NCBI GenBank assembly: GCA_017387685.1
Contig: JAFOEU010000055.1
Coordinates: 89,989-153,988, forward strand
Length of the DNA stretch: 64,000 nucleotides
Direction: 5' to 3'
Source: Clostridia bacterium
Lineage (GTDB): Bacteria > Bacillota > Clostridia > Oscillospirales > CAG-272
In this document: one piece after another, positions 1 to 64,000 of the stretch
How the letters are laid out: every line of letters begins with the position of its first letter
Numbering within the stretch: position 1 is the stretch's first letter
Notes under the pieces: generated by a model
Database searches by the model: none
What the model was told of the DNA's origin: nothing
The model's input: the letters and a program-made list of their open reading frames with translations, nothing else
Made by a program: the position numbers and the translations under genes

Positions 1-1051
1 CACCCAGCTCTTCGGTGAGAGAATGTACATCTCCAATGCAACCGGATGCTCCTCTATCTGGGGCGGCTCCGCACCTGCAACTCCTTACACCGTTAACCGT
101 GAGAGCGGCCGCGGTCCCGCTTGGGGTAACTCCCTCTTCGAGGACAACGCAGAGCACGGTCTCGGTATCTCGATCGGTCAGAAGACCATCCGTGAGAAGC
201 TCATCAACAAGGTACGCGCTCTCGAGACTCCTTGCGAGCACTGCAAGTCCGTAATCGACACCTACCTCAATACTCTTGATGACGGTGAGGCTAACGCTCC
301 CGCAACCGCTGCACTCGTTGAGCTCCTTGAGGGCTGGGCAGCAGAGGGCTGTGAGGCATCCAAGGAAATCCTCGCAGAGAAGGAATACCTCGCTAAGAAG
401 TCCGTTTGGATCTTCGGCGGCGACGGATGGGCATACGATATCGGCTTCGGCGGTCTCGACCACGTTCTCGCATCGGGCGAGGATGTAAACGTAATGGTAT
501 TCGATACCGAGGTTTACTCCAACACCGGCGGACAGGCATCCAAGGCTTCCCAGATCGGTCAGGTAGCACAGTTCGCAGCTGCAGGTAAGGCAATCGGCAA
601 GAAGAATCTTGCAGAGATCGCAATGTCCTACGGTTACGTTTACGTAGCACAGGTTGCTATGGGTGCTGATATGAACCAGCTCCTCAAGGCACTCTCCGAG
701 GCTGAGGCATACCACGGTCCTTCTCTCGTTATCGGTTACGCTCCTTGTGAGATGCACGGTATCAAGGGCGGCATGTTCAACTGCCAGCTCGAGATGAAGA
801 GAGCGGTTGACGCAGGCTACTGGCAGATGTTCCGCTACAATCCTGCACTCAAGGCAGAGGGCAAGAATCCTCTCACCATCGACTCTAAGGAACCCACCGG
901 CGACTACCGCGAGTTCATCACCTCCGAGACTCGTTACAGCCGTCTTGCACAGCAGTTCCCCGAGAGAGCAGAGGCACTCTTCGCTAAGGCTGAAAACGCA
1001 GCTAAGGAAAAGTACGCAAGACTTGTTAAGTACGGCAAGCTCTTTGAGTAA
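1..1051 (+). CDS. nifJ: pyruvate:ferredoxin/flavodoxin oxidoreductase, C-terminal part (5' end lies outside the window)
   Basis: ORF 23..1051 stays open to the window edge. GGDGWAYDIGFGGLDHVLASGEDVNVMVFDTEVYSNTGGQASKA is the PFOR TPP-binding signature. A strong hairpin terminator follows. Confidence 0.9.
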   Translation, partial: TQLFGERMYISNATGCSSIWGGSAPATPYTVNRESGRGPAWGNSLFEDNAEHGLGISIGQKTIREKLINKVRALETPCEHCKSVIDTYLNTLDDGEANAPATAALVELLEGWAAEGCEASKEILAEKEYLAKKSVWIFGGDGWAYDIGFGGLDHVLASGEDVNVMVFDTEVYSNTGGQASKASQIGQVAQFAAAGKAIGKKNLAEIAMSYGYVYVAQVAMGADMNQLLKALSEAEAYHGPSLVIGYAPCEMHGIKGGMFNCQLEMKRAVDAGYWQMFRYNPALKAEGKNPLTIDSKEPTGDYREFITSETRYSRLAQQFPERAEALFAKAENAAKEKYARLVKYGKLFE

Positions 1052-1056
1052 GAGAT

Positions 1057-1098
1057 AAAACAACAAAACTCACCGCTTTGGCGGTGAGTTTTGTTGTT
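1057..1098 (+). terminator. intrinsic terminator of the PFOR gene
   Basis: An 18-bp stem AAAACAACAAAACTCACCGC / GCGGTGAGTTTTGTTGTT with loop TTTG, 6 nt after the stop codon. Confidence 0.8.
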
Positions 1099-1314
1099 AG
1101 TTGCTAGTTGCTAGTTACTAGTTGCTGGTTGAAGGTGAATTTCCGAGCCGACGGCTCGGAAATTTTTGATTTTATCAAAAACAGCGGAAAAGTTTTTGAG
1201 GTTTCTTAAGGAACTTTTTTCAAAAAGTTCCTTAAGTCGAGCTCCGCAGAGCTCGAAACTCCCTTTTGCGCTTCGAAGCGACGGCGCCCCGCCGGCGTTT
1301 CGGAAGGAGTAAAA
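1094..1314 (+). repeat. composite modular repeat: 6x TTGCTAG-type heptamers, AAGGTGAATTT junction hairpin, palindrome CTTAAGGAACTTTTTTCAAAAAGTTCCTTAAG, CCGCAG-loop hairpin and a conserved tail
   Basis: Heptamers lie at 1094-1135 and the junction hairpin at 1131-1167. The downstream modules recur in reverse orientation at 19198-19289, 25515-25656, 29104-29225 and 49300-49392. Confidence 0.85.
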
Positions 1315-1337
1315 CCACCGCTTTGGCGGTGGTTTTT
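1311..1337 (-). terminator. intrinsic terminator (usable on both strands) downstream of the AAA ATPase gene
   Basis: AAAACCACCGCTTTGGCGGTGGTTTTT. It has the same CACCGCTTTGGCGGTG core as the hairpin at 1071-1086. Confidence 0.7.
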
Positions 1338-1360
1338 GGTTCAGAAGTAAAAATATTCGA

Positions 1361-2575
1361 TTATATAGCGGAATCAAGCAAAAAATCTCGTATATTCATA
1401 TGAATTATTCCGTCTCGGCTGAAATCGAATTCATCCATTGAGAGCACGTATTTGGGATAATTGTCGGCAACACCGACGTATGCTCCAAATTCACGCTCCG
1501 CCGTTTTATCCGATGCCAGCATATAGCAGACTTGAATATATATGCGTTTCCCGTTTTTGTCGCAAACAAGATCAATTTCCTTGTCGCCGTTTTTGCCGAT
1601 GCTTATCTTGTAGCCTCGTCGGAGCATTTCGAGGCAAACGATGTTTTCGAGGATCAATTCTATATCGCGCGTGTTGTTACCGTATAACGCCTGACGAAGA
1701 CCGTGATCGGAAAGATAATATTTTTCGTTGATCTTAAGAATTTCCTTGCCTTGCAGATCCATTCGGTTGATCTTATAAAATAGGAATGCTTTTTCGCATG
1801 CGGCTAGGTAATTTATTATCGTATCCACCGAAGCAGGACGCTTTTCGCTTTTTAAATATGAGGCGATGCTGCTTGCCGAAAAGGTTCGTCCGATATTTGC
1901 GATCGCGTAAGCCATAATGCGCTCGAGCAGGTCGATATCGCGCAAATTGTTTCTTTTAACAATATCCTTTATGACAACAGAAGCATAAATATCCTTCAGA
2001 TACTGCATTTTTGCATTTTCATCGAAAGGTGCGGTCGCGAGGAAGGGAAGACCGCCGTATTTGACATATTGAGTGAAATATTCGCCGATGCCGAGCTTTT
2101 CTCCCGCGGCATTTCTCGCTTCACAATACTCGGAAAAGGAGAAAGGATATATAGAAAATTCAACGTAACGCCCCGAAAGAAGAGTCGCATATTCTCCGGA
2201 CAGCATTTTTGCATTAGAACCTGTGATATAAATGTCAACGTCGGAGTTTACGCGCAGGGAATTGACACATTTTTCCCAATCGGATACCTCTTGGATCTCA
2301 TCGAGAAACAAATAAACGCGTCCTTTTATATCATCTATCCGCTTTTTTAGATGATCGTGTAAAGCCTCAGCGTTCGTCAGACTCGAGTAAGTCATATCCT
2401 CAAAATTAATGGATATGAACTGCTCGGGTTCTATGCCAGAAGCCATCAATTCTTTCTTAATAAGCTCAAGCATTATTGATTTTCCGCTTCTGCGGACTCC
2501 GACAATAACCTTGATAAGCTCGGTTTGGTTGATAAAAGGCCTTATTTGTGAAATATAGCTGTCTCTGTTAATCAT
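1361..2575 (-). CDS. AAA+ ATPase, DUF4143-type
   Basis: Walker A is GVRRSGKS and Walker B is VYLFLDEIQ. ORF 1361..2638 is trimmed to the ATG at 2575, which is preceded by a GGGGTGA RBS. Confidence 0.75.
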   Translation of the reverse strand: MINRDSYISQIRPFINQTELIKVIVGVRRSGKSIMLELIKKELMASGIEPEQFISINFEDMTYSSLTNAEALHDHLKKRIDDIKGRVYLFLDEIQEVSDWEKCVNSLRVNSDVDIYITGSNAKMLSGEYATLLSGRYVEFSIYPFSFSEYCEARNAAGEKLGIGEYFTQYVKYGGLPFLATAPFDENAKMQYLKDIYASVVIKDIVKRNNLRDIDLLERIMAYAIANIGRTFSASSIASYLKSEKRPASVDTIINYLAACEKAFLFYKINRMDLQGKEILKINEKYYLSDHGLRQALYGNNTRDIELILENIVCLEMLRRGYKISIGKNGDKEIDLVCDKNGKRIYIQVCYMLASDKTAEREFGAYVGVADNYPKYVLSMDEFDFSRDGIIHMNIRDFLLDSAI

Positions 2576-2937
2576 TGATATCACCCCGCTTTGATTCAGA
2601 TCAATAAATATTATATCAAAAATATAATAGAAAGTCAAGTCCGATTTTGATAAATTATCGACTATAATCGAAATTATAGCGCATAATGCGAAAAGTTTCG
2701 ATTATAATCGAAATTAATAGTTTGCGTGTTAAGGCTTGTTTTGAGTAAAAAGCCTCATTAATATTTGATTCGTATCGCAATTAATGTCTTCCAAATGGCA
2801 ATTACACGTGCAAAAAAATGAAGCCGTGTTTGCTCGGCGCATTCATAAATTCGGGCAAAAATGAGTCAAAACGGCGAAAATGGGCAAAAATATGCAATAA
2901 AATGTTCGAATGAGTTGCAAAAAATTGCAAAAAGGTA

Positions 2938-2966
2938 TTGACAAATGAAGATAATTGTAGTATAAT
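2938..2966 (+). promoter_or_regulatory. sigma-A type promoter of serC-serA
   Basis: TTGACA (2938-2943), a 17-nt spacer, then TATAAT (2961-2966). Phased A-tracts lie upstream. Confidence 0.7.
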
Positions 2967-3007
2967 TTCAGCAATAACATTTTACCGCGTTAAAAAGGAG
3001 AAATATT

Positions 3008-4093
3008 ATGAGCAGAGTATATAACTTTTCCGCAGGTCCTTCCATGCTTCCCATTCCCGTTCTTGAGCGCGCGGCGGCAGAAATGCTTGAGTACGGCACA
3101 AGCGGTATGTCCGTTGCCGAGATGTCGCATAGATCAAAGGATTTCGAGCCCATCATCGCAAAGGCAGAGGCTGATCTGCGCAAGCTTATGAACATTCCCG
3201 ATGACTACGCCGTCCTCTTCCTTCAGGGTGGAGCTTCGACTCAGTTCGCCGCAGTACCCCTCAACCTTCTCCCCGTTGGCGGAACTGCTGACTATATCGT
3301 TTCGGGTCAGTTCTCGGGCAAGGCTTACGAGGAAGCTAAGAAGTACGGCGACGTTCGCCTTGTTGCCACATCCAAGCCCGACGGATTCTCCTATATCCCC
3401 GAGGTAAAGCGCGAGGATATCAATCCCGATGCCGCTTACGTTCACATTTGCTATAACAACACCATTTTCGGTACTAAATATAACTACATCCCCGATACCG
3501 GCGACGTTCCGCTCGTTGCCGATATGTCCTCCTGCATCATCTCCGAGCCCGTTGACGTAACTAAATTTGCCGTTATCTACGCGGGCGCGCAGAAGAATAT
3601 GGCTCCCGCGGGTATGACTCTCGTCATCGTCCGCAAGGATCTGCTTGGTAAGGCTCGTCCCGAGTGCCCCTCGATGCTCGATTGGAATATAATGGCTGAG
3701 AACGGCTCGATGTATAACACTCCCCCCTGCTACACCATCTATATGGCGGGACTCGTCTACGAGTGGATCGAATCGCTCGGCGGTCTTGAGGTTATGAAGG
3801 AGATGAACGCGAAAAAGGCGGCTCTGCTTTACGATTACCTCGATTCGCAGGACTATTACATCGCTCCCGTAAGAAAGGATTGCCGTTCGATGATGAACGT
3901 AACCTTCGTCACAGGAAACGCAGACCTCGACAAGAAATTTGCCTCCGAAGCTGAAAAGGCGGGACTCAAGAACATCAAGGGCCACCGCGTAGTCGGCGGT
4001 ATGCGCGCCTCGATCTACAACGCAATGCCCTACGAGGGCGTCGAAGCGCTCGTCGCGTTTATGAAGGACTTTGCAAAGAACAACCCCAAGTAA
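3008..4093 (+). CDS. serC: phosphoserine aminotransferase
   Basis: The N-terminus MSRVYNFSAGPSMLPIPVLERAAAEM and the 361-aa length are typical of SerC. The RBS is AAGGAG. Confidence 0.92.
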   Translation: MSRVYNFSAGPSMLPIPVLERAAAEMLEYGTSGMSVAEMSHRSKDFEPIIAKAEADLRKLMNIPDDYAVLFLQGGASTQFAAVPLNLLPVGGTADYIVSGQFSGKAYEEAKKYGDVRLVATSKPDGFSYIPEVKREDINPDAAYVHICYNNTIFGTKYNYIPDTGDVPLVADMSSCIISEPVDVTKFAVIYAGAQKNMAPAGMTLVIVRKDLLGKARPECPSMLDWNIMAENGSMYNTPPCYTIYMAGLVYEWIESLGGLEVMKEMNAKKAALLYDYLDSQDYYIAPVRKDCRSMMNVTFVTGNADLDKKFASEAEKAGLKNIKGHRVVGGMRASIYNAMPYEGVEALVAFMKDFAKNNPK

Positions 4094-4105
4094 GAGGAAA
4101 GAGCT

Positions 4106-5272
4106 ATGAAGAATATCAAGTTAATGAATAAAATCGCCGCTTGCGGTACCGATATTTTTGACCGCGCGGTATATAACGTCGCTGACGACTGTGCGGCGCC
4201 CGAGGCGATAATGGTTCGCTCCGCCGCGCTTCACGATATGGAATTCAACCCCGAGCTTCTCGCGATCGCGCGTTGCGGTGCGGGTGTCAACAATATTCCG
4301 ATCGACCGCTGCACCGAGGCGGGAGTTGTAGTTTTCAACACCCCCGGCGCGAATGCGAACGGCGTTAAGGAGCTCGTTATCTGCGCGCTGATGCTTGCAT
4401 CGCGTGACGTTATCGGCGGCGCAAATTGGTCCGAAACGCTTACAACCGACGTTGCAAAGACGGTAGAGAAGGGCAAATCCGCTTTCGCAGGCTGTGAGCT
4501 TCGCGGTAAGACTCTCGGAGTTATCGGTCTCGGCGCGATCGGAGCAATGGTCGCAAACGCCGCGATCGACCTTGGTATGAAGGTTATCGGCTACGACCCC
4601 TACCTGACCGTTGACGGAGCGTGGAGAATTTCCCGTGCGGTAGGCCACGCGGTCACAACCGACGAAATTTTTGAAAAGAGCGATTATATCACCCTCCACG
4701 TTCCCGCTGTTGAGGCAACGAAGGGTATGATCCGCAAGGAAAATATTGATAAGATGAAGGATGGCGTCAAGATCATCAACCTTGCGCGCGCGGATCTCGC
4801 GATCGCGGCTGATATCAAGGACGCAATCGCGGCGGGCAAGATCTCGGCGTACGTCACCGACTTCCCGACCGAGGAAACCCTCGGTGTCAAGGGCATCGTT
4901 AATATCCCCCACCTTGGTGCATCCACGGGTGAGAGCGAGGATAACTGCGCGATCATGGCGGCAAATCAGCTCGTTGAGTTCCTTTCCACGGGTAATATCA
5001 AGAATTCCGTCAACTTCCCCGCGATCGATCTTCCTCCCCACGACGGCAGAAACGTCCTTGTCCTCCACGCAAACGTACCCGCGACCATCGCAAAGATCAC
5101 GACCGCCGTTGCGGAAAAGGGCGTCAACATCGAGCACCTTTCCAATAAATCCCGCGGCAACAACGCTTGCACACTCCTTGCCCTCGCCGTCGGCACCACC
5201 GACGCAGAGATCGCCGAAATGAAGAAGGCTATCGAAGCAAACGCAGGCATCTGGAGAGTAGTCGTTATTTAA
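4106..5272 (+). CDS. serA: D-3-phosphoglycerate dehydrogenase with a C-terminal ACT-like domain
   Basis: 2-hydroxyacid dehydrogenase NAD site GVIGLGAIGAMVA. The protein is 388 aa and the gene lies directly downstream of serC. Confidence 0.88.
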   Translation: MKNIKLMNKIAACGTDIFDRAVYNVADDCAAPEAIMVRSAALHDMEFNPELLAIARCGAGVNNIPIDRCTEAGVVVFNTPGANANGVKELVICALMLASRDVIGGANWSETLTTDVAKTVEKGKSAFAGCELRGKTLGVIGLGAIGAMVANAAIDLGMKVIGYDPYLTVDGAWRISRAVGHAVTTDEIFEKSDYITLHVPAVEATKGMIRKENIDKMKDGVKIINLARADLAIAADIKDAIAAGKISAYVTDFPTEETLGVKGIVNIPHLGASTGESEDNCAIMAANQLVEFLSTGNIKNSVNFPAIDLPPHDGRNVLVLHANVPATIAKITTAVAEKGVNIEHLSNKSRGNNACTLLALAVGTTDAEIAEMKKAIEANAGIWRVVVI

Positions 5273-5575
5273 GTGCAGAGTTAAGAGTGCAGAGTGCAGA
5301 GTTGAGGTGGATTTTCAAGCTCCGCTTGAAAATCATTGGTGCTTTAATTTTGTGCGGTGCTGATGCAATTTACTGCTGTGCTGAAATACAGAGAATAAAA
5401 TAAAAATCTCGGATATTTCGAAGCTTCGCTTCGGATATCCGAGATTTTTTAATTTGTTATGACTTTGGCTATGTGAAATTTAATCAGCACATCACAAAAT
5501 TATTAATATGGAATTTTCGCCACGGCGAAAATTTCCCTTCAACTCTGCACTCTGCACTCTTAACTCTGCACTTGA
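5273..5575. repeat. complete foldback element filling the serA / lipoprotein convergent spacer
   Basis: 5273-5305 is the exact reverse complement of 5539-5571 (33 bp of GTGCAGA-type heptamers). Junction hairpins lie at 5310-5335 and 5511-5535. A nested inverted repeat surrounds the central terminator. Confidence 0.9.
5402..5450. terminator. bidirectional intrinsic terminator
   Basis: AAAAATCTCGGATATTTCGAAGC-TTCG-CTTCGGATATCCGAGATTTTTT, with an A-run and a T-run flanking a long stem. Confidence 0.85.
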
Positions 5576-7153
5576 TCATTCCTCTTCCTCTTCGTCAACG
5601 TCGATAAAAATGACCTTTACCTGCGCGCTGCCGCGCTTGGTGACCTTGAGGGAGCGGTTGCGCGATACGGTGTAGGTCTTTCCGTCCGCCGTTACGCGCG
5701 CGGAGAAGCTGAAGCCGACCGAGGCAACGTGTCCGTTTGAATCGAAGTTTATATAGGCTTTGGCATCGTCGCAGGAGGTAACGCTGATCACGTCGGCATA
5801 AATTCCCGCGGCAAGCAGAGCTTCGCGTGCGAGCATTATTTTACCTTCTTGATTGATCGAAAAGGAAAGTCGTTCCGCCGTGTATTCCTCTATGCGGGCG
5901 AAAGCCCAAAAGGGAAGCATTGAACGGTCAAAGGGCGCGGTCAGAGTAGACTCGAGATTTTTTGCATTAAAGGTTGTGTCGACGAATATGCTTCCGCTAT
6001 TTATCTGCGAGAAGGCACGGCGGCGGTTGAAATGCGTTAAAACACGCGTTTTGCCCGAGCCGGTGTCAAACACTCTCTCAAATGTCGCTCCGATCTTTTT
6101 GGCGTATGCGTAATCGATTTTTTCACTCAAATGGCGTTCAGCCGTGCCGCCGATACGGATATCGTCGTTCTCCTGCAGCTCGAAAGCCTGATATCGCCCG
6201 AAAAACGAGTCGACGTCAGCAAGCGCGGCTTCATAAATCGTGAGCGCGGCGGAGTCGGGGATCAGAACGTATGAGGTCATCGCGGGGAGCGTGAGAGAGT
6301 TCTTTTCGTTAATGCCGCTCTGCTCGGTGCGCGAGGTAAGACGAAAAGACAAAACGTGATTGCCACCCCGCTCCACATCCGCCTCGAGAGATAACACCTT
6401 CTCCCTCATATGCGCCGCGGTGTCGGTGACGTAGAGAAATTCGGCTTTGGTGATCCTGAGCTCATATTTCTCGGTCAAGCCGAGCATTTTAGCGATCTCG
6501 CCAATACCCTCGGTGGTGATCTTATCAAATTTCAAGGTTATATTCTCGCTGTCGACTTCAACAGTCCCGTCCTCGAAGGCGGTCATGGGAAAATAATTTC
6601 CCGCCAGCTTGGAGAAGGACGAGATATCGTATCCTCCGAAGCGGTAGTTGCCGAATTTTCCGCCGTAACAGAGAAATCCGTCGATCAAGAAATATTCCTC
6701 ACTCTCGCCGTCCGATGTGCGCCTGAATGAGGCGTTTCCATCGCTTGTGAGAAGCTCGGAGAAGATTTCGTGGCGTGAGTTTACCCCGCCCTGAACGATC
6801 TCGGTCACGGTTTGTGTTTTTCGTGTACACGACGTGTATACCTCAGAGAATCTTTCCGATACCTCAAAGATCGTCTGTGCGGGAAGAGTTGCCATTACGT
6901 CCACAAGGGAGGTTTCCTCGGGCTCGGTATACTCTGGCTCGGTATACTCGGGCTCGGTTTCTATCGGCTCTGTCTTTGGAGGCTCGGTCACTTCTGTTTC
7001 GGGGGAAGTGGTTTCGGGAGCGAGGGTGGTTTCGGGCTCGGGGAGCTCCGTGATAGATGCGCTGATGACCTCGCCCTCATAGGGCGGCGTCTCGACCGCA
7101 CATGCAGACAAAAGCAATGAGCACGCGAGGACGAGCGGGATCAGGCGCTTCAT
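5576..7153 (-). CDS. lipoprotein of unknown function with a Thr/Glu/Pro-rich linker
   Basis: Signal peptide and lipobox MKRLIPLVLACSLLLSAC. Contains a TEPEYTEPEYTEPE repeat. The start overlaps the upstream gene by 4 nt. Confidence 0.7.
   Translation of the reverse strand: MKRLIPLVLACSLLLSACAVETPPYEGEVISASITELPEPETTLAPETTSPETEVTEPPKTEPIETEPEYTEPEYTEPEETSLVDVMATLPAQTIFEVSERFSEVYTSCTRKTQTVTEIVQGGVNSRHEIFSELLTSDGNASFRRTSDGESEEYFLIDGFLCYGGKFGNYRFGGYDISSFSKLAGNYFPMTAFEDGTVEVDSENITLKFDKITTEGIGEIAKMLGLTEKYELRITKAEFLYVTDTAAHMREKVLSLEADVERGGNHVLSFRLTSRTEQSGINEKNSLTLPAMTSYVLIPDSAALTIYEAALADVDSFFGRYQAFELQENDDIRIGGTAERHLSEKIDYAYAKKIGATFERVFDTGSGKTRVLTHFNRRRAFSQINSGSIFVDTTFNAKNLESTLTAPFDRSMLPFWAFARIEEYTAERLSFSINQEGKIMLAREALLAAGIYADVISVTSCDDAKAYINFDSNGHVASVGFSFSARVTADGKTYTVSRNRSLKVTKRGSAQVKVIFIDVDEEEEE
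6919..6960 (-). repeat. in-frame 15-bp tandem repeat encoding EPEYT units
   Basis: GGCTCGGTATACTCT GGCTCGGTATACTCG GGCTCGGTTTC on the + strand. Confidence 0.7.
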
Positions 7154-7641
7154 TCCGCGTCTCCACAGCCCGCTGAGCGGAGGATATTGATCATTTCAGA
7201 GTCGGGCGAGAAGCGGATATAAGCGTGCGTCTCGCGCTCGGATACCTCGAATATCCAATGATCCTTGATAAAAATGCTCGGGCGGTGATCGAAAACGGGC
7301 GCGCCGTCGGGATTGAAGCCGTCGGACTTGATAAGTCTTGCGCCATCGAGCGAAACGCGAGAGAGGATTCGGCTCGTTTTGCCCCGGTTCTCGCGAACAA
7401 CGAGATCGGGTGCTCTGCCGTCCTCATTCGATTCGATCGAGTAGGTGAAAGAGAGCATACAGCGCGACCAGACGAGTATCGAGCCGAGTATCAGCGCGAA
7501 GGCGGCAACGTGAAGTGCGCTCGCCGCGGCGGGGATGATCTCCGCGATTATCGCAAGGATAAGACCGACGCCCGCGAGCGAATAAATGAGAATATTGCTG
7601 ATCTTGTCGCCGCGCTCGGGTGTGTAGGAGTAAATTATCAT
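7150..7641 (-). CDS. small membrane protein, unknown function
   Basis: ORF 7150..7740 is trimmed to the ATG at 7641, 1 nt after the tmk stop. Two hydrophobic helices are present (NILIYSLAGVGLILAIIAEII and LHVAAFALILGSILVW). Confidence 0.55.
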   Translation of the reverse strand: MIIYSYTPERGDKISNILIYSLAGVGLILAIIAEIIPAAASALHVAAFALILGSILVWSRCMLSFTYSIESNEDGRAPDLVVRENRGKTSRILSRVSLDGARLIKSDGFNPDGAPVFDHRPSIFIKDHWIFEVSERETHAYIRFSPDSEMINILRSAGCGDAE

Positions 7642-7642
7642 A

Positions 7643-8281
7643 TTATTTACCGATCGAGAGGGCAGAGAAGACCTGTGCCTTGATATCCTCGGAGACCTCG
7701 TCGATTCCGCGCGAGGCATCGATAACGACAACCTGTTCACCCTGCGCCTTCAGAAATTCGATCGCTTCAAGATAATTGCGGCGAATGCGCGCCTGCTTGT
7801 CATCGCCGTCGTAGATTTCCTTATCCGCGCGGTTTGCGTCGCGGCGAGCCTTGGTGACCTCGGTTGGGACGTCAAGGAAGACGAAAAGGTCGGGCTTCAT
7901 CGCCTCGATGCAGGGCTTGTTCATCGCGTAAATATCCGCCATCGAGATGCGCGACGTGGTGTTGTACGCCATATTCGAAAGATAATAGCGGTCGCAGACG
8001 ATGCTCGTGCCCGCCTCGACGAGGGGACGCATAAATTCGATGTGCTCAAGACGGTCGGCAACGTGGAGATACGCCATACTTTCGGTCAGAAACTTGACGC
8101 CGCCGTAAAGTCCCGAGCGAATGATCGCGCCCGCGGCGTTGCGTTCGTTCGGCTCGCGCTCATAAAGACAAGGTCTGCCCGTTGCCTCGGCAACAGCGGC
8201 ACGAAGACGCTCGGTCTGCGTGGTCTTGCCGCAACCGTCACAGCCCTCAAAAACTATAAAATATCCGCGTGTGTTTGTCAT
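7643..8281 (-). CDS. tmk: dTMP (thymidylate) kinase
   Basis: P-loop FEGCDGCGKTTQ. The protein is 212 aa and the RBS is AAAGAGG. Confidence 0.92.
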   Translation of the reverse strand: MTNTRGYFIVFEGCDGCGKTTQTERLRAAVAEATGRPCLYEREPNERNAAGAIIRSGLYGGVKFLTESMAYLHVADRLEHIEFMRPLVEAGTSIVCDRYYLSNMAYNTTSRISMADIYAMNKPCIEAMKPDLFVFLDVPTEVTKARRDANRADKEIYDGDDKQARIRRNYLEAIEFLKAQGEQVVVIDASRGIDEVSEDIKAQVFSALSIGK

Positions 8282-8315
8282 GGGATATACCTCTTTACAT
8301 ATTAATACAGTTTAT

Positions 8316-8344
8316 ATTATACCATATTTGTTGGGGTATGTCAA
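8316..8344 (-). promoter_or_regulatory. sigma-A type promoter of the tmk operon
   Basis: On the minus strand: TTGACA, a 17-nt spacer, then TATAAT. Confidence 0.65.
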
Positions 8345-8402
8345 GCATAATCACGTTCCGCCCACGGAACACTTTTCGGGGGTTGCACCGCCTGCGGGCG
8401 GC

Positions 8403-8517
8403 GCGCGATATGCCTTCGGCACGATATATCCGCTTCGCGGATACGATATACCTGAAGGCACGATATATTTCGCAGAAGCGAAATGTTAAGGTAAATTTCC
8501 GCCAAGGCGGAAATTTT
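8403..8517 (+). repeat. repeat arm variant: ACGATATAT word + mini-hairpin units ending in TTAAGGTAAATTTCCGCC-AA-GGCGGAAATTTT
   Basis: The units are GCCTTCGGC, CCGCTTCGCGG, CCTGAAGGC and TTCGCAGAAGCGAA, each preceded by a CGATATA word. The junction hairpin lies at 8486-8517. Confidence 0.8.
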
Positions 8518-8538
8518 CCGATTTTATATCAAAAAAGG

Positions 8539-8568
8539 TTTGACTTTTGCCCGAAAATGTTATATAAT
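8539..8568 (+). promoter_or_regulatory. sigma-A type promoter of araB
   Basis: TTGACT, a 17-18 nt spacer, then TATAAT. The near-palindrome GTATAAATATATAC (8574-8587) downstream could be an operator. Confidence 0.55.
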
Positions 8569-8607
8569 TATTCTGTATAAATATATACTTTTAAAAGGAC
8601 CAAAACT

Positions 8608-10263
8608 ATGAAAAAATATACCGTTGGAATAGATTTCGGAACGCTTTCGGGCAGAGCTGTGCTCGTTGACGTTATGACGGGCGAGGAGTGCGCAAGCGTC
8701 GTGATGGACTACCCTCACGCCGTCATCGACAGCATCCTTCCCGCGAGCGGTGAGGTGCTCCCGATCAATTGGGCACTCGAAGACCCGCGCGATTATCTCG
8801 CAGTTCTCGAATTTCTTTTCCCCGCGCTCTGCCGCGAGGCGGGCATCGAAAAGGAGCAGATCGTCGGTGTCGGCATCGACTTCACCTGCTGTACGATCCT
8901 TCCGATCAAAAAAGACGGCACCGCGCTCGTTTCTCTGCCCGAGTTTGAGCAGAATAAGCACGCCTACGTCAAGCTCTGGAAGCATCACGCCTCCCAGCCG
9001 TGGGCGGACCGTATGAACGAGGTTGCCGCAGAGCGAGGCGAGACCTTCGTCAATTATTTTGGCGGTAAGATATCGAGCGAATGGCTCTTCCCGAAGCTTC
9101 TCCAAACCGCAAAGGAAGCCCCCGAGGTCATAGAGGCGGCTGATTACTATATCGAGGCGGGAGATTGGCTCAATTTCTTGCTCACCGGCGTGCAGAAGCG
9201 CGGATATCTTTTCGCGTCCTACAAGGCGGAGTATCTGCCGGACGTCGGATACCCCTCCGACGAATATCTCGCGGCGGTCGATCCCGAGCTACCCGAGCTC
9301 GCGCACCGTCTGCTTGACGCCCCCATCGCGCAGATGGGCGAGTGCGTCGGTCGCGTTACCAAAGAGGCGGCTGAAAGATTCGGTCTTGCCGAGGGTACTG
9401 CCGTTGCCGCGTCGATCCCCGATGCCCACGTTGCCGCCCCCGCTGTTGGACTGACCAAGCCCGGCGATATTTACGGCATTTTCGGCACTTCCAATTGCTA
9501 TTTTACACTTGCTGATATTTACAGAGATATTGGCGGAATCTGCGGATACGTTCCCGACGGTCTTATGCCGGGTTACTTCGGCGTTGAAGCGGGACTTTGC
9601 GCCGTAGGCGACCATTTTGCGTGGGTTGTGGACAATCTTGCAACCGCAGAGGACAAGGCGGAAGCCGAGCAGCTCGGAATTCCCGTCATTCAGCTCCTCG
9701 TCCGCCGCGCGGCAAAGAAAAAGCCGGGCGAAACCGGACTTCTCGCCCTCGACTGGTGGAACGGAAACCGAAACATCCTCGTTGACGGCAATCTGACGGG
9801 ACTTTTGATCGGTATGACGCTCCGCACCAAGACCGATGATATCCTCCGCGCCCTTATTGAGGCGACCGCGTTTGCGACCAAGGTCATCATCGACCGTATG
9901 GAGGAATGCGGAATGAAGATCGACAGCCTCATCGCCGCGGGCGGAATCGCGCGCAAGGACGCATTTACGATGCAGGTCTACTCCGACGTCCTCGGCATCC
10001 CGATCAATGTAATTTCCTCAAAACAGGCTCCCGCACTCGGCAGTGCTATCTACGCCGCCGTTGCCGCAGGCGAATACCCCGACATTTTTGCCGCCTCCGA
10101 CGCTATGAAGAGCCCGATCTACAGCAGTTATACCCCCAATAAAGAGAACGAAAAGGTCTACTCCGCACTCTACCGCGAATACCTCACCCTTCACGACTAT
10201 TTCGGTCGCGGCGGGAACGACGTTATGAAGCGTTTGCTTAAGATCTCGCAGGGGGAGATTTAA
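8608..10263 (+). CDS. araB: FGGY-family sugar kinase, most likely L-ribulokinase
   Basis: The N-terminus GIDFGTLSGRAVLV and the 551-aa length match ribulokinases as I remember them. Confidence 0.75.
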   Translation: MKKYTVGIDFGTLSGRAVLVDVMTGEECASVVMDYPHAVIDSILPASGEVLPINWALEDPRDYLAVLEFLFPALCREAGIEKEQIVGVGIDFTCCTILPIKKDGTALVSLPEFEQNKHAYVKLWKHHASQPWADRMNEVAAERGETFVNYFGGKISSEWLFPKLLQTAKEAPEVIEAADYYIEAGDWLNFLLTGVQKRGYLFASYKAEYLPDVGYPSDEYLAAVDPELPELAHRLLDAPIAQMGECVGRVTKEAAERFGLAEGTAVAASIPDAHVAAPAVGLTKPGDIYGIFGTSNCYFTLADIYRDIGGICGYVPDGLMPGYFGVEAGLCAVGDHFAWVVDNLATAEDKAEAEQLGIPVIQLLVRRAAKKKPGETGLLALDWWNGNRNILVDGNLTGLLIGMTLRTKTDDILRALIEATAFATKVIIDRMEECGMKIDSLIAAGGIARKDAFTMQVYSDVLGIPINVISSKQAPALGSAIYAAVAAGEYPDIFAASDAMKSPIYSSYTPNKENEKVYSALYREYLTLHDYFGRGGNDVMKRLLKISQGEI

Positions 10264-10325
10264 GTGGCTAGTGACTAGTGGCTAGTGACTAGTGAAGGTG
10301 AATTTTCGCCAAAGGCGAAAATTTT
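10264..10325 (+). repeat. repeat arm: GTGGCTA/GTGACTA heptamers + AAGGTGAATTTTCGCC-AAA-GGCGAAAATTTT
   Basis: The arm starts on the nucleotide after the araB stop. It has five heptamers and then the junction hairpin. Confidence 0.85.
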
Positions 10326-10422
10326 CCGAATTAATTAATATACAAGTGCGAACATAGGCGCACTTGTATAGTACGAGTTACTATTTAACAAACGCATACA
10401 CCACCTTTCAAGGAGGATCATA

Positions 10423-10782
10423 ATGAAAAAACTCCCCCGCGAATCGGGCGTCGTGGTCGCTTGCGATTACAAAAAGATGCTTGCAATTCTGGATCATATC
10501 TTTTTCGATATATTTGACTCCAACGACAATTGCCTCGCCGCACTTTTGGGTGCTTGGTCACTCGACGTTATGTCCGACGGTGCGCCCGCCGATCTCGGTG
10601 ACTATGAAATCTGGCTCGAGTGCGAGTCGGAAAACAAGGATGCAGACGTCCGCACAAAAACTCTCGCCTTCCTCAACCGTTTCATTGAAACCTTCGGCTT
10701 CGATGAACTCAACAGCACCGTCGAAGAAGTGAAAAAACTCCCCGACACTCAAATCAAAATCCTGACCGAAAATATCAAATAA
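10423..10782 (+). CDS. hypothetical acidic 119-aa protein
   Basis: Strong RBS AAGGAGG. I recognise no motif. The gene is bracketed by two repeat arms. Confidence 0.55.
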   Translation: MKKLPRESGVVVACDYKKMLAILDHIFFDIFDSNDNCLAALLGAWSLDVMSDGAPADLGDYEIWLECESENKDADVRTKTLAFLNRFIETFGFDELNSTVEEVKKLPDTQIKILTENIK

Positions 10783-10786
10783 AATA

Positions 10787-10861
10787 CTTTTCGCCCACGG
10801 CGAAAAGTTACCATACCTTTTCCCTTTTCCCTTTTCCCTTTAACCTTTCCCCTCTTTCCCC
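10787..10861 (-). repeat. repeat arm (reverse orientation): hairpin CTTTTCGCC-CAC-GGCGAAAAG + GTTACC + CCTTTTC heptamers
   Basis: Heptamers occupy 10816-10861. The arm ends 10 nt before the ATG at 10872. Confidence 0.8.
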
Positions 10862-10871
10862 ATTTCAAACA

Positions 10872-11939
10872 ATGAACACCCTCAAAAAATACCTAAAGCG
10901 CTACTTCATCACCGCCATGTCCGCTATGGCGCAGGGACTTTTTGCCTCGCTTCTGATCGGAACGATTTTTAAAGCGCTCGGAATGATACCGCATCTCGGC
11001 GTGCTTGCCGATATCGGTGCATTTGCGCAGGCTGTCGCGGGTCCCGCGATGGCGGCGGCTATTGCTTTCGCGCTGAAATGTGATCCCCTTGTCATATTCT
11101 CTGCGGCGGCTGTCGGTTATGCCGCAAACGCGCAGGGCGGCGCGGGCGGTCCGCTTGCCGTGTTCTTCATCGCGATCATCGCGGTTGAGCTCGGTCAGCT
11201 CGTTTCAAAAAAGACAAAAGTCGATATCATCGTCACGCCCTTTGTGACGCTCCTCGTCGGCGGACTGCTTTCCGTGTTCGTCGCGCCCTCGATCGGCACG
11301 CTTGTCGGCTACGTCAGCACCTTCATCGGATGGGCGGCGACTCAGGCACCCTTCTTCACGGGACTTGCGGTTTCCGTCGTTATGGGAATCGCGCTGACAC
11401 TCCCGATTTCGTCTGCCGCAATCTGCGCGGGACTTGTCCTGACGGGTAGCATCGTTGCAGTAGGCTCGTCCGAGGGACTCGCAATCGCCGGCGGCGCGGC
11501 TGTTGCCGGATGCTGTGCGCAGATGGTGGGCTTTGCCGTCATCTCCTACCGCGACAACGGCGTCGGCGGTCTGCTCTCTCAGGGCATCGGCACAAGTATG
11601 CTCCAGATGCCTAATATAATAAGGAAGCCAATTATCTGGCTGCCCCCCATCATCGCCTCGGCGGTGACGGGACCGCTCGCGACCTGCACCTTCTCTATGA
11701 AAATGTACGGCGCGGCGATCAACTCGGGAATGGGCACTTGCGGTCTGCTCGGTCCTGTCGGTATCGTCCTCGGTTGGCTCGATCCCGCAAACGGATATCC
11801 GAGCGAGGTCGGAGCACTCGACTGGATAGGTCTTGCGCTCATCTGCTTCATTCTCCCCGCAGCTATTTCATACATTGTGTACATTCCGATGCGCCGTTTC
11901 GGTCTGATCAAGGACGGCGATATGAAGCTCGATAAATAA
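10872..11939 (+). CDS. PTS EIIC-domain membrane protein (PfoR / COG3641-like)
   Basis: A polytopic, Gly/Ala-rich 355-aa protein. The MGTSMLQMPNI region resembles the PfoR-type EIIC family from memory. There is no clear SD, and the start is preceded by the repeat arm. Confidence 0.55.
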   Translation: MNTLKKYLKRYFITAMSAMAQGLFASLLIGTIFKALGMIPHLGVLADIGAFAQAVAGPAMAAAIAFALKCDPLVIFSAAAVGYAANAQGGAGGPLAVFFIAIIAVELGQLVSKKTKVDIIVTPFVTLLVGGLLSVFVAPSIGTLVGYVSTFIGWAATQAPFFTGLAVSVVMGIALTLPISSAAICAGLVLTGSIVAVGSSEGLAIAGGAAVAGCCAQMVGFAVISYRDNGVGGLLSQGIGTSMLQMPNIIRKPIIWLPPIIASAVTGPLATCTFSMKMYGAAINSGMGTCGLLGPVGIVLGWLDPANGYPSEVGALDWIGLALICFILPAAISYIVYIPMRRFGLIKDGDMKLDK

Positions 11940-11954
11940 GAAAGGAATTTTATT

Positions 11955-12725
11955 ATGGCTGAAGATTACATCTACGATGATTACGAAGAAGAAGGCCCAC
12001 CCGCCCCGCTTTTCTGGAGGATACTCGGTAAGGTCATCAAATACTCTTTCATAGCTCTCATCGTTTTCATAAACGCATTTCTTCTCTGGCGCGTGCTTTT
12101 CTCGACCAACGAGCCGAGCGCGATCAAGACGGTCGCGGGCAATTCCTCGCTTGCGGCGGCTTGGGAGCAGTACGGCGGCGATGGATTTGCCCGTTATCAG
12201 GCGGAGCAGGACAATATCGCCACCGACGAGGACTGGCACGATCAGTTCGAGCTTGCAGAAGGCGAGATCAAAAAGAACGAATTCGCACAGTTTTTCCTGA
12301 CCGACGTCGTTTTCTTCCCCCGTGCGAATCAGACGCAGATCGTTCTGCGATATAACAAGAGCCTTCTCCCCCACATCGCGAAGGACTACGAGCTTGATGA
12401 AATTCCCGGCAAGAAGGACGATCTCTTTGACGTTACCCTTGTTGTTTATTACAAGAACGAGGAAGGCGACACAAAAAAGACTCGTATTGCATCAAACCTC
12501 GCCGAAATGGACACCACCTCGCTCTACACCTTCCGTCAGTACTATTTTGAGTCGATACCCGAGTTTTCGAGTATCAACAAGATGCAGGTGGAAATATACT
12601 ATAAGGGCGACGTTGATTATGGCGCAAAGCCCTATTCGGTAATCGAAATTTATGACAAGCTGCTCGAGCTGCAGAATTATCCCCTCGACAGTAAGGATAT
12701 CGCCGCTATCGAAGGCGCGAAATAA
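11955..12725 (+). CDS. membrane-anchored hypothetical protein
   Basis: Acidic N-terminus followed by one TM helix (YSFIALIVFINAFLLW). The RBS is AAAGGA. Confidence 0.55.
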   Translation: MAEDYIYDDYEEEGPPAPLFWRILGKVIKYSFIALIVFINAFLLWRVLFSTNEPSAIKTVAGNSSLAAAWEQYGGDGFARYQAEQDNIATDEDWHDQFELAEGEIKKNEFAQFFLTDVVFFPRANQTQIVLRYNKSLLPHIAKDYELDEIPGKKDDLFDVTLVVYYKNEEGDTKKTRIASNLAEMDTTSLYTFRQYYFESIPEFSSINKMQVEIYYKGDVDYGAKPYSVIEIYDKLLELQNYPLDSKDIAAIEGAK

Positions 12726-12734
12726 GGAGTCAAT

Positions 12735-13583
12735 ATGCATATTAATATCAATATCGGTACAAGTGAAAAGGATTTCAACACCGAAAAGAAGAAAAAGCTC
12801 ACACCCGAGCAGAAGACGAAGATCAAAAATGCGGTAAAATCGGGTTATGGAAAGCTCCGCGTTGCCGCGGGCAGACTTTATTCGACCGTTGAGGACAAGG
12901 TCTTTGACGGCAGATGCTTCCTCTCCGAGCTGAAAGAGGGGATCCTTGAAGACGTTGCTGCCGTCCGTGAGCGAGACCCCGCGGCGAGAAGCGACATTGA
13001 GGTCATGCTTCTCTATTCGGGCGTTCACGCGATGCTCGCATACCGCGTGGCGCATAAGCTTTACGTCAATGAAAAATTTCTCCCCGCGAGAGCGGTTTCA
13101 CAGCTTGCGCGATTCCTGACGGGAATTGAGATCCACCCCGGCGCGCAGATCGGTAAGCGACTTATGATCGACCACGGCTCGGGCGTCGTAATCGGCGAGA
13201 CCTGCATCATCGGCGACGATTGCACGATCTATCAGGGCGTAACCCTCGGCGGTACGGGTAAGGACACGGGCAAGCGACACCCCACACTCGGCAATAATGT
13301 AATGGTCGGCTCGGGCGCAAAGGTCCTCGGACCGTTCAAGATCGGCGACGGCGCGAAGATCGCGGCGGGCGCGGTGGTACTCAAAGAGATCCCCGCGGGC
13401 GCGACTGCAGTCGGCATCCCCGCGAAGGTAGTGCGCCGCAAGGGCGAACGCGTTGAGGAACAGCTCGACCAGATCCACATCCCCGACCCCGTATCGCAGC
13501 AACTCGGAGAGCTTGAGGCGAAGATAGCTGAACTTAAGAGCGAGATCGAGGAGCTCAAGAAGGGCGAGGAAAGTGCAGAGTGA
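12735..13583 (+). CDS. cysE: serine O-acetyltransferase with N- and C-terminal extensions
   Basis: RERDPAARS and hexapeptide repeats (IHPGAQIGKRLMIDHGSGVVIGETCIIGDDCTIYQGVTLGG). The RBS is AAGGAG. The last codons and the stop lie inside the heptamer repeat. Confidence 0.88.
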   Translation: MHININIGTSEKDFNTEKKKKLTPEQKTKIKNAVKSGYGKLRVAAGRLYSTVEDKVFDGRCFLSELKEGILEDVAAVRERDPAARSDIEVMLLYSGVHAMLAYRVAHKLYVNEKFLPARAVSQLARFLTGIEIHPGAQIGKRLMIDHGSGVVIGETCIIGDDCTIYQGVTLGGTGKDTGKRHPTLGNNVMVGSGAKVLGPFKIGDGAKIAAGAVVLKEIPAGATAVGIPAKVVRRKGERVEEQLDQIHIPDPVSQQLGELEAKIAELKSEIEELKKGEESAE

Positions 13584-13741
13584 AGAGTGCAGAATGCAGA
13601 GTTAAGGAGAATTTCCTTGCCTGCGGCTGCGGAAATTTTCAATTCTGATATAAACTCAACTCAAACTTTATAATAAAATTATTTTTCGCTTCAGCGAAAA
13701 ATTACCGTAACTCTGCACTCTGCACTCTGCATTCTGCACTG
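13573..13741. repeat. complete foldback element (GTGCAGA arms) between cysE and the GDPD gene
   Basis: Left heptamers lie at 13573-13607 with a hairpin to 13640. The right hairpin is at 13681-13703 and CTCTGCA heptamers at 13711-13741. Confidence 0.85.
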
Positions 13742-13807
13742 TTATGCTCAACAAAATCAAGAAAAACAAATTAAAATACAAAATACATCCGAAAGGAAAC
13801 AAAGAAA

Positions 13808-14554
13808 ATGGCAAAGACACTTACAGAACGCACACTCATCATCGCGCACCGCGGTGCTTCCGCTTACGCGCCCGAAAACACCATGCCCGCTTACGAGCTC
13901 GCAGCTAAAATGAAGGCTGACGGTATCGAAACCGACGTTCACTTCACCGCTGACGGCAAGATCGTAACCCTCCATGATGAAAAGATCGACCGTACCTCCA
14001 ACGGTCAGGGTCTCGTTACCGAGTACACCTACGAGGAGCTTCTTAACTTCGACTTCGGCCGCAAGTTCTCCCCCGACTTCAAGGGCACCAAGCTTCCCCT
14101 TATGGAAGACCTCTTCAACCTCTGCCGCGAGAACAATATGGTTTGTAACGTAGAGATCAAGTCCGCTGACCCCAAGATGCCCGCGGCTCTCCACGCTCTC
14201 GCAGAGAAGACCGGTATGCTCGATCTCGTTATCTACTCCTCCTTCGACCACGCTCAGCTCGAGCGTATGCTTGAGGTTAATCCCAAGGCGTTCGTAGCTC
14301 CCCTTTACAGCTTCAATATGGTCAAGCCTTGGGACTACGCTGAGAATATCGGCGCGCTTGCTTCCCACCCCAAGCACAACCAGCTCAAGCTTTACCCGAG
14401 CTACGTTGAGAAGTGCCACGAAAAGGGCATCCGCGTTCATCCTTGGACCGTTGACGATCCCGAGATCGCACAGTGGCTCGCAGACGTTGGCTGTGATGCA
14501 GTTATCACCAACAAGCCCGACCTCATGCGCGAGGTTTACGGTCTTACCGACTAA
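13808..14554 (+). CDS. glycerophosphodiester phosphodiesterase
   Basis: IAHRGASAYAPENTMPAY and ETDVHFTADGKIVTLHD are GDPD motifs. Confidence 0.85.
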   Translation: MAKTLTERTLIIAHRGASAYAPENTMPAYELAAKMKADGIETDVHFTADGKIVTLHDEKIDRTSNGQGLVTEYTYEELLNFDFGRKFSPDFKGTKLPLMEDLFNLCRENNMVCNVEIKSADPKMPAALHALAEKTGMLDLVIYSSFDHAQLERMLEVNPKAFVAPLYSFNMVKPWDYAENIGALASHPKHNQLKLYPSYVEKCHEKGIRVHPWTVDDPEIAQWLADVGCDAVITNKPDLMREVYGLTD

Positions 14555-14561
14555 TTTCTGA

Positions 14562-15584
14562 ATGAAAGAGATCATCACCGAGGCGCAGTTCCGCCGAAAT
14601 ATAAAAACGCCCGATGCGGCTTACATATTCTTCGGCGACGAGGATTACCTCAAGGGTAACGCGCTCTCGGTGGCGAAGAGTGAGCTTGTATCCCCCGAGG
14701 CGGAGATGTTTGACTACGTTCGCATCGAGCAGGCGGATTTTTCGCCCGAAAGCGTATCCGCCGCGCTCGCCGCGCCCCCGATGTTCGGGGAATACAGGCT
14801 CGTTGTCGCGTCCCTCGCCTTCACCGACCTCCGTGCCGCCGAGATAAACGCGCTTTGTGAGATCCTCGGCTCGCTCGAGGGGGAATCGGGCAACGTGTTC
14901 ATCATCTCGATTCCCGCGGGCGGTATCAACGTCGGAACGCCGAAAAAGATATCCTCGGAGCTCAAAAAGCTCTGCGAATATGCGCAAGGCGTGCGGTTTG
15001 ACCGCGTTCCCGCGGGCAAGCTTGCGGGATGGTGCGCTCGCCACTTCAAGGAAAACGGAGTTGACGCCGATGCGCGCGTCTGCGCCGCAACCGTTGATTT
15101 TTGCGGTACCGATATGTTCACCCTCGCCTCCGAGATCGACAAGATCTCCTATCTCGTTCTCGCGAGAGGACGGAAGGCGGTAATGGAGGACGACATTCGC
15201 GAGGCGGCGTGCGCTACCGAGGAATTCGATTCCTTCGCGCTTGCAAATGCCATCCTTGCGCGGAATATCCCGACCGCACTTGCCGTTCTTGACAAGATGA
15301 AGGCGGAAAAAGCCGAGCCCGTCCGTATTATGGCGGAGCTCATCCGCGTTATCTGCGATATGAATACGATCCTCGCCTGCCAGACGGCGGGTATGAATCA
15401 GAACGATATCGCCGCTGCAACGGGCATCAAGCCCTATCCGCTGGCGAAATACATCGGAGCGATGAAGAATATCGGCGCCGACGCCCTCACGCGCACGCTC
15501 GACCTCTGCACCGCCGCCGATGCGCAGACCAAAGGCTACGGCAAAGGCTACGTTCCGATCGAGCAGCTTATTTGTTCGATATAA
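14562..15584 (+). CDS. holA: DNA polymerase III delta subunit
   Basis: The 340-aa length and the N-terminal YIFFGDEDYLK region are typical of HolA. The SD is weak. Confidence 0.75.
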   Translation: MKEIITEAQFRRNIKTPDAAYIFFGDEDYLKGNALSVAKSELVSPEAEMFDYVRIEQADFSPESVSAALAAPPMFGEYRLVVASLAFTDLRAAEINALCEILGSLEGESGNVFIISIPAGGINVGTPKKISSELKKLCEYAQGVRFDRVPAGKLAGWCARHFKENGVDADARVCAATVDFCGTDMFTLASEIDKISYLVLARGRKAVMEDDIREAACATEEFDSFALANAILARNIPTALAVLDKMKAEKAEPVRIMAELIRVICDMNTILACQTAGMNQNDIAAATGIKPYPLAKYIGAMKNIGADALTRTLDLCTAADAQTKGYGKGYVPIEQLICSI

Positions 15585-15635
15585 AAAAACACTACCCTCA
15601 GCGCCTCGTTCACGACGCTAAGGGTAGTGTTTTTC
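15585..15635. terminator. bidirectional terminator between holA and the mgtC-like gene
   Basis: AAAAAACACTACCCTCAGCG...CGCTAAGGGTAGTGTTTTT. Confidence 0.8.
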
Positions 15636-15647
15636 ATTAGGTGGGTC

Positions 15648-16328
15648 CTAATACTGCACGGGGAGCGCCACAACGACGTCCTCGTTTTCCCCGGAGACCA
15701 AAAGGAGGGACTCGTAATCCTCGGGGGTTTTGAATTTGAATTCGAGACCGATATGATTGGCGATTCCGCTTTTCGCCGGCACAATATCTATCTTTTCAGC
15801 GTATTGCTTGGCAATTACGCAGAATTCCTTTGTTTTTGCCGAGTCAAAAAGCTCGACGTAGCAATAGTTAGTTTCTGTTTTCTTCGACTTCTTTTCAAGA
15901 TGGATAAAGAGCGTGATCGTAAGAAAAACTACTAAAAATGCCATAATGGCGGCTATGTAAAATCCGATTCCGATGGCAAGACCGATGCTTCCGGTTGCCC
16001 AAAGACCGGCGGCGGTGGTAAGTCCCGTGACTTGAGAGCGATTGCGCACGATGATCGTTCCGACGCCGAGGAATCCGATACCCGATATTACCTGCGCACC
16101 GACACGGAGCGGATCGGCGGTAAATCCGAGCACGCCTACCTCGTATATACCCGTCATAGCGGCTATACACGCACCGACGCAAACGAGAATGTGGGTGCGA
16201 AGACCCGCGGCGCGACCGTGGTATCCGCGCTCCATACCGATACAACCGCCGACGAGAAGCGCCAAGAGGATTCGAACCGGTACGCTTATAATATTAAGCT
16301 CTGTAAGAGTTTCGATGATTTCTTCCAA
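15648..16328 (-). CDS. MgtC/SapB family membrane protein
   Basis: GMERGYHGRAAGLRTHILVCVGA. The start is TTG with a GAGGA RBS inside the end of the upstream gene. Confidence 0.8.
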   Translation of the reverse strand: MEEIIETLTELNIISVPVRILLALLVGGCIGMERGYHGRAAGLRTHILVCVGACIAAMTGIYEVGVLGFTADPLRVGAQVISGIGFLGVGTIIVRNRSQVTGLTTAAGLWATGSIGLAIGIGFYIAAIMAFLVVFLTITLFIHLEKKSKKTETNYCYVELFDSAKTKEFCVIAKQYAEKIDIVPAKSGIANHIGLEFKFKTPEDYESLLLVSGENEDVVVALPVQY

Positions 16329-16334
16329 AGGATG

Positions 16335-16952
16335 TTATTCCTCACTTTCGATGTTGATCGGTACAAATTCGTGACCATCCGTTGCGTGATTTCCCCAAGC
16401 AAAGAACCAAGTCATAAATATAAGGCTTGCCAAAATGGTAAACACGTAGCTCGCCATACTTGTTATCTGTAAAAAGCCGTAGCAGAAAGTCGAATATATT
16501 ACAAAAATTGTAGTACTGATAGCAAATATTCTGAAATCGTATGTTGCTATCAGTGAAAGACCAACGAGGAATAGCATCAGCCCCGAAAGCTCGCCGATCT
16601 CCTCGCCAAACCAAAGATGGTTGCCCCAAAATATTGAAAGAAGGAAGAATACCATTCCAAAAACCAACATCAATGCGCCCGCAACCGTTTTCGGCTTGAA
16701 GTTGAGAGTAAGCTGGGGAATTATCTCAGCGGGCGGCTCTTTTTTTATTTCGGGCTTTTTTCCGAAAACGAGCTCGTCAAGTGAGATCTCAAAAAGCTCG
16801 CTCATTTTGATGATTCTATCCAGATCCGGAACAGCGGAATTGTTTTCCCATTTGGAAACCGACTGTCTTGAAACGTCGAGCGCGTTTGCAAGATCGGTTT
16901 GTGACATCGATTTTTTCGTTCGACAGTTATATATATTTTCGCCTAAATTCAT
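16335..16952 (-). CDS. XRE-family HTH regulator fused to a membrane domain
   Basis: HTH MSQTDLANALDVSRQSVSKWENNSAVP followed by about 4 hydrophobic helices. Trimmed to the ATG at 16952, which has a GGAGG RBS. Confidence 0.8.
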   Translation of the reverse strand: MNLGENIYNCRTKKSMSQTDLANALDVSRQSVSKWENNSAVPDLDRIIKMSELFEISLDELVFGKKPEIKKEPPAEIIPQLTLNFKPKTVAGALMLVFGMVFFLLSIFWGNHLWFGEEIGELSGLMLFLVGLSLIATYDFRIFAISTTIFVIYSTFCYGFLQITSMASYVFTILASLIFMTWFFAWGNHATDGHEFVPINIESEE

Positions 16953-17144
16953 TATTGCCTCCGTGAGGATCATTTTACTGCATATATTATACCACTATTT
17001 TGGTGTAAAGTCTACCAACCACGCTTGAAAATTTAGCAACCGGCGGTTTACATAGCTCAAAATCATAGTATTTTAGGCTAAAACCCTTGACTTTTTGCTA
17101 TAGGAGTGGTAGAATTATAAAAAATCGGTCACGGAGGCGAGACT

Positions 17145-18173
17145 GTGAAACAGTATCTTTTGCCCGAGGGGGGCAAGTTCTATAAAGTAAATATGCACAG
17201 CCATTCTACCTACTCCGACGGTCAGCAGACTCCGGAGGAATTGAAGGAATTATACAAATCCCGCGGATATTCCGCAATCGCATACACCGAGCACGAGGCG
17301 CTTTTCGATTTCACTCGCCTCAACGACGAGGACTTTCTCGCGATCACCTCATACGAATACGCGCTCGGCAATTACTCAAATCCCGCGCACTCCTTCTACG
17401 AGGGCAAGCCCACCTGCTTTTCCGACGTTGAGCAGATGCACCTGAATCTCTACGCGAAGGATCCTCATAACACGAAGCAGATATGCTTCAATCCGAAATT
17501 CATCGGCGAAAAGCAGAAGGCTTTGATCGGCGAGCCCGAATACGTCGGCACGCCCGATTACGAAAAGGTCTGGTCGATTGATTGCATCAACGAGATCATC
17601 AAAACAGCGCGAGAGAACGGATTCCTCGTTTGCTACAATCACCCCAACTGGTCGCTCAACACCTATGAAACCTATTCGAAGCTTGAAAATCTCAATATGC
17701 TCGAGATCAACAACGGCGCATCTAACCGGGGATCGGATATGGATTACACGCCCTACGTCTACGATCAGATGCTCCGACTCGGCAAGCGGATCGCCTCTGT
17801 TGGCGGTGACGACAACCACAGCACCATCCATTTCTTCAAGGCGTGGACGATGGTCAAGGCGGAATCCTTGACGCACGAAAATATTCTGAACGCTATCGAG
17901 GCAGGCGACTGCTACGCATCGTCGGGTCCCGAGATATACGAGCTCTACTACGAGGACGGCAGAGTTTATATCAAGTGCTCGGAGGCAGATGCCGTCCACC
18001 TCTACACCGCCGGCAGACGCCGCTCGCGCACGAACGAGGTCAAAAACAATGAATACGTCACCGAGGCGTCCTTCGAGATACTGCCCACCGATCAGTATTT
18101 CCGCCTGACAGTCAAGGATAAAAACGGAAAATACGCGAATACGAGAGCGTATTTTCTTGATGAATTGAAATAA
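17145..18173 (+). CDS. PHP-domain metal-dependent phosphoesterase
   Basis: VNMHSHSTYSDG is the PHP N-terminal motif. The start is GTG with a GGAGG RBS. Confidence 0.7.
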   Translation: MKQYLLPEGGKFYKVNMHSHSTYSDGQQTPEELKELYKSRGYSAIAYTEHEALFDFTRLNDEDFLAITSYEYALGNYSNPAHSFYEGKPTCFSDVEQMHLNLYAKDPHNTKQICFNPKFIGEKQKALIGEPEYVGTPDYEKVWSIDCINEIIKTARENGFLVCYNHPNWSLNTYETYSKLENLNMLEINNGASNRGSDMDYTPYVYDQMLRLGKRIASVGGDDNHSTIHFFKAWTMVKAESLTHENILNAIEAGDCYASSGPEIYELYYEDGRVYIKCSEADAVHLYTAGRRRSRTNEVKNNEYVTEASFEILPTDQYFRLTVKDKNGKYANTRAYFLDELK

Positions 18174-18176
18174 AAG

Positions 18177-18206
18177 CAAAACGGCTGATCATTGAATCAG
18201 CCGTTT
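18177..18206. terminator. bidirectional terminator
   Basis: AAAACGGCTGATCATTGAATCAGCCGTTTT. Confidence 0.75.
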
Positions 18207-18210
18207 TCGA

Positions 18211-18534
18211 TTAAATTTTCGCAAGGATTTGAAGGTCTTCAATCATTTGATTGAATTTTTCCATTCCCCAAAGTTCAATGAGTTTATCTATCGGGCAGAG
18301 GGAATCTTCCGTCAGATATTTTTGCGCAAACTCGCCGCCGTCATCAATACCTCGGTCATATTTCAAGTAATGAAGTATCAGCTCGGTCAATTCGAGAGGA
18401 TAAAGTGCCGAAGCTATATAAGCATAATCGCGTTCGCCGATAAGCTCGCGGAGCAGGTCGCATAGTGGGAGTGAAAGAAACAAGGGAGAATTTTCTTCGA
18501 GCTTATTAAAACCGGGATATTTGCAGTTTGCCAT
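18211..18534 (-). CDS. hypothetical 107-aa protein
   Basis: ORF 18211..18648 is trimmed to the ATG at 18534, which has a GAGGAG RBS. The upstream part of the ORF covers a terminator hairpin. Confidence 0.5.
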   Translation of the reverse strand: MANCKYPGFNKLEENSPLFLSLPLCDLLRELIGERDYAYIASALYPLELTELILHYLKYDRGIDDGGEFAQKYLTEDSLCPIDKLIELWGMEKFNQMIEDLQILAKI

Positions 18535-18745
18535 TTTTCTTCTCCTCAAATAAAAAGTGTTAAACAAAAAGTGCGCAGCCGAAGCCACGCACAAAAAACG
18601 TAGCTCCTTTTGCTGCGAAACAAGAAAACCTATACCTGAATTTAACACCCAAAGTATACGAAAACAGAGCGTACATTTTTATCATAGATAAAATGTACAC
18701 TTCAAGTGTATTCAATTCAGGAAACATATAGTTTTCCTGTTTCGC
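18535..18745 (-). promoter_or_regulatory. structured 5' leader L1 with an intrinsic terminator (riboswitch/attenuator-like, class unknown)
   Basis: Promoter TTTACA-17-TATAAT (18752-18780). Closing helix CUGCGAAACAGGAAAAC / GUUUUCUUGUUUCGCAG. Terminator GUGCGUGGC-UUCG-GCUGCGCAC-UUUUU (18566-18592). Confidence 0.55.
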
Positions 18746-18886
18746 AGATTTATTATATCACATTTTCTTTGATTTGTAAACAGTTTTTTGAAAAATGGAT
18801 TTAAGTTTTAGAAACTATATTTTATAAAAACGGATTCATAGCAGGGCGAGTTGCATCTTATATTTTTTCCAAAAACAACAGCACGT

Positions 18887-19070
18887 GTCATCCTGAGCGA
18901 AGCGTAAGCGTAGTCGAAGGATCTCGCGAAGCGTCCGGCACGTGGGTTTGGATGTGAATAATATCTCTGTAATAATTTTATTGATTCATATTGATAAAAT
19001 TCACAGCAGACATCAATATTGACCCGCTTCGCGAGATCCTTCGGCTACGCTTTGCTCCGCTCAGGATGAC
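18887..19070. mobile_element. MITE-like inverted repeat (about 46-bp arms, AT-rich centre)
   Basis: The left arm is GTCATCCTGAGCGAAGCGTAAGCGTAGTCGAAGGATCTCGCGAAGCG (18887-18933). The right arm (19025-19070) is its imperfect reverse complement. No ORF lies inside. Confidence 0.5.
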
Positions 19071-19127
19071 AGCGAAATGGAGTTTTTGCTAAAAATTCAA
19101 TTTACGGCTCGTAATAAAGTTATGTAT

Positions 19128-19174
19128 AAAAAAACTACGGATACCGCAGTCTGAACTCGGTATCCGTGGTTTTG
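19128..19174 (-). terminator. intrinsic terminator of the 22995-19316 operon
   Basis: On the minus strand: CCACGGATACCGAG...CGGTATCCGTAG followed by TTTTTT. Confidence 0.75.
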
Positions 19175-19197
19175 TATATGGAAAGAGTGAAGCGCAT

Positions 19198-19317
19198 TGG
19201 AGAGTTTCGCGCTCTGCGGAGGTCGACTTAAGGATATTCAAAAGCTTTCCCTCTGCTGTTGTCTTTTATTTGAATGAAAATTCACATTACCTCTGCCCTC
19301 TAACCTCTGCCCTTCTC
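19198..19317 (-). repeat. composite repeat (reverse orientation) ending in CCTCTGC heptamers that overlap the stop codon at 19316-19318
   Basis: GGAGAGTTTCG-GCGCTCTGCGGAGG-CGACTTAAGG...CTGCTGTTGTCTTTTATTTGAATGAAAATT, then CCTCTGC CCTCTAA CCTCTGC CCTTCTC. The junction hairpin is deleted in this copy. Confidence 0.75.
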
Positions 19318-20188
19318 AAAGGCTTGTTTTCGAAACGAGGTGCTTTGCTCTCTTTACCATAAATTCTACCGCGGTGGGGAAGAATTCGTTGTCGAATCCC
19401 TTGAGGAAGGCGTCAGCCTCGTAGGTGAATTCGCCGTCGTACTTGATATCCTCGAATGCCTTCATAATGTTATCCCAGTTCATCAGACCGAGTCCGGGGA
19501 TGGTGTGGCGGTCGCCCTGATAATCGTTATCGTGGAGGTGGACCGACTTGAGTCTGTCGTGACCGAGGATGCGGATGGTGTCCTCTGCCTCCTCGCCGAC
19601 GAGCGAGCAATGTCCGACGTCGAGGCAGGCAACTACCCACTCGCTGTCGATCGCGTCGATGAGCGCGGCGTGATCCTTCGCGAATCCCGCAACGTCGGTG
19701 CAGATGCACTTACGCTTGATTTCCTTCTGCCACATATTCTCAAGCGCGATCTTTACGCCGAGATTGCGTGCAAGCGGAACGAGCGACTTGTAATACTGAA
19801 TATTCAGCTCATTGATCTCATCCTCGTGACCGAGATAGGGCATCCAGTGGAGGGGATGAACGACCGCGATCTTAACGCCCATCATCGCGCTGATCTCAAG
19901 CGACTGCTCGACGCGGGGCTTCGCGATATTTTCGCGGATGTTTTCGTCTGCCCAAGCAAAGGAGAAGGGCGCGTGCGACTGATTGAAGATGATTCCGTTT
20001 GCATCGCAAAAAGCCTTTCGCTCTTCAACGAGCTTTCTCCAATCGCCTGCAATATAGGGGCTGTCATCGCGGATCATCTCGAAGAGGGAGAGATCGAGGC
20101 AATCGTAGCCCGCGTTTTTAAGGGTGAGGACTCCCTGTTCGAATCCAAGTCTGCCAACCGAATGACCGGTCTGTGTTGAAATAAGCAT
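19316..20188 (-). CDS. sugar phosphate isomerase/epimerase (xylose isomerase-like TIM barrel)
   Basis: A 290-aa protein with a family-typical pattern (HAPF...VVHP...ALEN...DVGH...HLHDN). Confidence 0.75.
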   Translation of the reverse strand: MLISTQTGHSVGRLGFEQGVLTLKNAGYDCLDLSLFEMIRDDSPYIAGDWRKLVEERKAFCDANGIIFNQSHAPFSFAWADENIRENIAKPRVEQSLEISAMMGVKIAVVHPLHWMPYLGHEDEINELNIQYYKSLVPLARNLGVKIALENMWQKEIKRKCICTDVAGFAKDHAALIDAIDSEWVVACLDVGHCSLVGEEAEDTIRILGHDRLKSVHLHDNDYQGDRHTIPGLGLMNWDNIMKAFEDIKYDGEFTYEADAFLKGFDNEFFPTAVEFMVKRAKHLVSKTSL

Positions 20189-20206
20189 GATTTTTGTTCC
20201 TTTCGG

Positions 20207-22246
20207 TTATTTCTTCTTGAAGTTTGCTGTAAAGGTTGTCGCTTTAGCGATCTTGACGTTGCCCGTTCCGGTGAGCGCACCGTCAGCGGTGGACCAACCC
20301 TCGAAGACGTAGCCGTCGAGGGGGATGACCTTGACGATAACGTTGCCCTTGCCGTCGTTTTCAAGCTCGATGCGTCCGCCCTCGCTTGCAACGATGCTTT
20401 GTGACTCAGCTATTGAGAAGACCAGCTTTGCCGTAGTGCCGTCGGGGTGCGTGATCTGAATATACTTACTGCACGCACGGGAGGTGAAGGTGATCGTTTC
20501 TGCCTTGACACCGTTTACGACGCTGTGTGTGGAAAGTCCGAGGATGCCCTCGTCCTTCTGGCTGAAATTGCAGGACTCGAGCTTTATGTCGTTGTTTTCA
20601 AACTTCAAGCCGTAAACGCCCTGGAATTTGAAAATGCCGTCCTTGACAGCGGGCTGACCGTTGCAGGTGACCTTATTGTCGGTGAAATTGATATTTCCCA
20701 TGTAATTCGTTGCCTTGAGATAACCCGAGAGCATATAGGGCTTGCTGTTGTAAGTATCCTGACGGAGAACGTTCTCTCTGAAAATGATGCCGGGAGTAAC
20801 GCTTGTGCCGGTTACGAGGATTACTCTCTTGTCCGAGCCTCTTTCGATCGTGAATTCGTTATTCGAAATATTCACGTTATGCGTGCCCGCCTGCTCAAAG
20901 GCGAAAGCTTTGGTGATCTTTTTGCCGTCGACGACGTTATTATAGGTCACGTCTGAGGTGTTGGGATAAAGAATTATAAACGCGGGGTTCGCTTCGGTGC
21001 AGAATTTATTGGAATCCTTGGTGGCAATAAAGGTGTTGCCCGTGATCTCAACGTTCGTGATGCTCGCGAAGCGGATCGCGGCGTAGGTCGGGCGGTCAAA
21101 GACGTTGTTGGTGATCTTGAAATTGTCCGCGACAGCCTCGTGTGCCGTTCCGTGGTGACCGATCGCGATGTGCGCGCCGGGGAGCTCATCGGAGGGGCCG
21201 AAATAGCAGGAGTCGATGGTGATATTTTTGCATCCGTAGAGCTCGCCGTAATCAAAGCGGACGGGAGCATTCTCGTGGTTGCTGCTGTGCGCGCCGGGAT
21301 GCGACTGCTCGATCTGAATGGTCTCGCGGGTAAAGGTATCGCCCCACTCAAAGCCCGCGAAGATGCAGTTGCGGATGGTGACGTCCTCACAGCCCGTCAC
21401 CTGAATGACGTGGTTGTTCTTGATATCCTTGAATATCATATTTTCGATCGTAATACCCTTACTCAAACCGAAAAGGAGGGTCGACTGGGTCGAATGATCG
21501 TTATCAATTACACCGCCGCTGACCGTGAAGTTAGAGGAACCGTTTCTGCCGAATTCCTTCATTTTCGTGTTGAGAATACGCGCAAGGATCAAAACGGTGA
21601 CCTCACCGTTCTTTACCTTTTCTGCAAGCTCGTCGGTGAAGCCTTCGCCCGCATCGGTGAAGCCCGAGTACATCTTCAGAGTTACGCCTTCGCGCATGGT
21701 GATGACCTTGATATTATAAAATCCGGGGTAGATAAAGATGGTACCGCCGCCCTTTTTCGAGGTACTGTCGATGAGGGACTGAAGCTTTGAGGACTGATCA
21801 GTCAGATTTGTCGATGTCTTGCTTCCCGTAATGCCGTATTTTGCGGCGCTGATGAATTCTTCCTCGCAAGGAAAAGCTTCATAAGTGATGCCGCCGTCTT
21901 CCGCAACCTTTGCCTTGATAGACGCCTTGTGACCGAAGCAGTCGAGAACCGCTATTTCGGTCTCGCCGACGTGGAGCGAGGTCAGGGTTACGTTGTAAGA
22001 ACGCGGAACAAGCTCCGCCGAGAGAATATTGGGGTCTGCGATCTCGAGAGAATACGCAGGAAAGCCCCAACCGGGATTGTTAACCGTTACGGTTGTGGAT
22101 TCAACGGGAATAAGCGCCGTTGTTTCGGGCGCGGGCGCGGTGGTGTCGGCTACCGTTGTTTCGACGGGCTCACCGTCGCCGCCGCAGGATACCGAAATCA
22201 ATGCAGTGAGGAGCAAAATAATTATTAAACTAAACTTTTTCATCAT
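20207..22246 (-). CDS. secreted lipoprotein with a right-handed beta-helix domain and a C-terminal Listeria/Bacteroides-type repeat
   Basis: Lipobox LLTALISVSC. Beta-helix repeats (VIQVTGCEDVTIRNCIF, ITIDSCYF). C-terminal GYVFEGWSTADG motif. Confidence 0.7.
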   Translation of the reverse strand: MMKKFSLIIILLLTALISVSCGGDGEPVETTVADTTAPAPETTALIPVESTTVTVNNPGWGFPAYSLEIADPNILSAELVPRSYNVTLTSLHVGETEIAVLDCFGHKASIKAKVAEDGGITYEAFPCEEEFISAAKYGITGSKTSTNLTDQSSKLQSLIDSTSKKGGGTIFIYPGFYNIKVITMREGVTLKMYSGFTDAGEGFTDELAEKVKNGEVTVLILARILNTKMKEFGRNGSSNFTVSGGVIDNDHSTQSTLLFGLSKGITIENMIFKDIKNNHVIQVTGCEDVTIRNCIFAGFEWGDTFTRETIQIEQSHPGAHSSNHENAPVRFDYGELYGCKNITIDSCYFGPSDELPGAHIAIGHHGTAHEAVADNFKITNNVFDRPTYAAIRFASITNVEITGNTFIATKDSNKFCTEANPAFIILYPNTSDVTYNNVVDGKKITKAFAFEQAGTHNVNISNNEFTIERGSDKRVILVTGTSVTPGIIFRENVLRQDTYNSKPYMLSGYLKATNYMGNINFTDNKVTCNGQPAVKDGIFKFQGVYGLKFENNDIKLESCNFSQKDEGILGLSTHSVVNGVKAETITFTSRACSKYIQITHPDGTTAKLVFSIAESQSIVASEGGRIELENDGKGNVIVKVIPLDGYVFEGWSTADGALTGTGNVKIAKATTFTANFKKK

Positions 22247-22995
22247 GATTTTACAAATTTAGCAGCTTCAAATGCCGCGCTGTAGAACTCATCGAGGCTC
22301 ATTTCGGGGATGCGCTTGACTTCAAGCGAAATTATGCCCTCGTAACCTTCAAGATTCTTTCGGACGTAATCCCAATCAACGCCCGTGCCGCGTCCGGGGA
22401 GGAGGTGTTCGTCGGCGTTGTAGATTCCGCTGTTATCGTGCAGATGGAGCGCGGCGAGCCTTGAGCGGTACTTCGGGAGCGCAAGCTTGGTCTGCGAGAA
22501 GCAGGACTCGTGACCGCTGTCGTAGCAGAATTTCAGGCGCGGGCAGTCGAGCTTGGCGTAAATGTAGTCGATAAAGTGGAAAAATCTCTGATTTTCAAGG
22601 CAGATATCGACGTTTGCGCGGTCGGCAACCTCAATAAGCCTTGCCATTCTGTCCATACCGATCTCGGAGATGGGCGGGTAATCGTTGCCCGAGGAAATAT
22701 GGAGAACCGCGCGCGGAATGCCAAACTTGCCGCACTCGGTAAAGTTTTCTTCAAGCATTTTGTAGGCAGCCTCGCCGTCAAGGTTGTCGCGCCAGAAGTT
22801 GTTGATGCCGTTCCAGGGCGCGTGGCAGTTGTTGATCTCAAGACCAACCTTGTGGATAATGTCGACCTGCTTTGCGTTGTCAAAAGTACCGCTGAGGCTG
22901 ATAAGCACCGCATCAAATCCCGCGCGCTTGATAGCCTCAAATGTAGCAGTAGGATCAGATTTCTGTTTTCCGGTATGAATGCCGTATTTGATCAT
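22243..22995 (-). CDS. sugar phosphate isomerase/epimerase (TIM barrel)
   Basis: A 250-aa protein with the pattern HAPW...VLHISSG...CLEN...DSGH...HLHDN. It overlaps the downstream gene by 4 nt. Confidence 0.75.
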   Translation of the reverse strand: MIKYGIHTGKQKSDPTATFEAIKRAGFDAVLISLSGTFDNAKQVDIIHKVGLEINNCHAPWNGINNFWRDNLDGEAAYKMLEENFTECGKFGIPRAVLHISSGNDYPPISEIGMDRMARLIEVADRANVDICLENQRFFHFIDYIYAKLDCPRLKFCYDSGHESCFSQTKLALPKYRSRLAALHLHDNSGIYNADEHLLPGRGTGVDWDYVRKNLEGYEGIISLEVKRIPEMSLDEFYSAAFEAAKFVKS

Positions 22996-23025
22996 AGTAA
23001 TGTCTTCCTTTTTGTGCTGTTATAG

Positions 23026-23150
23026 TCGGCTTCGCCGAGTGATAATCTCGCTTCGCGAGAGTGATAATCCGCCTGCGGCGGAGTGATAATTTCCGCTGCG
23101 CGGAAAATAAAGGTGAATTTTCTCGCCTTCGGCTCAAAAATTATTAAATT
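23026..23150 (+). repeat. repeat arm: 3x AGTGATAAT + mini-hairpin units, then AATAAAGGTGAATTTT and a degenerate hairpin
   Basis: TCGGCTTCGCCGA GTGATAAT CTCGCTTCGCGAG AGTGATAAT CCGCCTGCGGCGG AGTGATAAT TTCCGCTGCGCGGAA. Confidence 0.8.
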
Positions 23151-23230
23151 ACGGGAATTAAGTAATATTTTTAGTCTCTTTATACTGCGCCGTCCCCTAC
23201 AAGCTTTGGGTGAAGATTTAATTGAAATAT

Positions 23231-23264
23231 AAAAACGGAGCAACGCCAAAAAGACGTTGCTCCG
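23231..23264 (-). terminator. intrinsic terminator of fba
   Basis: On the minus strand: CGGAGCAACGTC-TTTTTGG-CGTTGCTCCG followed by TTTTT. Confidence 0.8.
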
Positions 23265-23273
23265 CAAACGAAA

Positions 23274-24233
23274 TTAAAGGGTATTGGAAGAGCCGAGAAC
23301 GTTGACGATCTTGTGGCGGACCATCTTCTTAACTTCCTCACGAGCAACCTTGAGATACTCTCTGGGGTCGAACGCTGCGGGGTTCTCGTTGAATACGCGG
23401 CGGATACCCGCGGTCATAGCGAGACGGATGTCGGAGTCGATGTTGATCTTACAAACAGCCATCTGAGCTGCGCGGCGAAGCTGCTCCTCGGGAATGCCTA
23501 CTGCATCGGGGAGCTGACCGCCGAGGGCATTGATCTCTGCAACGTATTCCTGGGGAACGGAGGATGCGCCGTGGAGAACGATGGGGAACTCGGGAAGACG
23601 CTTGCCGATCTCTTCAAGAATGTCAAAACGGAGAGGAGGAGGAACAAGGATGCCCTTCTCATTTCTGGTGCACTGTGCGGGAGTGAACTTATATGCGCCG
23701 TGGGAGGTACCGATGGAGATAGCGAGGGAGTCAACGCCGGTGCGGGTTACGAAATCCTCAACCTCTTCGGGACGGGTGTAGGAGGAGTGCTCAGCTACAA
23801 CGTCATCCTCAACGCCTGCGAGAACGCCGAGCTCGCCCTCAACAACGCATCCGCGTGCGTGAGCGTACTCAACGACCTTCTTGGTGAGAGCGATATTGTC
23901 TTCGTAGTCGAAGTGAGAACCGTCGATCATAACGGAGGTAAAGCCGCCGTCGATGCAGGACTTGCAGATCTCGAAATCTGCGCCGTGGTCAAGGTGAAGA
24001 GCGAAATCAACGCCGCTGTCCTCAGCTGCTGCGCGAGCGAGGCCCATGAGGTATGCGTGCTTAGCATACTTACGAGCGCCTGCGGAAACCTGAAGAACTA
24101 CGGGGGACTTCTCCTCTGCAGCTGCCTCGGTGATCGCCTGGATAATTTCCATGTTGTTAATGTTGAAAGCGCCGATAGCATAGCCGCCGGCATAAGCCTT
24201 CTTGAACATTTCCTTGGTTGTTACAAGTGCCAT
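23274..24233 (-). CDS. fba: class II fructose-1,6-bisphosphate aldolase
   Basis: The N-terminus MALVTTKEMFKKAYAGGYAIGAFNINNMEIIQAI, followed by LHLDHG. The protein is 319 aa and the RBS is AAGGAG. Confidence 0.92.
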   Translation of the reverse strand: MALVTTKEMFKKAYAGGYAIGAFNINNMEIIQAITEAAAEEKSPVVLQVSAGARKYAKHAYLMGLARAAAEDSGVDFALHLDHGADFEICKSCIDGGFTSVMIDGSHFDYEDNIALTKKVVEYAHARGCVVEGELGVLAGVEDDVVAEHSSYTRPEEVEDFVTRTGVDSLAISIGTSHGAYKFTPAQCTRNEKGILVPPPLRFDILEEIGKRLPEFPIVLHGASSVPQEYVAEINALGGQLPDAVGIPEEQLRRAAQMAVCKINIDSDIRLAMTAGIRRVFNENPAAFDPREYLKVAREEVKKMVRHKIVNVLGSSNTL

Positions 24234-24487
24234 TTTAAATCTCCTTGTGAGTTAATTTATTTCCACTCTATATTATACACTTTTTTTGTTAAGAAATCAA
24301 GATTTTCGGGGAATATTGTTTGGATATTTGAGAAAAAAACAGAAAAATCCCGCAATATGACGGGATTTTGGACAGAGCGCCATCTGTAGGCGAATTTTTT
24401 TATCTTAATTATATTTAGCACTTGGTTTTGCCCAGACAAGATCGAGAGCTTCTGTTCAGGTAATATTTAATGAGTGTTACAAAAATT

Positions 24488-24757
24488 TTACTCAGAAATA
24501 GCCTCTGTCAACATTTTTACTGCAAGCGAAAAGCCTTTGATAAATGAAACTTCCGCCTCGGTTAATGAGATCTCTGTGTGACAGGTACGAAGCCGATCGA
24601 GAACTTGTTTTCCGTCCGCGTCGAGCTTGTTCCATAGAATATTATAATAAGCATCGACCTTTTTATTCAACTCTCTTATTTTCTCATCGTCAGCATCTGT
24701 TTTATCTTTTATAGGGTGGATGTCTCCGCGCCAGAGTTCGGACAGTGTCTCTTTCAT
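24488..24757 (-). CDS. hypothetical 89-aa protein (resembles a small Firmicute DUF family from memory, unverified)
   Basis: The RBS is GGAGG. The protein is helical and charged. It is preceded by leader L2. Confidence 0.55.
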   Translation of the reverse strand: MKETLSELWRGDIHPIKDKTDADDEKIRELNKKVDAYYNILWNKLDADGKQVLDRLRTCHTEISLTEAEVSFIKGFSLAVKMLTEAISE

Positions 24758-24986
24758 TTTTCCGCCTCCAATACAAAAAGTGCGCAGCCGAAGCCGCGCA
24801 CCGAAAAACGCAAACTCCGATTGCTGCTACACAAACCGAAGTTAGATCTCAACCTTTTGGGTTCACTCCAACCGCGTGGAATCTGCGTTTTTGCCGATTT
24901 CATACGAATGGAGTGTTCGCCAAAAAAGGGTATAGTTATACAACTATGCCAAAAGATAGGAGATCATTTTATTCAGTTTGTGTAGC
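24758..24986 (-). promoter_or_regulatory. structured 5' leader L2 with an intrinsic terminator (paralogue of L1)
   Basis: Promoter TTTACA-17-TATAAT (24993-25021). Closing helix UUGCUACACAAAC / GUUUGUGUAGCAG. Terminator GUGCGCGGC-UUCG-GCUGCGCAC-UUUUU (24774-24802). Confidence 0.55.
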
Positions 24987-25116
24987 AAATATATTATAGC
25001 ATATTTTGGGCACTTTGTAAACACTTAATTGAAATTTTAGCGTAGTTTATAAAGTTTAACAAAAAGAAAATTCCCGCCGAAGCGGAAATTTTCTATATGC
25101 AAAATTATAAAAAGGA

Positions 25117-25145
25117 TTGACAAAATATAAAAACCGGTGTATAAT
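25117..25145 (+). promoter_or_regulatory. promoter of the candidate antitoxin sRNA
   Basis: TTGACA (25117-25122), a 17-nt spacer, then TATAAT (25140-25145). Confidence 0.65.
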
Positions 25146-25151
25146 AATAAC

Positions 25152-25237
25152 GTAGGAGCACCGATACGGTTGCTTCCTTACATGATTATCAAAAAGATAA
25201 CCGCAGTGTTGGTAGCAGGGCGGTTATCTTTTTTTGT
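25152..25237 (+). ncRNA. candidate antisense sRNA (type I antitoxin-like)
   Basis: It runs from the promoter at 25117 to the shared hairpin AGATAACCGC...GCGGTTATCT and its T-run (25195-25236). It is complementary to the 3' end of the toxin mRNA. Its 5' module CGUAGGAGCACCGAUACGGUUGCUUCC resembles the toxin 5' UTR. Confidence 0.5.
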
Positions 25238-25313
25238 TTTTAAAACAGGTTATAATGGCAATAATAAGCATAGCGATCTTAATAAGATCGTCCCATGTAA
25301 TATATTCTTCCAT
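25224..25313 (-). CDS. 29-aa hydrophobic peptide MEEYITWDDLIKIAMLIIAIITCFKNKKR (type I toxin / holin-like toxin candidate)
   Basis: Not in the ORF track because it is under 60 aa. The RBS GGAGGGAGG is sequestered in a 9-bp hairpin (25321-25342). It has its own promoter, TTGACA-17-TATAAA, at 25422-25450. The stop codon lies inside the shared terminator stem. Confidence 0.6.
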   Translation of the reverse strand: MEEYITWDDLIKIAMLIIAIITCFKNKKR

Positions 25314-25421
25314 AATACCACCTCCCTCCATACGGAGGAAGGCAAAAAAGATTACACTTCCTCCGAATTGAGAGGAAGCAACCGCACCGATATGGTACTC
25401 CTACGGGCTTTCGCCGAGTAT

Positions 25422-25450
25422 TTTATAGCACACTTGATATTTTTTGTCAA
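25422..25450 (-). promoter_or_regulatory. promoter of the toxin mRNA
   Basis: On the minus strand: TTGACA, a 17-nt spacer, then TATAAA. Confidence 0.6.
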
Positions 25451-25514
25451 TAAAAACGTTATGATAAGTAAAAAAGAAATGAAGGAGCAAAAATCTCCCG
25501 CAAGGGGAGATTTT

Positions 25515-25738
25515 ACTCCTTCCGAACAGCCGCCGGGGCGGCGTCTGTTCGAAGCGCGGAGGGAGTTTCGCCGTCTGCGGACGGCGACTTAAGGCTCTGC
25601 CTTAAGAAACCGCAAGTTTTTGAAAAAACTTGACTAAAACTTTCCCGCTATCTTTATTTCGCCGCAGGCGAATTATCACTCTCGCGAAGCGAGATTATAA
25701 CTCTGCCGTAGGCAGATTATCACTCGCGCTCTGCGCGA
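25515..25738 (-). repeat. composite repeat (reverse orientation) ending in ATTATCACT + mini-hairpin units
   Basis: ACTCCTTCCGAA...TTCGAAGCGC..GGGAGTTTCG-CCGTCTGCGGACGG-CGACTTAAGG...AAAACTTTCCCGCT, then the array at 25657-25738. The mazF ORF ends inside the array. Confidence 0.8.
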
Positions 25739-26156
25739 CAACCCCCGCCTCCGCCACAGCCGCAGGCTGTACCTCCACTCCCTCCCCATACGCTCCTGCG
25801 GGAGGCAGCACTATACCAAAGCTCACCGCGATCGCGTTGTTGACTCTATCCATCATCTCATCGTCGAGGTGTCCCATCCGCTCGCGCAGGCGGCGTTTGT
25901 CGAGCGTTCTGATCTGCTCGAGCAGTATCACCGAATCCCTCGCCAGTCCCGCGCGCTCGGCGTATATGTCGATATGTGTGGGCAGGCGCGTTTTGCTCAT
26001 TCGCGATGTAATTGCCGCCGCTATCACGGTCGGACTGTATTTATTCCCAACGTCGTTTTGTATTATCAGCACGGGCCGAAGTCCGCCCTGCTCCGAGCCG
26101 ACGACGGGCGAAAGATCTGCATAATATATATCCCCTCTGCGTATCTGCGAGTTCAT
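25695..26156 (-). CDS. mazF: MazF/EndoA-type endoribonuclease toxin with a ~35-aa C-terminal extension
   Basis: [44 protein letters not shown]...LPTHIDI...[17 protein letters not shown] is very close to B. subtilis EndoA as I remember it. The tail [37 protein letters not shown] has no counterpart there. Confidence 0.85.
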
Positions 26157-26339
26157 TTTCTTTCTCTTCCTTTCCTTGGTCTATCACTATTCTTGACCGC
26201 ATACGCATGTTTCAAACACCGAAGAAAGCTTTCGCTCTTGGAAATTTTTCCTCATTGTCATTATATGTCGGAAGAAAAGATATTGACTTTGAGATCGGAT
26301 GGTGATATAATTATAAAAAACTCACTCGGAGGTTCTGCT

Positions 26340-27149
26340 ATGAATTACTGGACACAATCAAAGGATAATATATACGTTGCCGCTCATCGCGGATGGAGCA
26401 CCGTTTACCCCGAAAATACTCTCCTCGCATTTAAAAAGGCTATCGAGATCGGTGTTGACCAGATCGAGACCGACGTTCGCATCACCCGCGACGGCGAGCT
26501 TGTCTGCATCCACGATGCCGCCGTCGACCGCACCACAAACGGCACGGGTAAGGTCTGCGACAAGACTCTCGCCGAGCTCAAAACTCTCGACGCAGGCTCT
26601 TGGAAGGGCGCGGAATTCGCGGGCGAGCGCATCCCCACCTTCATCGAGTTTATGGAGCTCGTCAAGGATCATCCCACGATGACCCTCGATATTGAGCTTA
26701 AGGAATACCCCGTTGACGGACGTGACGAGATCGCATACGAGGTCTGCGACCGCGTGCTTAAGATCATAGATGATTACGGCTTTACCGACCGCGTGGTCAT
26801 CAACACCTTCAACGGCAAGCTCCACGAATATATGGAAGAGAAGTACGGCTCGAAATACCGCCGCCACATCTACTACCCCCTCACCCACATGGGCAAGGTC
26901 AAGCGCGACCCCTACACCTCCTCGGCGTACTGCTGCTGTATGTTCCGCGCACTTTACAGCCCGATCAATATGGCGACAAAGGAGGAATTCGACCGTATGA
27001 TCGCTCTCGGAGTCCGTCCTTGGGCACCCGCGGGAGTCAAGACTCAGGAGCACGTTGACGAGGTCATCGCCTGCGGCGGCGAGCTTATCACTTGCAATAA
27101 TCCCGATGAGATCCTTGCATTTTTGAGAAACAGAGGAAAGCATAATTAA
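26340..27149 (+). CDS. glycerophosphodiester phosphodiesterase (second copy)
   Basis: ORF 25869..27149 is trimmed to the ATG at 26340, which has a GGAGG RBS and the promoter TTGACT-17-TATAAT (about 26284-26312). Contains the motifs AAHRGWSTVYPENT and ETDVRITRDGELVCIHD. Confidence 0.85.
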   Translation: MNYWTQSKDNIYVAAHRGWSTVYPENTLLAFKKAIEIGVDQIETDVRITRDGELVCIHDAAVDRTTNGTGKVCDKTLAELKTLDAGSWKGAEFAGERIPTFIEFMELVKDHPTMTLDIELKEYPVDGRDEIAYEVCDRVLKIIDDYGFTDRVVINTFNGKLHEYMEEKYGSKYRRHIYYPLTHMGKVKRDPYTSSAYCCCMFRALYSPINMATKEEFDRMIALGVRPWAPAGVKTQEHVDEVIACGGELITCNNPDEILAFLRNRGKHN

Positions 27150-27208
27150 GTGCAGAGTTCAGAGTGCAGAATGCAGAGTTAAGGTAAATTTTCGCGTTGC
27201 GAAAATTA
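27150..27208 (+). repeat. repeat arm: GTGCAGA heptamers + TTAAGGTAAATTTTCGC-GTT-GCGAAAATT
   Basis: The arm starts on the nucleotide after the stop codon. The AATTTTGTGCGGTGCTGAT module also seen at 5350 follows it. Confidence 0.85.
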
Positions 27209-27275
27209 TTTCTGCGATAATTTTGTGCGGTGCTGATAAGATTTTGTGCTGAATTGAAATTGGAAGAGTAAATTG

Positions 27276-27323
27276 AAAAACTCGGATATTTTGAAGCTGG
27301 GCTTCTCGATATCCGAGTTTCTT
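27276..27323. terminator. bidirectional terminator
   Basis: AAAAACTCGGATATTTTGAAGC...CTCGATATCCGAGTTTCTT. It has the same CTCGGATAT stem as the terminators at 5402 and 45224. Confidence 0.75.
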
Positions 27324-27329
27324 ATTTAT

Positions 27330-29090
27330 TTAGGGAAGGACTATCATAAGTCCGTTCGCGACTGCACGGAGTGAGCCGGCGGAGGGGCTGTTTTCGGTTA
27401 CGAGCTCTCCCTTTTCGTTTTTGAGGATGAAGGTACTCGATCCGCCGCCGTCGAGGTTGATCGCGTTGACGCAATCGAGGGTGGACATGATGTACGCGAG
27501 GTCGGCGAGAGACGCGCCGTTCGAGATCTCGGGCTGTCTGCCGTCAACGACGATGAGCACGATCGTTCCGTCCGAGGTCACGCCCGCCGCGGTACGGGGA
27601 TGGCGGGTGTCGGAGAATTCTGTTCCGATCGAGAGGTTGTCAGTGCCGCCGTTTTTGAGGATTATGTGCGAGCCGCCGACAGCGGTGAAGAGCTTGTCCT
27701 TATAGTTCGCGTATTCGGCAGAAGTACCCATAACGGCGTTGCCGTCGTTTGTGATTCCGAACCAGGGGCGTTCACCGGTGCCGCTGATAAACACGCCGTC
27801 CTTGATGCAAAGACCGCGCATCACATTCGTTCCGCCCATATCGAAGAAGTCGGCGTTGACTCCCGCGATAACGTTTTTGCCGTTCGAGATCGCGGAGGTG
27901 AGCTGTTTCTTCATATTTGCAACTGTACCCTTCTTGTCCGCGCTGTCGGAGGGCATCGTGGTCAGGATAGTCGCCGCGCCCGGCTTTATGCTGATAGCAT
28001 AAGCGCGAACGTTTGCGGAATTTTTATCGGTATAAACGATCTCGGTGTAGATGACGCCGGGTGCGACCTCGACCGAGGTTCTTGTTGCCTCGCGGAGCTT
28101 ATTCGTTCCGTTTGGAACGTGGAGTCCCGAGAGGTTTCGGCTGCCTGAAAGCTCGATCTTATATTCGCCCGAAACGCCTGTGGGCATATATTCATAGAGG
28201 AATCTTTGCGCGCCTGCCGCGCCTGCAGAATCGCCCTTGAAGTCGATAAAGATATTACCGTCCGCTTCTGTGATAAAATAGCGGTTTGTAGCGAAATACT
28301 TCTGATCGCCGTGGCTTCCGTCGGGCTTGCCACAGCCGTAGAATATCGCGGGACCGCCCTTATAGTTCGCAATCGGAACGGTTTTGAGGTTGACTCCGCA
28401 GACCTTGCTGATGCCCTGAATGATCAGATCGATATTCTTGCCGTTCTTTGTTGCATCGACGATCGAGTATTCGGAGATCTCGCGCTCGCCGAGCTGGAGG
28501 GAGGTTATCGGATAGCCATTTGTATAAAGCTGATTTTGACCTGCCTTGAGCTCTGCCGCCGTGCCCTCAGACGTGACCTTGCCGTTCTTGTCCTCGGTGT
28601 AGCCGAAGATATCCTTGAGGAAGTTTTCAACTGCGGTAACGGTCGATTCGGGCGAGCCGCCGCAGATGACGATCACGTTTTCGCTGACGATCTTATAGGT
28701 CCAATCGTAGTATGTAAGCGACTCGCGTGCCGCAACGGAATCGGCGCGGTTGGTTGCACCGACAAGTATTTCGTATTCGTTCGGAACGACCTCGGCACCC
28801 TTTTTGGTGAAGTCGGTCGTCATCGGGAGCTTGAAGCCCATCGCGCTTTCAAGACCGCGAGAGAGGAGCTGTATTGCCGCCACCTCGCTTGAATCCGAAT
28901 CGTCGGGTCGGACGAGTTTATAATCCGCCGTCAGGGAAAATGAGGGAGATTCGGTTTCGGGAGCGTCGGTGATAGCTTCGGTTATCTGTTCTGTTGTGAT
29001 CTCACCTTCGCCGCCCGTGCAGGATACAGCACCGAGCAGGATGCAGGCGAGCATAATAAGAGAAAGTAATCTCAAAAATTTATTTTTCAT
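27330..29090 (-). CDS. lipoprotein with a C-terminal phosphodiester glycosidase (NAGPA/DUF2233-like) domain
   Basis: Lipobox LLGAVSC. The C-terminal region GVNADFFDMGG...RTAAGVTSDGTIVLIVVDGRQ...NLDGGGSSTF is present. Confidence 0.7.
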   Translation of the reverse strand: MKNKFLRLLSLIMLACILLGAVSCTGGEGEITTEQITEAITDAPETESPSFSLTADYKLVRPDDSDSSEVAAIQLLSRGLESAMGFKLPMTTDFTKKGAEVVPNEYEILVGATNRADSVAARESLTYYDWTYKIVSENVIVICGGSPESTVTAVENFLKDIFGYTEDKNGKVTSEGTAAELKAGQNQLYTNGYPITSLQLGEREISEYSIVDATKNGKNIDLIIQGISKVCGVNLKTVPIANYKGGPAIFYGCGKPDGSHGDQKYFATNRYFITEADGNIFIDFKGDSAGAAGAQRFLYEYMPTGVSGEYKIELSGSRNLSGLHVPNGTNKLREATRTSVEVAPGVIYTEIVYTDKNSANVRAYAISIKPGAATILTTMPSDSADKKGTVANMKKQLTSAISNGKNVIAGVNADFFDMGGTNVMRGLCIKDGVFISGTGERPWFGITNDGNAVMGTSAEYANYKDKLFTAVGGSHIILKNGGTDNLSIGTEFSDTRHPRTAAGVTSDGTIVLIVVDGRQPEISNGASLADLAYIMSTLDCVNAINLDGGGSSTFILKNEKGELVTENSPSAGSLRAVANGLMIVLP

Positions 29091-29103
29091 TCTTTACCTC
29101 TGA

Positions 29104-29225
29104 GTTTTCCGCGGGGGGTTCGCGCTCTGCGGAGCGCGACTTAAGGAACTTTTTGAAAAAAGTTTCAGCCTGCTTGCAGGCATAGGATCATTCAAAAACT
29201 TTTCCGCTGATGTTTTTGCTTTTGG
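29104..29225 (-). repeat. composite repeat copy lacking the word array
   Basis: GGTTCG-CGCTCTGCGGAGCG-CGACTTAAGGAACTTTTTGAAAAAAGTT...AAAAACTTTTCCGCTGATGTTTTTG. Confidence 0.7.
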
Positions 29226-29227
29226 GG

Positions 29228-29791
29228 TTAGTCTATGGGGTTGCCTTCTTTGTCGAAGAGGGGGAGCTTTTCGAGGTAGATGAGGTCATCGCGCTTGGTC
29301 GCGTCGCCCTCGGCGAGGATCGCCATTCTGCCGCAGATGATACCGCCCGCCGCGTTTACGAGCTTTTCGATAGCAAGGAGGGATTCGCCCGTCGAGATAA
29401 CGTCATCGACGATGAGGATGCGCTTGCCCTTCATAAGGTCAGCATCCGCCTTATCAAGATAAAGCTTCTGCTCCTTTGCGGTGGTGATGGAGTTTACTGT
29501 GACCTCGAAAACGCCCGTCATATAGAGCTTTGCCGCCTTGCGCGCGAGGAAGTATTTCTGATTTCCCGCAAGTCTTGCCATTTCGTGAACGAGCGGAATG
29601 CCCTTCGCCTCGGCGGAGATGAGGTAATCGTATTCGGGCGCGAGATCGAGCATCTTCTGCGCGCAAGCGGTGGTCAGCTCGGGGTCACCGAAGATGACGA
29701 ATGCGCCGATCTGGAGATCATCGTTGAGCTTGCAGAGAGGGAGCGCGCGGTCAAGTCCCGCGATATTCATATTGTAATGTGTTTTAGCCAT
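29228..29791 (-). CDS. phosphoribosyltransferase family protein (purine PRTase-like)
   Basis: PRPP loop ILIVDDVISTGES. ORF 29228..29959 is trimmed to the ATG at 29791. Confidence 0.65.
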   Translation of the reverse strand: MAKTHYNMNIAGLDRALPLCKLNDDLQIGAFVIFGDPELTTACAQKMLDLAPEYDYLISAEAKGIPLVHEMARLAGNQKYFLARKAAKLYMTGVFEVTVNSITTAKEQKLYLDKADADLMKGKRILIVDDVISTGESLLAIEKLVNAAGGIICGRMAILAEGDATKRDDLIYLEKLPLFDKEGNPID

Positions 29792-29881
29792 GGTTTTTAC
29801 CGTCCTTGAATGAATTTTTCTTCCATATATAATTATACACGCGTGTGCGAAAAAGTCAAGTCCTTTTTGAATAAAAATGTG

Positions 29882-29910
29882 TTGACAAAGCCTTTTTGGT
29901 ATGGTAAAAT
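29882..29910 (+). promoter_or_regulatory. sigma-A type promoter
   Basis: TTGACA, a 17-nt spacer, then TGG-TAAAAT (extended -10). Confidence 0.6.
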
Positions 29911-29940
29911 AAATTATCCCTATGAAAGGAATGACATTTG

Positions 29941-31005
29941 ATGAAAAAGCTGTTTTCAATCTTCGCCATTATCCTGACCGCAATAATTTTTACAACTTCG
30001 GCTTTCGCCGCGCCGCGTGACGAGGCAGAGCCCGGCGAGGCTTACAATATAATCTACTACGAAGAATTTAATTACGACAATACGCAGGGCAACGATGCCG
30101 TGCTGAAGCTTCTCGGATGGAGCGCGCTTTCGAAGTCGGCTAAGACCGCGGTCACCGATCCGACGGCGAAGCTCTCTATCGTAAACGGCAAGCTTTACGT
30201 TAACAATAATATTAGCGGAGGCAAGGACTCCTATTTTATGATCCTGAACGATGATCAGATGACGTCACCGTGGATGGGGGACTACACCGTTCAGTTCGAC
30301 GTTACGCTTACATCGTCGGGCGACAATGCGCGCTATATCGCGCTTCTGACCGATTATGACGAGAGCACGAAGGGATATTATCATTCCTTCCACCTGCGCA
30401 TCAACGGCTCGGCGAATAATCAGGCGAGAATCAACAGCAATTGGACTACCTTTGACGCGCCCGGCAAGTATTACGCCGCCGATCAGGACGATACCGACGG
30501 CACGAGCACGATCGCAAAGAAGCTCCTCGGCAAGGATTTCGACGGCTCGCCTTTGCTTAAAAACGTCAGCCTGACCGTCAGAGTAGTCAATGAAAAGATG
30601 GATATCGGACCGCGAGTTTATATCAGAAACAATTCCGCGGGCGGAGATTTCGTTCTCGTTTCCCGCGCGGGCGGCGTTGAGGAGAGCGATATAACGAGCG
30701 GCGCGTACAGACAGACGGGCGGCAAGGCGATTACGCTTAAGGCGGGCGGTACGATCAACGGGTTCGTCGACAATATAGTCGTCTATCTCGGCAACGGAGA
30801 GCCCGTTTGGGAGGAGATCAAGATGCCCGAGACTACCGCAGAGCCCGAAACAACGACCGTGCCCGAGACTGTGGCACCCGAAACAGCATCCGCACCCGAA
30901 ACCGAACCGATGCCCGAATCTGAGGGATGCACCTCGACCGTATCCGCATCCGCGATAGTATTGATCGCTGTCGGCGCGGCGTTTGTGATGAGGAAAAGAA
31001 GATAA
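29941..31005 (+). CDS. secreted protein with a Pro/Glu/Thr-rich linker and a C-terminal TM anchor
   Basis: Signal peptide MKKLFSIFAIILTAIIFTTSAFA. The C-terminus is IVLIAVGAAFVMRKRR. No LPXTG motif was seen. Confidence 0.6.
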   Translation: MKKLFSIFAIILTAIIFTTSAFAAPRDEAEPGEAYNIIYYEEFNYDNTQGNDAVLKLLGWSALSKSAKTAVTDPTAKLSIVNGKLYVNNNISGGKDSYFMILNDDQMTSPWMGDYTVQFDVTLTSSGDNARYIALLTDYDESTKGYYHSFHLRINGSANNQARINSNWTTFDAPGKYYAADQDDTDGTSTIAKKLLGKDFDGSPLLKNVSLTVRVVNEKMDIGPRVYIRNNSAGGDFVLVSRAGGVEESDITSGAYRQTGGKAITLKAGGTINGFVDNIVVYLGNGEPVWEEIKMPETTAEPETTTVPETVAPETASAPETEPMPESEGCTSTVSASAIVLIAVGAAFVMRKRR

Positions 31006-31012
31006 TAAAGAT

Positions 31013-31048
31013 CAACCGCATTCCGAAAAAAGGAATGCGGTTGTTTTT
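31013..31048. terminator. bidirectional terminator
   Basis: CAACCGCATTCC-GAAAAAA-GGAATGCGGTTG followed by TTTTT. Confidence 0.8.
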
Positions 31049-32541
31049 CAGCAATAGTATATTTTTCCCTCGCGGTCGCCGAGGATTTCTTTTACGGCTT
31101 TTTCGGCGTTTTCGTCGAAAATGAGATCGTCGGGCTCGGAAATTTTGTTCTCGCCGTAGCGGCCAAGCACACCACCGCGATGTTGGATATAGGTATTTCC
31201 ATCCATTTTGGGGCAGGATGCTCCATCGAGTGCCACCGTGTGGATCATCCTATAAGCCGCGCGGTCGAAAATATTATTGCGGATGACGAAATTCCGCGCC
31301 GTGTTTGTGTAGCTCCAGCCTTTGATATGCGCGGGGGTGTGGGTATTGTGCCTCTGCTGACCCCAGCCGAAGCCGGAGCGACGGAGGATATTTCCCTCGA
31401 TCAAGCAACCGTCGATAACGCTGCCGTCCACGCCGCGGTTTTCGTCGAGAAAATACTCGATCGAATAAACGCAGTTTTCCACAAGGTTGCCGATGTATTT
31501 TATATTTTTCAGCTCGAAGGGCTTGCCGTTCGTAGTGATCTGATGCGTGATGCTCGCATCGTAGACCTGATAAATATAGCAATCCTTGACCGTATAACCG
31601 TCGCAACCGCCGTAGATCTCAATGCCGTTGCCGTAGCGGGTCACGCTGCCGCGACGTCCTTCGGGGTAGTTCGGGTCGGTACCCGCATAGTGCTGTATCG
31701 CTCCACCGATCCAGCCGATCTCACAGCCTTCAACGCGGAGATTTCGCGTTGTTCCCGCTGAAATTGCATGCGTTCCGACGTATTTTATGCAGATATTTTC
31801 GATAGTCACGCCCTCGTTTCTACCGACGAAAAACATATGTCTGCGCGTGAGGGATTCGATCGAACTGAAAACTTCACCCGGATTTCCCGCGTCACAGCGA
31901 AGATAAAGCTCGCCTCGCGACTCCCAATCGAGCGCGGGGATCGGAAAATCCTCGCCCTTGGAGGGCTTTTCGGTCAAAACCGAGTCGATCTTACAAAAAA
32001 CGTCAAGATCTTCGGTCATTTCCTCGGATATGATGAATTCTTTTTCCTCATCGTAACGGCAGACAAATCTGCCGCCGCGGTAAGAGGGTATCAGCTTGCG
32101 CGAGTGCGCCTCGCCGCCGTTGAAAACGAGCGTGCCGCAATCGAGCGCTTTTTCTTGCAGTTTCCAAACGTGCTTTTCAGAGTCGTAAATTTCCCACAGA
32201 TCAGGATCTGCATAGTTCTTCTCCGAGCCGTAAAGCCGTGGCTTTTCGCCCACTCCGTAAGCGCAATATTTAACCGACGGGCGGGTTTTGACGAATCCTC
32301 GGAAGACGTCACCGCGGCGGAATCGTACCTCGTCGCCCTCGGCAAACTCAAAGGACGAAACGCGGGAGAGGTTTTTCCAAGGGGTTGCCTCGCTTTTGCC
32401 GTCATTTTCATCGTCGCCGTCCGCACTTACGAAATATACACACCCGCACGACGTGGGTGCGTCGGGCAGGGTGAGGATTTCATTTTTACGTTTTTCGGCA
32501 AGCTTTTCTATCTCGGAGAGTATATTTTTGCCGTTTTTCAT
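31048..32541 (-). CDS. right-handed beta-helix repeat protein (no signal peptide seen)
   Basis: Repeated motifs of the GVTIENICIKY, NLRVEGCEIG and YTVKDCYIY type. The gene is translationally coupled to pepF (TGAttATG). Confidence 0.6.
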   Translation of the reverse strand: MKNGKNILSEIEKLAEKRKNEILTLPDAPTSCGCVYFVSADGDDENDGKSEATPWKNLSRVSSFEFAEGDEVRFRRGDVFRGFVKTRPSVKYCAYGVGEKPRLYGSEKNYADPDLWEIYDSEKHVWKLQEKALDCGTLVFNGGEAHSRKLIPSYRGGRFVCRYDEEKEFIISEEMTEDLDVFCKIDSVLTEKPSKGEDFPIPALDWESRGELYLRCDAGNPGEVFSSIESLTRRHMFFVGRNEGVTIENICIKYVGTHAISAGTTRNLRVEGCEIGWIGGAIQHYAGTDPNYPEGRRGSVTRYGNGIEIYGGCDGYTVKDCYIYQVYDASITHQITTNGKPFELKNIKYIGNLVENCVYSIEYFLDENRGVDGSVIDGCLIEGNILRRSGFGWGQQRHNTHTPAHIKGWSYTNTARNFVIRNNIFDRAAYRMIHTVALDGASCPKMDGNTYIQHRGGVLGRYGENKISEPDDLIFDENAEKAVKEILGDREGKIYYC

Positions 32542-32543
32542 AA

Positions 32544-34328
32544 TCAGATAAGCTTTGCGAGCTCGTCGACGGTCTCGTCGAAGATCTTCATCGCATCGCG
32601 AACGGTGTCGGGCTTGGTTAGATCGACACCCGCGATCTTGAGCTCCTCAAGCGGATAATCTGAGCCGCCGGTGGTGAGGAACTTGAGATAGTTCGAGGGA
32701 TCGCCGCCCTCCGCGATCTTGCCCGCGATTGCAACTGCCGAGCAGAAGCCGGTGGAGTACTGATAAACGTAGAACGCGCGGTAGAAGTGGGGGATATAGG
32801 ACCACTCGTACTGCATTACGTCATTGATCTCCGCGCCCTCGTAGTATTTGGTGATGAGTGCCTTATAAACTGCGTTAAGTGCCTGTGCAGTCAGGGGCTT
32901 GCCCGCCTCGCACATAGCGTGCGACTCGCGCTCAAATTCTGCAAAGAGTGTCTGACGGAGTACGGTGCCGCGGAAGCCCTCAAGGAAGTGGTTGAGGATA
33001 TACGCGCGCTTCTTCGGATCGGTCTCGGTCTTGAGGAGATACTTGGTGAGAAGGACCTCGTTGACGGTCGATGCGACCTCGGCAACCATTATGCGGTAGT
33101 CGTGGTTGACGTAATCCTGAGCCTCGCTCGAGAAGTAGGAGTGCATAGCGTGGCCGAGCTCGTGCGCGAGGGTGAAGGCATCGTCGAGGGTGTCGGTGTA
33201 GTTGAGCATAACGTAGGGGTGAACGCCGTAAACGCCCGCGGAGAACGCGCCGGTCGATTTGCCCTTGTTCTCGTAAACGTCGATCCAATGGTTGTTGTAC
33301 GCCTCGTCAAGGAGCGCAACGTATCTCTCGCCAAGGGGAGCGCAAGCCTTCTTTACGAGCTCCTTTGCGTTTTCGTAGGGCAGAGTTTCTGCAACGCCCT
33401 CAACGATCGGAACGTAGAGATCGAACATATCTACCTTTTCCTTGCCGAGTGCGCGAGCGCGGAGCTCGATATACTTCTTCATCGTGGGGATCGCCTCGTG
33501 GATCTCGTCGATGAGGTTGTTATAGACCGAAAGCGGAACGTTGCCTGCGGAAAGAGCCGCCTCGAGAGCCGAAGAATATCCGCGAGCCTTTGCGCGGAAG
33601 CAGTCGAACTTGACAGAACCGCCGTAGGTTGCCGCGATAGTGTTGATGAACTTCTTGTAGGTGCCGAACATCTTCTCGAAAGCGTCCTCGCGCACCTTGC
33701 GGCACTCGCTCTCGCGGTAAACGCCGAAGTTTCCGCCCGTGAGGGGAAGTTCCTCGCCATTCTCACCGATGACGTTCGGGAATTCCATATCAACGCCCGT
33801 GAGCATATCGTAAGCATCGCCGGGCGAAGACGCGCCCTCGCTCATACCCGCGAGAAGTGCCTCGCTCTTTTCGTCGAGAACGTGCTCTGCGGAGCGGATG
33901 AGGTCGGTGATCGTGAAGCGGTATTTTTCAAGGCGCGGGCAGGTGTCGAGGTAGGAAAGGAGCGTTTCCTTGCCGAGGGTGAGCATTTCAGGCTCGGAAT
34001 AGGAAACTGCGGTGCTGAACTTGACGTAAAGGCTCATTGCGCGAGCGGACATATCCTGATATTCGGGATCTGAGTTGTCGGCTTCCTTGTGAAGGAACGC
34101 GTAGCTGTAAGCCTTCTCAAACTTCTCGGCAACGCCGTAGATAGCGTCAAGACCGTCGGCGAGAGCTTCGGCGGATGCGGTGAGCTTGCCCTTATAGGAC
34201 GCGGCAACCTCGATAGCCTTTTCAGCCTCAACGAGCGCGGCTTCCCAATCAGCCTTTGTGGCAAAAATGTGCGAAAAATCCCACATAAATTCGGGATTCA
34301 TATCTTTTCTCTGTTTAGGTTCTTGCAT
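32544..34328 (-). CDS. pepF: oligoendopeptidase F (M3B)
   Basis: HELGHAMH zinc motif. The protein is 594 aa and the RBS is GGAGGA. Confidence 0.9.
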   Translation of the reverse strand: MQEPKQRKDMNPEFMWDFSHIFATKADWEAALVEAEKAIEVAASYKGKLTASAEALADGLDAIYGVAEKFEKAYSYAFLHKEADNSDPEYQDMSARAMSLYVKFSTAVSYSEPEMLTLGKETLLSYLDTCPRLEKYRFTITDLIRSAEHVLDEKSEALLAGMSEGASSPGDAYDMLTGVDMEFPNVIGENGEELPLTGGNFGVYRESECRKVREDAFEKMFGTYKKFINTIAATYGGSVKFDCFRAKARGYSSALEAALSAGNVPLSVYNNLIDEIHEAIPTMKKYIELRARALGKEKVDMFDLYVPIVEGVAETLPYENAKELVKKACAPLGERYVALLDEAYNNHWIDVYENKGKSTGAFSAGVYGVHPYVMLNYTDTLDDAFTLAHELGHAMHSYFSSEAQDYVNHDYRIMVAEVASTVNEVLLTKYLLKTETDPKKRAYILNHFLEGFRGTVLRQTLFAEFERESHAMCEAGKPLTAQALNAVYKALITKYYEGAEINDVMQYEWSYIPHFYRAFYVYQYSTGFCSAVAIAGKIAEGGDPSNYLKFLTTGGSDYPLEELKIAGVDLTKPDTVRDAMKIFDETVDELAKLI

Positions 34329-34430
34329 GGTTTTTTCCTCCGTGGATTTATTATACGGTATAATTATATCAAATTAATCGTAGGAATGCAATAGTTTTGG
34401 CGAAAAGAATGAATAAAAGGATAAGGTGAG

Positions 34431-34645
34431 AGGGGATAATAGAGATAAGTTGCTCCCGAAGGGAGCAGTGATAATCTCGCTTCGCGAGAGTGATAATCCG
34501 CCTTTCGGCGGAGTGATAATTTGCCTGCGGCAAAGTAAAGGTAAATTTCCTCGCTTTGCTCGGAAATTATCGAATGATTTATTTACTTTCAGCGAAGCTG
34601 AAATTATCACTCTCGCGAAGCGAGATCATCACTGCCCCTCGGGCA
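34431..34645. repeat. foldback element with AGTGATAAT + mini-hairpin arms (about 4 left units, 2 right units)
   Basis: The left arm is 34431-34535. The junction hairpin AAGGTAAATTTCCTCGC-TTTG-CTCGGAAATT is at 34536-34568. The right arm TTTCAGCGAAGCTGAAATTATCACTCTCGCGAAGCGAGATCATCACT is at 34587-34645. Confidence 0.8.
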
Positions 34646-34697
34646 CCTTATTCGGCGTGCGGTTTTTACATATTAAATTCACGAAAGGCATTTGATT

Positions 34698-35375
34698 ATG
34701 AAAAATCCTACACATTCCGCGCGCCGATTTCGCACTGCTGCATTTCTCACCTGCGCTTTGATCACGCTTTTGCTCATTTGCTTTCTCATTTTTTCGCTGA
34801 AATGGAACTCATTCTCAACCGATCCGATCTATTCGTCGGTTTTTCGTCTGCACATCCGCGCAAATTCCGATTCGGAGACGGATCAGGCACTCAAGCTCCA
34901 AGTCCGCGACGAGCTTTTGCCGTTCACGGCGGAGATTTTTGCCGAATGTAACGGTCTCGACGATGCCGTGTGCGTGGCAAATGACGAAAAGGATGCCATC
35001 ACCGATCATATAAACTCAACGCTTGCAAGCCTCGGATCCGATTATACGGCAAACGTTCGCATCGGTCGCGAAGAATTTCCCGAGCGCAACTACGGCGGTG
35101 AGATCTACCCCGCGGGCGAATACACCGCGTTGATCGTTGAGCTTGGTGAGGGCGAGGGACAAAACTGGTGGTGCGTGCTTTTTCCCTCGCTCTGCCTCTC
35201 GGCTGTCAAGGGTGAGGATTCGGTCGAAGCCTCGATCACGCCCGAGCAGTACGATGCAATATGCGCCCCCGCCAACAGCTCCGTTGAAACGCGCCCCGCA
35301 GATGCCGTGCCTATACCGAAATACCGCATAAAGTTCAAATTTCTCGAGCTGATCGGCGAGCTTTTTGAGAGGTAA
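34698..35375 (+). CDS. spoIIR: stage II sporulation protein R
   Basis: FRLHIRANSDSETDQALKLQVRDELL and GEGQNWWCVLFPSLCL are SpoIIR signatures. The ATG at 34698 is preferred over the TTG at 34692. Confidence 0.85.
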   Translation: MKNPTHSARRFRTAAFLTCALITLLLICFLIFSLKWNSFSTDPIYSSVFRLHIRANSDSETDQALKLQVRDELLPFTAEIFAECNGLDDAVCVANDEKDAITDHINSTLASLGSDYTANVRIGREEFPERNYGGEIYPAGEYTALIVELGEGEGQNWWCVLFPSLCLSAVKGEDSVEASITPEQYDAICAPANSSVETRPADAVPIPKYRIKFKFLELIGELFER

Positions 35376-35441
35376 GTATTGAAAAACTCTGTTTTCTGTG
35401 ATATAATAACTATATATTTTCAGAAAACAGAGGAAAAAATA

Positions 35442-36122
35442 ATGGCACACAAGAAACAGATTTCCCCCAGCCTGATGTGCGCGGATCTGCTCAATCTCGG
35501 CGCGGAGCTGAAGCTCCTTGAAAAGGCGGGCATTGAGTATCTCCACATCGACATTATGGACGGCGTTTACGTCCCCAACTACACCCTCGGAACCGATTTT
35601 GTAAAGCGCGTCAAGGCGGCAACGAGCATTCCGCTTGATATCCACATGATGGTAGAGCATCCCGGCTCGAAGCTCGATTGGTTCGAGTTCGGCGAGGGCG
35701 ACTACGTCTGCTTACATATCGAATCCGAGCCCCACATCCAGCGCGCGCTTCAGGCGATCAAGGCACGCGGCGCAAAGCCGATGGTGGCACTCAACCCCGG
35801 CACACCCATCACCGCGATCGAGGAGCTTCTTGACGTTATCGACGGCGTGCTTATTATGACCGTAAATCCCGGATTTGCGGGTCAGAAGCTCGTTCCCTCC
35901 ACCCTTTCGAAGATCACCCGTATGCGCGAGTACCTTGACGCGCACGGCTATCCCGATATCGAGATCGAGGTCGACGGCAACGTAAGCTTTGAAAATGCAA
36001 AGCTTATGACCGAGGCGGGCGCGGACATATTTGTCGCGGGCACCTCCTCCATCTACGCCAAGGGCGGCGATATGTTCGCAAACGCGGAGAAGCTCCGTGC
36101 GATCATTAACGGCAAAGAGTGA
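35442..36122 (+). CDS. ribulose-phosphate 3-epimerase family protein (Rpe/AlsE-like)
   Basis: ISPSLMCADLLNLGAELKLLEKAGIEYLHIDIMDGVYVPN, MTVNPGFAGQ. Trimmed to the ATG at 35442. Confidence 0.8.
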   Translation: MAHKKQISPSLMCADLLNLGAELKLLEKAGIEYLHIDIMDGVYVPNYTLGTDFVKRVKAATSIPLDIHMMVEHPGSKLDWFEFGEGDYVCLHIESEPHIQRALQAIKARGAKPMVALNPGTPITAIEELLDVIDGVLIMTVNPGFAGQKLVPSTLSKITRMREYLDAHGYPDIEIEVDGNVSFENAKLMTEAGADIFVAGTSSIYAKGGDMFANAEKLRAIINGKE

Positions 36123-36132
36123 TTTTAATAAC

Positions 36133-36168
36133 AAAAAATCCGGCTTGCAGGACGTAAGCCGGATTTTT
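36133..36168. terminator. bidirectional terminator
   Basis: AAAAAATCCGGCTTGCAGGACGTAAGCCGGATTTTT. Confidence 0.8.
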
Positions 36169-36170
36169 CT

Positions 36171-36776
36171 TTATAAAATTCCAAGTTTATTAAGTTCTTC
36201 GCGCAAGCACTCGGTCGTTGTAAACTGATGCGCGCGGAGTCCGCATTCGCGGGCGGCTTCGATGTTGAGCCCGAGATCGTCGACAAAGTAGGATTCCTCT
36301 GCCTTCAGATTATAGCGGTCAAGCATCAGCGGAAACGCCGTCCGCTCACGCTTGCGGGAGTGAAGCTCGTAGGAAACGCCTCTGCCGTCGAAGATCTGGA
36401 AGAAGTCGGCGAATTTTCCCCAATTGTATTCAAAACATTCGGGATAATCGGAAAGCAGATAAATTCCGTAGCCCTTCGCCTTCAGCTCCGCAAGAAGCTC
36501 GGGAATGCCCGCAATCATCGTATGATGGCGATACCATTCGTCAAAATAGCGGAGTCCGAGCTCACAGTCGCTATCATCAAGCGAGGCTTTGAGCCTTGAC
36601 TTGACCGTCTCTCCGTCGATCTCGCCGCGGTCGTAGACCGCCCATTCAGGAAGCAGAAACATCGCGCGGTGGATGCGCATTGCGCGTTCCTCATCCCCCG
36701 CCGCTTCGCGAAGCCAATCGAGTCCGCCAAAGCGCATAAGCGTGTCCGAGTAGTCGAAAATCAGATTTTTTATCAT
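36171..36776 (-). CDS. HAD-superfamily hydrolase
   Basis: The N-terminal motif IFDYSDTL is present. The protein is 201 aa. Confidence 0.7.
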   Translation of the reverse strand: MIKNLIFDYSDTLMRFGGLDWLREAAGDEERAMRIHRAMFLLPEWAVYDRGEIDGETVKSRLKASLDDSDCELGLRYFDEWYRHHTMIAGIPELLAELKAKGYGIYLLSDYPECFEYNWGKFADFFQIFDGRGVSYELHSRKRERTAFPLMLDRYNLKAEESYFVDDLGLNIEAARECGLRAHQFTTTECLREELNKLGIL

Positions 36777-38158
36777 TTTTTAGCCTTTTTCTTAAAGATC
36801 TTGCTTCTGAAAAGTAGGATATTCATTCCGGCAAAGAAGAGAACGAAGATGATGAAAACGAGGTAGGGCTTTGTGGGCGCGAGGGTTGCAAGGAACATCA
36901 TAGGGAATCCGAAGACGATCGCGGGGAAATTCTGGTATACCATATTATCCGACGCGGGGGTCTTGAATTCGCCGTCGATCTCACGAAGGAGGATTATACC
37001 CGTGCTCGCCGTGCCCGTCAGCATACCGTACATCATAAGGAACTGCTCCTCGTAATAGTCGGGGAAGAGCTTCTTCGCAATTATGCGGTTATAGATAAAG
37101 GTTGAAATCGCTCCGATTGCGCCGATAATGAGGATGATACCCCAAGAGCTCTCGAGAATGTCAAGTCTGATAGCCGCAACTCCCGCAACGACCATAAGGT
37201 CAAAGAAGAAATTCGACGCGCGGGTCATAAGGAAGTTGTTGGTGTATCTGCGGTGAATGATCTGCTTTTTGTGCAGAAAATTCATAACGAGCTTGATTAT
37301 GGTTGCGGTAAGTACGCCGAGGAGGAAGTTGAAGCCGTAAATGACCGATCTCATACCCGGAAGCAGATTTCCGAGCAGGAACATAAGCAGATAGGTTGCA
37401 ACGTAAGCCACGATGATGAGCGCGACCTGAACGGTGAACTTATCGATACTCTCCTGAAGCGGAATTTCTCCCTCGGGATCGACCTCTTCGGAGTGCGTGC
37501 TTCCGTCCGAACGCTTCGAAAGAACTATTCTGCCCCTCTTTTTCATAACGTTGAGGTGGACGACTCCGCCGATAGATGCGGAAAGGAATCCGAGCGCCGC
37601 GATAGTCAGACCAAAGCTCTTGCCGCCGACAAATCCGTGCTCGACCTCATAGATCGTGCCGTAGTTGAGCGCCTGACCCGTACCCTGACCGTAACCGAAG
37701 GGGAGAAGCACGCCTGCAGCCGCAAAGAAATCCTTGATAATGAAGGTACAAAGGATAGTGATTCCAAGTCCGAGTATACCCTGAAGCAGGTAGGTCGAAA
37801 CCGTTGTTACACCCGTGTTGAATATCTCGACCGAGCGTTTCTTTGTCAATTTTGAATTAGTCGTTTTGAATGACGATGCAATAAATCCGAGTGCCAGCGC
37901 GTGATATGTAATGACCTCAAGATGCGCTGTGCCGTTTGTGCCGAATGCCGCAGTGTCAAACATAACCTCGCCGGTTATTGCCTTATAGATCGCGGCAACG
38001 ATCAGAAGGATGATACCACCGATGACGGACGTAGGAGTCAGAGAGTCGCGAAGGAAGGGGATGCTGCGCTTGAGCATATTGCCCACGAGAAGGCTTCCGA
38101 GGAGCACCGCGAAGGTGTTGATCCAAGCCCATACACTAAAGTCCCAAAAATTGCTCAT
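36773..38158 (-). CDS. polytopic transporter, sodium/glutamate symporter (GltS/ESS)-like
   Basis: A 461-aa protein with about 10-12 hydrophobic segments. The family assignment is from memory of N-terminal similarity. Confidence 0.5.
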   Translation of the reverse strand: MSNFWDFSVWAWINTFAVLLGSLLVGNMLKRSIPFLRDSLTPTSVIGGIILLIVAAIYKAITGEVMFDTAAFGTNGTAHLEVITYHALALGFIASSFKTTNSKLTKKRSVEIFNTGVTTVSTYLLQGILGLGITILCTFIIKDFFAAAGVLLPFGYGQGTGQALNYGTIYEVEHGFVGGKSFGLTIAALGFLSASIGGVVHLNVMKKRGRIVLSKRSDGSTHSEEVDPEGEIPLQESIDKFTVQVALIIVAYVATYLLMFLLGNLLPGMRSVIYGFNFLLGVLTATIIKLVMNFLHKKQIIHRRYTNNFLMTRASNFFFDLMVVAGVAAIRLDILESSWGIILIIGAIGAISTFIYNRIIAKKLFPDYYEEQFLMMYGMLTGTASTGIILLREIDGEFKTPASDNMVYQNFPAIVFGFPMMFLATLAPTKPYLVFIIFVLFFAGMNILLFRSKIFKKKAKK

Positions 38159-39356
38159 TTTCGTCTCCTTTGGTTATGTTTTTATATCTGTGATAGATAT
38201 GTACGTATTTCAGCGCGTTGAAGCGTTTCGAGCCCTTGAGCTGATAGATCTTTCCGCCGTGGTAGATATTTGCCTTATTCTTACCGAGGACGGTGACTGC
38301 TGTCGTTTCGTCAAAGGGAAATTCGAGATCGACTCCCTCTCCGCGTGCCGTTATGCGGTTTCCGCAGAGAGTGATCTCGGCATCCTCGCAGAGCGGGACC
38401 TTGCGATCGTAAACGATAACCTCGGAGATACGCGCGCGGTCGGTGTAGATAGCATCCGAGCCGTATGCAGTGATATCGAGTGAGTTCATAAAGTCCTTTT
38501 GCGCATCGTACCAATTTGCAATAAACTTGAAGGGGAACTCAAATCCCACGCCCTCAAGCGTTTTGTTGGGAAGATATCTGATCTCGCGGTTACATTTCTT
38601 ACATTTAATTATATCGTCGTGGCTCTCAAACTCGGAAAGACCGCAATAGGGGCAGTAGTAGACCGCGCGCTCAAGATATTCGGCGAGCTTTTTGTGCTTG
38701 TATTCAAAATCCTCGCAAGCCTCGTCGATGTAAAGCGTGTCGCGGATGACGGCAAAAAGCTCGTCGTCGGTCATATTCGCATATTCCTCGGGCTGAACGG
38801 CGCGAGCGCAGTAAACCTTTATGTTGCCCTTGCGCACAACGTCACTCCAGCGCGGCTCGCTTCCGTAGCCGCCCTCGATGCGGTAGAGCAGAATCGGCAT
38901 GCCGAGCTTGCGGGCAAGCGAAACGATAGAGGGGTTCATATACTCGGTTCGTCCGCTGTAGGTGCGGTTGCCCTCGGGAGCGATGCAGATCGATCCGCCC
39001 TCCTTGGCTACCTTCAGGCAGTTGAGGATCGCGCGGATGTCCGTGGTCTGCTTCTTGATCGGGATCGGCGCGACAAGGTATTTGATCACCTTGGAGATCC
39101 ATCCGTTTGAGAAGATATCCTCGGTTGCCATATAGTAGACGGTTCCCTTCAGTGTCATACCGACGAAGAACTGGTCAAAGGGGGTCTGATGGTTGAGCAG
39201 AATGAGGTAGGGACGCTTTTCCTGCTCCTTGTATTTTTCTATCTTGATGCCGTACTTGAAATGAACGTAGGGTCTGACGATACAGTAAGCGATGTTCCGC
39301 ACGGCAAGATGCCGCCATTTACACCATTTTGTATCCTTTTTCTTCTTGTTCTTCAT
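38136..39356 (-). CDS. PlsC-type acyltransferase with a C-terminal zinc-ribbon-containing domain
   Basis: Acyltransferase motif LLNHQTPFDQ (HX4D). It also contains CPYCG...CKKC. Trimmed to the ATG at 39356. Confidence 0.7.
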   Translation of the reverse strand: MKNKKKKDTKWCKWRHLAVRNIAYCIVRPYVHFKYGIKIEKYKEQEKRPYLILLNHQTPFDQFFVGMTLKGTVYYMATEDIFSNGWISKVIKYLVAPIPIKKQTTDIRAILNCLKVAKEGGSICIAPEGNRTYSGRTEYMNPSIVSLARKLGMPILLYRIEGGYGSEPRWSDVVRKGNIKVYCARAVQPEEYANMTDDELFAVIRDTLYIDEACEDFEYKHKKLAEYLERAVYYCPYCGLSEFESHDDIIKCKKCNREIRYLPNKTLEGVGFEFPFKFIANWYDAQKDFMNSLDITAYGSDAIYTDRARISEVIVYDRKVPLCEDAEITLCGNRITARGEGVDLEFPFDETTAVTVLGKNKANIYHGGKIYQLKGSKRFNALKYVHIYHRYKNITKGDENEQFLGL

Positions 39357-39530
39357 ACTAACTCCAAACTTTATAATTAATAATATTATATAACATTTTC
39401 CCGCAATTGTCAAGAAAAACCGAATTTATGAATTATTATCACGAATTGTTGACCTATTTTGAGCTGAAAATATAGATTTTACGGTAAAAATGTGGTATAA
39501 TTGATTCAATATCAACTATGGAGCAAAATC

Positions 39531-41285
39531 ATGCATTCTATAAAACAGTCAATGCGGCGTCCCGCGAGGACTCTGCTCGGAATATTACTTATAACTCTCG
39601 CCGCGGCGGTGCTTTGCGTCTGCCTCGGACAGAGTCTTGCGGCGGGAGCGACGGACAGCCTGCTCGATGAAAAGTACCTCACCGTCGCATTCCCCTCCGA
39701 CCTCTACTCCCCCGAGGCACACGAATGGGCAGTTGCATACGCGGCAGAGCATCCCGAAATTATCAAGGAAATACGTTCCTCGGTCCTCGCATCGGCATAT
39801 ATTCAGAGTCTGGAGCACGAAAACTTCACCACACGCCTTCACTACACCGATGAGGACGGCGTGCGCGATATTTCCTACGCCCCTTTTGACCGAGCGGTAT
39901 TTGAAATCGAAGTAAAAGATATTGAAAAAGCGGGGACCGTTGTAGGCGAGATCATTTCGGTTATCGCGCTTGAAGACGGCTATTCCGATCCAACGGGATT
40001 TACGGTCAGATTTTCTTTGGAAAACGAGCTGACCGTCGGTGCGCATTACCTTGTTTCGACGGCGAATTACGTTGATCTCGACTATGTGCTCCGAAATTCG
40101 CTCTCGCAAAAGAAGCGTATCGAGCTTTTTCCCGCCTTCGATCACGAAAAGATCGAAATGCGCAGACAAGGCGCAAGGATAAAATACGGTCACCTTTTCA
40201 CAATGATATCCGATCAGGATCTCGAATACTACCGCCATGCGGAGTTCGAATGCGGTCCTATAGCTCCAAAGCAACTGGACTCTTCCGCAGAAGCGGCAAT
40301 CCTGAATTCGGAATGGGCAAAATACATTTCCGATCTTGAAATTTCCTATAATACCTTCCCCACCGTTGGCGTCGATTCCCTCGACGATCTCGCGCATTTC
40401 GCACGCGGCGGCGCGATGATCACAAGCGGACGAGCCTTTAGCGATGCCGAAACTGCAGACGGCGAGAAGGTCTGCATCATTTCCGAGGAGCTTGCGCTTC
40501 GCAACTCGCTTAAAATCGGCGATCGGATCGACGTCGCCTACTATCCAACTCCCGACGGCGAGCAATTCAACCCCGCCAATCCCGCTCCCGCGGTTTACGG
40601 CGGCGATGAGATCTGCGAAGCTATCTCCTATGAGATCGTCGGAATATACCGCAAGGGCGACCCTTGGGCGGTTACCGATTATCAAAATTTCACTCCGAAC
40701 ACGATTTTCGTACCTAAAAATTCGATAAATGCGCCCTATGCCGAGCCCGTCGGCGGTCTTTTCACCCTTTTTGTCCTTGAAAACGGTACTATGGAAGCTT
40801 TTGCACACGACGTGGCAGAGGCGGGATTTGACGAATACCTTTTCTTTGATGACAACGGATGGAGCGATATGCAACGCGGTATTTCGGAATACGGCGAGAG
40901 CGCAAACAAGATCGTTCCGCTCGGATTCGCCGTATGGAGCGTTGTTATTGCGCTGTTTCTGCTGCTCTACCCTGCGCGGCTCGGACGAGAGCTTGACACG
41001 ATGGATTCGCTTGGAGCCACGCGTGTCGGCAGAATCGGATTCGTGCTTTCATCATCCTCGATCATCCTTTTCGCGGGCAGTGTCCTTGGCTTCGGTGCCG
41101 GACTTCTGCTTTGGGATGTAGTCACCGCATTTCTTACCGCTTCGATAGACGGAGGACTCTCCCTCGGCGCATCGCTTACGGATTTTCTCGCGATAAGTGC
41201 GGCGCAATTTGCTATCGCGATCATCGCAGTTGCGATCCTATCCGTGCCGCTCACCCACTCGCGCGGACTCAAGCGCAGAAAGTGA
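39531..41285 (+). CDS. ABC transporter permease, FtsX/MacB-like
   Basis: N-terminal TM helix, a large extracytoplasmic domain and C-terminal FtsX-type helices. Trimmed to the ATG at 39531, which has a GGAG RBS. The promoter has the extended -10 TGGTATAAT (about 39493-39501). Confidence 0.75.
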   Translation: MHSIKQSMRRPARTLLGILLITLAAAVLCVCLGQSLAAGATDSLLDEKYLTVAFPSDLYSPEAHEWAVAYAAEHPEIIKEIRSSVLASAYIQSLEHENFTTRLHYTDEDGVRDISYAPFDRAVFEIEVKDIEKAGTVVGEIISVIALEDGYSDPTGFTVRFSLENELTVGAHYLVSTANYVDLDYVLRNSLSQKKRIELFPAFDHEKIEMRRQGARIKYGHLFTMISDQDLEYYRHAEFECGPIAPKQLDSSAEAAILNSEWAKYISDLEISYNTFPTVGVDSLDDLAHFARGGAMITSGRAFSDAETADGEKVCIISEELALRNSLKIGDRIDVAYYPTPDGEQFNPANPAPAVYGGDEICEAISYEIVGIYRKGDPWAVTDYQNFTPNTIFVPKNSINAPYAEPVGGLFTLFVLENGTMEAFAHDVAEAGFDEYLFFDDNGWSDMQRGISEYGESANKIVPLGFAVWSVVIALFLLLYPARLGRELDTMDSLGATRVGRIGFVLSSSSIILFAGSVLGFGAGLLLWDVVTAFLTASIDGGLSLGASLTDFLAISAAQFAIAIIAVAILSVPLTHSRGLKRRK

Positions 41286-41293
41286 GGCGAAAA

Positions 41294-42547
41294 ATGTTTA
41301 CCTATATTATTAAAAGACTCAAAAAAGGCGGACTTGCCACCTTTGGCGCATTCTTTTTCGCCGCGTTGATGACCTTTTCGCTCTGCGGACTCAGCGCCGC
41401 GGGCGAGGCAGAGATCAAAAAATACGAGGAAGCCTACAATACCCTCCCCGTCACGATGACGGTCACGAGCCTGACGGGCATCCGCCGCGACGGTCTTGAG
41501 ATCCCCTCTTGGGGCGTGAATGTCTTCAGCGATCCGTCAATTAAGAATCTCGTCAAGGACGTTGAGATCAAAATGACTCTTTCGGCGGGCGCGGACGGCG
41601 TGAAAGCCGCAAATACGGGCTTCGGTGCGACCGATGATGCGGAATTTGCGCTGAACGTAAAAAAGCTGATCGGATTGACCTCCCCCGCGCTCGATGGCGA
41701 CCTCGGCGAGGACGGCGTGACCTATTACGGCAATTATGATGCTTCAATGTTTCGCGTCGAAGCCGACAACACCTACGTTTCGGGCTCGGCGGGTGAGCAA
41801 AGAGAGCCGCTTTACATCGTTATTCCGCTCGAAATCTACGAAAAAGGCTGTGCGGCGGTCAATATGACCTTTTCCTACGATGATGCATTCGATTCCTTCC
41901 CGCGCTCAACCGTCACACGCGATTTTTACGTGATGGGTACGCACACGCTCGGCGACGGCATCTATTATTGCCCCTACAACACTCTCGTTCGAATAATGAA
42001 GGACATCGGAATGCCTCGTTACGCGGATTCGCTGACGGTCACGGTCGCTGATAACCACAAGCTCGACAAGGTCAAGGAGCACACCGCCGGGTGGTTTACC
42101 AAGCCGAGCCTCACCGCCAAGCGCGTTCCTTGGAATTATTCCTACTATTATTACTACCCCTTCGCGCTTGACATTGACGAATCCGCGCTCATCCGCGCGG
42201 GCGAGGTGATGAAAACGAATATTATGATCAATAAGCTCGGCACGGCTCTCGTCTTTGCGCTCTCTGCGGGCGCGGGATTCCTCGTCGGTTTCTTGATCGT
42301 CAACCGCCGAAAGCGCGAGATCATGCTGATGCGCACGATGGGCATGCCCGACCGAAGCGTTTTCCGCGATCTTTTCCTCGAGCAAGGACTTTGCTCCCTC
42401 GCGGGCGGACTCTTCGGCGGAGCCTTCTTCCTCTGGCATCCGCCGCTCAGGATAGCGCTCTTTTTGCTCCTCAATTACGCAGGACTTGCGCTGTCGCTTG
42501 TGATCTTCTTGAAGAAGAATCTCCTCACTGCGATAAAAGAAGACTGA
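41294..42547 (+). CDS. second FtsX-like ABC permease
   Basis: ORF 41111..42547 is trimmed to the ATG at 41294, which has a GAGG RBS. The C-terminus has REIMLMRTMGMP followed by TM helices. Confidence 0.7.
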   Translation: MFTYIIKRLKKGGLATFGAFFFAALMTFSLCGLSAAGEAEIKKYEEAYNTLPVTMTVTSLTGIRRDGLEIPSWGVNVFSDPSIKNLVKDVEIKMTLSAGADGVKAANTGFGATDDAEFALNVKKLIGLTSPALDGDLGEDGVTYYGNYDASMFRVEADNTYVSGSAGEQREPLYIVIPLEIYEKGCAAVNMTFSYDDAFDSFPRSTVTRDFYVMGTHTLGDGIYYCPYNTLVRIMKDIGMPRYADSLTVTVADNHKLDKVKEHTAGWFTKPSLTAKRVPWNYSYYYYYPFALDIDESALIRAGEVMKTNIMINKLGTALVFALSAGAGFLVGFLIVNRRKREIMLMRTMGMPDRSVFRDLFLEQGLCSLAGGLFGGAFFLWHPPLRIALFLLLNYAGLALSLVIFLKKNLLTAIKED

Positions 42548-42548
42548 C

Positions 42549-43058
42549 CGAGATCGGGTTAATCTCGCTTCGCTCGAGTTATAATCCGCCTTCGGCGGAG
42601 TGATAATCGCCTTGCGGCGAGTGATAATTTGCCTTCGGCAAAATGAAGGTAGATTTTCGCCGAGGCGAAAATCTTTGATTTAAATAATAAGCGATGTTAC
42701 AAATAAGCCTTCCCCGGCGGGGAAGGTGGCAGCCCTTGCGGCTGCCGGATGAGGGGATCGCCGTCTGTACCGCAGACACGACAAGCGTATATGCATTTTC
42801 ATATAATTGAAAATTTCCGCCTCGGCGGAAATTCACCTTTATTTTTCGCGCAGCGAAAATTATCATTCTCGCGAAGCGAGATTATCATTTTGCCGAAGGC
42901 AGATTATCACTCGCCGCAAGGCGATTATCACTCCGCCGAAGGCGGATTATCACTCGAGCAAAGCGAGATTATCACTCCGCCGAAGGCGGATTATCACTCG
43001 AGCGAAGCGAGATTATCACTCCGCCGAAGGCGGACCATCACTCGAGCGTCAGCGAGAT
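42549..43058. repeat. large foldback element inside the ABC transporter operon (3 left units, structured core, 9 right units)
   Basis: Left words start at 42577, 42599 and 42620, with the junction hairpin at 42645-42673. The right junction hairpin is at 42809-42841. Right words ATTATCAYT start at 42859, 42881, 42903, 42924, 42946, 42968, 42990, 43012 and 43034. Confidence 0.9.
42686..42790 (+). ncRNA. conserved structured motif, copy 1 (function and functional strand unknown)
   Basis: H1 is CCTTCCCC-GGC-GGGGAAGG (42708-42726). H2 is GGCAGCC-CTTGC-GGCTGCC (42728-42746). GGATGAGGGGATCGCC follows. H3 is GTCTG-TACCG-CAGAC (42763-42777). Confidence 0.4.
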
Positions 43059-43074
43059 AGAAAGGACTTCAAAA

Positions 43075-43743
43075 ATGAGCATTCAACTAAAAAACGTATC
43101 ATACAGCTACCGCGGCAAGTACCAGACCGTTCGCGCGGTGAATTCGGTCAGCTTTGATTTTGACGAGGGCAAGGTCTACGCCGTAATCGGCAAATCCGGT
43201 TCGGGAAAGACCACTCTCCTCTCGCTTATGGCGGGGCTTGATCTGCCGACCGAGGGTGATGTGATCGTTGACGGAAAATCGACCCGCAAATGGGATCGAA
43301 ACCGTATGCGCCGCGAGGCTGTCTCGGTAATTTATCAGAATTATAACCTTTTTCCGCTTTTGAGCGTAATTGAAAATATCCGCTACCCGCTTGATCTGCG
43401 CAAGGTAAAGCGCGCGAAAGCCGACGAGATTGCACGCCGTATGCGCGAGCGCGTCGAGCTTTCCGAGTCATACGACGACCGCCTCCCCGCGCATCTTTCG
43501 GGCGGTGAGCAACAGCGCGTCGCAATCGCACGCTCCCTCGCGCAGGGCAGTAAGATCATACTCGCAGACGAGCCGACGGGTAATCTTGACACCAAAAACA
43601 CCGAAAATATCGTAAATATCCTCAAAAAGCTTGCCCACGAGGACGGTGCGACCGTTATTATCGTCACACACGATCTCGCCGTCGCCGAAAAAGCCGACGT
43701 GGTTCTCCGTATGAGCGACGGTGAACTTGTTGACAAAGCTTGA
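43075..43743 (+). CDS. ABC transporter ATP-binding protein (MacB/LolD-type)
   Basis: Walker A GKSGSGKTT, signature LSGGEQQRVAIARSL, Walker B IILADEPT. Confidence 0.9.
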   Translation: MSIQLKNVSYSYRGKYQTVRAVNSVSFDFDEGKVYAVIGKSGSGKTTLLSLMAGLDLPTEGDVIVDGKSTRKWDRNRMRREAVSVIYQNYNLFPLLSVIENIRYPLDLRKVKRAKADEIARRMRERVELSESYDDRLPAHLSGGEQQRVAIARSLAQGSKIILADEPTGNLDTKNTENIVNILKKLAHEDGATVIIVTHDLAVAEKADVVLRMSDGELVDKA

Positions 43744-43779
43744 ATTTTGTGATATAATGTAGAAAATGGAGGTGAGAAT

Positions 43780-44541
43780 ATGATCTTAGCACTTGATATC
43801 GGCATTTCGATCATCAATATAGGCGGATTCGAGGGCGCCGCGCCGTCCTTTGTTGCGCATATTGCCTCGGATACCCGAAAAACCTCTGACGAATACGCCG
43901 TTTCTCTGCTGTCCATACTCTCGCTTCACTCTGTCGACCGCTCGGCGGTCACGGGCACCGTCATTTCGTCGGTTCTTCCCGAGCTGAATCCCGTCATCAA
44001 AAATGCTCTCGCCTTTCTGTTTGGAAAAGAGCCTCTGACGGTCGGCCCCGGTGTCAAGACGGGGATCGGCATCAGATGCGATATTCCGTCCTCGGTCGGC
44101 GGCGACCTCATTTGCGCCTCGCTTGCCGCGCATAAGCTCTACGGCTCGCCCTCGCTCATAGTCGATATCGACACGGCAACTAAAATGACGCTCGTCAATT
44201 CGGACGGCGCATTCGTCGGAACCTCGATCCTCCCCGGTATCCTTATGGGACTCGGCGCGCTTTCAAGCTCCGCGGCACTGCTGCCGACGGTCGAGCTCTC
44301 CGCGCCCGCACGCGTGATCGGCAAAAATACCGCCGACTGTATGCGCTCGGGAGTGATCTACGGCAACGCCTCGATGATCGACGGTATGATCGACCGCATA
44401 TTTGCCGAAAACGGCGAAATGCAGGTCATCGTCACGGGAAGTCAGGCTCACCTCGTCACGCCCTACCTCGCGCATTCCTTTATTTCCGACGAACACCTCG
44501 TCCTTCGCGGACTTTATCTTATTTATAACAAAAATAATTGA
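43780..44541 (+). CDS. coaX: type III pantothenate kinase
   Basis: The N-terminus MILALDIG and the 253-aa length match CoaX. The RBS is GGAGG. Confidence 0.8.
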   Translation: MILALDIGISIINIGGFEGAAPSFVAHIASDTRKTSDEYAVSLLSILSLHSVDRSAVTGTVISSVLPELNPVIKNALAFLFGKEPLTVGPGVKTGIGIRCDIPSSVGGDLICASLAAHKLYGSPSLIVDIDTATKMTLVNSDGAFVGTSILPGILMGLGALSSSAALLPTVELSAPARVIGKNTADCMRSGVIYGNASMIDGMIDRIFAENGEMQVIVTGSQAHLVTPYLAHSFISDEHLVLRGLYLIYNKNN

Positions 44542-44616
44542 ATATTTTCCCGATAGGGATGATATAAATTTATTCAGCGTTGTATCGCGAAAGCGAACGA
44601 CAGCAAGGAGGAATTT

Positions 44617-45213
44617 ATGAAAAACACCAAAAACTCTCAGCGCACCCGCAAGCTTGTTCTGAGCGCGATGATGACGGCTCTCGTTATCGTCTTTCAGCTG
44701 CTTGCAACCTACACAGCATTCTTCGGCCCGTTCTCGACCGCGATCGGACTCATTCCTATCGCAATAGGCGCGTGTCTGCTCGGCCCGCTCGTCGGCGCGT
44801 GGCTCGGATTTATATTCGGAATCATAGTTCTCGTAACCGGCGGCGCGACGCTCTTCTTCGCTTTCAGCGTTCCGGGAACAATAATTACCGTGCTTCTCAA
44901 GGGCGCGGCTTGCGGCTTCGTGGCGGGACTCGTATTCAAGCTTCTTGAGCCCAAGCTCAAATTCTTCGCGGCAATAATCGCATCGCTTCTTTGTCCTATC
45001 GTCAACACGGGCGTATTTCTGCTCGGAAGCGCGGTGTTCTTTATGCCCTACGCAGAGGCGATCGGCGAACTTGTTGGCATTGATAAAGCAGGCTTCGGCG
45101 TATTCATCGCCCTCGCATTCGGCAATTTTGTCATCGAAGTGCTTATGAACGGACTCCTTTCCCCCGTATTTGTAAGAATCTTGAAGATCGTTCAGCTGAC
45201 AAAAACAAAATAA
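44617..45213 (+). CDS. ECF transporter S component (substrate unknown; pantothenate is plausible from the coaX context)
   Basis: A 198-aa protein with about 6 TM helices. The N-terminal TRKLVLSAMMTALVIVFQ is typical of S components. Confidence 0.65.
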   Translation: MKNTKNSQRTRKLVLSAMMTALVIVFQLLATYTAFFGPFSTAIGLIPIAIGACLLGPLVGAWLGFIFGIIVLVTGGATLFFAFSVPGTIITVLLKGAACGFVAGLVFKLLEPKLKFFAAIIASLLCPIVNTGVFLLGSAVFFMPYAEAIGELVGIDKAGFGVFIALAFGNFVIEVLMNGLLSPVFVRILKIVQLTKTK

Positions 45214-45223
45214 ATACTTAAAC

Positions 45224-45264
45224 CGCTCGGATATTTTGACTTTTTCAGAATATCCGAGCTTTTT
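45224..45264 (+). terminator. intrinsic terminator
   Basis: GCTCGGATATTTTGACTTTTTCAGAATATCCGAGC followed by TTTTT. Confidence 0.8.
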
Positions 45265-45313
45265 ATTATCGTGATTTACAATATGTTCATAGAATGGTTA
45301 CAGAATGTTGATG

Positions 45314-45369
45314 TAAGAATGATTCCTATTTGATATAATAATGTCAGTAGGAAATAGGAACGATTCCTA
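45314..45369. promoter_or_regulatory. two Fur-family (PerR-like) 7-1-7 operator boxes
   Basis: TAAGAAT-G-ATTCCTA (45314-45328) and TAGGAAC-G-ATTCCTA (45355-45369) flank a TATAAT at 45334-45339. Confidence 0.55.
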
Positions 45370-45406
45370 CTTTAACGGAGAATCTTTTTCATGGGAGGAT
45401 GCGCGG

Positions 45407-45784
45407 ATGTCAAAGCAGAAAAAACTGATAACCGAAATACTTGCCGCGTCATACGCGCATCCGACCGCGTCGCAGATCTTTGAGGAGGCGCGAAAGCAAA
45501 TGCCGAACATCGCACTCGGCACGGTCTACCGCAATCTCGGAGTCCTCGTTGACGAGGGGACGATAGTCCGTCTATCGGTCACGGGTCAGCCCGACCGATT
45601 CGACCTTCCCGACGACGCGCATTGGCACGTTATCTGCGATAAGTGCGGGCAGGTCAAGGACATTCCCGTTGACCGCGACATTCTCGCGCGAATCGAGCGC
45701 GATGCGGACGAGGAGATAACTTCCTATCTGCTGACCGCGCACTGTACCTGTAAAAAATGCCGAGAGGCAGAATTAAATCAATAA
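45407..45784 (+). CDS. perR: Fur-family peroxide-responsive regulator
   Basis: A winged-helix region followed by the CxxC pairs (CDKCG, CTCKKC). Trimmed to the ATG at 45407, which has a GGGAGGA RBS. It lies upstream of rubrerythrin. Confidence 0.75.
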   Translation: MSKQKKLITEILAASYAHPTASQIFEEARKQMPNIALGTVYRNLGVLVDEGTIVRLSVTGQPDRFDLPDDAHWHVICDKCGQVKDIPVDRDILARIERDADEEITSYLLTAHCTCKKCREAELNQ

Positions 45785-45819
45785 ATTAAAAAATAAAGAT
45801 ATTTTTGGAGGACACAAAA

Positions 45820-46359
45820 ATGGAACTTAAGGGTTCAAGAACAGAACAGAATCTTCAGGCGGCTTTCGCAGGCGAATCGCAGGCGAGAAACAAGTACACC
45901 TACTACGCATCCAAGGCAAGAAAAGAGGGCTACGTTCAGATCGCTGACCTCTTTGAGGAGACCGCTAACAACGAAAAGGAGCACGCAAAGATCTGGTTCA
46001 AGCTCCTCCACGATGGCGAAGTACCCACCACTTCCGTCAACCTTCTCGATGCAGCAGAGGGCGAGAACTACGAGTGGACCGATATGTACGCAGAGTTTGC
46101 ACGCGTAGCAAAGGAAGAGGGCTTCACCAAGATCGCTTTCCTCTTTGAGAAGGTTGGCGAGATCGAGAAGCATCACGAAGAGAGATACCGCAAGCTTCTC
46201 GCAAACGTTGAGGGCGACCTCGTATTCTCCCGCGAGGGCGACACCGTATGGCAGTGCGCTAACTGCGGTCACATCGTAATCGGCAAGAAGGCGCCCGTAA
46301 AGTGCCCCGTTTGCGATCATCCTCAGGCATATTTCCAGGAGCTTGCACAGAATTATTAA
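45820..46359 (+). CDS. rbr: rubrerythrin
   Basis: Di-iron domain [18 protein letters not shown] and EKEHAKIW. The C-terminal rubredoxin is CANCG...CPVC. Confidence 0.92.
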
Positions 46360-46364
46360 TTAAA

Positions 46365-46432
46365 GTTACTAGTTGCTAGTTATTAGTTACTAGTTAAAGG
46401 TAAATTTCCGCCCCGATGGGGCGGAAATTTTT
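46365..46432 (+). repeat. repeat arm: GTTRCTA heptamers + TTAAAGGTAAATTTCCGCCCC-GAT-GGGGCGGAAATTTTT
   Basis: The arm begins 5 nt after the rbr stop. It matches the reverse-oriented arm at 48087-48153 at about 42 of 48 positions. Confidence 0.85.
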
Positions 46433-46439
46433 GATTTTA

Positions 46440-46469
46440 TTGACAATTACCTCTTTTTTATGGTATAAT
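46440..46469 (+). promoter_or_regulatory. sigma-A type promoter
   Basis: TTGACA, an 18-nt spacer, then TGG-TATAAT. Confidence 0.6.
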
Positions 46470-46505
46470 AAATATAACTATCCCCCATCCGAAAGGAAAA
46501 TTACG

Positions 46506-47012
46506 ATGTCTAAAATTAAAACTCTCTCGCTTTTCTTTGCTCTGACCTTGCTTCTCTGCGCTCTCGTTTCCTGCGCGGACGATCCTTACTACAAATTCGA
46601 CCGCAAGCTTGAACCCTTGACCGACGAGCAGATCGAGGAATGCAACTCGGCTTACAGAGAAGATTATTTCGGAGCTTACGACGAATATATTGCTTCCAAA
46701 TCCGAGGATATGCGCGAGCAGGCGGAAAAGGCATATTTCGGTATGAAATTCATTCAGAATAGCGTTTACAACCCCTATCTCGGCACCTTCAGCGGAGCGA
46801 TCGTCGTCGGCACTTCGATCCGCAACGAGAAAGAAACCTATATCATCGGCGTTACCGAATTTGAAATGGGCTCGCTGAAGAAGATCACCGTCTATAAGAA
46901 CGGTGAGTTTGTGTCGCTCTCGCAGGCATATAACAGCGGCTGGCTGACCGACGAGGATATCGCGGGCTTATCCGCAAGAATCGAAAAGTACGAAAAGGAA
47001 ATGAAAAAATGA
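46506..47012 (+). CDS. lipoprotein, unknown function
   Basis: Lipobox LLLCALVSC. Trimmed to the ATG at 46506. Confidence 0.65.
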   Translation: MSKIKTLSLFFALTLLLCALVSCADDPYYKFDRKLEPLTDEQIEECNSAYREDYFGAYDEYIASKSEDMREQAEKAYFGMKFIQNSVYNPYLGTFSGAIVVGTSIRNEKETYIIGVTEFEMGSLKKITVYKNGEFVSLSQAYNSGWLTDEDIAGLSARIEKYEKEMKK

Positions 47013-48088
47013 GATTCATATTCCCTCAAAACGGCGACTGCATAAATGCAAATGACGGCTTACCGCTCAAAGTACTCGTTGAAGCACCTGCCGATGGCGA
47101 TATTTACGTCGGCGGCGTGAAAGCCGAATTTTCGGACGGCGTGTGGAGTACAACCGTGCCGATTTCCGCATATAAAACCACTCTCACAGCCGAAAACAGA
47201 AAAAACGGCGATAACTGCGCCGTCACTCTGCTGAAATTTGCCGATCCCGTGGGCAAGTTCCGCCTCTCATCCGATGATAACATCCTCTTTTTGCAGGATA
47301 TTACGAAAAATCAGGATAAATACACCTCGATTTTCGATAACCCCTACCTCGCGCTTTACAAAAAAGCGCACGATCTCTACGGCGCGTGCATTCATCTCAA
47401 TCTGTTTTACGAATATATCCCCGACGAAAAATATTTCGCCGCCCATCCCGATTATTTCAATCTCTCGATGATGACGGACAAATTCAAGTCGGAATTCGAG
47501 GCGAATTCGGATTGGCTCAAGCTCGCATTCCACTCAAATGCCGAATTCCCCGATAAGCCGTATAAATTCGCGACCGCAGAGCAGATCACCGAGGATTTTC
47601 TCAAGATTCGCCGCGAGATCGTTCGCTTCGCGGGGGAGAGCTCGACGACGAACTCGACCACCGTTCATTTCGGTGCGGCGAACCGCGAGGTCGTCCGCGC
47701 ACTCCACGCCCTCGGTCTGCGCTCGCTGACGGGGTATTTCAGACGCAATGCAAAGGGCGAACCGAGCGTTTCCTACTATTTTGAGGACGAAAGGCTTGAA
47801 CATATCGGCTCGCGCGACTTCTGGTACGATGAGAGCGAGGATATGATCTTCGCGCAGATCGATCTTGTGCTCAATGAAAAGACCTACTCCGACGTGATGG
47901 AAGCCCTCCCGAGGATCGCGGACGATCCGCACCGCGGCGGTTTCATCTCGCTGATGATCCACGAGCAGTATTTCCACCCCGACTACCGCCGCCACCTCCC
48001 CGATTTCGAGGCACGCGTGCTTGATTCTTGTGCATTCTTGCATAAGAGGGGATACATTGGCGAGCATATATCAAATATTACAAAATAA
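47009..48088 (+). CDS. hypothetical 359-aa protein
   Basis: It overlaps the upstream gene by ATGA. I recognise no motif with confidence. Confidence 0.5.
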   Translation: MRFIFPQNGDCINANDGLPLKVLVEAPADGDIYVGGVKAEFSDGVWSTTVPISAYKTTLTAENRKNGDNCAVTLLKFADPVGKFRLSSDDNILFLQDITKNQDKYTSIFDNPYLALYKKAHDLYGACIHLNLFYEYIPDEKYFAAHPDYFNLSMMTDKFKSEFEANSDWLKLAFHSNAEFPDKPYKFATAEQITEDFLKIRREIVRFAGESSTTNSTTVHFGAANREVVRALHALGLRSLTGYFRRNAKGEPSVSYYFEDERLEHIGSRDFWYDESEDMIFAQIDLVLNEKTYSDVMEALPRIADDPHRGGFISLMIHEQYFHPDYRRHLPDFEARVLDSCAFLHKRGYIGEHISNITK

Positions 48089-48153
48089 AAAATCCGCTCG
48101 AAAATCGAGCGGATTTTTACCTTTAACCAGCAACTAACAACTAGCAACTAGCA
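48087..48153 (-). repeat. repeat arm (reverse orientation): hairpin/terminator AAAAAATCCGCTCG-AAAA-CGAGCGGATTTTT + ACCTTTAACC + AACTAGC-type heptamers
   Basis: The arm ends 7 nt before the stop of the minus-strand transporter gene. The hairpin also serves as terminator for the + gene ending at 48088. Confidence 0.85.
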
Positions 48154-48160
48154 ACTTTTA

Positions 48161-49150
48161 TCAGAACGCTCCTCCCATACGAAGCAGGAAGGTTACGAGG
48201 AACACGGTGAGTGCCGATGCGAGGGTGGACCAGACTACGAGCTGACCCGCAAGGGTGACGTCGCCGCCCATTTCCTGTACCATAGGTACGCTGGGAACTG
48301 CAACGGGGGTTGCGAATGCCGCAACGAGGGTTGCGAACTGCGCGGGAGTAAAGCGGTCGCGCAGGAAAATGAATGCAATGCCGAGGACGAGTGCGGGAAC
48401 GATAACGGTACGGGTGAGAGTACCGAAAATGATCTCCTTTTTGAGTGCCGCAACTGCGGAGAACTCAAACTGCGCGCCGAGAACGAGGAGTGCAAGCGGG
48501 ATCGCGAGGTCTGCGAGGTAATTGAGTACCTGGAAGAGCGGTCCGATGTTCGAGAGCTTGAAGGTGATTCCCGCAGGCTCGAATATAAATGTGCGTACCG
48601 CAACGCAAGCGAGTGCGGCAAAAATACCGATGATAAGAGGGTTCTTGATGATGTCAAGAACGATCTTGAGGGGCGAAACCTTTTCGCCGCTGTCGTTGCC
48701 GAGCGCGGAAAGGCTGATGACTGCGAGCACGTTGAAGCAGGGGATAAGCGCGGCGGAAAGAATGGTCGCCGCCATCATACCCTCGTCACCGTAAAGCGAG
48801 CCTGCAAGCGGAATACCGATCAGGGAGTAACCCGAGCGGAAGATCGCCTGAACGAGAACGCCGACGCGGTCCTTTTTGCCCGCGATGAGCAGACAAGCGG
48901 GGATGGAAAGTCCGAAAATAACGAAAAGCGCGATAAGACAGTAGCCGATGAAGCCGAAATCGACGTCCGAAAGCTTCATATCGTAGATCTTAACGAAGAG
49001 CATTACGGGCATGAACGCGCGGAAAACGAGCTTGTTTGCCTTCTTGGCAAAATCCTCATCCATCATGCCGATCTTTTTGAAGAAATAGCCGACAACAACG
49101 GCGAGAACGATGGGCGCAACTGCGGAAAGAGCGAAAATTAACGAATCCAT
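48161..49150 (-). CDS. AEC (auxin efflux carrier) family transporter
   Basis: A 329-aa polytopic protein. The N-terminus is MDSLIFALSAVAPIVLAVVVGYFFKK. Trimmed to the ATG at 49150. Confidence 0.75.
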   Translation of the reverse strand: MDSLIFALSAVAPIVLAVVVGYFFKKIGMMDEDFAKKANKLVFRAFMPVMLFVKIYDMKLSDVDFGFIGYCLIALFVIFGLSIPACLLIAGKKDRVGVLVQAIFRSGYSLIGIPLAGSLYGDEGMMAATILSAALIPCFNVLAVISLSALGNDSGEKVSPLKIVLDIIKNPLIIGIFAALACVAVRTFIFEPAGITFKLSNIGPLFQVLNYLADLAIPLALLVLGAQFEFSAVAALKKEIIFGTLTRTVIVPALVLGIAFIFLRDRFTPAQFATLVAAFATPVAVPSVPMVQEMGGDVTLAGQLVVWSTLASALTVFLVTFLLRMGGAF

Positions 49151-49299
49151 AGAATTTACCTTTCTTCCTATTTTATATAACCACAATATTTTACCACTTT
49201 TTCCCCCGCGCTTCAAGTACAAATATTGACGATTTTATACATTTTATGCTAATATTTTTGTGCCAAGTGCTGTTGCGCCGTCTGTGGTCGGCACGGGGT

Positions 49300-49455
49300 G
49301 ACAAGACAGAGTCGCAGCTTGCCGCAGGCAAGTGTGAACTTCTTGAAAAAGTTCGATCAAAACTTACCGCTGCTGTTGTCTTTTATTTGATTGAAAATTT
49401 CCGAGCAAAGCGAGGAAATTCTCCTTAACTCTGCACTCTGCATTCTGCACTCTGT
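49300..49455 (-). repeat. composite repeat (reverse orientation) ending in CTCTGCA heptamers
   Basis: CTTGCCGCAGGCAAG...GAACTTCTTGAAAAAGTTC...AAAACTTACCGCTGCTGTTGTCTTTTATTTGATTGAAAATTTCCGAGC-AAAG-CGAGGAAATTCTCCTTAA, followed by the heptamers. Confidence 0.8.
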
Positions 49456-49473
49456 ATTTTGCCTCCTCAAATA

Positions 49474-49502
49474 TTGACAACTCGCCAAAATAATGATATA
49501 AT
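49474..49502 (+). promoter_or_regulatory. sigma-A type promoter of the sulfatase gene
   Basis: TTGACA, a 17-nt spacer, then TATAAT. Confidence 0.65.
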
Positions 49503-49531
49503 TAATTGTAAAAAATTCCACGGAGGCAGAA

Positions 49532-50992
49532 ATGAAACCCAAGCATATACTTATCATAATGACCGACCAGTGCCGCGCCGATGCGCTCGGTGCTTACGGC
49601 AACACATACGCGCAGACGCCCGCTATCGACGAGATCGCCGAGGGTGCCGCGATATTTAACCGCGCCGTCACGCCCTCACCCGTTTGCGTTCCCGCGCGTC
49701 TTTCGCTCCTTGCGGGACAGTACGTCAACCGCACGGGTAACGCCAACAATAATCCCAAGACCTGCTACACCGGCGAGGGATTCTATTCTATGCTGACAAA
49801 GGCGGGCTTTGAGTCCTGCTGTGTCGGCAAGATGCACCACGTCTGGGACAGATACGGTCTGATGGGCTTCGGAAGCCGTCATACTCAGGAGGAGCTTTCA
49901 CACCCCGATGACGATTACACTCAGTATATTATGAATTCGCCCTATAAGAACGTCTTCGACTACAACGGCATGCGCAGCGAGATGTATTACGTTCCGCAAG
50001 TCAGCCAGCTCCCCGCAGAGGCGCATCCGACACAGTGGATCGGCGACCGCTCGGTTGAGTTCATCGAGAAATGCGATCCCGAAAAGCCGATGTTCCTGAT
50101 GTCCTCCTTCATTCATCCGCATCCCCCGTTCTGCCCGCCCGCGCCCTGGCATAAGCTTTTCCGTGAAATGCCCGAGGCTCCTTTCGTTCCCGAGGAGACG
50201 CCCGATCTGAAATATCTCTTCCCGCCCGCGTTCGATCTTGATAATTCGATGGATATGACCGATATGGATATCCGCCGCGCGAAGAATTTCTACTACGCCT
50301 GCGTTTCCTTTATGGACTATCAGATCGGAAGGATCACCGATGCGCTCAAGGCTAAGGGAATGTACGACGACACCGCCATCCTCTTTATTGCCGACCACGG
50401 TGAGACTCTCGGCGACTACCGCCACACGGGCAAGCGCACGATGCTTTCCTGCGCAAACCGAATCCCCTTCATCCTCCGCGTGCCCGGAATGGAGGGCGGC
50501 GAGAGGAGCGATCCCGTTTCGCTCGTTGACGTCGCGCCCACTCTCCTTTCGCTCTTCGGAGTGGACTACGATCCCGCCGAGTTTGACGGAATCGATATCC
50601 TCTCGGGCAAGCATTCCGAGGTATATTCGCAGTACGAATGCGGCGAGAAGGCTTGCTATATGGTCGCGGGAGCCGAGGATAAGCTGATCTATAACGCCTC
50701 GAACAATAAATACGCTTATTTTGCCGAATGCCCCGAGCATATCGACCGCTACGCCGAGGGCGGCGAGCGAGTTGAATATCTCAAGGCTCTGCTTGACGCG
50801 CACATCGCGGCGGACAGATGCTCCGAGGCAAAGAACCCGAACAAGGGTGCCGGAAAGGCAGAGAAAAAGGAAAAGATCCACGGCTTCGGCCACGCGCGAA
50901 TGGACCATCAGGCGCGCCACGACGAGGAAGCTGCATGCATCCCCCCACAGTATAAGATCGACCTCCGCAGATTTGTGGGGGACGATACGTAA
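49532..50992 (+). CDS. Cys-type sulfatase (no signal peptide seen)
   Basis: ILIIMTDQCRADALG and the formylglycine motif CVPAR. Confidence 0.85.
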   Translation: MKPKHILIIMTDQCRADALGAYGNTYAQTPAIDEIAEGAAIFNRAVTPSPVCVPARLSLLAGQYVNRTGNANNNPKTCYTGEGFYSMLTKAGFESCCVGKMHHVWDRYGLMGFGSRHTQEELSHPDDDYTQYIMNSPYKNVFDYNGMRSEMYYVPQVSQLPAEAHPTQWIGDRSVEFIEKCDPEKPMFLMSSFIHPHPPFCPPAPWHKLFREMPEAPFVPEETPDLKYLFPPAFDLDNSMDMTDMDIRRAKNFYYACVSFMDYQIGRITDALKAKGMYDDTAILFIADHGETLGDYRHTGKRTMLSCANRIPFILRVPGMEGGERSDPVSLVDVAPTLLSLFGVDYDPAEFDGIDILSGKHSEVYSQYECGEKACYMVAGAEDKLIYNASNNKYAYFAECPEHIDRYAEGGERVEYLKALLDAHIAADRCSEAKNPNKGAGKAEKKEKIHGFGHARMDHQARHDEEAACIPPQYKIDLRRFVGDDT

Positions 50993-50998
50993 TTGAAT

Positions 50999-51042
50999 AA
51001 AAATCAGGTAGCTTTTACTAAGGTCAAAGCTACCTGATTTTT
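50999..51042. terminator. bidirectional terminator
   Basis: AAAAATCAGGTAGCTTTTACTAAGGTCAAAGCTACCTGATTTTTT. Confidence 0.8.
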
Positions 51043-51044
51043 TA

Positions 51045-51515
51045 TTAATTTCTCTGTTCCTTCTCCGCATCGATCGCGATGACGAGCGCGAGTGCGGGGA
51101 GGGCGTCGGATTCGCTCGCTACGTCGATGGAGTAGGTGTCGGTCCAGTTGAAAAGCTCCTTTGAAATTACCGCCCTTTGAGTGCCGTCTGCGCCGCAGAT
51201 CGAGTAATCCCATTCCATAAAGTCGCCCTCGATGTCCCATCCCTTGTAGTCTATGGTGAAACGCGGATGGAAGAAGGAAAATTCCTTGCGGACACAGCCG
51301 ACTTGTTCCTCACCGATGTAGATATCAAAGGTCGTAAGCCAAGAAAACAGTCTTTGCTCAACCGTCGCAACCTCGTTTTCGTAGCGATCAAAGATCTTGA
51401 GGCATTTGCCCCACGATAGCTGACCCTTGACGGTGAAGACGGTATTGCCGCAATCGTCATAGACGTCGTAGCTGTCAAACCACGAAAAGGCTCTCTGCTT
51501 GAAAAGTAGCTTCAT
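51045..51515 (-). CDS. LURP-one-related / tubby C-terminal-like (DUF567) protein
   Basis: A 156-aa protein. The pattern FSWFDSYDVYDDCGNTVFTVKG...FDIY resembles this family from memory. Confidence 0.55.
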   Translation of the reverse strand: MKLLFKQRAFSWFDSYDVYDDCGNTVFTVKGQLSWGKCLKIFDRYENEVATVEQRLFSWLTTFDIYIGEEQVGCVRKEFSFFHPRFTIDYKGWDIEGDFMEWDYSICGADGTQRAVISKELFNWTDTYSIDVASESDALPALALVIAIDAEKEQRN

Positions 51516-51517
51516 AT

Positions 51518-52357
51518 TTATACCTTCTTGGTCTCGCCGGGCGCGATCGAGGAGATCTCTCCGTTATAGAAGTACCAGAGCGTGCGCGCGGTGGGGTTCA
51601 TGACGATCGAGCCGTCGACCGAGTAAACGAGGCTTTCGAAGTCCTTGACGTATTCGAAAATTTCGATGTTGGTAGCGTACCAGATATCCTCTCTGCCGCC
51701 CATAAACTCTGCGAATTCCTCGATGACGTTCCAGTTGTCGTCGCCCTCGAACTCGTAGGTGTGACCCCAGACGTAGAAGAGCTTTGCGGGGTCCTTGGTG
51801 ACCTTCATATCGGCAAACTTACGGGCGTATTCCATAAGCTTCGGGTCGGTATGCTTGCAGGTTGCGGGCAGACGGAGCCAGTCGCGCGGGATGTTGAAGC
51901 TGCCGGTGACGGCGGTGGTGCGCGCGTAGAGAATGCCGCAAGCGCGGAGAACCTCTACCACGGTATCGTTGTGAGTTCCGTAAGGATAAGCCATACCGCG
52001 GATGATCTTGCCGAAGAGAGATTCGAGGTTTTCGCGGTCCTTGACGATCTCGTAAGCGATGCGCTCTGCGGGCATGTGCTCGAGGCGGGGATGAGTCAGC
52101 GCGTGAACGGCAACCTCGTGACCGCCCTTCGAATAAAGCTCTGCGACTTGTTTTTCGTTCATGGGGCGATGGATCTGACCGGGCGCGTAAACCTTGCCCT
52201 CGGGAGCAAATCTGCCCGAATTGAGGTTGAATGTACCCTTAAGTCCGTTTTTGTCAAGAATTTCGATGAACTTAATGTCCTGATCGACGCCGTCGTCGTA
52301 GCTGAAGGTCAGCGCTTTCGCAACGCCGCCGGGATATCTCATAAATAACTGTGCCAT
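51518..52357 (-). CDS. polysaccharide deacetylase (NodB/CE4) family protein
   Basis: FSYDDG and HALTHP motifs. ORF 51518..52534 is trimmed to the ATG at 52357, which has an AAAGGAGG RBS. The upstream part of the ORF is repeat array. Confidence 0.75.
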   Translation of the reverse strand: MAQLFMRYPGGVAKALTFSYDDGVDQDIKFIEILDKNGLKGTFNLNSGRFAPEGKVYAPGQIHRPMNEKQVAELYSKGGHEVAVHALTHPRLEHMPAERIAYEIVKDRENLESLFGKIIRGMAYPYGTHNDTVVEVLRACGILYARTTAVTGSFNIPRDWLRLPATCKHTDPKLMEYARKFADMKVTKDPAKLFYVWGHTYEFEGDDNWNVIEEFAEFMGGREDIWYATNIEIFEYVKDFESLVYSVDGSIVMNPTARTLWYFYNGEISSIAPGETKKV

Positions 52358-52588
52358 AGTATGACCTCCTTTGAGTGTTGAGATAATTGTATCACAAAAC
52401 GGAGGAAAATGCAATAGGGTAGGGGAAATATCTCGCGAAGCGAGAGTTATAATCTCGCTTACGCTCGAGTGATGATCCGCCTTGCGGCGGAGTGATAATC
52501 TCGCTTCGCTCGAGTGATAATTTGCCTGCGGCAAAGTTAAGGTGGATTTTCGCCGAGGCGAAAATCTCGATTTTTATTAAAATAATTT

Positions 52589-52695
52589 GCAAGTCTGTCA
52601 TATCTGCGGTACAGACTTCGATCTCCTCATCCACCACTGCCGTGGTCCCCCTTCCCCGCTGGGGAAGGCTGATTTTGAACATCGCTTATCATTTC
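52589..52695 (-). ncRNA. conserved structured motif, copy 3 (inverted relative to copies 1 and 2)
   Basis: The reverse complement reads GCCTTCCCC-AGC-GGGGAAGG, then GACCAC-GGCA-GTGGT, then GGATGAGGAGATCGAA, then GTCTGT...ACAGAC. H2 has a different sequence but still pairs. Confidence 0.4.
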
Positions 52696-52824
52696 TAAAC
52701 TTCGTTAAGTACGCTAATCATATCAAGAAAATGATAAAAACAAAATATATTTACAACTATTTTGCTAATTATGAGTAAGGAAATATAATTATCGAGTCTT
52801 TCTGCGGTGCTATATCACTATAAC

Positions 52825-52916
52825 ATATGTTCGCAGTTGCTATATAAGCCTTCCCCAGCGGGGAAGGTGGCAGCCCTTGGGGCTGACGGATGAGGAGACC
52901 GAAGTCTGTACTAGAC
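52825..52916 (+). ncRNA. conserved structured motif, copy 2
   Basis: CCTTCCCC-AGC-GGGGAAGG (52849-52867), GGCAGCC-CTTGG-GGCTGAC, GGATGAGGAGACCGAA, GTCT-GTACT-AGAC. Confidence 0.4.
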
Positions 52917-53147
52917 GAGGAATAGAGGCACTTATTATTTAATAAATATCGAAGATTTTCGCCGAGGCGAAAATCAACCTTAACTTTGCCGCAGGCAAAT
53001 TATCACTCGAGCGAAGCGAGATTATCACTCCGCCGAAGGCGGATTATCACTCTCGCGTAAGCAAGATTATCACTCCGCCGCAAGGCGGATTATCACTCTC
53101 GCGTAAGCGAGATTATCACTCCGCCGCAAGGCGGATTATCACTAAAT

Positions 53148-53180
53148 AAAATCAACCGAGCCTCGGCTCGGTTGATTTTA
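53148..53180 (-). terminator. intrinsic terminator of ftsH
   Basis: AAAATCAACCGAGCC-TCGG-CTCGGTTGATTTT. Confidence 0.8.
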
Positions 53181-53181
53181 T

Positions 53182-55188
<2,007 letters not shown>

Positions 55189-55209
55189 ATGGGTGTGTAG
55201 CCTTTCGTA

Positions 55210-55758
55210 TTAGTTCGAGTATACTTCTTCTTTAAGCACTCCGATGAAGGGAAGAGTGCGGTATTTTTCATCGTAATCAAGACCGTAGCCGACGACGAAT
55301 TCATCGGGAATGATCTTACCGACGTAGTCGGGAGTGAAGTCAACGACGCGGCGGTCGGGCTTGTCGAGCATAGTGCAGGTTTTTACGCTTCTTGCGCCCG
55401 CAAGCTTGAGGTATTCAACGAGATAAGAGAGCGTACGTCCGCTGTCGATGATATCCTCGATAACGAGAATGTCGAGGTTGGCGAGATCTGAGCGATGGAG
55501 GTCGAGCATAATATTGATCTTACCCGAGGATGCGGTTCCGCTACCGTAGGAGGATACCTTCATAAAGTCGATCTCAACGGGACGCTCGATCTTCTTCATA
55601 AGATCGCCCATAAAGACGACGCTTCCCTTGAGGATGCAGAGGAGGAGGAGACCCTTTGAGCGGTCGGCGTAATCGCGGTCGATCTCTGCGGCGATGCGCG
55701 ATACGGTGGCGTCTATTTCAGCCTCGGAAACGAGGGTGTAAGCAATGTCGTTCTTCAT
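55210..55758 (-). CDS. hpt: hypoxanthine phosphoribosyltransferase
   Basis: PRPP loop ILVIEDIIDSGRTL. The gene sits between tilS and ftsH. Trimmed to the ATG at 55758. Confidence 0.88.
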   Translation of the reverse strand: MKNDIAYTLVSEAEIDATVSRIAAEIDRDYADRSKGLLLLCILKGSVVFMGDLMKKIERPVEIDFMKVSSYGSGTASSGKINIMLDLHRSDLANLDILVIEDIIDSGRTLSYLVEYLKLAGARSVKTCTMLDKPDRRVVDFTPDYVGKIIPDEFVVGYGLDYDEKYRTLPFIGVLKEEVYSN

Positions 55759-55774
55759 TTTTTCTCTCCTTATA

Positions 55775-56773
55775 TTATATATGTTTTTCGATTTCCGCAA
55801 TCACGCCCGCGGCGTATTCCGCAAAGCCGAGATCGTTCGGGTGGAGTCTGCCGTCCCAGAAGAATTCGGGACACTGCGGCATAAAGGGGCGGGCGTCGAT
55901 AACGGTAAATCCGTTTTTCTCTGCGACCTCTCTGATAAACTCGCAAGCCTCGTCGAGTGATCCCTCGTATTTCTGCTTGCCCGATTTTGCATCGGCGCGC
56001 CAGATGGGAAGGATGGCGAACTTCTTCGCATCGGGGTATGTGCGTCCCGCTTTTGCGAAAAATTCCTCACAGCGGGGATGGAAATAGGATTTCACGGTGC
56101 CCGACCAGTCGTTGGTTCCGTATGCGACGGTGACAACGTCGGGGCGGTATTCGGTGTCCTCAAGCACGATCTCGGGAACAAAACGCTCGCCGCCGATCGC
56201 CTGATTGACCGTGTATGCATCAAAATGAGAGGTGATGCGGTTAACGTAGGACTTTGAAGCAAATGCGGCATCATAGCCCTGAGTGATCGAGTCGCCGAAG
56301 CAGAGGAGCTTCATCTTGTAATTGATGGGGGTGAAGCTTGCGCCGTCGTCGAGCTCGATATTCGAGAGCCTTGCCGAGGCGAGATTGGGCAGCCAAAGGG
56401 TGATGCGGTGCTCCTTACCGTCGGGGACGATGTAATCGGAGACCTTCAGCGAGATGTGACCGCGCTTGATCCACGCTACTTCCTCACCGAGATGCTTGCG
56501 GATGATACCGTCGACGCAGACGTCGAAATAATAGTATGTGCGGCTTGAGCCGTAATCTGCAGAAAAATCGGCTTCAAATTTGTCCGAGTCGGTCATAAAG
56601 TCAAGTCTGATGCTCGAGGTTGCCTTCGATTTGAGGCGTAAGCCAGCAGAACCGCCGTTATAGTGCTCGCGGGCTTTTGCTTCAAAGCGGTGGAAGACGA
56701 ATTCGCCGCCCTCCTCGGTGATCTCAAGCGCACCCGCAGTTATCTTTTTTACGTCATCAAGTGTAAGCTTCAT
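55775..56773 (-). CDS. SGNH/GDSL hydrolase (carbohydrate esterase-like)
   Basis: Block I LLCFGDSITQG. Trimmed to the ATG at 56773, which has a GGAGG RBS. Confidence 0.7.
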   Translation of the reverse strand: MKLTLDDVKKITAGALEITEEGGEFVFHRFEAKAREHYNGGSAGLRLKSKATSSIRLDFMTDSDKFEADFSADYGSSRTYYYFDVCVDGIIRKHLGEEVAWIKRGHISLKVSDYIVPDGKEHRITLWLPNLASARLSNIELDDGASFTPINYKMKLLCFGDSITQGYDAAFASKSYVNRITSHFDAYTVNQAIGGERFVPEIVLEDTEYRPDVVTVAYGTNDWSGTVKSYFHPRCEEFFAKAGRTYPDAKKFAILPIWRADAKSGKQKYEGSLDEACEFIREVAEKNGFTVIDARPFMPQCPEFFWDGRLHPNDLGFAEYAAGVIAEIEKHI

Positions 56774-56786
56774 TTGAGCCTCCTGA

Positions 56787-58094
56787 TCAATCAAGAAAAT
56801 ATTGTAATGTTAAGGTGTTGCCTCGGTATCCGTCGGCAACGCCGAGGAAGGGAACCCAGACGATCTCGTCACCCGAGCAGATGACGGGGAGAGAATGGCG
56901 TTCGGAAAGCCCGATATGAGAGGCTTTTTCGGAGATCAGCTTTTTAACGCTTCGGTGCATACCGCCGATGAGGATGCGATCCCCCTCGCGCCGTGGGCGT
57001 GCGTGTAGCTGTCCTTTTATTTTATCAGCATTAATAAGAGCCGATGTTGATAAATTGTAAACATGCGCGGAAGTATTTGTCAATTCGCCGCTAACAAGAA
57101 TCAACTTTCCGTGAGGTAGCGTATTTTCGCCCTCGCGGAGAGCGATCTCCCGCCAATCGGGATAGGTCGCGGATGCTTTTTCTCTTGCGTCGGCACGGAA
57201 AACCATACGCCCGCCCGAATATTCTGCAATGACCGAGCCGGGGAGCGTTACCGCACCGCATTTTGCCTTTGCTATCTCGAGCATTTTTGAGACGTGGATC
57301 GCTTCGGGCGAAGCGCCCGCGCGGTAAGCTCCGAGAGCCACGGCGCGCGCCGCGATCGGTCGGGGAAGGGATGCGACAGTGTCGCAATCAAGCGGATCCG
57401 CATATTTTTGAGCCTCGGCATCGAGATATTCCGCATCGAGCCGCGCGGATTCGGTGAAGCGGAGAAAAGCCGAGAGAAATTCGGGATTGATCTCGCAAAG
57501 CTCGGGCAGGATATTCCTCCGCACGCGGTTGCGCGGATAAGAAACGTCCGAGTTGGTGGAATCCGTAACGAAAGCGAAGCCGTTTTCGCGGCAGAAGCAT
57601 ATAATTTCTTCCTTTTTATATATAAGCAAGGGTCTTTGCACCTCACCGAAGGCGAGAGGGCGCGCGGGCGCTATCCCGCAAGCACCCGAAAGAGTGCATC
57701 CACGAGTCAGCGAAAGAATGAGTGTTTCGGCGTTGTCATCCGCATTGTGTGCGGTGAGCAGAACGTCGATCGAGCCCTCGCGCATAACCTTTTCGAAAAA
57801 GGAATATCGCACGCGCCTTGCGGCTTCCTCAAGGCTCTCGCCCTCAGCCTTTGCCTCGGCGGGGACGTCTGCACGGAGGAGATGAAGCTTTACCGAATGC
57901 TTTTCGCAAAGCTCGCGGCAAAATGCCTCATCGCGGTCGGCTTCCTCGCCGCGGATGCCGTGGTTTATGTGCGCGGCTGAAAAGTCGTATCCACCGCCAC
58001 GCAAAAGGTGAAAAAGGCAGACCGAATCCGCGCCGCCCGATAGCCCGAGGAGATACTTTTTTCCCCGTTCGAGCGAGAGGGTGGGATATTTCAT
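56787..58094 (-). CDS. tilS: tRNA(Ile)-lysidine synthase
   Basis: PP-loop LGLSGGADS. The protein is 435 aa. Confidence 0.88.
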   Translation of the reverse strand: MKYPTLSLERGKKYLLGLSGGADSVCLFHLLRGGGYDFSAAHINHGIRGEEADRDEAFCRELCEKHSVKLHLLRADVPAEAKAEGESLEEAARRVRYSFFEKVMREGSIDVLLTAHNADDNAETLILSLTRGCTLSGACGIAPARPLAFGEVQRPLLIYKKEEIICFCRENGFAFVTDSTNSDVSYPRNRVRRNILPELCEINPEFLSAFLRFTESARLDAEYLDAEAQKYADPLDCDTVASLPRPIAARAVALGAYRAGASPEAIHVSKMLEIAKAKCGAVTLPGSVIAEYSGGRMVFRADAREKASATYPDWREIALREGENTLPHGKLILVSGELTNTSAHVYNLSTSALINADKIKGQLHARPRREGDRILIGGMHRSVKKLISEKASHIGLSERHSLPVICSGDEIVWVPFLGVADGYRGNTLTLQYFLD

Positions 58095-58097
58095 ATT

Positions 58098-59498
58098 TTA
58101 CATACCCGCAGGCGGCTCTGCGGGCAGGGGTGCGCCACCGCCGGGAGCTCCGCCGTCATCGCGTTTGTCGATAGAGTAGAAGGTGGTGTAGCGTCCGATC
58201 CAGTTGAGATAGACCGTACCCGTCGAGCCGTGACGGTTTTTCGCCACAATGATCTCGGCGACGGGAGTCTGATTCATATCTACCTTCTTTTTATCACCCG
58301 CATCCTGATAGTATTCGTCGCGGTAGATGAAGATAACGGTATCCGCGTCCTGCTCGATAGATCCCGATTCACGAAGGTCGGAGAGCATCGGTCGCTTCGA
58401 GGTGCGTCCCTCGGTACCTCTGGAGAGCTGTGAGCAGCAGATGATCGGAACGTGAAGCTCCTTTGCCATCAGCTTGAGGTTACGCGAGATGTCGGCAACC
58501 TCGTTTACACGGTTGTCGGTGTGCTTGTCGCCCTGCATAAGCTGAAGGTAGTCGATAACGACGAGACCGATCTTGCCCTCGCGGCGAAGCTTTGCCTTCA
58601 TACCCGACGCGGTGATGTTCGCGGTATCGTCGATGAGCACGTTTACGCCCGCGAGGTCAACGACCGAGTTTGCGAGCTTCTGCCAGTCCTCGGAGGAGAG
58701 GCGGCCGGTACGCATATTGTAGCTGTCTACCATCGCGTAGGATGAGAGCATACGCTGAACGAGCTGCTCGGCGGACATTTCGAGCGAGAAGATCGCGACC
58801 TTTTCCTTCGTTCTGCGCGCGTAGTTGAGCGCGATATTCAGACAGAAGGAGGTCTTACCCATACCGGGACGCGCACCGACGAGCACAAGGTCACTCTGGC
58901 CGATGCCCGCGAGGGTGGTGTCGAGGTCGCCGTAGCCCGTCTGAATACCGTCGAAGGCGTTCGGATCGTCGTAAAGGATCGAGAGATTGCGGAAGATCTG
59001 CTCGAGCATCGCGGTCATCGTGACGAAGCCGCGGCTGTCGCGTCCCATTGCGATCTCGGACATCTGTGCGGCGGCGTATTCGATAAGCTCGCCGACGTTT
59101 TCCTGCTCGGAATAAGCGCGTTCACTGATATTTCCGCAGGTCTCGATAAGACGGCGCATAAGGCTCTTTTCGATAACTATGCGCGCGTAATCCTTGATAT
59201 TGAGCGCGTTGGGAACCGCATCGGCGAGCGTTTTGAGGTAGACCTCTGCCTCGTCGCGGCGGTATACGTTATCCTTTTCGAGCACGTCGAGAAGCGTGAC
59301 GTGGTCGATGTCGTGGTTGAGGAGCGAGAGCTGCTTCATTGCCGCGTAGATCTGACGGTGCTCCGAAAGATGAAAATCCTCGGGGCGAACGGTATCCGAG
59401 ATCTGCGAGAGCGCGGGCGGGTCGATAAGGATCGAGCCGAGAAGCGCCTGCTCCGCAAGCATCGAAAAGGGAAGCTTTTTGATAATATCCTGATTCAT
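58098..59498 (-). CDS. dnaB: replicative DNA helicase
   Basis: Walker A GARPGMGKTSF and the N-terminal LPFSMLAEQALLGSIL region. The protein is 466 aa. Confidence 0.93.
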   Translation of the reverse strand: MNQDIIKKLPFSMLAEQALLGSILIDPPALSQISDTVRPEDFHLSEHRQIYAAMKQLSLLNHDIDHVTLLDVLEKDNVYRRDEAEVYLKTLADAVPNALNIKDYARIVIEKSLMRRLIETCGNISERAYSEQENVGELIEYAAAQMSEIAMGRDSRGFVTMTAMLEQIFRNLSILYDDPNAFDGIQTGYGDLDTTLAGIGQSDLVLVGARPGMGKTSFCLNIALNYARRTKEKVAIFSLEMSAEQLVQRMLSSYAMVDSYNMRTGRLSSEDWQKLANSVVDLAGVNVLIDDTANITASGMKAKLRREGKIGLVVIDYLQLMQGDKHTDNRVNEVADISRNLKLMAKELHVPIICCSQLSRGTEGRTSKRPMLSDLRESGSIEQDADTVIFIYRDEYYQDAGDKKKVDMNQTPVAEIIVAKNRHGSTGTVYLNWIGRYTTFYSIDKRDDGGAPGGGAPLPAEPPAGM

Positions 59499-59523
59499 TT
59501 TAAAGTCCCTTGAGTAATTTTAA

Positions 59524-59970
59524 TTACTTTTTGCAAACGAGGACGTTGATCTTGGCTACAACATCGGTGTAGAGCTTTGCCTCAACGGTATAGTTGCCGT
59601 AGGAGCGGATGGGATGCTCGAGGTTCATCTTGCGGCGGTCGATGTCGATGCCGTGCTGAGCCTTGAGCGCTTCGGCGATGTCCTTTGCGGTGATCGAGCC
59701 GTAGAGCTTTTCGTCAGCTCCGCAGGCTACGGGGATCTTTACGAGAACCTCGGCGAGCTTCGATGCGATCTCCTGCGCAGCTGCGCGCTCTGTCTCGATC
59801 TTATGAAGGCGGGAAGCCTCCTTGTTCTTTGCCTCATTGAGTGCCTTTGCGTCTGCGATGATAGCGAGCTTGCGCGCGAGAAGGAAGTTGCGCGCGTAGC
59901 CGTCGGAAACCTCGATGATGTCGCCCTTTTTGCCCTGAGCCTTTACGTCCTGTGTAAGAATTACTTTCAT
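59524..59970 (-). CDS. rplI: 50S ribosomal protein L9
   Basis: [30 protein letters not shown]. Confidence 0.95.
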
Positions 59971-60000
59971 TGTTTATATTCTCCTTGTGATGTTATTCAA

Positions 60001-62025
60001 TCAGTTATTCTCGCTGTCGAGATAGGTGTCGATGGCTTTCTTGAGCTTTTCGATCACCTCGCGAGAGGTTGCGTTCTTGAGTTGTGCTCCGGCGGAATCG
60101 TAATGTCCGCCACCGCCGAGCTTTTCAATAATGAGCTGTACGTTTATTCTGCCGTTTGAGCGCGCAGAGATGACTATCGAATCGTCGGTGCGGATAAGTA
60201 CGAACGATGCGTCGATATTTTGTATGGTAAGAAGTGTGTCTGCCGTCTTCGATGCCGCGATTCGGTCGTCCGAGCTTCCGTCGCTTTCGTGAACGGTTAT
60301 AGCGATTCGTTCGCGGTAAAGCCGAACCTCGCTTCCGAGCCTCGACTCGGTCATAAAGCTTTCGAGATCGGCAAAGAAGAAGGTCCGCGCGAATTCGGGA
60401 TCGGCACCCATACTGCGAAGGTAAAGCGCGGCTGAGAAGGTGCGCTCGGATGTGGTTCGTGTGAAATTCTTTGTGTCGAGCATAATGCCCGAGAGAAGCA
60501 GATTTGCCTCGTGGCGCGAGAGCTTGGCATTTCCCGCAGCCTCGCCCATAGCGGCGATCTCGATGATCTCGCTGACGAGCTCACTTGCCGAGGAGGCGGA
60601 GGGCTCGATGTAGGCAATGAGCGGCTCCCTGTCAAATTCCGCGATCTTGCGGTGGTGGTCTATAATGATTCTGTTGTAAACGCCGGATACGATCTCGGGA
60701 GCCTCAACGATGCTAAGGTTATTTACGTCAGAGAGGATGAGAAGTGTATCCGAGCGTATGAGATCGAGTCCGCGCGCTGTTCCGATAAAGATATCCTCGT
60801 ATTCGGGGTGTGCCTCGATAAGCTTTTCAGTCGACCGCTTGTAGTTGGAATTTTGCTTATCCATAACGATCTTGACGTTCTGATTGTAGCTGAGCGCGAG
60901 TCGCGCGATTCCGACCGCCGAGCCGATCGAGTCGAAGTCGGGGGTTCGGTGTCCCATTATCAGCACGTTGCCTGCTGAGGAGATATGCTCGATAAGCTTA
61001 TCCGTGATAACACGGGAGCGTATTTTGGTTCGTTTTTGCTTGATTTTTGTTTTTCCGCCGAAAAATTCGATTCCGCTTTCGGTACGTACCGCCGCTTGAT
61101 CGCCTCCGCGCTGAAGTGCGGTTTCAAGAGCCGCGAGAGCGTTTCTGTTTCGCTCCTCAAGGTCGGCGCCGGCGTTACTTACACCCATCGAAATAGTGAC
61201 CGACATTCCCCCGTCGCCGAAATGCACGTCACGAACGCGGTCGAGTATGTCAAAGTGGCTTTCAAGGCAATCGGAGAGACGGTTTTTGGGGAATACAGCG
61301 AGATATTTTTCTCGGTCATATTCACGAAGAAGACCGCCGATGGAGAGCACCCACTCGGAAATGATCTCCTCAACCTGTGCTGCTGCCTCTCGATATGAGC
61401 CTTTGACGTATTGGGTCAGATCCTCGAGGTTATCAACCGTGATATAAGCAAATACGGGGCTTTCCGAGTCGACCTTTTTCTCAAGTGCTTCGATTTCTGA
61501 GCGATCCTCGAGCGTGGTCATCCAATAATCGCGGTCGTGCGCCTCCATAAGGTAGGCGTAGGTATAGAACTTTTTATCGGAAACGGTAACGATCTTTCTG
61601 CCGGTTGCGGTGATGATCTCGCTCATCGGCACGCCCGAAATCACGGAAAAGTTCTTTCCCGAAAGCGCCATCTGGTTCGCGGCGCCACAGAGCTCAAGCA
61701 TTTTTTTGTTAGCCCAGAGGATCTTTCCCTCTGAGGTGGTCACCACGGAGGGGAAATCCACCTCGCGGACAACCTCACTGATAAGGTGCTCGAGTGATTT
61801 TGCCGTTTCCTCGGTTTTGATTTTTTTATGCGCGAGGTAAGCGAAATAGCAGATCAATACCTCAAATGCGAGAAAAACGATGATGAAAACGAGTGCGATC
61901 AGTATTACGGGTATCTCGGTAAGCGCCGCCGCAAGCAGGGCTACGATCAAAAGCACGAGACCCGTGCCCGCGCTCATCAGCGTCAGATCGAACGAGCTGA
62001 TATCGTAATGTTTGTTTGAAGACAT
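60001..62025 (-). CDS. gdpP: DHH/DHHA1 phosphodiesterase of the GdpP (YybT) type, cyclic-di-AMP phosphodiesterase
   Basis: Two N-terminal TM helices, a central degenerate GGDEF-like region, a DHH motif (IIIDHHR) and a GGGH motif. The yybS-gdpP-rplI-dnaB synteny supports the call. Confidence 0.85.
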   Translation of the reverse strand: MSSNKHYDISSFDLTLMSAGTGLVLLIVALLAAALTEIPVILIALVFIIVFLAFEVLICYFAYLAHKKIKTEETAKSLEHLISEVVREVDFPSVVTTSEGKILWANKKMLELCGAANQMALSGKNFSVISGVPMSEIITATGRKIVTVSDKKFYTYAYLMEAHDRDYWMTTLEDRSEIEALEKKVDSESPVFAYITVDNLEDLTQYVKGSYREAAAQVEEIISEWVLSIGGLLREYDREKYLAVFPKNRLSDCLESHFDILDRVRDVHFGDGGMSVTISMGVSNAGADLEERNRNALAALETALQRGGDQAAVRTESGIEFFGGKTKIKQKRTKIRSRVITDKLIEHISSAGNVLIMGHRTPDFDSIGSAVGIARLALSYNQNVKIVMDKQNSNYKRSTEKLIEAHPEYEDIFIGTARGLDLIRSDTLLILSDVNNLSIVEAPEIVSGVYNRIIIDHHRKIAEFDREPLIAYIEPSASSASELVSEIIEIAAMGEAAGNAKLSRHEANLLLSGIMLDTKNFTRTTSERTFSAALYLRSMGADPEFARTFFFADLESFMTESRLGSEVRLYRERIAITVHESDGSSDDRIAASKTADTLLTIQNIDASFVLIRTDDSIVISARSNGRINVQLIIEKLGGGGHYDSAGAQLKNATSREVIEKLKKAIDTYLDSENN

Positions 62026-62040
62026 CGGATGGTTGCTCCT

Positions 62041-63168
62041 TTATCTGTTGATTTTGGACTTGATCCTTTTTGCAAGCTCGGAATAGAAGGGCATCAGCGA
62101 TTTTGCCGTGCCGAGGGACATGAAAAATGCAAAGGCGAGGGAGGATGCGAGAATGAATATCATAGCGATTGCCGCGCCCGCGACCTTTCTGCGCGCGGGG
62201 AGGTGCGCGAAAAGCTTATTAGTAAGGAAGGAGTATGCAGTCTGCGTGCCGAGCACCGTAAAGGGAAGCGCGAGTGCAACGACAACGTTGTCGCAAACGG
62301 CGCCCCACATCTCAAATTTTCCGCCCTCAATAGAGAATGCCGCAGAAAGGAAAAAGCAGGCGAGAAATACGAAGCCGTTGATGGGCGAGATCGAGACGGT
62401 GCGCATCTCCTCGGGAATATCCTCGCTGAGGCCTGAGGAGTTGAGAAGCGATACGGTAAGCGTTGCAGCGAGAAAGCAGATCGCCGTTGCCGCGGTAAAG
62501 ATCAGCGCCGGAAGAATGTTGACGAGGTAAGCCGCGAGCATTTGAGCGGTTTCCTCCTCGATGATGTAGAATTGCTCGTTGATGCTCATATAGAGATCGG
62601 TGATGTATGTGCGCACACTCTCGCCGACAGCGGCAAGATCACCGCCGAGGCAGAGGAATATTACAACGCCGCAGGTTGAGAGAAGAACGGCGGAGATTCC
62701 CGCGGTCGATCCGATTCCGTAGCGCGGTAGCATAAGAGCAAGGAGAAAGCCGAACGCGACACAGGCGATCGCGATGAGGGCAATGGTAGGATTGAGCACG
62801 AATGCGCCGCAAGCATAGGCAACGACGGCTGCACCGAGGGCAAAATACCATTTGCCGATGAGGGTGAGGTAAGCGGTTGAGGCAACCGCAAAGATCGCGC
62901 CGACGTAGAGCGCGGGGAGGGAAAGACTTCCCGTTGCCATCAGCTCAAGGAGAGCGGGCAGAAGTATGCCGCAAACGGGCAGGATGTCGCGCGCGATCAT
63001 AAAAATGAGCGCGGAAGCAATGAAAAGTGCTATCCCGCAAAATACGGGGACCTCAAAAAAGAGAGGGGTGAGCGTGCATATAAGAATGGCAACCGAAAAG
63101 ATCAGCACAAGCGCCGTCTTCGGCTTGTAGCTGCCGAATATTCTGTTTTCGCTTTTTGTGTTTTGCAT
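62041..63168 (-). CDS. DUF2232 (YybS-like) membrane protein
   Basis: A polytopic 375-aa protein at the conserved position upstream of gdpP. Confidence 0.7.
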   Translation of the reverse strand: MQNTKSENRIFGSYKPKTALVLIFSVAILICTLTPLFFEVPVFCGIALFIASALIFMIARDILPVCGILLPALLELMATGSLSLPALYVGAIFAVASTAYLTLIGKWYFALGAAVVAYACGAFVLNPTIALIAIACVAFGFLLALMLPRYGIGSTAGISAVLLSTCGVVIFLCLGGDLAAVGESVRTYITDLYMSINEQFYIIEEETAQMLAAYLVNILPALIFTAATAICFLAATLTVSLLNSSGLSEDIPEEMRTVSISPINGFVFLACFFLSAAFSIEGGKFEMWGAVCDNVVVALALPFTVLGTQTAYSFLTNKLFAHLPARRKVAGAAIAMIFILASSLAFAFFMSLGTAKSLMPFYSELAKRIKSKINR

Positions 63169-63370
63169 AAGCGATATTACTCCGATTATATAATATTACA
63201 TTATAATATTGTATCATATTTTTTTATATTTGTAAATAGTAAAATATTGAATATGGAATGAATTTTGAGTGAAAGAGCGAATTTTATTACGATCATGCGA
63301 CATCCGACACAGGTTTTGCAAAAAAATTCGCGAAAATTTCTAAAATACAGGTATTTTTTTCGCAAACCTC

Positions 63371-63399
63371 TTGCATTTTTATAATTCTTGTGATATAAT
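63371..63399 (+). promoter_or_regulatory. sigma-A type promoter of the rimP operon
   Basis: TTGCAT, a 17-nt spacer, then TATAAT. Confidence 0.6.
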
Positions 63400-63422
63400 A
63401 TATATGTACGATTAGAGTGATT

Positions 63423-63456
63423 GAGAGTGGGCGCCAAGTCCACTCTCATTTTCTCG
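63423..63456 (+). promoter_or_regulatory. leader hairpin (possible attenuator) upstream of the rimP operon
   Basis: GAGAGTGG-GCGCCAAG-TCCACTCTC followed by ATTTTCTCG. Confidence 0.4.
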
Positions 63457-63483
63457 AATAGATATTTTTGTCGGAGGTGCGAA

Positions 63484-63786
63484 ATGAAACCTCAAAAGGC
63501 ACAAAAACCGCAGAAGCCGGGGAAGCCGATCGAGCCGCAGCCTATGCATCCCGCGCAGCCGCCGCAAAAGCCGCAGAAACCTCTGCGCCCACTCGTAAGC
63601 CTCCCCGAGCTCATCGCGGAGAATATCGAGAACAAAAAGCGTCTTAAAAAAGAGCTGAAGAATTTTAAGAAAACTCTTAAAAGAGAAGAAAAGACGGCGA
63701 AGGCAACCCTCAAATGGGTCAAGCGGGAAAAGAAAAATCTTAAAAAACTGAAAAAACAGAAGAAAAAAGAGAAAAAGAAGAAATGA
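63484..63786 (+). CDS. 100-aa low-complexity protein (Pro/Gln-rich N-terminus, Lys-rich C-terminus)
   Basis: RBS GGAGG. The sequence runs KPQKAQKPQKPGKP...KKLKKQKKKEKKKK. Its stop overlaps the rimP ATG. Confidence 0.45.
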   Translation: MKPQKAQKPQKPGKPIEPQPMHPAQPPQKPQKPLRPLVSLPELIAENIENKKRLKKELKNFKKTLKREEKTAKATLKWVKREKKNLKKLKKQKKKEKKKK

Positions 63787-64000
63787 AGAAAGAGCTTACG
63801 GGAGTTGCCGCGAGAGTTTACCCCCTGATCGAAAACACCGTGCGCGAGTGCGGCTGTGAGATCTGGGACCTTGAATTTGTCAAGGAAGGCGCGGACAGAA
63901 TACTCCGCATCACCATCGACACCGACCGCGAGGGCGGCATCGGCATTGAAGACTGCGAGCGCGTAAACCGCGCAGTCGATCCCATTCTCGACGAGACCGA
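63783..64000 (+). CDS. rimP: ribosome maturation factor RimP, N-terminal part (3' end outside the window)
   Basis: My own translation gives MKKELTGVAARVYPLIENTVRECGCEIWDLEFVKEGADRILRITIDTDREGGIGIEDCERVNRAVDPILDET. The frame is open to the window end, so it is absent from the ORF track. Confidence 0.8.
   Translation, partial: MKKELTGVAARVYPLIENTVRECGCEIWDLEFVKEGADRILRITIDTDREGGIGIEDCERVNRAVDPILDET

Follow-up and report, generated by a model that had tools for sequence, protein, structure and literature searches.

Matched inverted arms around a two-gene operon and a modular 3′-end repeat family in uncultured Clostridia

Between a rubrerythrin gene (rbr) and a convergent AEC-family transporter gene, two inverted arms built of GTTRCTA heptamers enclose a pair of genes. 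Are these genes the cargo of a repeat-bounded element, or do they simply lie between the 3′ ends of two neighbors? The locus falls in a stretch of 64 kb that was analysed as a whole (hereafter “the window”). Direct reading of the sequence bore out the original prediction that the arms match at about 42 of 48 positions, with A/G changes in the heptamers. The left arm, after rbr, is AAAGTTACTAGTTGCTAGTTATTAGTTACTAGTTAAAGGTAAATTTCC (46362-46409), and the reverse complement of the right arm (48111-48158) is AAAGTTGCTAGTTGCTAGTTGTTAGTTGCTGGTTAAAGGTAAAAATCC. The two are identical at 42 of 48 positions; of the six mismatches, four are A/G differences at the fourth base of a heptamer, and the other two come from TT/AA at the foot of the hairpin. 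An inverted-repeat search recovered the pair as 53 nt arms that are 87% complementary and separated by 1697 nt, and Tandem Repeats Finder reported period-7 arrays at 46364-46396 and 48125-48156. Against an expectation of 0.09, the window contains 10 occurrences of the pattern GTTRYTAGTTRYTA. Also as predicted, the arms bracket a promoter, a lipoprotein gene and a gene for a 359-aa protein, and equivalent arm pairs that enclose no genes are present at 5272-5572 and 13572-13742. Each arm runs on into a predicted intrinsic-terminator hairpin (46402-46430 on the plus strand and 48118-48088 on the minus strand). This continuation, and the 18 copies of the resulting module in the window, had been missed previously.

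The two arms and the operon between them

The rbr gene (45820-46359, plus strand; Pfam Rubrerythrin 6e-28 plus RUBY_RBDX) ends with a TAA stop codon at 46357-46359, and the left arm begins 2 nt downstream. Its array (46362-46399, plus strand) reads AAA, then GTTACTA, GTTGCTA, GTTATTA and GTTACTA, followed by a last unit, GTTAAAG, that merges into the junction. The junction GTTAAAGGTAAATTT, the hairpin AAATTTCCGCCCC-GAT-GGGGCGGAAATTT and a T-run (46393-46439, plus strand) constitute a predicted intrinsic terminator of rbr, for which a terminator scan of 46402-46430 (plus strand) gave 13 pairs, seven of them GC, and the tail TTGATTTTAT. The module scores 51.4 bits with R1, a covariance model of the junction and hairpin, and its predicted fold has an energy of -22 kcal/mol. 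A GTTRCTA-type array also follows rbr in 3-4 other genomes, including L082, where it reads TAATTAAAGTTACTGGTTGCTAGTTATTAGTTACTGGTTGAAGGTAAATTTCCGCCCCGATGGGGCGG, as well as L002 and L257, in which both the array type and the hairpin are as in the window. The left arm is the predicted terminator module of rbr. Four array states were seen at one rbr 3′ end.

On the right, the gene for the AEC-family (Mem_trans) transporter (48161-49150, minus strand; Pfam PF03547 2e-18), whose homologues are 329 aa, has its TGA stop codon at 48161-48163 (minus strand), and the right arm begins 0-2 nt past it. This arm (48113-48160, minus strand; R1 34.3 bits) consists of TAAAA, the heptamers GTTGCTA, GTTGCTA, GTTGTTA and GTTGCTG, and the junction GTTAAAGGTAAAAAT. 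It leads into a bidirectional hairpin, AAAAATCCGCTCGA-AAA-TCGAGCGGATTTTT (48088-48118, both strands), which is a predicted terminator of the 359-aa gene on the plus strand and of AEC on the minus strand. The scan of 48118-48088 (minus strand) gave 14 pairs and the tail TATTTTGT. The right arm is the predicted terminator module of AEC and, via the shared hairpin, would also terminate the 359-aa gene. The hairpins of the two arms are unrelated in sequence (CCGCCCC vs. CCGCTCG). Over 43 positions the right arm has four differences from the left arm, four from the copy at window position 1093 and five from that of L082. We rejected a special kinship of left and right arms, given that the right arm is equally near to the copy at 1093 and to orthologous left arms elsewhere.

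The enclosed genes form an operon with a sigma-70-type promoter (46440-46469, plus strand; TTGACA-18-TATAAT with an extended TG, a 12/12 match) that is kept in L002, L003, L082 and L004-L007. The first gene (46506-47012, plus strand) encodes a 168-aa lipoprotein with a signal peptide and the lipobox LVSC, as read from the translation. It accompanies the 359-aa gene in every relative, and a search for its family yielded no assignment. The second gene (47009-48088, plus strand) encodes a conserved hypothetical protein of 359 aa that has 1567 homologues and no Pfam, NCBIfam or PDB sequence match. An AlphaFold2 model (pLDDT 94.7) predicts an N-terminal beta-sandwich plus a (beta/alpha)-barrel-like domain, and Foldseek returned weak matches of this model to deacetylase-like and glycosidase barrels. 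By family and fold searches neither enclosed gene resembles a transposase, and the 359-aa gene is not a mobility gene. The GC content of both genes is unremarkable, and their codon usage correlates with that of the other window genes at 0.81 and 0.80, which is mid-range. The compositional comparison proposed as a check on cargo thus found both genes to be native, and a foreign origin was rejected on the basis of GC content and codon usage.

A modular repeat family at gene 3′ ends

The arms belong to a repeat whose parts follow one another outward from the coding sequence in a fixed order: stop codon, array, junction AGTTAAGGTRAATTT, A/T-clamped GC hairpin and T-run. The array contains 4-5 AGTNNNN heptamers or, in other copies, 3-10 hairpin units of 22 nt that carry UNCG-type tetraloops. 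With R1 we identified exactly 18 strong copies in the window, both arms included. Pairing in their hairpin helix reaches 87.8%, and 22 changes across the 18 copies are double-sided, a result matched by 0 of 500 shuffles. Relative to the hairpin, the array is on the side nearest a coding sequence in all 18 copies. It ends 5-9 nt before the terminator stem, and in 10 copies it adjoins a stop codon of the same strand, at a distance of -12 to +38 nt. Heptamer arrays follow stop codons in eight of 11 cases in the window, and at least five heptamer words coexist. The GTTRCTA type accounts for three of the 18 modules, or one of 16 if the arm pair itself is set aside, and recurs in the relatives L015, L232, L240, L249 and L257.

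When R1 was run on 1.15 Mb of related loci, matches occurred only at loci encoding a 359-aa protein with ≥66% identity, so that the repeat family appears to be restricted to close relatives of the window lineage. No Rfam family reached its gathering score in the window, and none was found in the arm regions or in an sRNA-like element at the E-value threshold. A metagenome scan with the junction pattern AAGGTRAATTTYCGCC retrieved at least 120 loci from unrelated environments, and none was listed with period-7 sequence upstream. A viral scan with the pattern TTAAGGTRAATTTYCG gave 22 single matches, which we judged to be chance.

The array is the changeable part of the module. The end of the AEC coding sequence is conserved in all orthologues, and the terminal hairpin is kept in L002, L003 and L241. 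Between the two we found five array states: GTTRCTA heptamers in the window and L241 only (the right arm of L241 is identical), AGTGATAATC 22-mers in L002, other hairpin units in L003, AGTGGAC heptamers in L238-L240, and no array in L236 and L237. Arrays are exchanged at orthologous sites between close relatives.

Two possible roles of the heptamers were considered and rejected. GTTRCTA arrays place a TAG every 7 nt and could supply stop codons in all frames, but AGTGCAG and AGTGGAC arrays of the same repeat family contain no stops. HutP-type antiterminator sites consist of UAG-N4 repeated at least three times next to a terminator. This spacing is present in GTTRCTA and AGTGRCT arrays and absent from AGTGCAG, AGTGGAC and AGTGAAA arrays; only two of at least five words fit, and the terminator stem lies outside the arrays. 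In a separate observation, strains with identical SerC proteins differed by an array switch.

Synteny in relatives and the origin of the bracket

The order fur-rbr-(0-2 genes)-lipoprotein-359aa(-212aa) was found in L002, L082 and ~17 to >20 further loci. Most of the rbr-lipoprotein-359aa loci (>15) have an AP-endonuclease gene on the right, with a plain terminator and neither right arm nor array. Among L002, L003, L082 and L241, the rbr-lipoprotein-359aa and lipoprotein-359aa-AEC syntenies are retained whether the AEC-side array is heptameric or not. L002, L082 and L257 have a left arm but no right arm, and in L004-L007 and L086-L088 the operon has neither. The synteny of the relatives therefore holds irrespective of the arms, an outcome that the original prediction had named as telling against a cargo-like unit. 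We detected no empty site, with rbr directly facing AEC, among AEC orthologues of 98, 97, 94, 91 and 88% identity, nor among rbr orthologues of 97-98% identity in 20 loci. Because the rbr-lipoprotein-359aa linkage is far wider than the rbr…AEC neighborhood, and AEC orthologues of 88-91% identity sit in unrelated contexts, we infer that AEC joined the existing block and not the reverse. The two enclosed genes are old residents beside fur-rbr rather than transposon cargo, and nothing indicates movement of the 1.8-kb unit.

We favor, with a probability of about 0.7, the explanation that the arms are independent copies of one abundant, lineage-limited modular intergenic repeat, each of which became fixed at the 3′ end of the gene it adjoins. 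The left arm would terminate rbr and have been inherited vertically with it; the right arm would terminate AEC and also the 359-aa gene, with which it shares its hairpin; and the lipoprotein/359-aa operon, with its own promoter, would be an old neighbor of fur-rbr. The neat bracket would be a derived state of the window lineage that arose by three changes. An element of ~170 nt between the left arm and the promoter would have been lost; DNA that in L002 separates the 359-aa gene from the AEC terminator, including a third operon gene of 212 aa, is absent here; and the AEC-side array would have been replaced by a GTTRCTA array. The polarity of this last change (gain here vs. loss in L002 and L003) is suggested by parsimony over few genomes in a mosaic region.

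Why the two arms carry the same array type is a separate matter. Facing modules share their array type in five of the six pairs in the window (permutation p = 0.0012), compared to one of 11 for non-facing neighbors. When independent pairs from relatives are added, including three further matched ones (L231, L015 and L238-L240), the match stands at 8/11. A few of the matched pairs, 5272/5544 in the window and 8990/9227 in L238, have identical arms and are true foldbacks, which leaves a small probability of a foldback origin for the pair at rbr and AEC as well; the paired arms at 13572/13712 are imperfectly complementary. The correlation of array type in facing modules means that the left and right arms are independent only in part. 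The match probably arose from a tendency of the family toward the same type in facing modules, which may reflect that nearby inverted modules copy or convert one another, or that they were born as foldbacks.

An unlikely alternative is that the arms are two separate 3′ terminator modules whose shared type is pure chance, AEC having gained one of the common array types. The recurrence of GTTRCTA arrays in the window (3/18) and in relatives is in keeping with this, as are the equal similarity of the right arm to non-partner copies and the L002 facing pair orthologous to the window arms, in which the array types are unmatched. The excess of matching in facing over non-facing pairs, the three additional matched pairs and the scarcity of GTTRCTA outside the arm pair (1/16) all speak against chance. 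The part of the original prediction that regarded the arms as 3′-end modules of rbr and AEC is supported, and its corollary that the word-type match is a coincidence is doubtful in view of the facing pairs.

Matching could instead be selected through pairing of the facing arms in read-through RNA. The long duplex would hold the intergenic region, or at this locus an entire operon, in a clamp that serves RNase III processing or acts as a fail-safe insulator, with array type as a pairing code. The specificity of matching for facing pairs would suit such a code, and so would the UNCG-type tetraloops, a feature at the RNA level. The predicted arm-arm duplexes are very stable: -43 kcal/mol in plus-strand and -61 kcal/mol in minus-strand RNA at this locus, and -53 to -69 kcal/mol for the gene-free pairs. 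Yet the four A/G differences become A·C mismatches in rbr read-through RNA, the good duplex needs 1.7 kb of antisense read-through from AEC, some paired arms (13572/13712) are imperfectly complementary, and copying at the DNA level explains the matching equally well. We regard selection for RNA pairing as quite improbable.

A further scenario starts from an ancestral GTTRCTA foldback between convergent rbr and AEC into whose center the operon was inserted, with L002 and L003 later swapping their right arrays. Gene-free matched foldbacks do fill stop-to-stop gaps between convergent genes (5272-5572 in the window; between AEC and ADH in L238), in some cases with identical arms. Other sequences lie between facing modules, namely a GAAGG MITE-like element at 52590-52920 and a 119-aa ORF at 10423-10782 that is absent from L231, and frequent array replacement makes a loss in L002 and L003 possible. 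The breadth of the rbr-lipoprotein-359aa linkage, with the AP-endonuclease loci lacking a right arm, is contrary to an insertion of this kind, as are the unrelated contexts of AEC orthologues, the failure to find an empty rbr/AEC site and the unrelated hairpins of the two arms. The original suggestion that genes had entered the center of a foldback is thus unsupported, and we consider it very improbable. Its companion, which reads the arms as terminal inverted repeats of a MITE-derived or foldback mobile unit with two cargo genes, is hardly credible: the 87% complementary 53-nt arms do surround a self-contained promoter and two genes, and arms of equal type bracket gene-free elements elsewhere, but there is no target-site duplication (the flanks, ...ATTATTAATT| and |TATCAGAACG, are the rbr and AEC stop codons), the left arm occurs alone and the operon without arms in relatives, and the contents are a carbohydrate-enzyme-like protein and a lipoprotein of native composition, neither of them transposase-like.

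Comparison with known repeats and significance

The closest parallels are other small repeats of bacterial intergenic regions. The pneumococcal BOX element has the structure boxA-boxB(n)-boxC and differs between copies mostly by how many units of one boxB type it contains, and SPRITE resembles a Rho-independent terminator near 3′ ends (Croucher et al., 2011; PMC3049150). Like these, the window modules are small, interspersed and modular, have a variable tandem part and predicted stem-loops, and are enriched just downstream of coding sequences. They differ from BOX in having one conserved end (junction plus terminator), with the variable part on the outer, gene-proximal side, and in using several alternative unit types (7 or 22 nt) that are exchanged at orthologous sites. 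Each window copy has a single conserved terminal module, and only where two modules face each other are both ends conserved. We found no homology to boxA, boxB or boxC: no Rfam family reached gathering score, and the sequences are unrelated by eye. The BrickBuilt MITE of Porphyromonas gingivalis is a 23-nt minisatellite with leader and tail and small inverted-repeat ends, located 49-591 nt from coding sequences and having promoter activity (PMC4596501). It shares with the window family spacerless tandem units of ~22-23 nt in a dispersed, strictly intergenic and species-restricted element with flanking subunits, whereas the window modules abut stop codons, end in predicted terminators and also use heptamer arrays.

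The REP/BIME elements of proteobacteria are GC-rich extragenic palindromes of 20-40 nt at gene 3′ ends, with alternating Y and Z REPs, a GTAG-like head and an associated RAYT (Y1 transposase) gene. Both families comprise many GC-rich 3′-end palindromes that show hairpin covariation and often cluster between convergent genes, in alternating orientation; the 64 kb analysed here contain 18 hairpin modules in addition to the 22-nt hairpin units. However, the conserved head in the window is AGT(G/T) rather than GTAG, the tandem units are direct, and the heptamer arrays have no REP counterpart. No RAYT gene was seen among the part of the window proteins that was screened. Cyanobacterial STRRs are tandem heptamer repeats. 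TAACTGA heptamers, known from Beggiatoaceae, cyanobacteria and Bacteroidetes, use one word and lie a few nt upstream of start codons (PMC4679880). The resemblance lies in intergenic 7-nt direct repeats, with 2-6 copies per set and hundreds of sets per genome, and the reverse complement of a GTTACTA array reads TAACTAG, a word close to TAACTGA. In contrast, the window heptamers are of several words, all starting with AGT, tied to a terminator module and mostly placed after stop codons. Ordinary bidirectional terminators likewise have a GC hairpin with an A-tract and a T-tract after stops, and the hairpin at 48088-48118 is predicted to serve both strands. What ordinary terminators lack is the preceding conserved junction and repeat array, which the modules here have in common with 17 other sites.

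A bolder proposal, which we consider tentative and rather unlikely, is that the family is a hypervariable element in which a fixed terminator anchor carries an AGT-starting array cassette (7- or 22-nt units) that is actively rewritten from a small genome-wide repertoire and kept matched between facing modules. If true, a dedicated mechanism would be needed, for example one-ended template switching, a single-strand transposase that recognizes the hairpin, or selection on RNA-level pairing. The array type would then be a pairing code able to bracket whole operons, in an element type previously undescribed. Should the type matching of facing arms reflect a dedicated mechanism, short inverted repeats would have a new way to evolve in concert.

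For the locus itself, the outcome is that a false lead is removed, as there is no gene-carrying foldback transposon at 46365-48153. The repeat family occupies ~1 of 3-4 intergenic regions of an uncultured ruminant-gut Clostridia lineage and supplies many of its predicted terminators. It is the fastest-changing sequence between strains, and may be useful as a strain marker and as a natural experiment on the generation and homogenization of terminator-proximal repeats. It also carries a warning for metagenome assembly and binning, because many contigs of the relatives end at repeats of this family.

Two arms of one dispersed repeat family

The left arm starts 2 nt past the stop codon of the plus-strand rubrerythrin gene rbr (TAA, 46357-46359) with AAAGTTACTAGTTGCTAGTTATTAGTTACTAGTTAAAGGTAAATTTCC, and the right arm starts 2 nt past the stop of the minus-strand AEC transporter gene (TGA, 48161-48163) with AAAGTTGCTAGTTGCTAGTTGTTAGTTGCTGGTTAAAGGTAAAAATCC. 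As originally predicted, the arms agree at 42 of 48 positions, and the four differences within heptamers are all A/G changes, each at unit position 4. A repeat search returned the pair as 53 nt with 87% complementarity and 1697 nt between. Both arrays were called by Tandem Repeats Finder, and the window contains 10 occurrences of the heptamer pattern, against 0.09 expected. The predicted promoter (46440-46469, 12/12 match, extended TG) and the enclosed ORFs for a 168-aa lipoprotein (46506-47012) and a 359-aa protein (47009-48088) are also present. Each arm is continued by a hairpin that the first description lacked: AAATTTCCGCCCC-GAT-GGGGCGGAAATTT then TTGATTTT on the left (46402-46430), and AAAAATCCGCTCGA-TTT-TCGAGCGGATTTTT then TATTTT on the right (48118-48088, minus strand), both terminator-like in a terminator scan. 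These hairpins are probably the terminators of rbr and AEC, and the right one, read on the plus strand, probably serves the 359-aa gene as well; the arrays would be part of the transcribed 3′ UTRs.

Modules with this three-part layout (array, junction AGTTAAGGTRAATTT and A/T-clamped GC hairpin) are found throughout the window. A covariance model of junction and hairpin built from window copies (A2/R1) has a helix with 87.8% pairing and 22 double-sided changes, matched by 0 of 500 shuffles; a search of the 64 kb with filters disabled gives exactly 18 strong copies. The two arms, each with an array next to a stop codon and a covarying hairpin that ends in a T-run, are members of one dispersed repeat family. 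The heptamers come as several words, all starting with AGT: AGTTRCT, AGTGCAG, AGTGRCT and GAAAAGG-like in the window, plus AGTGGAC and AGTGAAA in relatives. The other array form consists of 3-10 tandem 22-nt hairpin units, each AGTGATAATC plus a short (4-5-bp) stem with a UNCG-type loop (UUCG or UGCG-type), at 23029-23104, 25650-25730, 34467-34520, 42560-42639, 42847-43058, 52444-52532 and 52988-53143. Junction and terminator are common to both forms. The array lies on the CDS-nearest side of the hairpin in all 18 copies; in 10 it adjoins a stop codon on its own strand (-12 to +38 nt), and in 8 it lies toward the start side of a gene reading away. A weak extra match to the model (25061-25093, 23.7 bits, E=0.004) has no array and lies upstream of a promoter-like site at 25118.

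Across 1.15 Mb of relatives' loci, R1 matched only where the 359-aa protein is at least 66% identical; the family is lineage-restricted. No Rfam family matched it, and our literature search returned no description. Tandem intergenic heptamers make up the cyanobacterial STRRs. TAACTGA repeats are of the same kind (PMC4679880). Closest in logic are the pneumococcal BOX elements, whose conserved ends enclose a variable tandem boxB, and SPRITE, which resembles a terminator and lies at 3′ ends (PMC3049150); REP/BIME clusters and the BrickBuilt MITE, which contains a 23-nt minisatellite (PMC4596501), are also close. In none of these systems is a fixed terminator anchor joined to array types that are both interchangeable and matched between facing copies. 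We file the family as a small modular interspersed repeat outside any named family, and consider it moderately interesting.

Each arm across relatives

We took 80 loci from species-representative genomes and added more by exact-protein look-up. In three of them (L082, L002 and L257) the rbr stop is followed at once by the window's GTTRCTA array type and CCGCCC hairpin, and the irregular third unit GTTATTA is common to the window and L082. Because rbr orthologues carry the same array and hairpin, the left arm is rbr's own, vertically inherited 3′ module, orthologous across relatives. Three further states occur at the 3′ ends of other rbr orthologues (97-98% protein identity): ATGATAATC-type or GTTAAGAT-type 22-mers, each followed by the same terminal hairpin, and AGTGGAC heptamers placed after a plain terminator.

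Every orthologue examined keeps the AEC coding end, and L002, L003 and L241 also keep the terminal hairpin AAAAATCCGCTCGAAWTTCGAGCGG. Between them we found five array states: L241 (98% AEC identity) shares the window's GTTRCTA heptamers, L002 (97%) has three AGTGATAATC 22-mers, L003 (94%) has other hairpin units, L236/L237 (91%) have no array but just TGATAAAAG with a plain hairpin, and L238-L240 (88%) have AGTGGAC heptamers. The right-arm array is lineage-specific. It may have been copied from another module, via a process that gives facing modules the same type. With the left array following rbr in relatives and the AEC end carrying its own varying array, the suggestion that the arms are separate 3′-end modules is supported.

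Array types of facing modules and their turnover

The 18 ordered modules form six facing pairs (a plus module, then a minus module), and array type is the same in five (permutation p = 0.0012): AGTGCAG at 5300/5544 and 13600/13712, GTTRCTA at 46393/48127, and 22-mers at 42642/42843 and 52535/52985. Only 1 of 11 non-facing neighbours share a type. Matched pairs also occur in L231 (13105/13218), in L015 (1925/2015, around a single hairpin) and, with identical arms, between AEC and ADH in L238-L240; L002 rbr/AEC and L249 are mismatched. Together, window and independent relatives' pairs are matched in 8 of 11 cases. The word-type match of facing arms is probably not pure chance, and the proposal that it is coincidence is doubtful. 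This particular pair shows no special closeness: the right arm has 4 differences in 43 from the left arm, 4 from the copy at 1093 and 5 from the L082 left arm. These distances, and the unmatched orthologous pair in L002, count against a special relationship of the two arms.

We give low weight to pairing of facing arms in read-through RNA. For this pair the predicted duplex is -43 kcal/mol for plus-strand RNA, with four A·C mismatches, and -61 kcal/mol for minus-strand RNA, with G·U pairs; it would require 1.7 kb of read-through.

The SerC proteins of strain L231 and the window are identical. At its FGGY-to-PTS intergenic site (13105-13260), L231 has a matched, gene-free AGTGCAG pair whose plus-side hairpin is identical to that at window 13600. 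The window site (10263-10860) holds an unmatched pair, with an AGTGRCT module, a 119-aa ORF (10423-10782) and a GAAAAGG-type array on the same resident hairpin (CTTTTCGCCCACGGCGAAAAG) as L231; one hairpin is retained and both arrays differ. At site 1128, type, unit number and flanks are the same in both strains, with 5-6 transitions in 35 nt. From these comparisons, no part of these genomes evolves faster than the arrays. The arrays are swapped as cassettes bounded by the stop codon and the conserved junction; ordinary gene conversion is unsupported, as there is no homology on the coding side. Candidate routes would be one-ended template switching with the junction as primer, a single-strand transposase that recognises hairpins, or selection acting through RNA pairing.

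The foldback at 5272-5572 (300 nt) occupies precisely the interval between the stop codons of two convergent genes and is identical in L231. Its 35-nt AGTGCAG arms are identical to each other and include an irregular AGTTAAG unit; further in are inverted repeats TAATTTTGTGNNGTGCTGAT and, at the centre, a hairpin (5407-5450) whose family recurs in the AEC/ADH foldback of L238-L240. A second, MITE-like foldback repeat, whose arms include GCCTTCCCCnnnGGGGAAGGTGGC...GGATGAGG, sits inside facing pairs, flanked by their two hairpins (window 42700-42790 and 52590-52920; L002 11800-12280; L004 2500-2860; L007 2480-2960). A 1.17-kb segment (42557-43729) with a facing 22-mer pair and an ABC-ATPase ORF (43075-43743) is missing from the closest species representative (compared with L002 6336).

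The enclosed genes

The order fur-rbr-(0-2 extra genes)-lipoprotein-359aa(-212aa) is kept in L002, L082 and about 17 more loci, in most of which the right neighbour is a convergent AP-endonuclease gene with a plain bidirectional terminator. AEC orthologues at 88-91% identity lie in unrelated neighbourhoods. Given this wide linkage and AEC's presence elsewhere, AEC joined an existing rbr-lipoprotein-359aa block, and the operon was not inserted between rbr and AEC. The genes between the arms are resident. A reading as terminal inverted repeats carrying cargo is not supported, given the vertically inherited left arm, the conserved operon synteny and the varying right neighbour. Codon usage (mid-range, r = 0.81 and 0.80 against other window genes) and GC are native, and no target-site duplications were found at the arm ends. 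The bracketed two-gene unit, as posed, is ordinary.

Relatives at 91-94% identity carry a third operon gene (212 aa) and, between left arm and operon promoter, a ~170-nt sRNA-like element; L002 has 2.2 kb more DNA ahead of the AEC terminator. The window lacks the element and has the microhomology TTTTAT at that junction. We infer from the third gene, extra DNA and element that the tight bracket is a derived, deletion-shaped state. The ~170-nt element (three hairpins and a terminator, from CAGCGGAAAAGTTTTTGA to GCTCCTTCA) recurs at 1165-1338 (+) and 25470-25640 (-), and in L002 (9245-9420, 17393-17555), L003 (1-150) and L082 (1030-1130), usually directly after a module; it matched no Rfam family at gathering score. 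The AEC-sulfatase region is a mosaic of indels at module sites, and a sigma-70/ECF factor with a 468-aa partner gene lies there in L002 (14395-17533) and L241 (267-2227) and is missing from the window.

The 359-aa protein is one of a large family of uncharacterised proteins (1567 homologues, also in Paenibacillus, Lentisphaerae, Planctomycetota and one archaeon) in which H175, H220 and H318-E319-Q320 are invariant. Its gene always has a small lipoprotein partner and often the 212-aa protein. The confident AlphaFold2 model (pLDDT 94.7) combines a beta-sandwich with a barrel and weakly matches deacetylase- or glycosidase-like folds, and the product is not a mobility protein. Unrelated long heptamer arrays adjoin homologues in other phyla (L073 270-343 and 9111-10259; L074 6534-6730), with the words CGTTGAG in a Lentisphaerae MAG and CCACCGT, repeated 28 times, in a Victivallales MAG.

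Follow-up and report, generated by a model that had tools for sequence, protein, structure and literature searches.

A 720-bp inverted mosaic of separable hairpin repeats in a gut Clostridia genome and its possible DUF559 nuclease partner

REP, BIME and REPIN repeats, found mainly in Proteobacteria, are high-copy short extragenic palindromes, usually set as inverted doublets and sometimes in alternating clusters. REP sequences fall into two classes (Y and Z), carry a conserved GTAG 5' of the hairpin and may flank the gene of a small nuclease, RAYT, a Y1 HUH (IS200-like) transposase, most copies lacking the gene. The pneumococcal BOX element is a modular intergenic repeat with a variable-number module between end modules, strong predicted secondary structure and a location near gene ends. 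DUF559 is, to our knowledge, a very common bacterial family to which no function has been assigned. Gut-1 (RF01706), a family of tandem hairpins from gut bacteria, was proposed as a stand-alone non-coding RNA (Weinberg et al. 2010, PMC2864571).

Here, we analysed a 64-kb window, the whole stretch of Clostridia DNA under study, and confirmed that a 720-bp unit in it is real. Positions 52431-53143 form a non-coding mosaic of about 720 bp made of three separable repeat modules, in the order left hairpin array, junction hairpin, reversed two-hairpin motif, AT-rich centre, forward motif, identical junction hairpin and right hairpin array. The two halves are inverted over 102 nt at 89% complementarity, and over 27 nt and 24 nt in the motif. 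On the left stands a polysaccharide deacetylase gene (PF01522) starting at 52357 and on the right an FtsH gene (M41 + AAA) ending at 53182; a LOR-family protein and a sulfatase are also among the neighbours, and a look-up of the exact FtsH protein gave no match on record. A terminator-like hairpin of ftsH (53140-53187, minus strand) abuts the last array unit and belongs to the neighbour, outside the element. Every part listed by the first-pass annotation was recovered with its position right to within a few bases, and both flanking genes were as named there. Units of this family fill many intergenic gaps of the source genome. We give about even chances to the reading that the unit is a non-coding, non-autonomous extragenic mosaic, the Clostridial counterpart of REP, BIME and REPIN repeats, possibly serviced by DUF559.

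The motif spans about 60 nt and comprises a hairpin of fixed sequence, P1 (CCTTCCCC-AGC-GGGGAAGG), a hairpin of free sequence and near-perfect stem, P2, and a single-stranded segment, GGATGAGGAG. Copy 3, of class 1, lies on the minus strand at 52617-52674, scored 73.2 bits with covariance model R1 and gave two hairpins on folding, its P2 being ACCAC-GGCA-GTGGT; copy 2, of class 2, lies on the plus strand at 52843-52903, scored 63.3 bits with a fold z of -4.3, and has GGCAGCC-CTTG-GGGCTGAC as its P2. A third copy occupies 42702-42762 (56.4 bits), and model R1 found no others over the window. The motif had no Rfam match. Its 5' flank is WWAG (TAAG, TTAG, ATAG and the like); 90% of copies or more have G at -1. 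Its tail is conserved in loci L039, L040, L048 and L085 of other genomes. The tail of copy 3 and an AT-rich spacer fill 52567-52616 (minus strand, ...GAAGTCTGTACCGCAGATATGACAGACTTGCAAATTATTTTAATAAAAATCGA); those of copy 2 fill 52904-52953 on the plus strand.

The motif was found at 120 loci or more, and the matches listed all come from Clostridia MAGs of human and ruminant gut, namely Oscillospiraceae, Acutalibacteraceae, Ruminococcus, Faecousia, Eubacteriales and unclassified Clostridia. Among these listed matches, many loci sit at contig ends, 143 of 168 copies lie outside crude ORFs, and pairs were arranged as 58 convergent doublets, 15 divergent and 5 tandem, with discrete spacer classes; locus L073 holds three doublets in tandem with a period of about 377 bp. 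The 124 distinct P2 sequences contain 614 Watson-Crick pairs, 6 G-U and 1 A-C, and P2 stems of at least 5 bp were present in 74% of cases versus 12% of shuffles. P2 was quantified by script, RNAalifold on the core having missed it since the two classes pair in different registers. In P1, compensatory variants were observed as CCTTCTCC/GGAGAAGG (at least 24 instances), CCTTCCCT/AGGGAAGG and CCCTCCCC/GGGGAGGG. These counts show that the motif hairpins are maintained by compensatory change, wobble pairs being almost absent. P2 loops are of the G..A type in 62 of 101 cases and T..C in none, a polarity that shows selection on one strand and is compatible with RNA and single-stranded DNA alike.

Covariation-supported structure beyond P1 and P2 was sought, the tail included, and none was found. 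A larger RNA fold uniting leader, core and tail was rejected: apart from P1, RNAalifold returned just a weak, G-U-rich helix that lacked covariation. A hammerhead or another known ribozyme or riboswitch was likewise set aside (Rfam support is absent, GAA/CGAA is not invariant), as were a sigma-54 promoter inside P2 (TGGCAC-N5-TTGC, present in few variants only, a coincidence) and the idea that one motif class marks left ends and the other right ends, since classes 1 and 2 pair at random. The orientation of the motif is independent of that of neighbouring genes, which argues against its acting through host transcripts.

Among the 905 ORFs near the matches listed, DUF559 (PF04480, E = 9e-27) is the only recurrent neighbour gene, found beside the motif at 13 loci by clustering and at 14 of 123 loci by tblastn, and placed exactly between two motif copies in at least seven loci; the same 905 ORFs contain no Y1 transposase cluster. 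At L047, where a doublet carries the leaders of the window and is 91% identical to copy 2, a DUF559 gene lies 44 nt from the motif. In a reciprocal scan, the motif (at least 20 bits) was detected within 150 bp of 43 of 80 metagenomic DUF559 genes, on both sides in 12, the density of matches being 2.9 per kb inside that distance and about zero beyond 450 bp. The motif is thereby shown to be packed immediately around genes for DUF559 endonucleases (Vsr fold, PD-(D/E)xK), in any orientation. Independence from the orientation of the DUF559 gene also led us to discard a cis-regulatory leader of that gene. Flanking pairs are convergent in six cases and divergent in five, and the arrangement is thus unlike a simple insertion sequence with terminal inverted repeats. 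The nearest solved structures to this DUF559 subfamily are 3HRL (E = 5e-15) and 3R3P (E = 2e-3), the latter being the catalytic domain of a mobile-intron homing endonuclease, I-Bth0305I. By tblastn, the 64-kb window contains no DUF559 gene. Literature searches found no prior description of DUF559 with repeats, mobile elements or palindromes, none of REP-like elements in Clostridia, and no report of a DUF559 protein with hairpins or repeats as its substrate.

On the outer side of each junction hairpin is a tandem array of highly stable mini-hairpins (GCGAAGC type), with a conserved linker of 10-11 nt between units. The left array (52431-52535, plus strand) contains five GC-rich mini-hairpins, TCTCGCGAAGCGAGA, TCGCTTACGCTCGAG, CCGCCTTGCGGCGG, TCGCTTCGCTCGAG and TTTGCCTGCGGCAAA, with four plus-strand linkers of the GAGTGATAATC type; a left arm of four units had been proposed, and the array is indeed there, but four is the number of its linkers. 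On the right (52985-53143, plus strand, fold z = -4.8), the predicted seven units with a period of 22-23 bp were borne out by seven hairpins (TTTGCCGCAGGCAAA, CTCGAGCGAAGCGAGA, CCGCCGAAGGCGG, TCTCGCGTAAGCAAGA, CCGCCGCAAGGCGG, TCTCGCGTAAGCGAGA and again CCGCCGCAAGGCGG) and seven linkers GATTATCACTC. Tandem Repeats Finder gave a period of 23 (6.4 copies), with a super-period of 46 matching better (91% matches). The linker GATTATCACTC occurs 30 times in the window with at most one mismatch, versus 1.15 expected. Stems vary from unit to unit while the linker GAGUGAUAAUC is constant, and 29 of 33 array loops are G..A on the GATTATCACTC strand. A scan of viral contigs for the array gave no match. 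Mimicry of Shine-Dalgarno or anti-Shine-Dalgarno sequences by the linker or the AAGGTG box was rejected, the feature not being conserved in the linkers of other genomes; an asymmetry in G-U pairs, considered as a sign of RNA on the inward strand, was traced to linkers pairing in alternative ways rather than to the unit hairpins.

A period of about two helical turns, a conserved linker set in variable sequence, unequal numbers of sites per arm as at Tn7 ends and the AT-rich centre would all suit arrays of binding sites on duplex DNA, whether iteron- or centromere-like or recognised by a transposase as at the ends of Tn7 or Mu. We nonetheless hold this explanation to be very improbable: the sequence between linkers is always a near-perfect palindrome with loop polarity on one strand, needless for a duplex site, and the modules have no associated transposase or partition gene. 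About 16 of these modules are spread over 64 kb of chromosome, which excludes an origin or a centromere.

At the gathering threshold, Rfam returned no match over the whole window, and with E up to 10 it returned only sub-threshold Gut-1 matches and miRNA noise from the long inverted repeat. The eight Gut-1 matches, of 20-36 bits against a gathering threshold of 50 bits, all fall on arrays and in one strand sense, the strand of the model corresponding to the inward strand of the arms. The best lies at 53062-53144 on the minus strand (36.1 bits, E = 3e-5, below threshold), and the left array has one at 52467-52548 on the plus strand (20 bits). A true Gut-1 match in another genome (L105, 57.6 bits) forms one arm of a comparable element, a small inverted pair of hairpin arrays around central hairpins. 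On these sequence matches, the arrays appear to be relatives of the orphan Gut-1 motif, at a score below the threshold (36 versus 50 bits).

Between the two motifs, the AT-rich centre (52696-52824) has 26% GC versus 51.5% for the window. In homologous doublets it is conserved only over some 45-55 nt beside each motif: leader B (52675-52725, minus strand), roughly 50 nt adjoining the head of copy 3, is kept among related genomes, as is leader A (CTATATCACTATAAC-N4-TGTTCGCAGTTGCTATATAAG, 52798-52842, plus strand) next to the head of copy 2. The AT-rich middle (52726-52797, no strand assigned) is variable in the seven homologous doublets and contains a promoter-like site, TTGCTA-16-TATAAT at 52762-52789 (plus strand), a weaker one being present on the minus strand; a comparable -10 stretch is retained in L048 (TATTATTATCGA). 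The centre gave no tblastn signal for DUF559, and the idea that it contains a degraded copy of this gene was dropped.

Such a centre could house divergent promoters that each transcribe one half, from the leader through motif, tail and junction hairpin to the array, into structured non-coding RNAs acting in trans, for instance as a protein sponge through their single-stranded linkers. One good promoter-like site does face outward, loops are G..A (GNA/GNRA-like) on exactly the outward-reading strand in both halves, the arrays on that strand fold as clean beads on a string with G-free linkers, and Gut-1, the nearest described family, was itself proposed as a non-coding RNA (PMC2864571). The promoter-like site, however, lies in the part of the centre that is not conserved, and divergent transcription therefore lacks comparative support. 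Most doublets listed are convergent, with unrelated DNA outside their heads and hence no dedicated place for a promoter. The near absence of G-U pairs would be unusual for so diverse a functional RNA family, covariation ends at P1 and P2, Rfam recognises nothing, and the orientation of the arrays relative to the motif changes between genomes (L001 versus L093). We consider this RNA-based explanation unlikely.

The junction 22-mer GATTTTCGCCGAGGCGAAAATC was found at 52545-52566, 52954-52975 and 42652-42673; seven matches were counted in the window, versus 0.01 expected, when both strands at each site and a match with three mismatches at 5512-5533 are included. On the left (plus strand), GATTTTCGCC-GA-GGCGAAAATC is followed by TCGATTTTTATT and preceded by a GTTAAGGTG box of the type (A/G)AGGT(G/A) at 52536-52544; it is terminator-like for transcription coming from the left. 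Its stem of 9 bp, with four G-C and five A-T pairs, folds at -8.4 kcal/mol as DNA (z = -3.4). The right hairpin, terminator-like on the minus strand, has AAGGTT as its box and TTCGATATTTATT after it. Both resemble terminators when read inward, with an AAGGTG box before and a T-rich run after; a terminator consensus scan flagged the left and not the right. An identical junction hairpin in the two arms and at 42650-42673 had been announced, and the 22-mer is the same, but the two copies of the unit are identical on one strand, loop bases GA included, which makes them directly repeated near-palindromes rather than true reverse complements.

Hairpins of the junction type occur in about 15 further intergenic modules of the window and beside 7-nt arrays at about 10 other sites; the (A/G)AGGT(G/A) box also precedes those at 1132, 5304, 8488, 10295, 27181, 42646, 46397, 48123(-) and 42839(-). 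Of nine heptad arms elsewhere in the window, eight begin at the end of a co-oriented gene, right after its stop codon, and have their AAGGTG box, hairpin and T-run on the far side; such a placement suggests that the heptad module, at least, functions in transcripts as 3' UTR plus terminator. Extended to the 52.4-kb unit, this would make its arms, read inward, 3'-UTR repeats followed by an intrinsic terminator, ending and stabilising the flanking transcripts and insulating neighbours; the inverted layout would be two back-to-back terminators, with termination possibly tuned by a repeat-binding regulator. ftsH precedes the right arm, the FtsX gene precedes the left arm at 42.5 kb, the left junction hairpin is flagged by the terminator scan, and the Gut-1 model strand is the inward one. 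The heptads, of sequence (U/G)AG-N4, have their triplets spaced like the XAG motifs that HutP binds next to a terminator (PMC2425495), a likeness that is a lead only. Yet a co-oriented gene precedes only three of nine hairpin-type arms; the left arm of the 52.4-kb unit is turned towards the promoter and 5' end of the deacetylase gene, and at 34.5 kb the two arms likewise face 5' ends. ftsH has a strong hairpin of its own, the junction hairpin has only four G-C pairs and an interrupted T-run, and the central motif and its DUF559 link are left unexplained. Transcription punctuation is thus, in our estimate, quite improbable as the account of the whole unit.

The modules of the unit also occur apart. 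A sister element at 42555-43062 (plus strand), between the stop of an FtsX permease gene (42547) and the start of an ABC ATPase gene (43075), comprises a left array, a junction hairpin (42652-42673), leader B, the forward motif at 42702-42762, a tail, a second junction hairpin (42813-42835) and a right array. The three versus nine units reported for it are right as linker counts (three left, nine right), but its hairpins number four and ten. At 34.5 kb, a unit combines arrays with a junction hairpin and lacks the motif; arrays are missing both from L085, where the motif doublet has its two junction hairpins, and from L040, where the doublet has only the left one. These cases show the modules to be separable repeat families. 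What had been called a single element is indeed one large inverted composite with asymmetric arms, but it is built as a mosaic of three such families. A constant polarity of arrays relative to the motif, once considered, is contradicted by L001 versus L093 and by L098.

The architecture was examined for assembly errors. Three Logan assemblies reproduce 147 nt across the junction between deacetylase gene and array before breaking off within the array; deacetylase and ABC-ATPase contigs from other samples all end inside arrays, and the unit counts of five and seven at 52.4 kb rest on one assembly. A chimeric or collapsed join would fit these breaks, but the deacetylase junction recurs in three samples, an independent ENA assembly contains the 34.5-kb mini-element exactly, and comparable ordered architectures exist in other genomes (L118, L085, L039, L048). 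In L118, the order is junction hairpin, reversed motif, centre, forward motif, junction hairpin and right array, with no left array and a different linker. An artefact is extremely unlikely, the risk being real only for the unit counts. In line with the proposal that arrays expand and contract, unit number was seen to vary, with the caveat that the assemblies compared are built from short reads: a contig from another sample (L211) encoding an identical ABC-ATPase protein has five hairpin units versus ten in the 42.8-kb right arm of the window. Four other contigs differ by point changes. Only L066 shows synteny of flanking genes with the window (86.6% identity), and it is lost at the 34.5-kb element. 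The units at 34.5, 42.5 and 52.4 kb show no duplication at their ends. With no clean pair of filled and empty orthologous sites and no target-site duplication found, mobility is something we infer.

In the REP-like reading that we favour, the core of the unit is a head-to-head doublet of the two-hairpin repeat, with a junction hairpin bounding each half and arrays outside. The motif may serve as a DNA recognition or cleavage structure for a DUF559 nuclease encoded elsewhere in the genome, which would read it as a folded single strand or an extruded cruciform. Nick-induced repair or copying could then spread or homogenise the copies, as RAYT transposases do with REP sequences and REPINs. Arrays would gain and lose units two at a time (45-46 bp) through slipped-strand mispairing or unequal recombination, and the inward-facing junction hairpins may insulate element and neighbours from read-through transcription. 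A bolder form of this reading, which we advance tentatively and judge doubtful at present, is that the motif and the DUF559 protein of about 120 aa constitute a previously unrecognised repeat-nuclease partnership, a Firmicute analogue of REP-RAYT, with the Gut-1 "RNA" being an arm of mosaic DNA repeats.

The tight, orientation-independent association yields a testable hypothesis, that of a structure-specific nuclease servicing palindromic repeats. Such a partnership, if true, would provide a first biological role for the large orphan family DUF559 and would reclassify the orphan Gut-1 "RNA" as one arm of a mosaic DNA repeat with strain-dependent unit numbers. Gut-1 in any case gains a genomic context, that of inverted elements in which it forms an arm and hairpin number varies. 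These repeats occupy many intergenic gaps of an abundant group of uncultured gut Clostridia and break short-read assemblies at these places, which matters for MAG assembly and strain typing. Variation in unit number directly upstream of genes, such as the ABC ATPase gene at 43075, could alter expression between strains.

Several known systems share features with the unit. Gut-1, like the arrays, consists of three or more tandem GC-rich hairpins with covarying stems and a conserved purine-rich linker, and occurs in gut bacteria. The linkers differ (GUGAAAU in Gut-1, GAGUGAUAAUC here), units are fixed at three in Gut-1 and variable (4-10) here, the scores of the arrays (20-36 bits) stay under the 50 bits of the family, loop polarity here favours the strand opposite to the Rfam model, and Gut-1 has not been described as part of an inverted mosaic repeat. 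HutP and TRAP attenuators present (N)AG triplets at a spacing of 5-7 nt flanking a terminator stem; in the 52.4-kb element GAG recurs every 22-23 nt, the 7-nt spacing being confined to heptad arms elsewhere in the window. No recombinase is adjacent to the unit and its promoter-like site is not conserved in the seven homologous doublets, which sets it apart from an inverton. A CRISPR array differs as well, for here the short linker is constant and the hairpin variable, with no adjacent cas gene, and so does a type III toxin-antitoxin RNA array, as no ORF follows the junction hairpin and no toxN-like gene is adjacent.

Terminal inverted repeats (the 102-nt stretch and the motif arms) recall a MITE, but gene-bearing units carry only DUF559 and not a known transposase with the same ends. 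The BOX element shares the modular build, yet we know of no sequence relationship, no inverted doublet of a two-hairpin core and no nuclease partner in BOX. Vsr-fold homing endonucleases such as I-Bth0305I resemble the DUF559 genes as small, selfish-looking nuclease genes in or beside copies of a specific sequence; they target a single conserved gene site, whereas the putative DUF559 target is a dispersed repeat, and intron or intein context is absent here. The REP system differs in having a Y1 HUH transposase where a Vsr-fold, PD-(D/E)xK protein is found here, in its GTAG in place of WWAG and in its smaller repeat, our motif having two hairpins and a conserved single-stranded 3' segment. The motif resides in Clostridia, convergent and divergent pairs both flank its gene, and its mobility we infer. 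What the motif has in common with REP is high copy number, extragenic palindromes mostly in inverted doublets and sometimes in clusters, two sequence classes, a short conserved sequence 5' of the hairpin and a small nuclease gene flanked by repeats that most copies lack.

The 720-bp unit lies between genes for a polysaccharide deacetylase (PF01522) and FtsH (M41 + AAA). Positions 52200-53400 were examined by direct reading, with a repeat finder and with Tandem Repeats Finder, and all three agreed on the module order proposed in the first-pass annotation. The unit opens with a left array of five GC-rich mini-hairpins and four linkers of the form GAGTGATAATC (52431-52535), followed by the box GTTAAGGTG, a junction hairpin, GATTTTCGCCGAGGCGAAAATC (52545-52566), and an AT-rich spacer. 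A reversed copy of the motif core (52617-52674) and a forward copy (52843-52903) then flank a centre with 26% GC vs 51.5% for the window (52696-52824), and beyond them lie a right junction hairpin (52954-52975) and a right array of seven hairpins and seven GATTATCACTC linkers (52985-53143). The right array has a period of 22-23, and a two-unit super-period of 46 matches better (91% matches in Tandem Repeats Finder). Over 102 nt, the repeat finder gave 89% complementarity between the inner parts of the two halves. The two junction hairpins are, as first noticed, the same 22-mer, identical on one strand including the loop, and are therefore direct copies of a near-palindrome. None of these repeats is due to chance, since their counts are far above expectation: the window contains the linker 30 times (1.15 expected), the junction hairpin at three exact sites and in seven strand matches including a three-mismatch site at 5512-5533 (0.01 expected), and the P1 hairpin of the motif at three sites (0.03 expected).

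Alignment of the three window copies divides the motif into four parts: the P1 hairpin, CCTTCCCC-NGC-GGGGAAGG; a second hairpin, P2, whose sequence is swapped wholesale between copies (CAGCC/GGCTG vs CCAC/GTGG); a conserved GGATGAGGAG; and a lineage-specific tail. A covariance model built from 79 cores found no copies in the window beyond these three, no Rfam 15 family matched the motif, and folding leader, core and tail together revealed no larger conserved structure. The motif is widely distributed: scanning one genome per species for its pattern yielded at least 120 loci. Those among the matches listed are all in Clostridia MAGs from human and ruminant gut (Oscillospiraceae, Acutalibacteraceae, Ruminococcus, Faecousia, Eubacteriales and unclassified Clostridia), with many copies at contig ends, as expected of assembly-breaking repeats; two viral-collection contigs also contain it. 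Both hairpins display compensatory changes. Among the matches listed, P2 takes at least 124 distinct sequences, its pairs comprise 614 Watson-Crick, six G-U and one A-C, and stems of at least 5 bp are formed in 74% vs 12% of shuffles. In P1, the variant CCTTCTCC/GGAGAAGG recurs at least 24 times, alongside CCTTCCCT/AGGGAAGG and CCCTCCCC/GGGGAGGG. The P2 junction falls into two sequence classes (GGGGGACC...GGTGG and GGTGGCA...TGACGG), combined at random in doublets.

The P2 loops are polarized, with G..A in 62 and T..C in none of 101 among the matches listed. Such selection on one strand suits RNA and single-stranded DNA equally, and the loop-favoured strand reads outward from the centre in both halves, as would be required if the unit encoded structured RNAs divergently transcribed from the centre. 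We consider this unlikely, given that G-U pairs are nearly absent and the centre is not conserved: in homologous divergent doublets conservation is limited to 45-55 nt beside each head, and the window's TTGCTA-16-TATAAT site sits in the non-conserved middle. Moreover, most doublets elsewhere are convergent, leaving no space for a dedicated promoter; the matches listed include 58 convergent doublets (in discrete spacer classes), 15 divergent, the type found in our unit, and five tandem. Motif copies are intergenic and oriented independently of the adjacent gene, with head-to-tail ratios of 2.1 beside 3' ends and 2.0 beside 5' ends. At one locus (L073, 1801-2738), three convergent doublets follow one another in tandem every ~377 bp, an amplification resembling BIMEs.

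The 720-bp unit is a mosaic whose modules are separable. Further arrays of this kind lie in the window at 23029-23104 and 25668-25729, in a 34.5-kb unit (34466-34521 with 34602-34640) that has two arms and one junction-type hairpin without a motif, and in a 42.5-kb unit (42560-42639 with 42847-43058) that combines two arms with two junction hairpins and a single motif. Loci from other genomes offer other combinations: in related genomes, a motif doublet with both junction hairpins (L085) or with one (L040), each without arrays; a right arm alone, with a different linker (AAYATTAACTY; L118); and arrays with linkers AACATCATT (L093) or TGCGATAWA (L098) adjoining a doublet. The orientation of array relative to motif also varies (L001 vs L093). 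The junction hairpin keeps a constant layout, in which an (A/G)AGGT(G/A) box precedes an AATTTYCSCC-loop-GGSGRAAATT hairpin and a T-rich tail. This layout is common to many more window modules, those having plain 7-nt-unit arrays. Of the 21 intergenic gaps in the window that measure 100 nt or more, about 16 contain a module of the junction-hairpin type. A divergent intergenic gap at 8400-8515 holds a second array of the hairpin type, whose linker, ACGATATA, is different; AAGGTA and a junction-type hairpin come after it.

At gathering thresholds, Rfam returned no match over the entire window; at permissive thresholds all arrays match Gut-1 (RF01706), at 20-36 bits vs the family's 50, on the strand whose linker sequence is GAGUGAUAAUC. 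Gut-1 was previously reported solely as a candidate non-coding RNA found in human gut metagenomes (PMC2864571). Among the loci retrieved, L105 has a true Gut-1 match (57.6 bits; 1395-1585), which makes up a single arm of a small inverted element of hairpin arrays; this element has central hairpins and linker ATTTCAC/GTGAAAT and resembles the window's 34.5-kb unit. The window arrays, relatives of Gut-1 yet scoring below the family threshold, thus represent the same kind of repeat with another linker, and Gut-1 in turn belongs to a mosaic inverted repeat. The unit hairpins are perfect Watson-Crick palindromes on both strands, and the Gut-1 strand folds at lower energy owing to alternative pairings of the G/U-rich linker, not to these hairpins. 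Their loops are polarized as well: on the GATTATCACTC strand, 29 of 33 are of the G..A type (GAA, GCA, GCAA, GTAA) and two of the T..C type. Many units contain GCGAAGC, a classic extra-stable DNA mini-hairpin sequence with a GNA loop; a role of the arrays as binding sites in duplex form seems unlikely.

Array unit number differs between samples, as the first-pass annotation had anticipated from the unequal arms. Contigs encoding an identical ABC-ATPase protein all terminate inside the right arm of the 42.8-kb element, and the longest (L211) has five hairpins vs ten in the window, with short-read assembly as a caveat; other contigs show point differences. The units absent from L211 have distinct sequences, however, so that simple k-mer collapse is unlikely. 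We also regard it as unlikely that the 720-bp unit is an assembly artefact. The first 45 nt of L211, with which the contig begins, precede the tail at the 42.7-kb site and read TGTTGTTCGTGCAGTACAGAC... in place of the motif core; the motif may be absent in that sample or be of another variant. In the window, 13 nt separate the end of this ten-hairpin arm from the ABC ATPase start codon at 43075 (43058-43077), which leaves no room for a promoter, and transcription of the gene must pass through the element. At 25695-26156 (- strand), a PemK/MazF-type toxin ORF (PF02452 over residues 6-113) has a ~40-aa C-terminal extension entering the 25.7-kb array (25668-25729), which may have displaced the original stop codon.

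Heptad arms occur elsewhere in the window as GCAGAGT (5273-5334, 5512-5575, 13650-13740, 27150-27207 and 49390-49462; 5.3, 5.55, 13.7, 27.2 and 49.4 kb), AGTTGCT (1093-1164, 46364-46429 and 48095-48156; 1.1, 46.4 and 48.1 kb) and AGTGRCT (10263-10323; 10.3 kb) arrays. Each consists of four to six tandem 7-nt copies, then an (A/G)AGGT(G/A) box, a junction-type hairpin and a T-rich tail. Eight of the nine start from the stop codon of a gene in the same orientation and have the AAGGTG box, hairpin and T-run at their distal end, a 3'-UTR-plus-terminator layout that lies on the Gut-1 model strand and would suit arms serving as transcription punctuation. As a lead only, the repeats read (U/G)AG-N4, the spacing of the XAG motifs that HutP binds next to the hut terminator (PMC2425495). 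The hairpin-type arms break the rule, only three of nine lying behind a co-oriented gene; the right arm of our unit follows ftsH, which already has its own hairpin, and the left arm faces the deacetylase promoter, so we rate punctuation as quite improbable. The 5.27-5.58-kb heptad unit, located between convergent genes, forms a complete inverted pair. Past the hairpin, three GCAGAGT-type arms have a common sequence, AATTTTGTGCGGTGCTGAT / AATTTTGTGATGTGCTGAT (5335-5365; 5480-5511, - strand; 27208-27240), which suggests another conserved module. After the 10.3-kb junction hairpin, a short palindrome CAAGTGCGAACAT...CGCACTTG (10330-10375) resembles two head-to-head copies of leader A, one of the segments adjoining motif heads, without motif cores.

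Clustering of all ORFs within 2.5 kb of motif copies revealed a single recurrent family, at 13 loci by clustering and 14 by tblastn, of ~122-aa proteins belonging to DUF559 (PF04480, E = 9e-27). At seven or more loci, two motif copies exactly enclose the gene and form with it compact ~500-bp motif-DUF559-inverted motif units wedged between host genes (L029 763-1264, L027 2501-2989, L004 4994-5582, L074 1367-1926, L084 777-1375, L020 5870-6373) that look like the gene-bearing form of the doublets. Reciprocally, the DUF559 subfamily alignment was searched against metagenome contigs and the motif model run on the 80 loci returned: 43 genes had a motif (at least 20 bits) within 150 bp, 12 of them on both sides, and motif density fell from 2.9 per kb in the nearest 150 bp to 0.9 per kb at 150-300 bp and to essentially none past 450 bp. 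Relative to the gene, motifs were randomly oriented (15 '+' and 13 '-' upstream, 14 '+' and 13 '-' downstream) and both convergent (six) and divergent (five) pairs flanked it, which rules out the motif as a leader or trailer RNA of the DUF559 gene. One doublet (L047) has the window's own leader sequences and 91% identity to copy 2, and 44 nt separate its motif core from a DUF559 gene, which sits where the window has spacer, junction hairpin and array; tblastn found no DUF559 gene in the 64-kb window. The nearest solved structures are 3HRL and 3R3P, the latter being the catalytic domain of the mobile-intron homing endonuclease I-Bth0305I, in agreement with the published grouping of Vsr, DUF559 and this homing endonuclease (PMC3424549). 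A literature search found no paper tying DUF559 to repeats, and the association appears previously undescribed.

We give even credence to the motif being a DNA-level repeat family of REP/REPIN-like character, read as folded single strands or cruciforms, with DUF559 as candidate servicing nuclease. This reading is favoured because of the high intergenic copy number, the inverted doublets, the near-absence of wobble pairs, the independence from neighbouring gene orientation, and the small nuclease gene nested among copies most of which lack one. The 720-bp unit would then be a non-autonomous doublet, arranged head to head, that gained hairpin arrays on the outer side of its junction hairpins; array length would change in two-unit steps, presumably through slippage or unequal exchange, and the inward-facing, terminator-like junction hairpins may insulate unit and neighbours. 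The nuclease would recognize the motif, and the element may be mobile; neither a filled/empty site pair nor a target duplication was found. More doubtfully, motif and DUF559 could form a new repeat-nuclease partnership, which, if true, would provide DUF559 with a function. Among known systems, REP/BIME/REPIN elements are the closest in way of working; two of their defining features, RAYT and GTAG, are missing here, and the element is therefore not classed as a member of that group.
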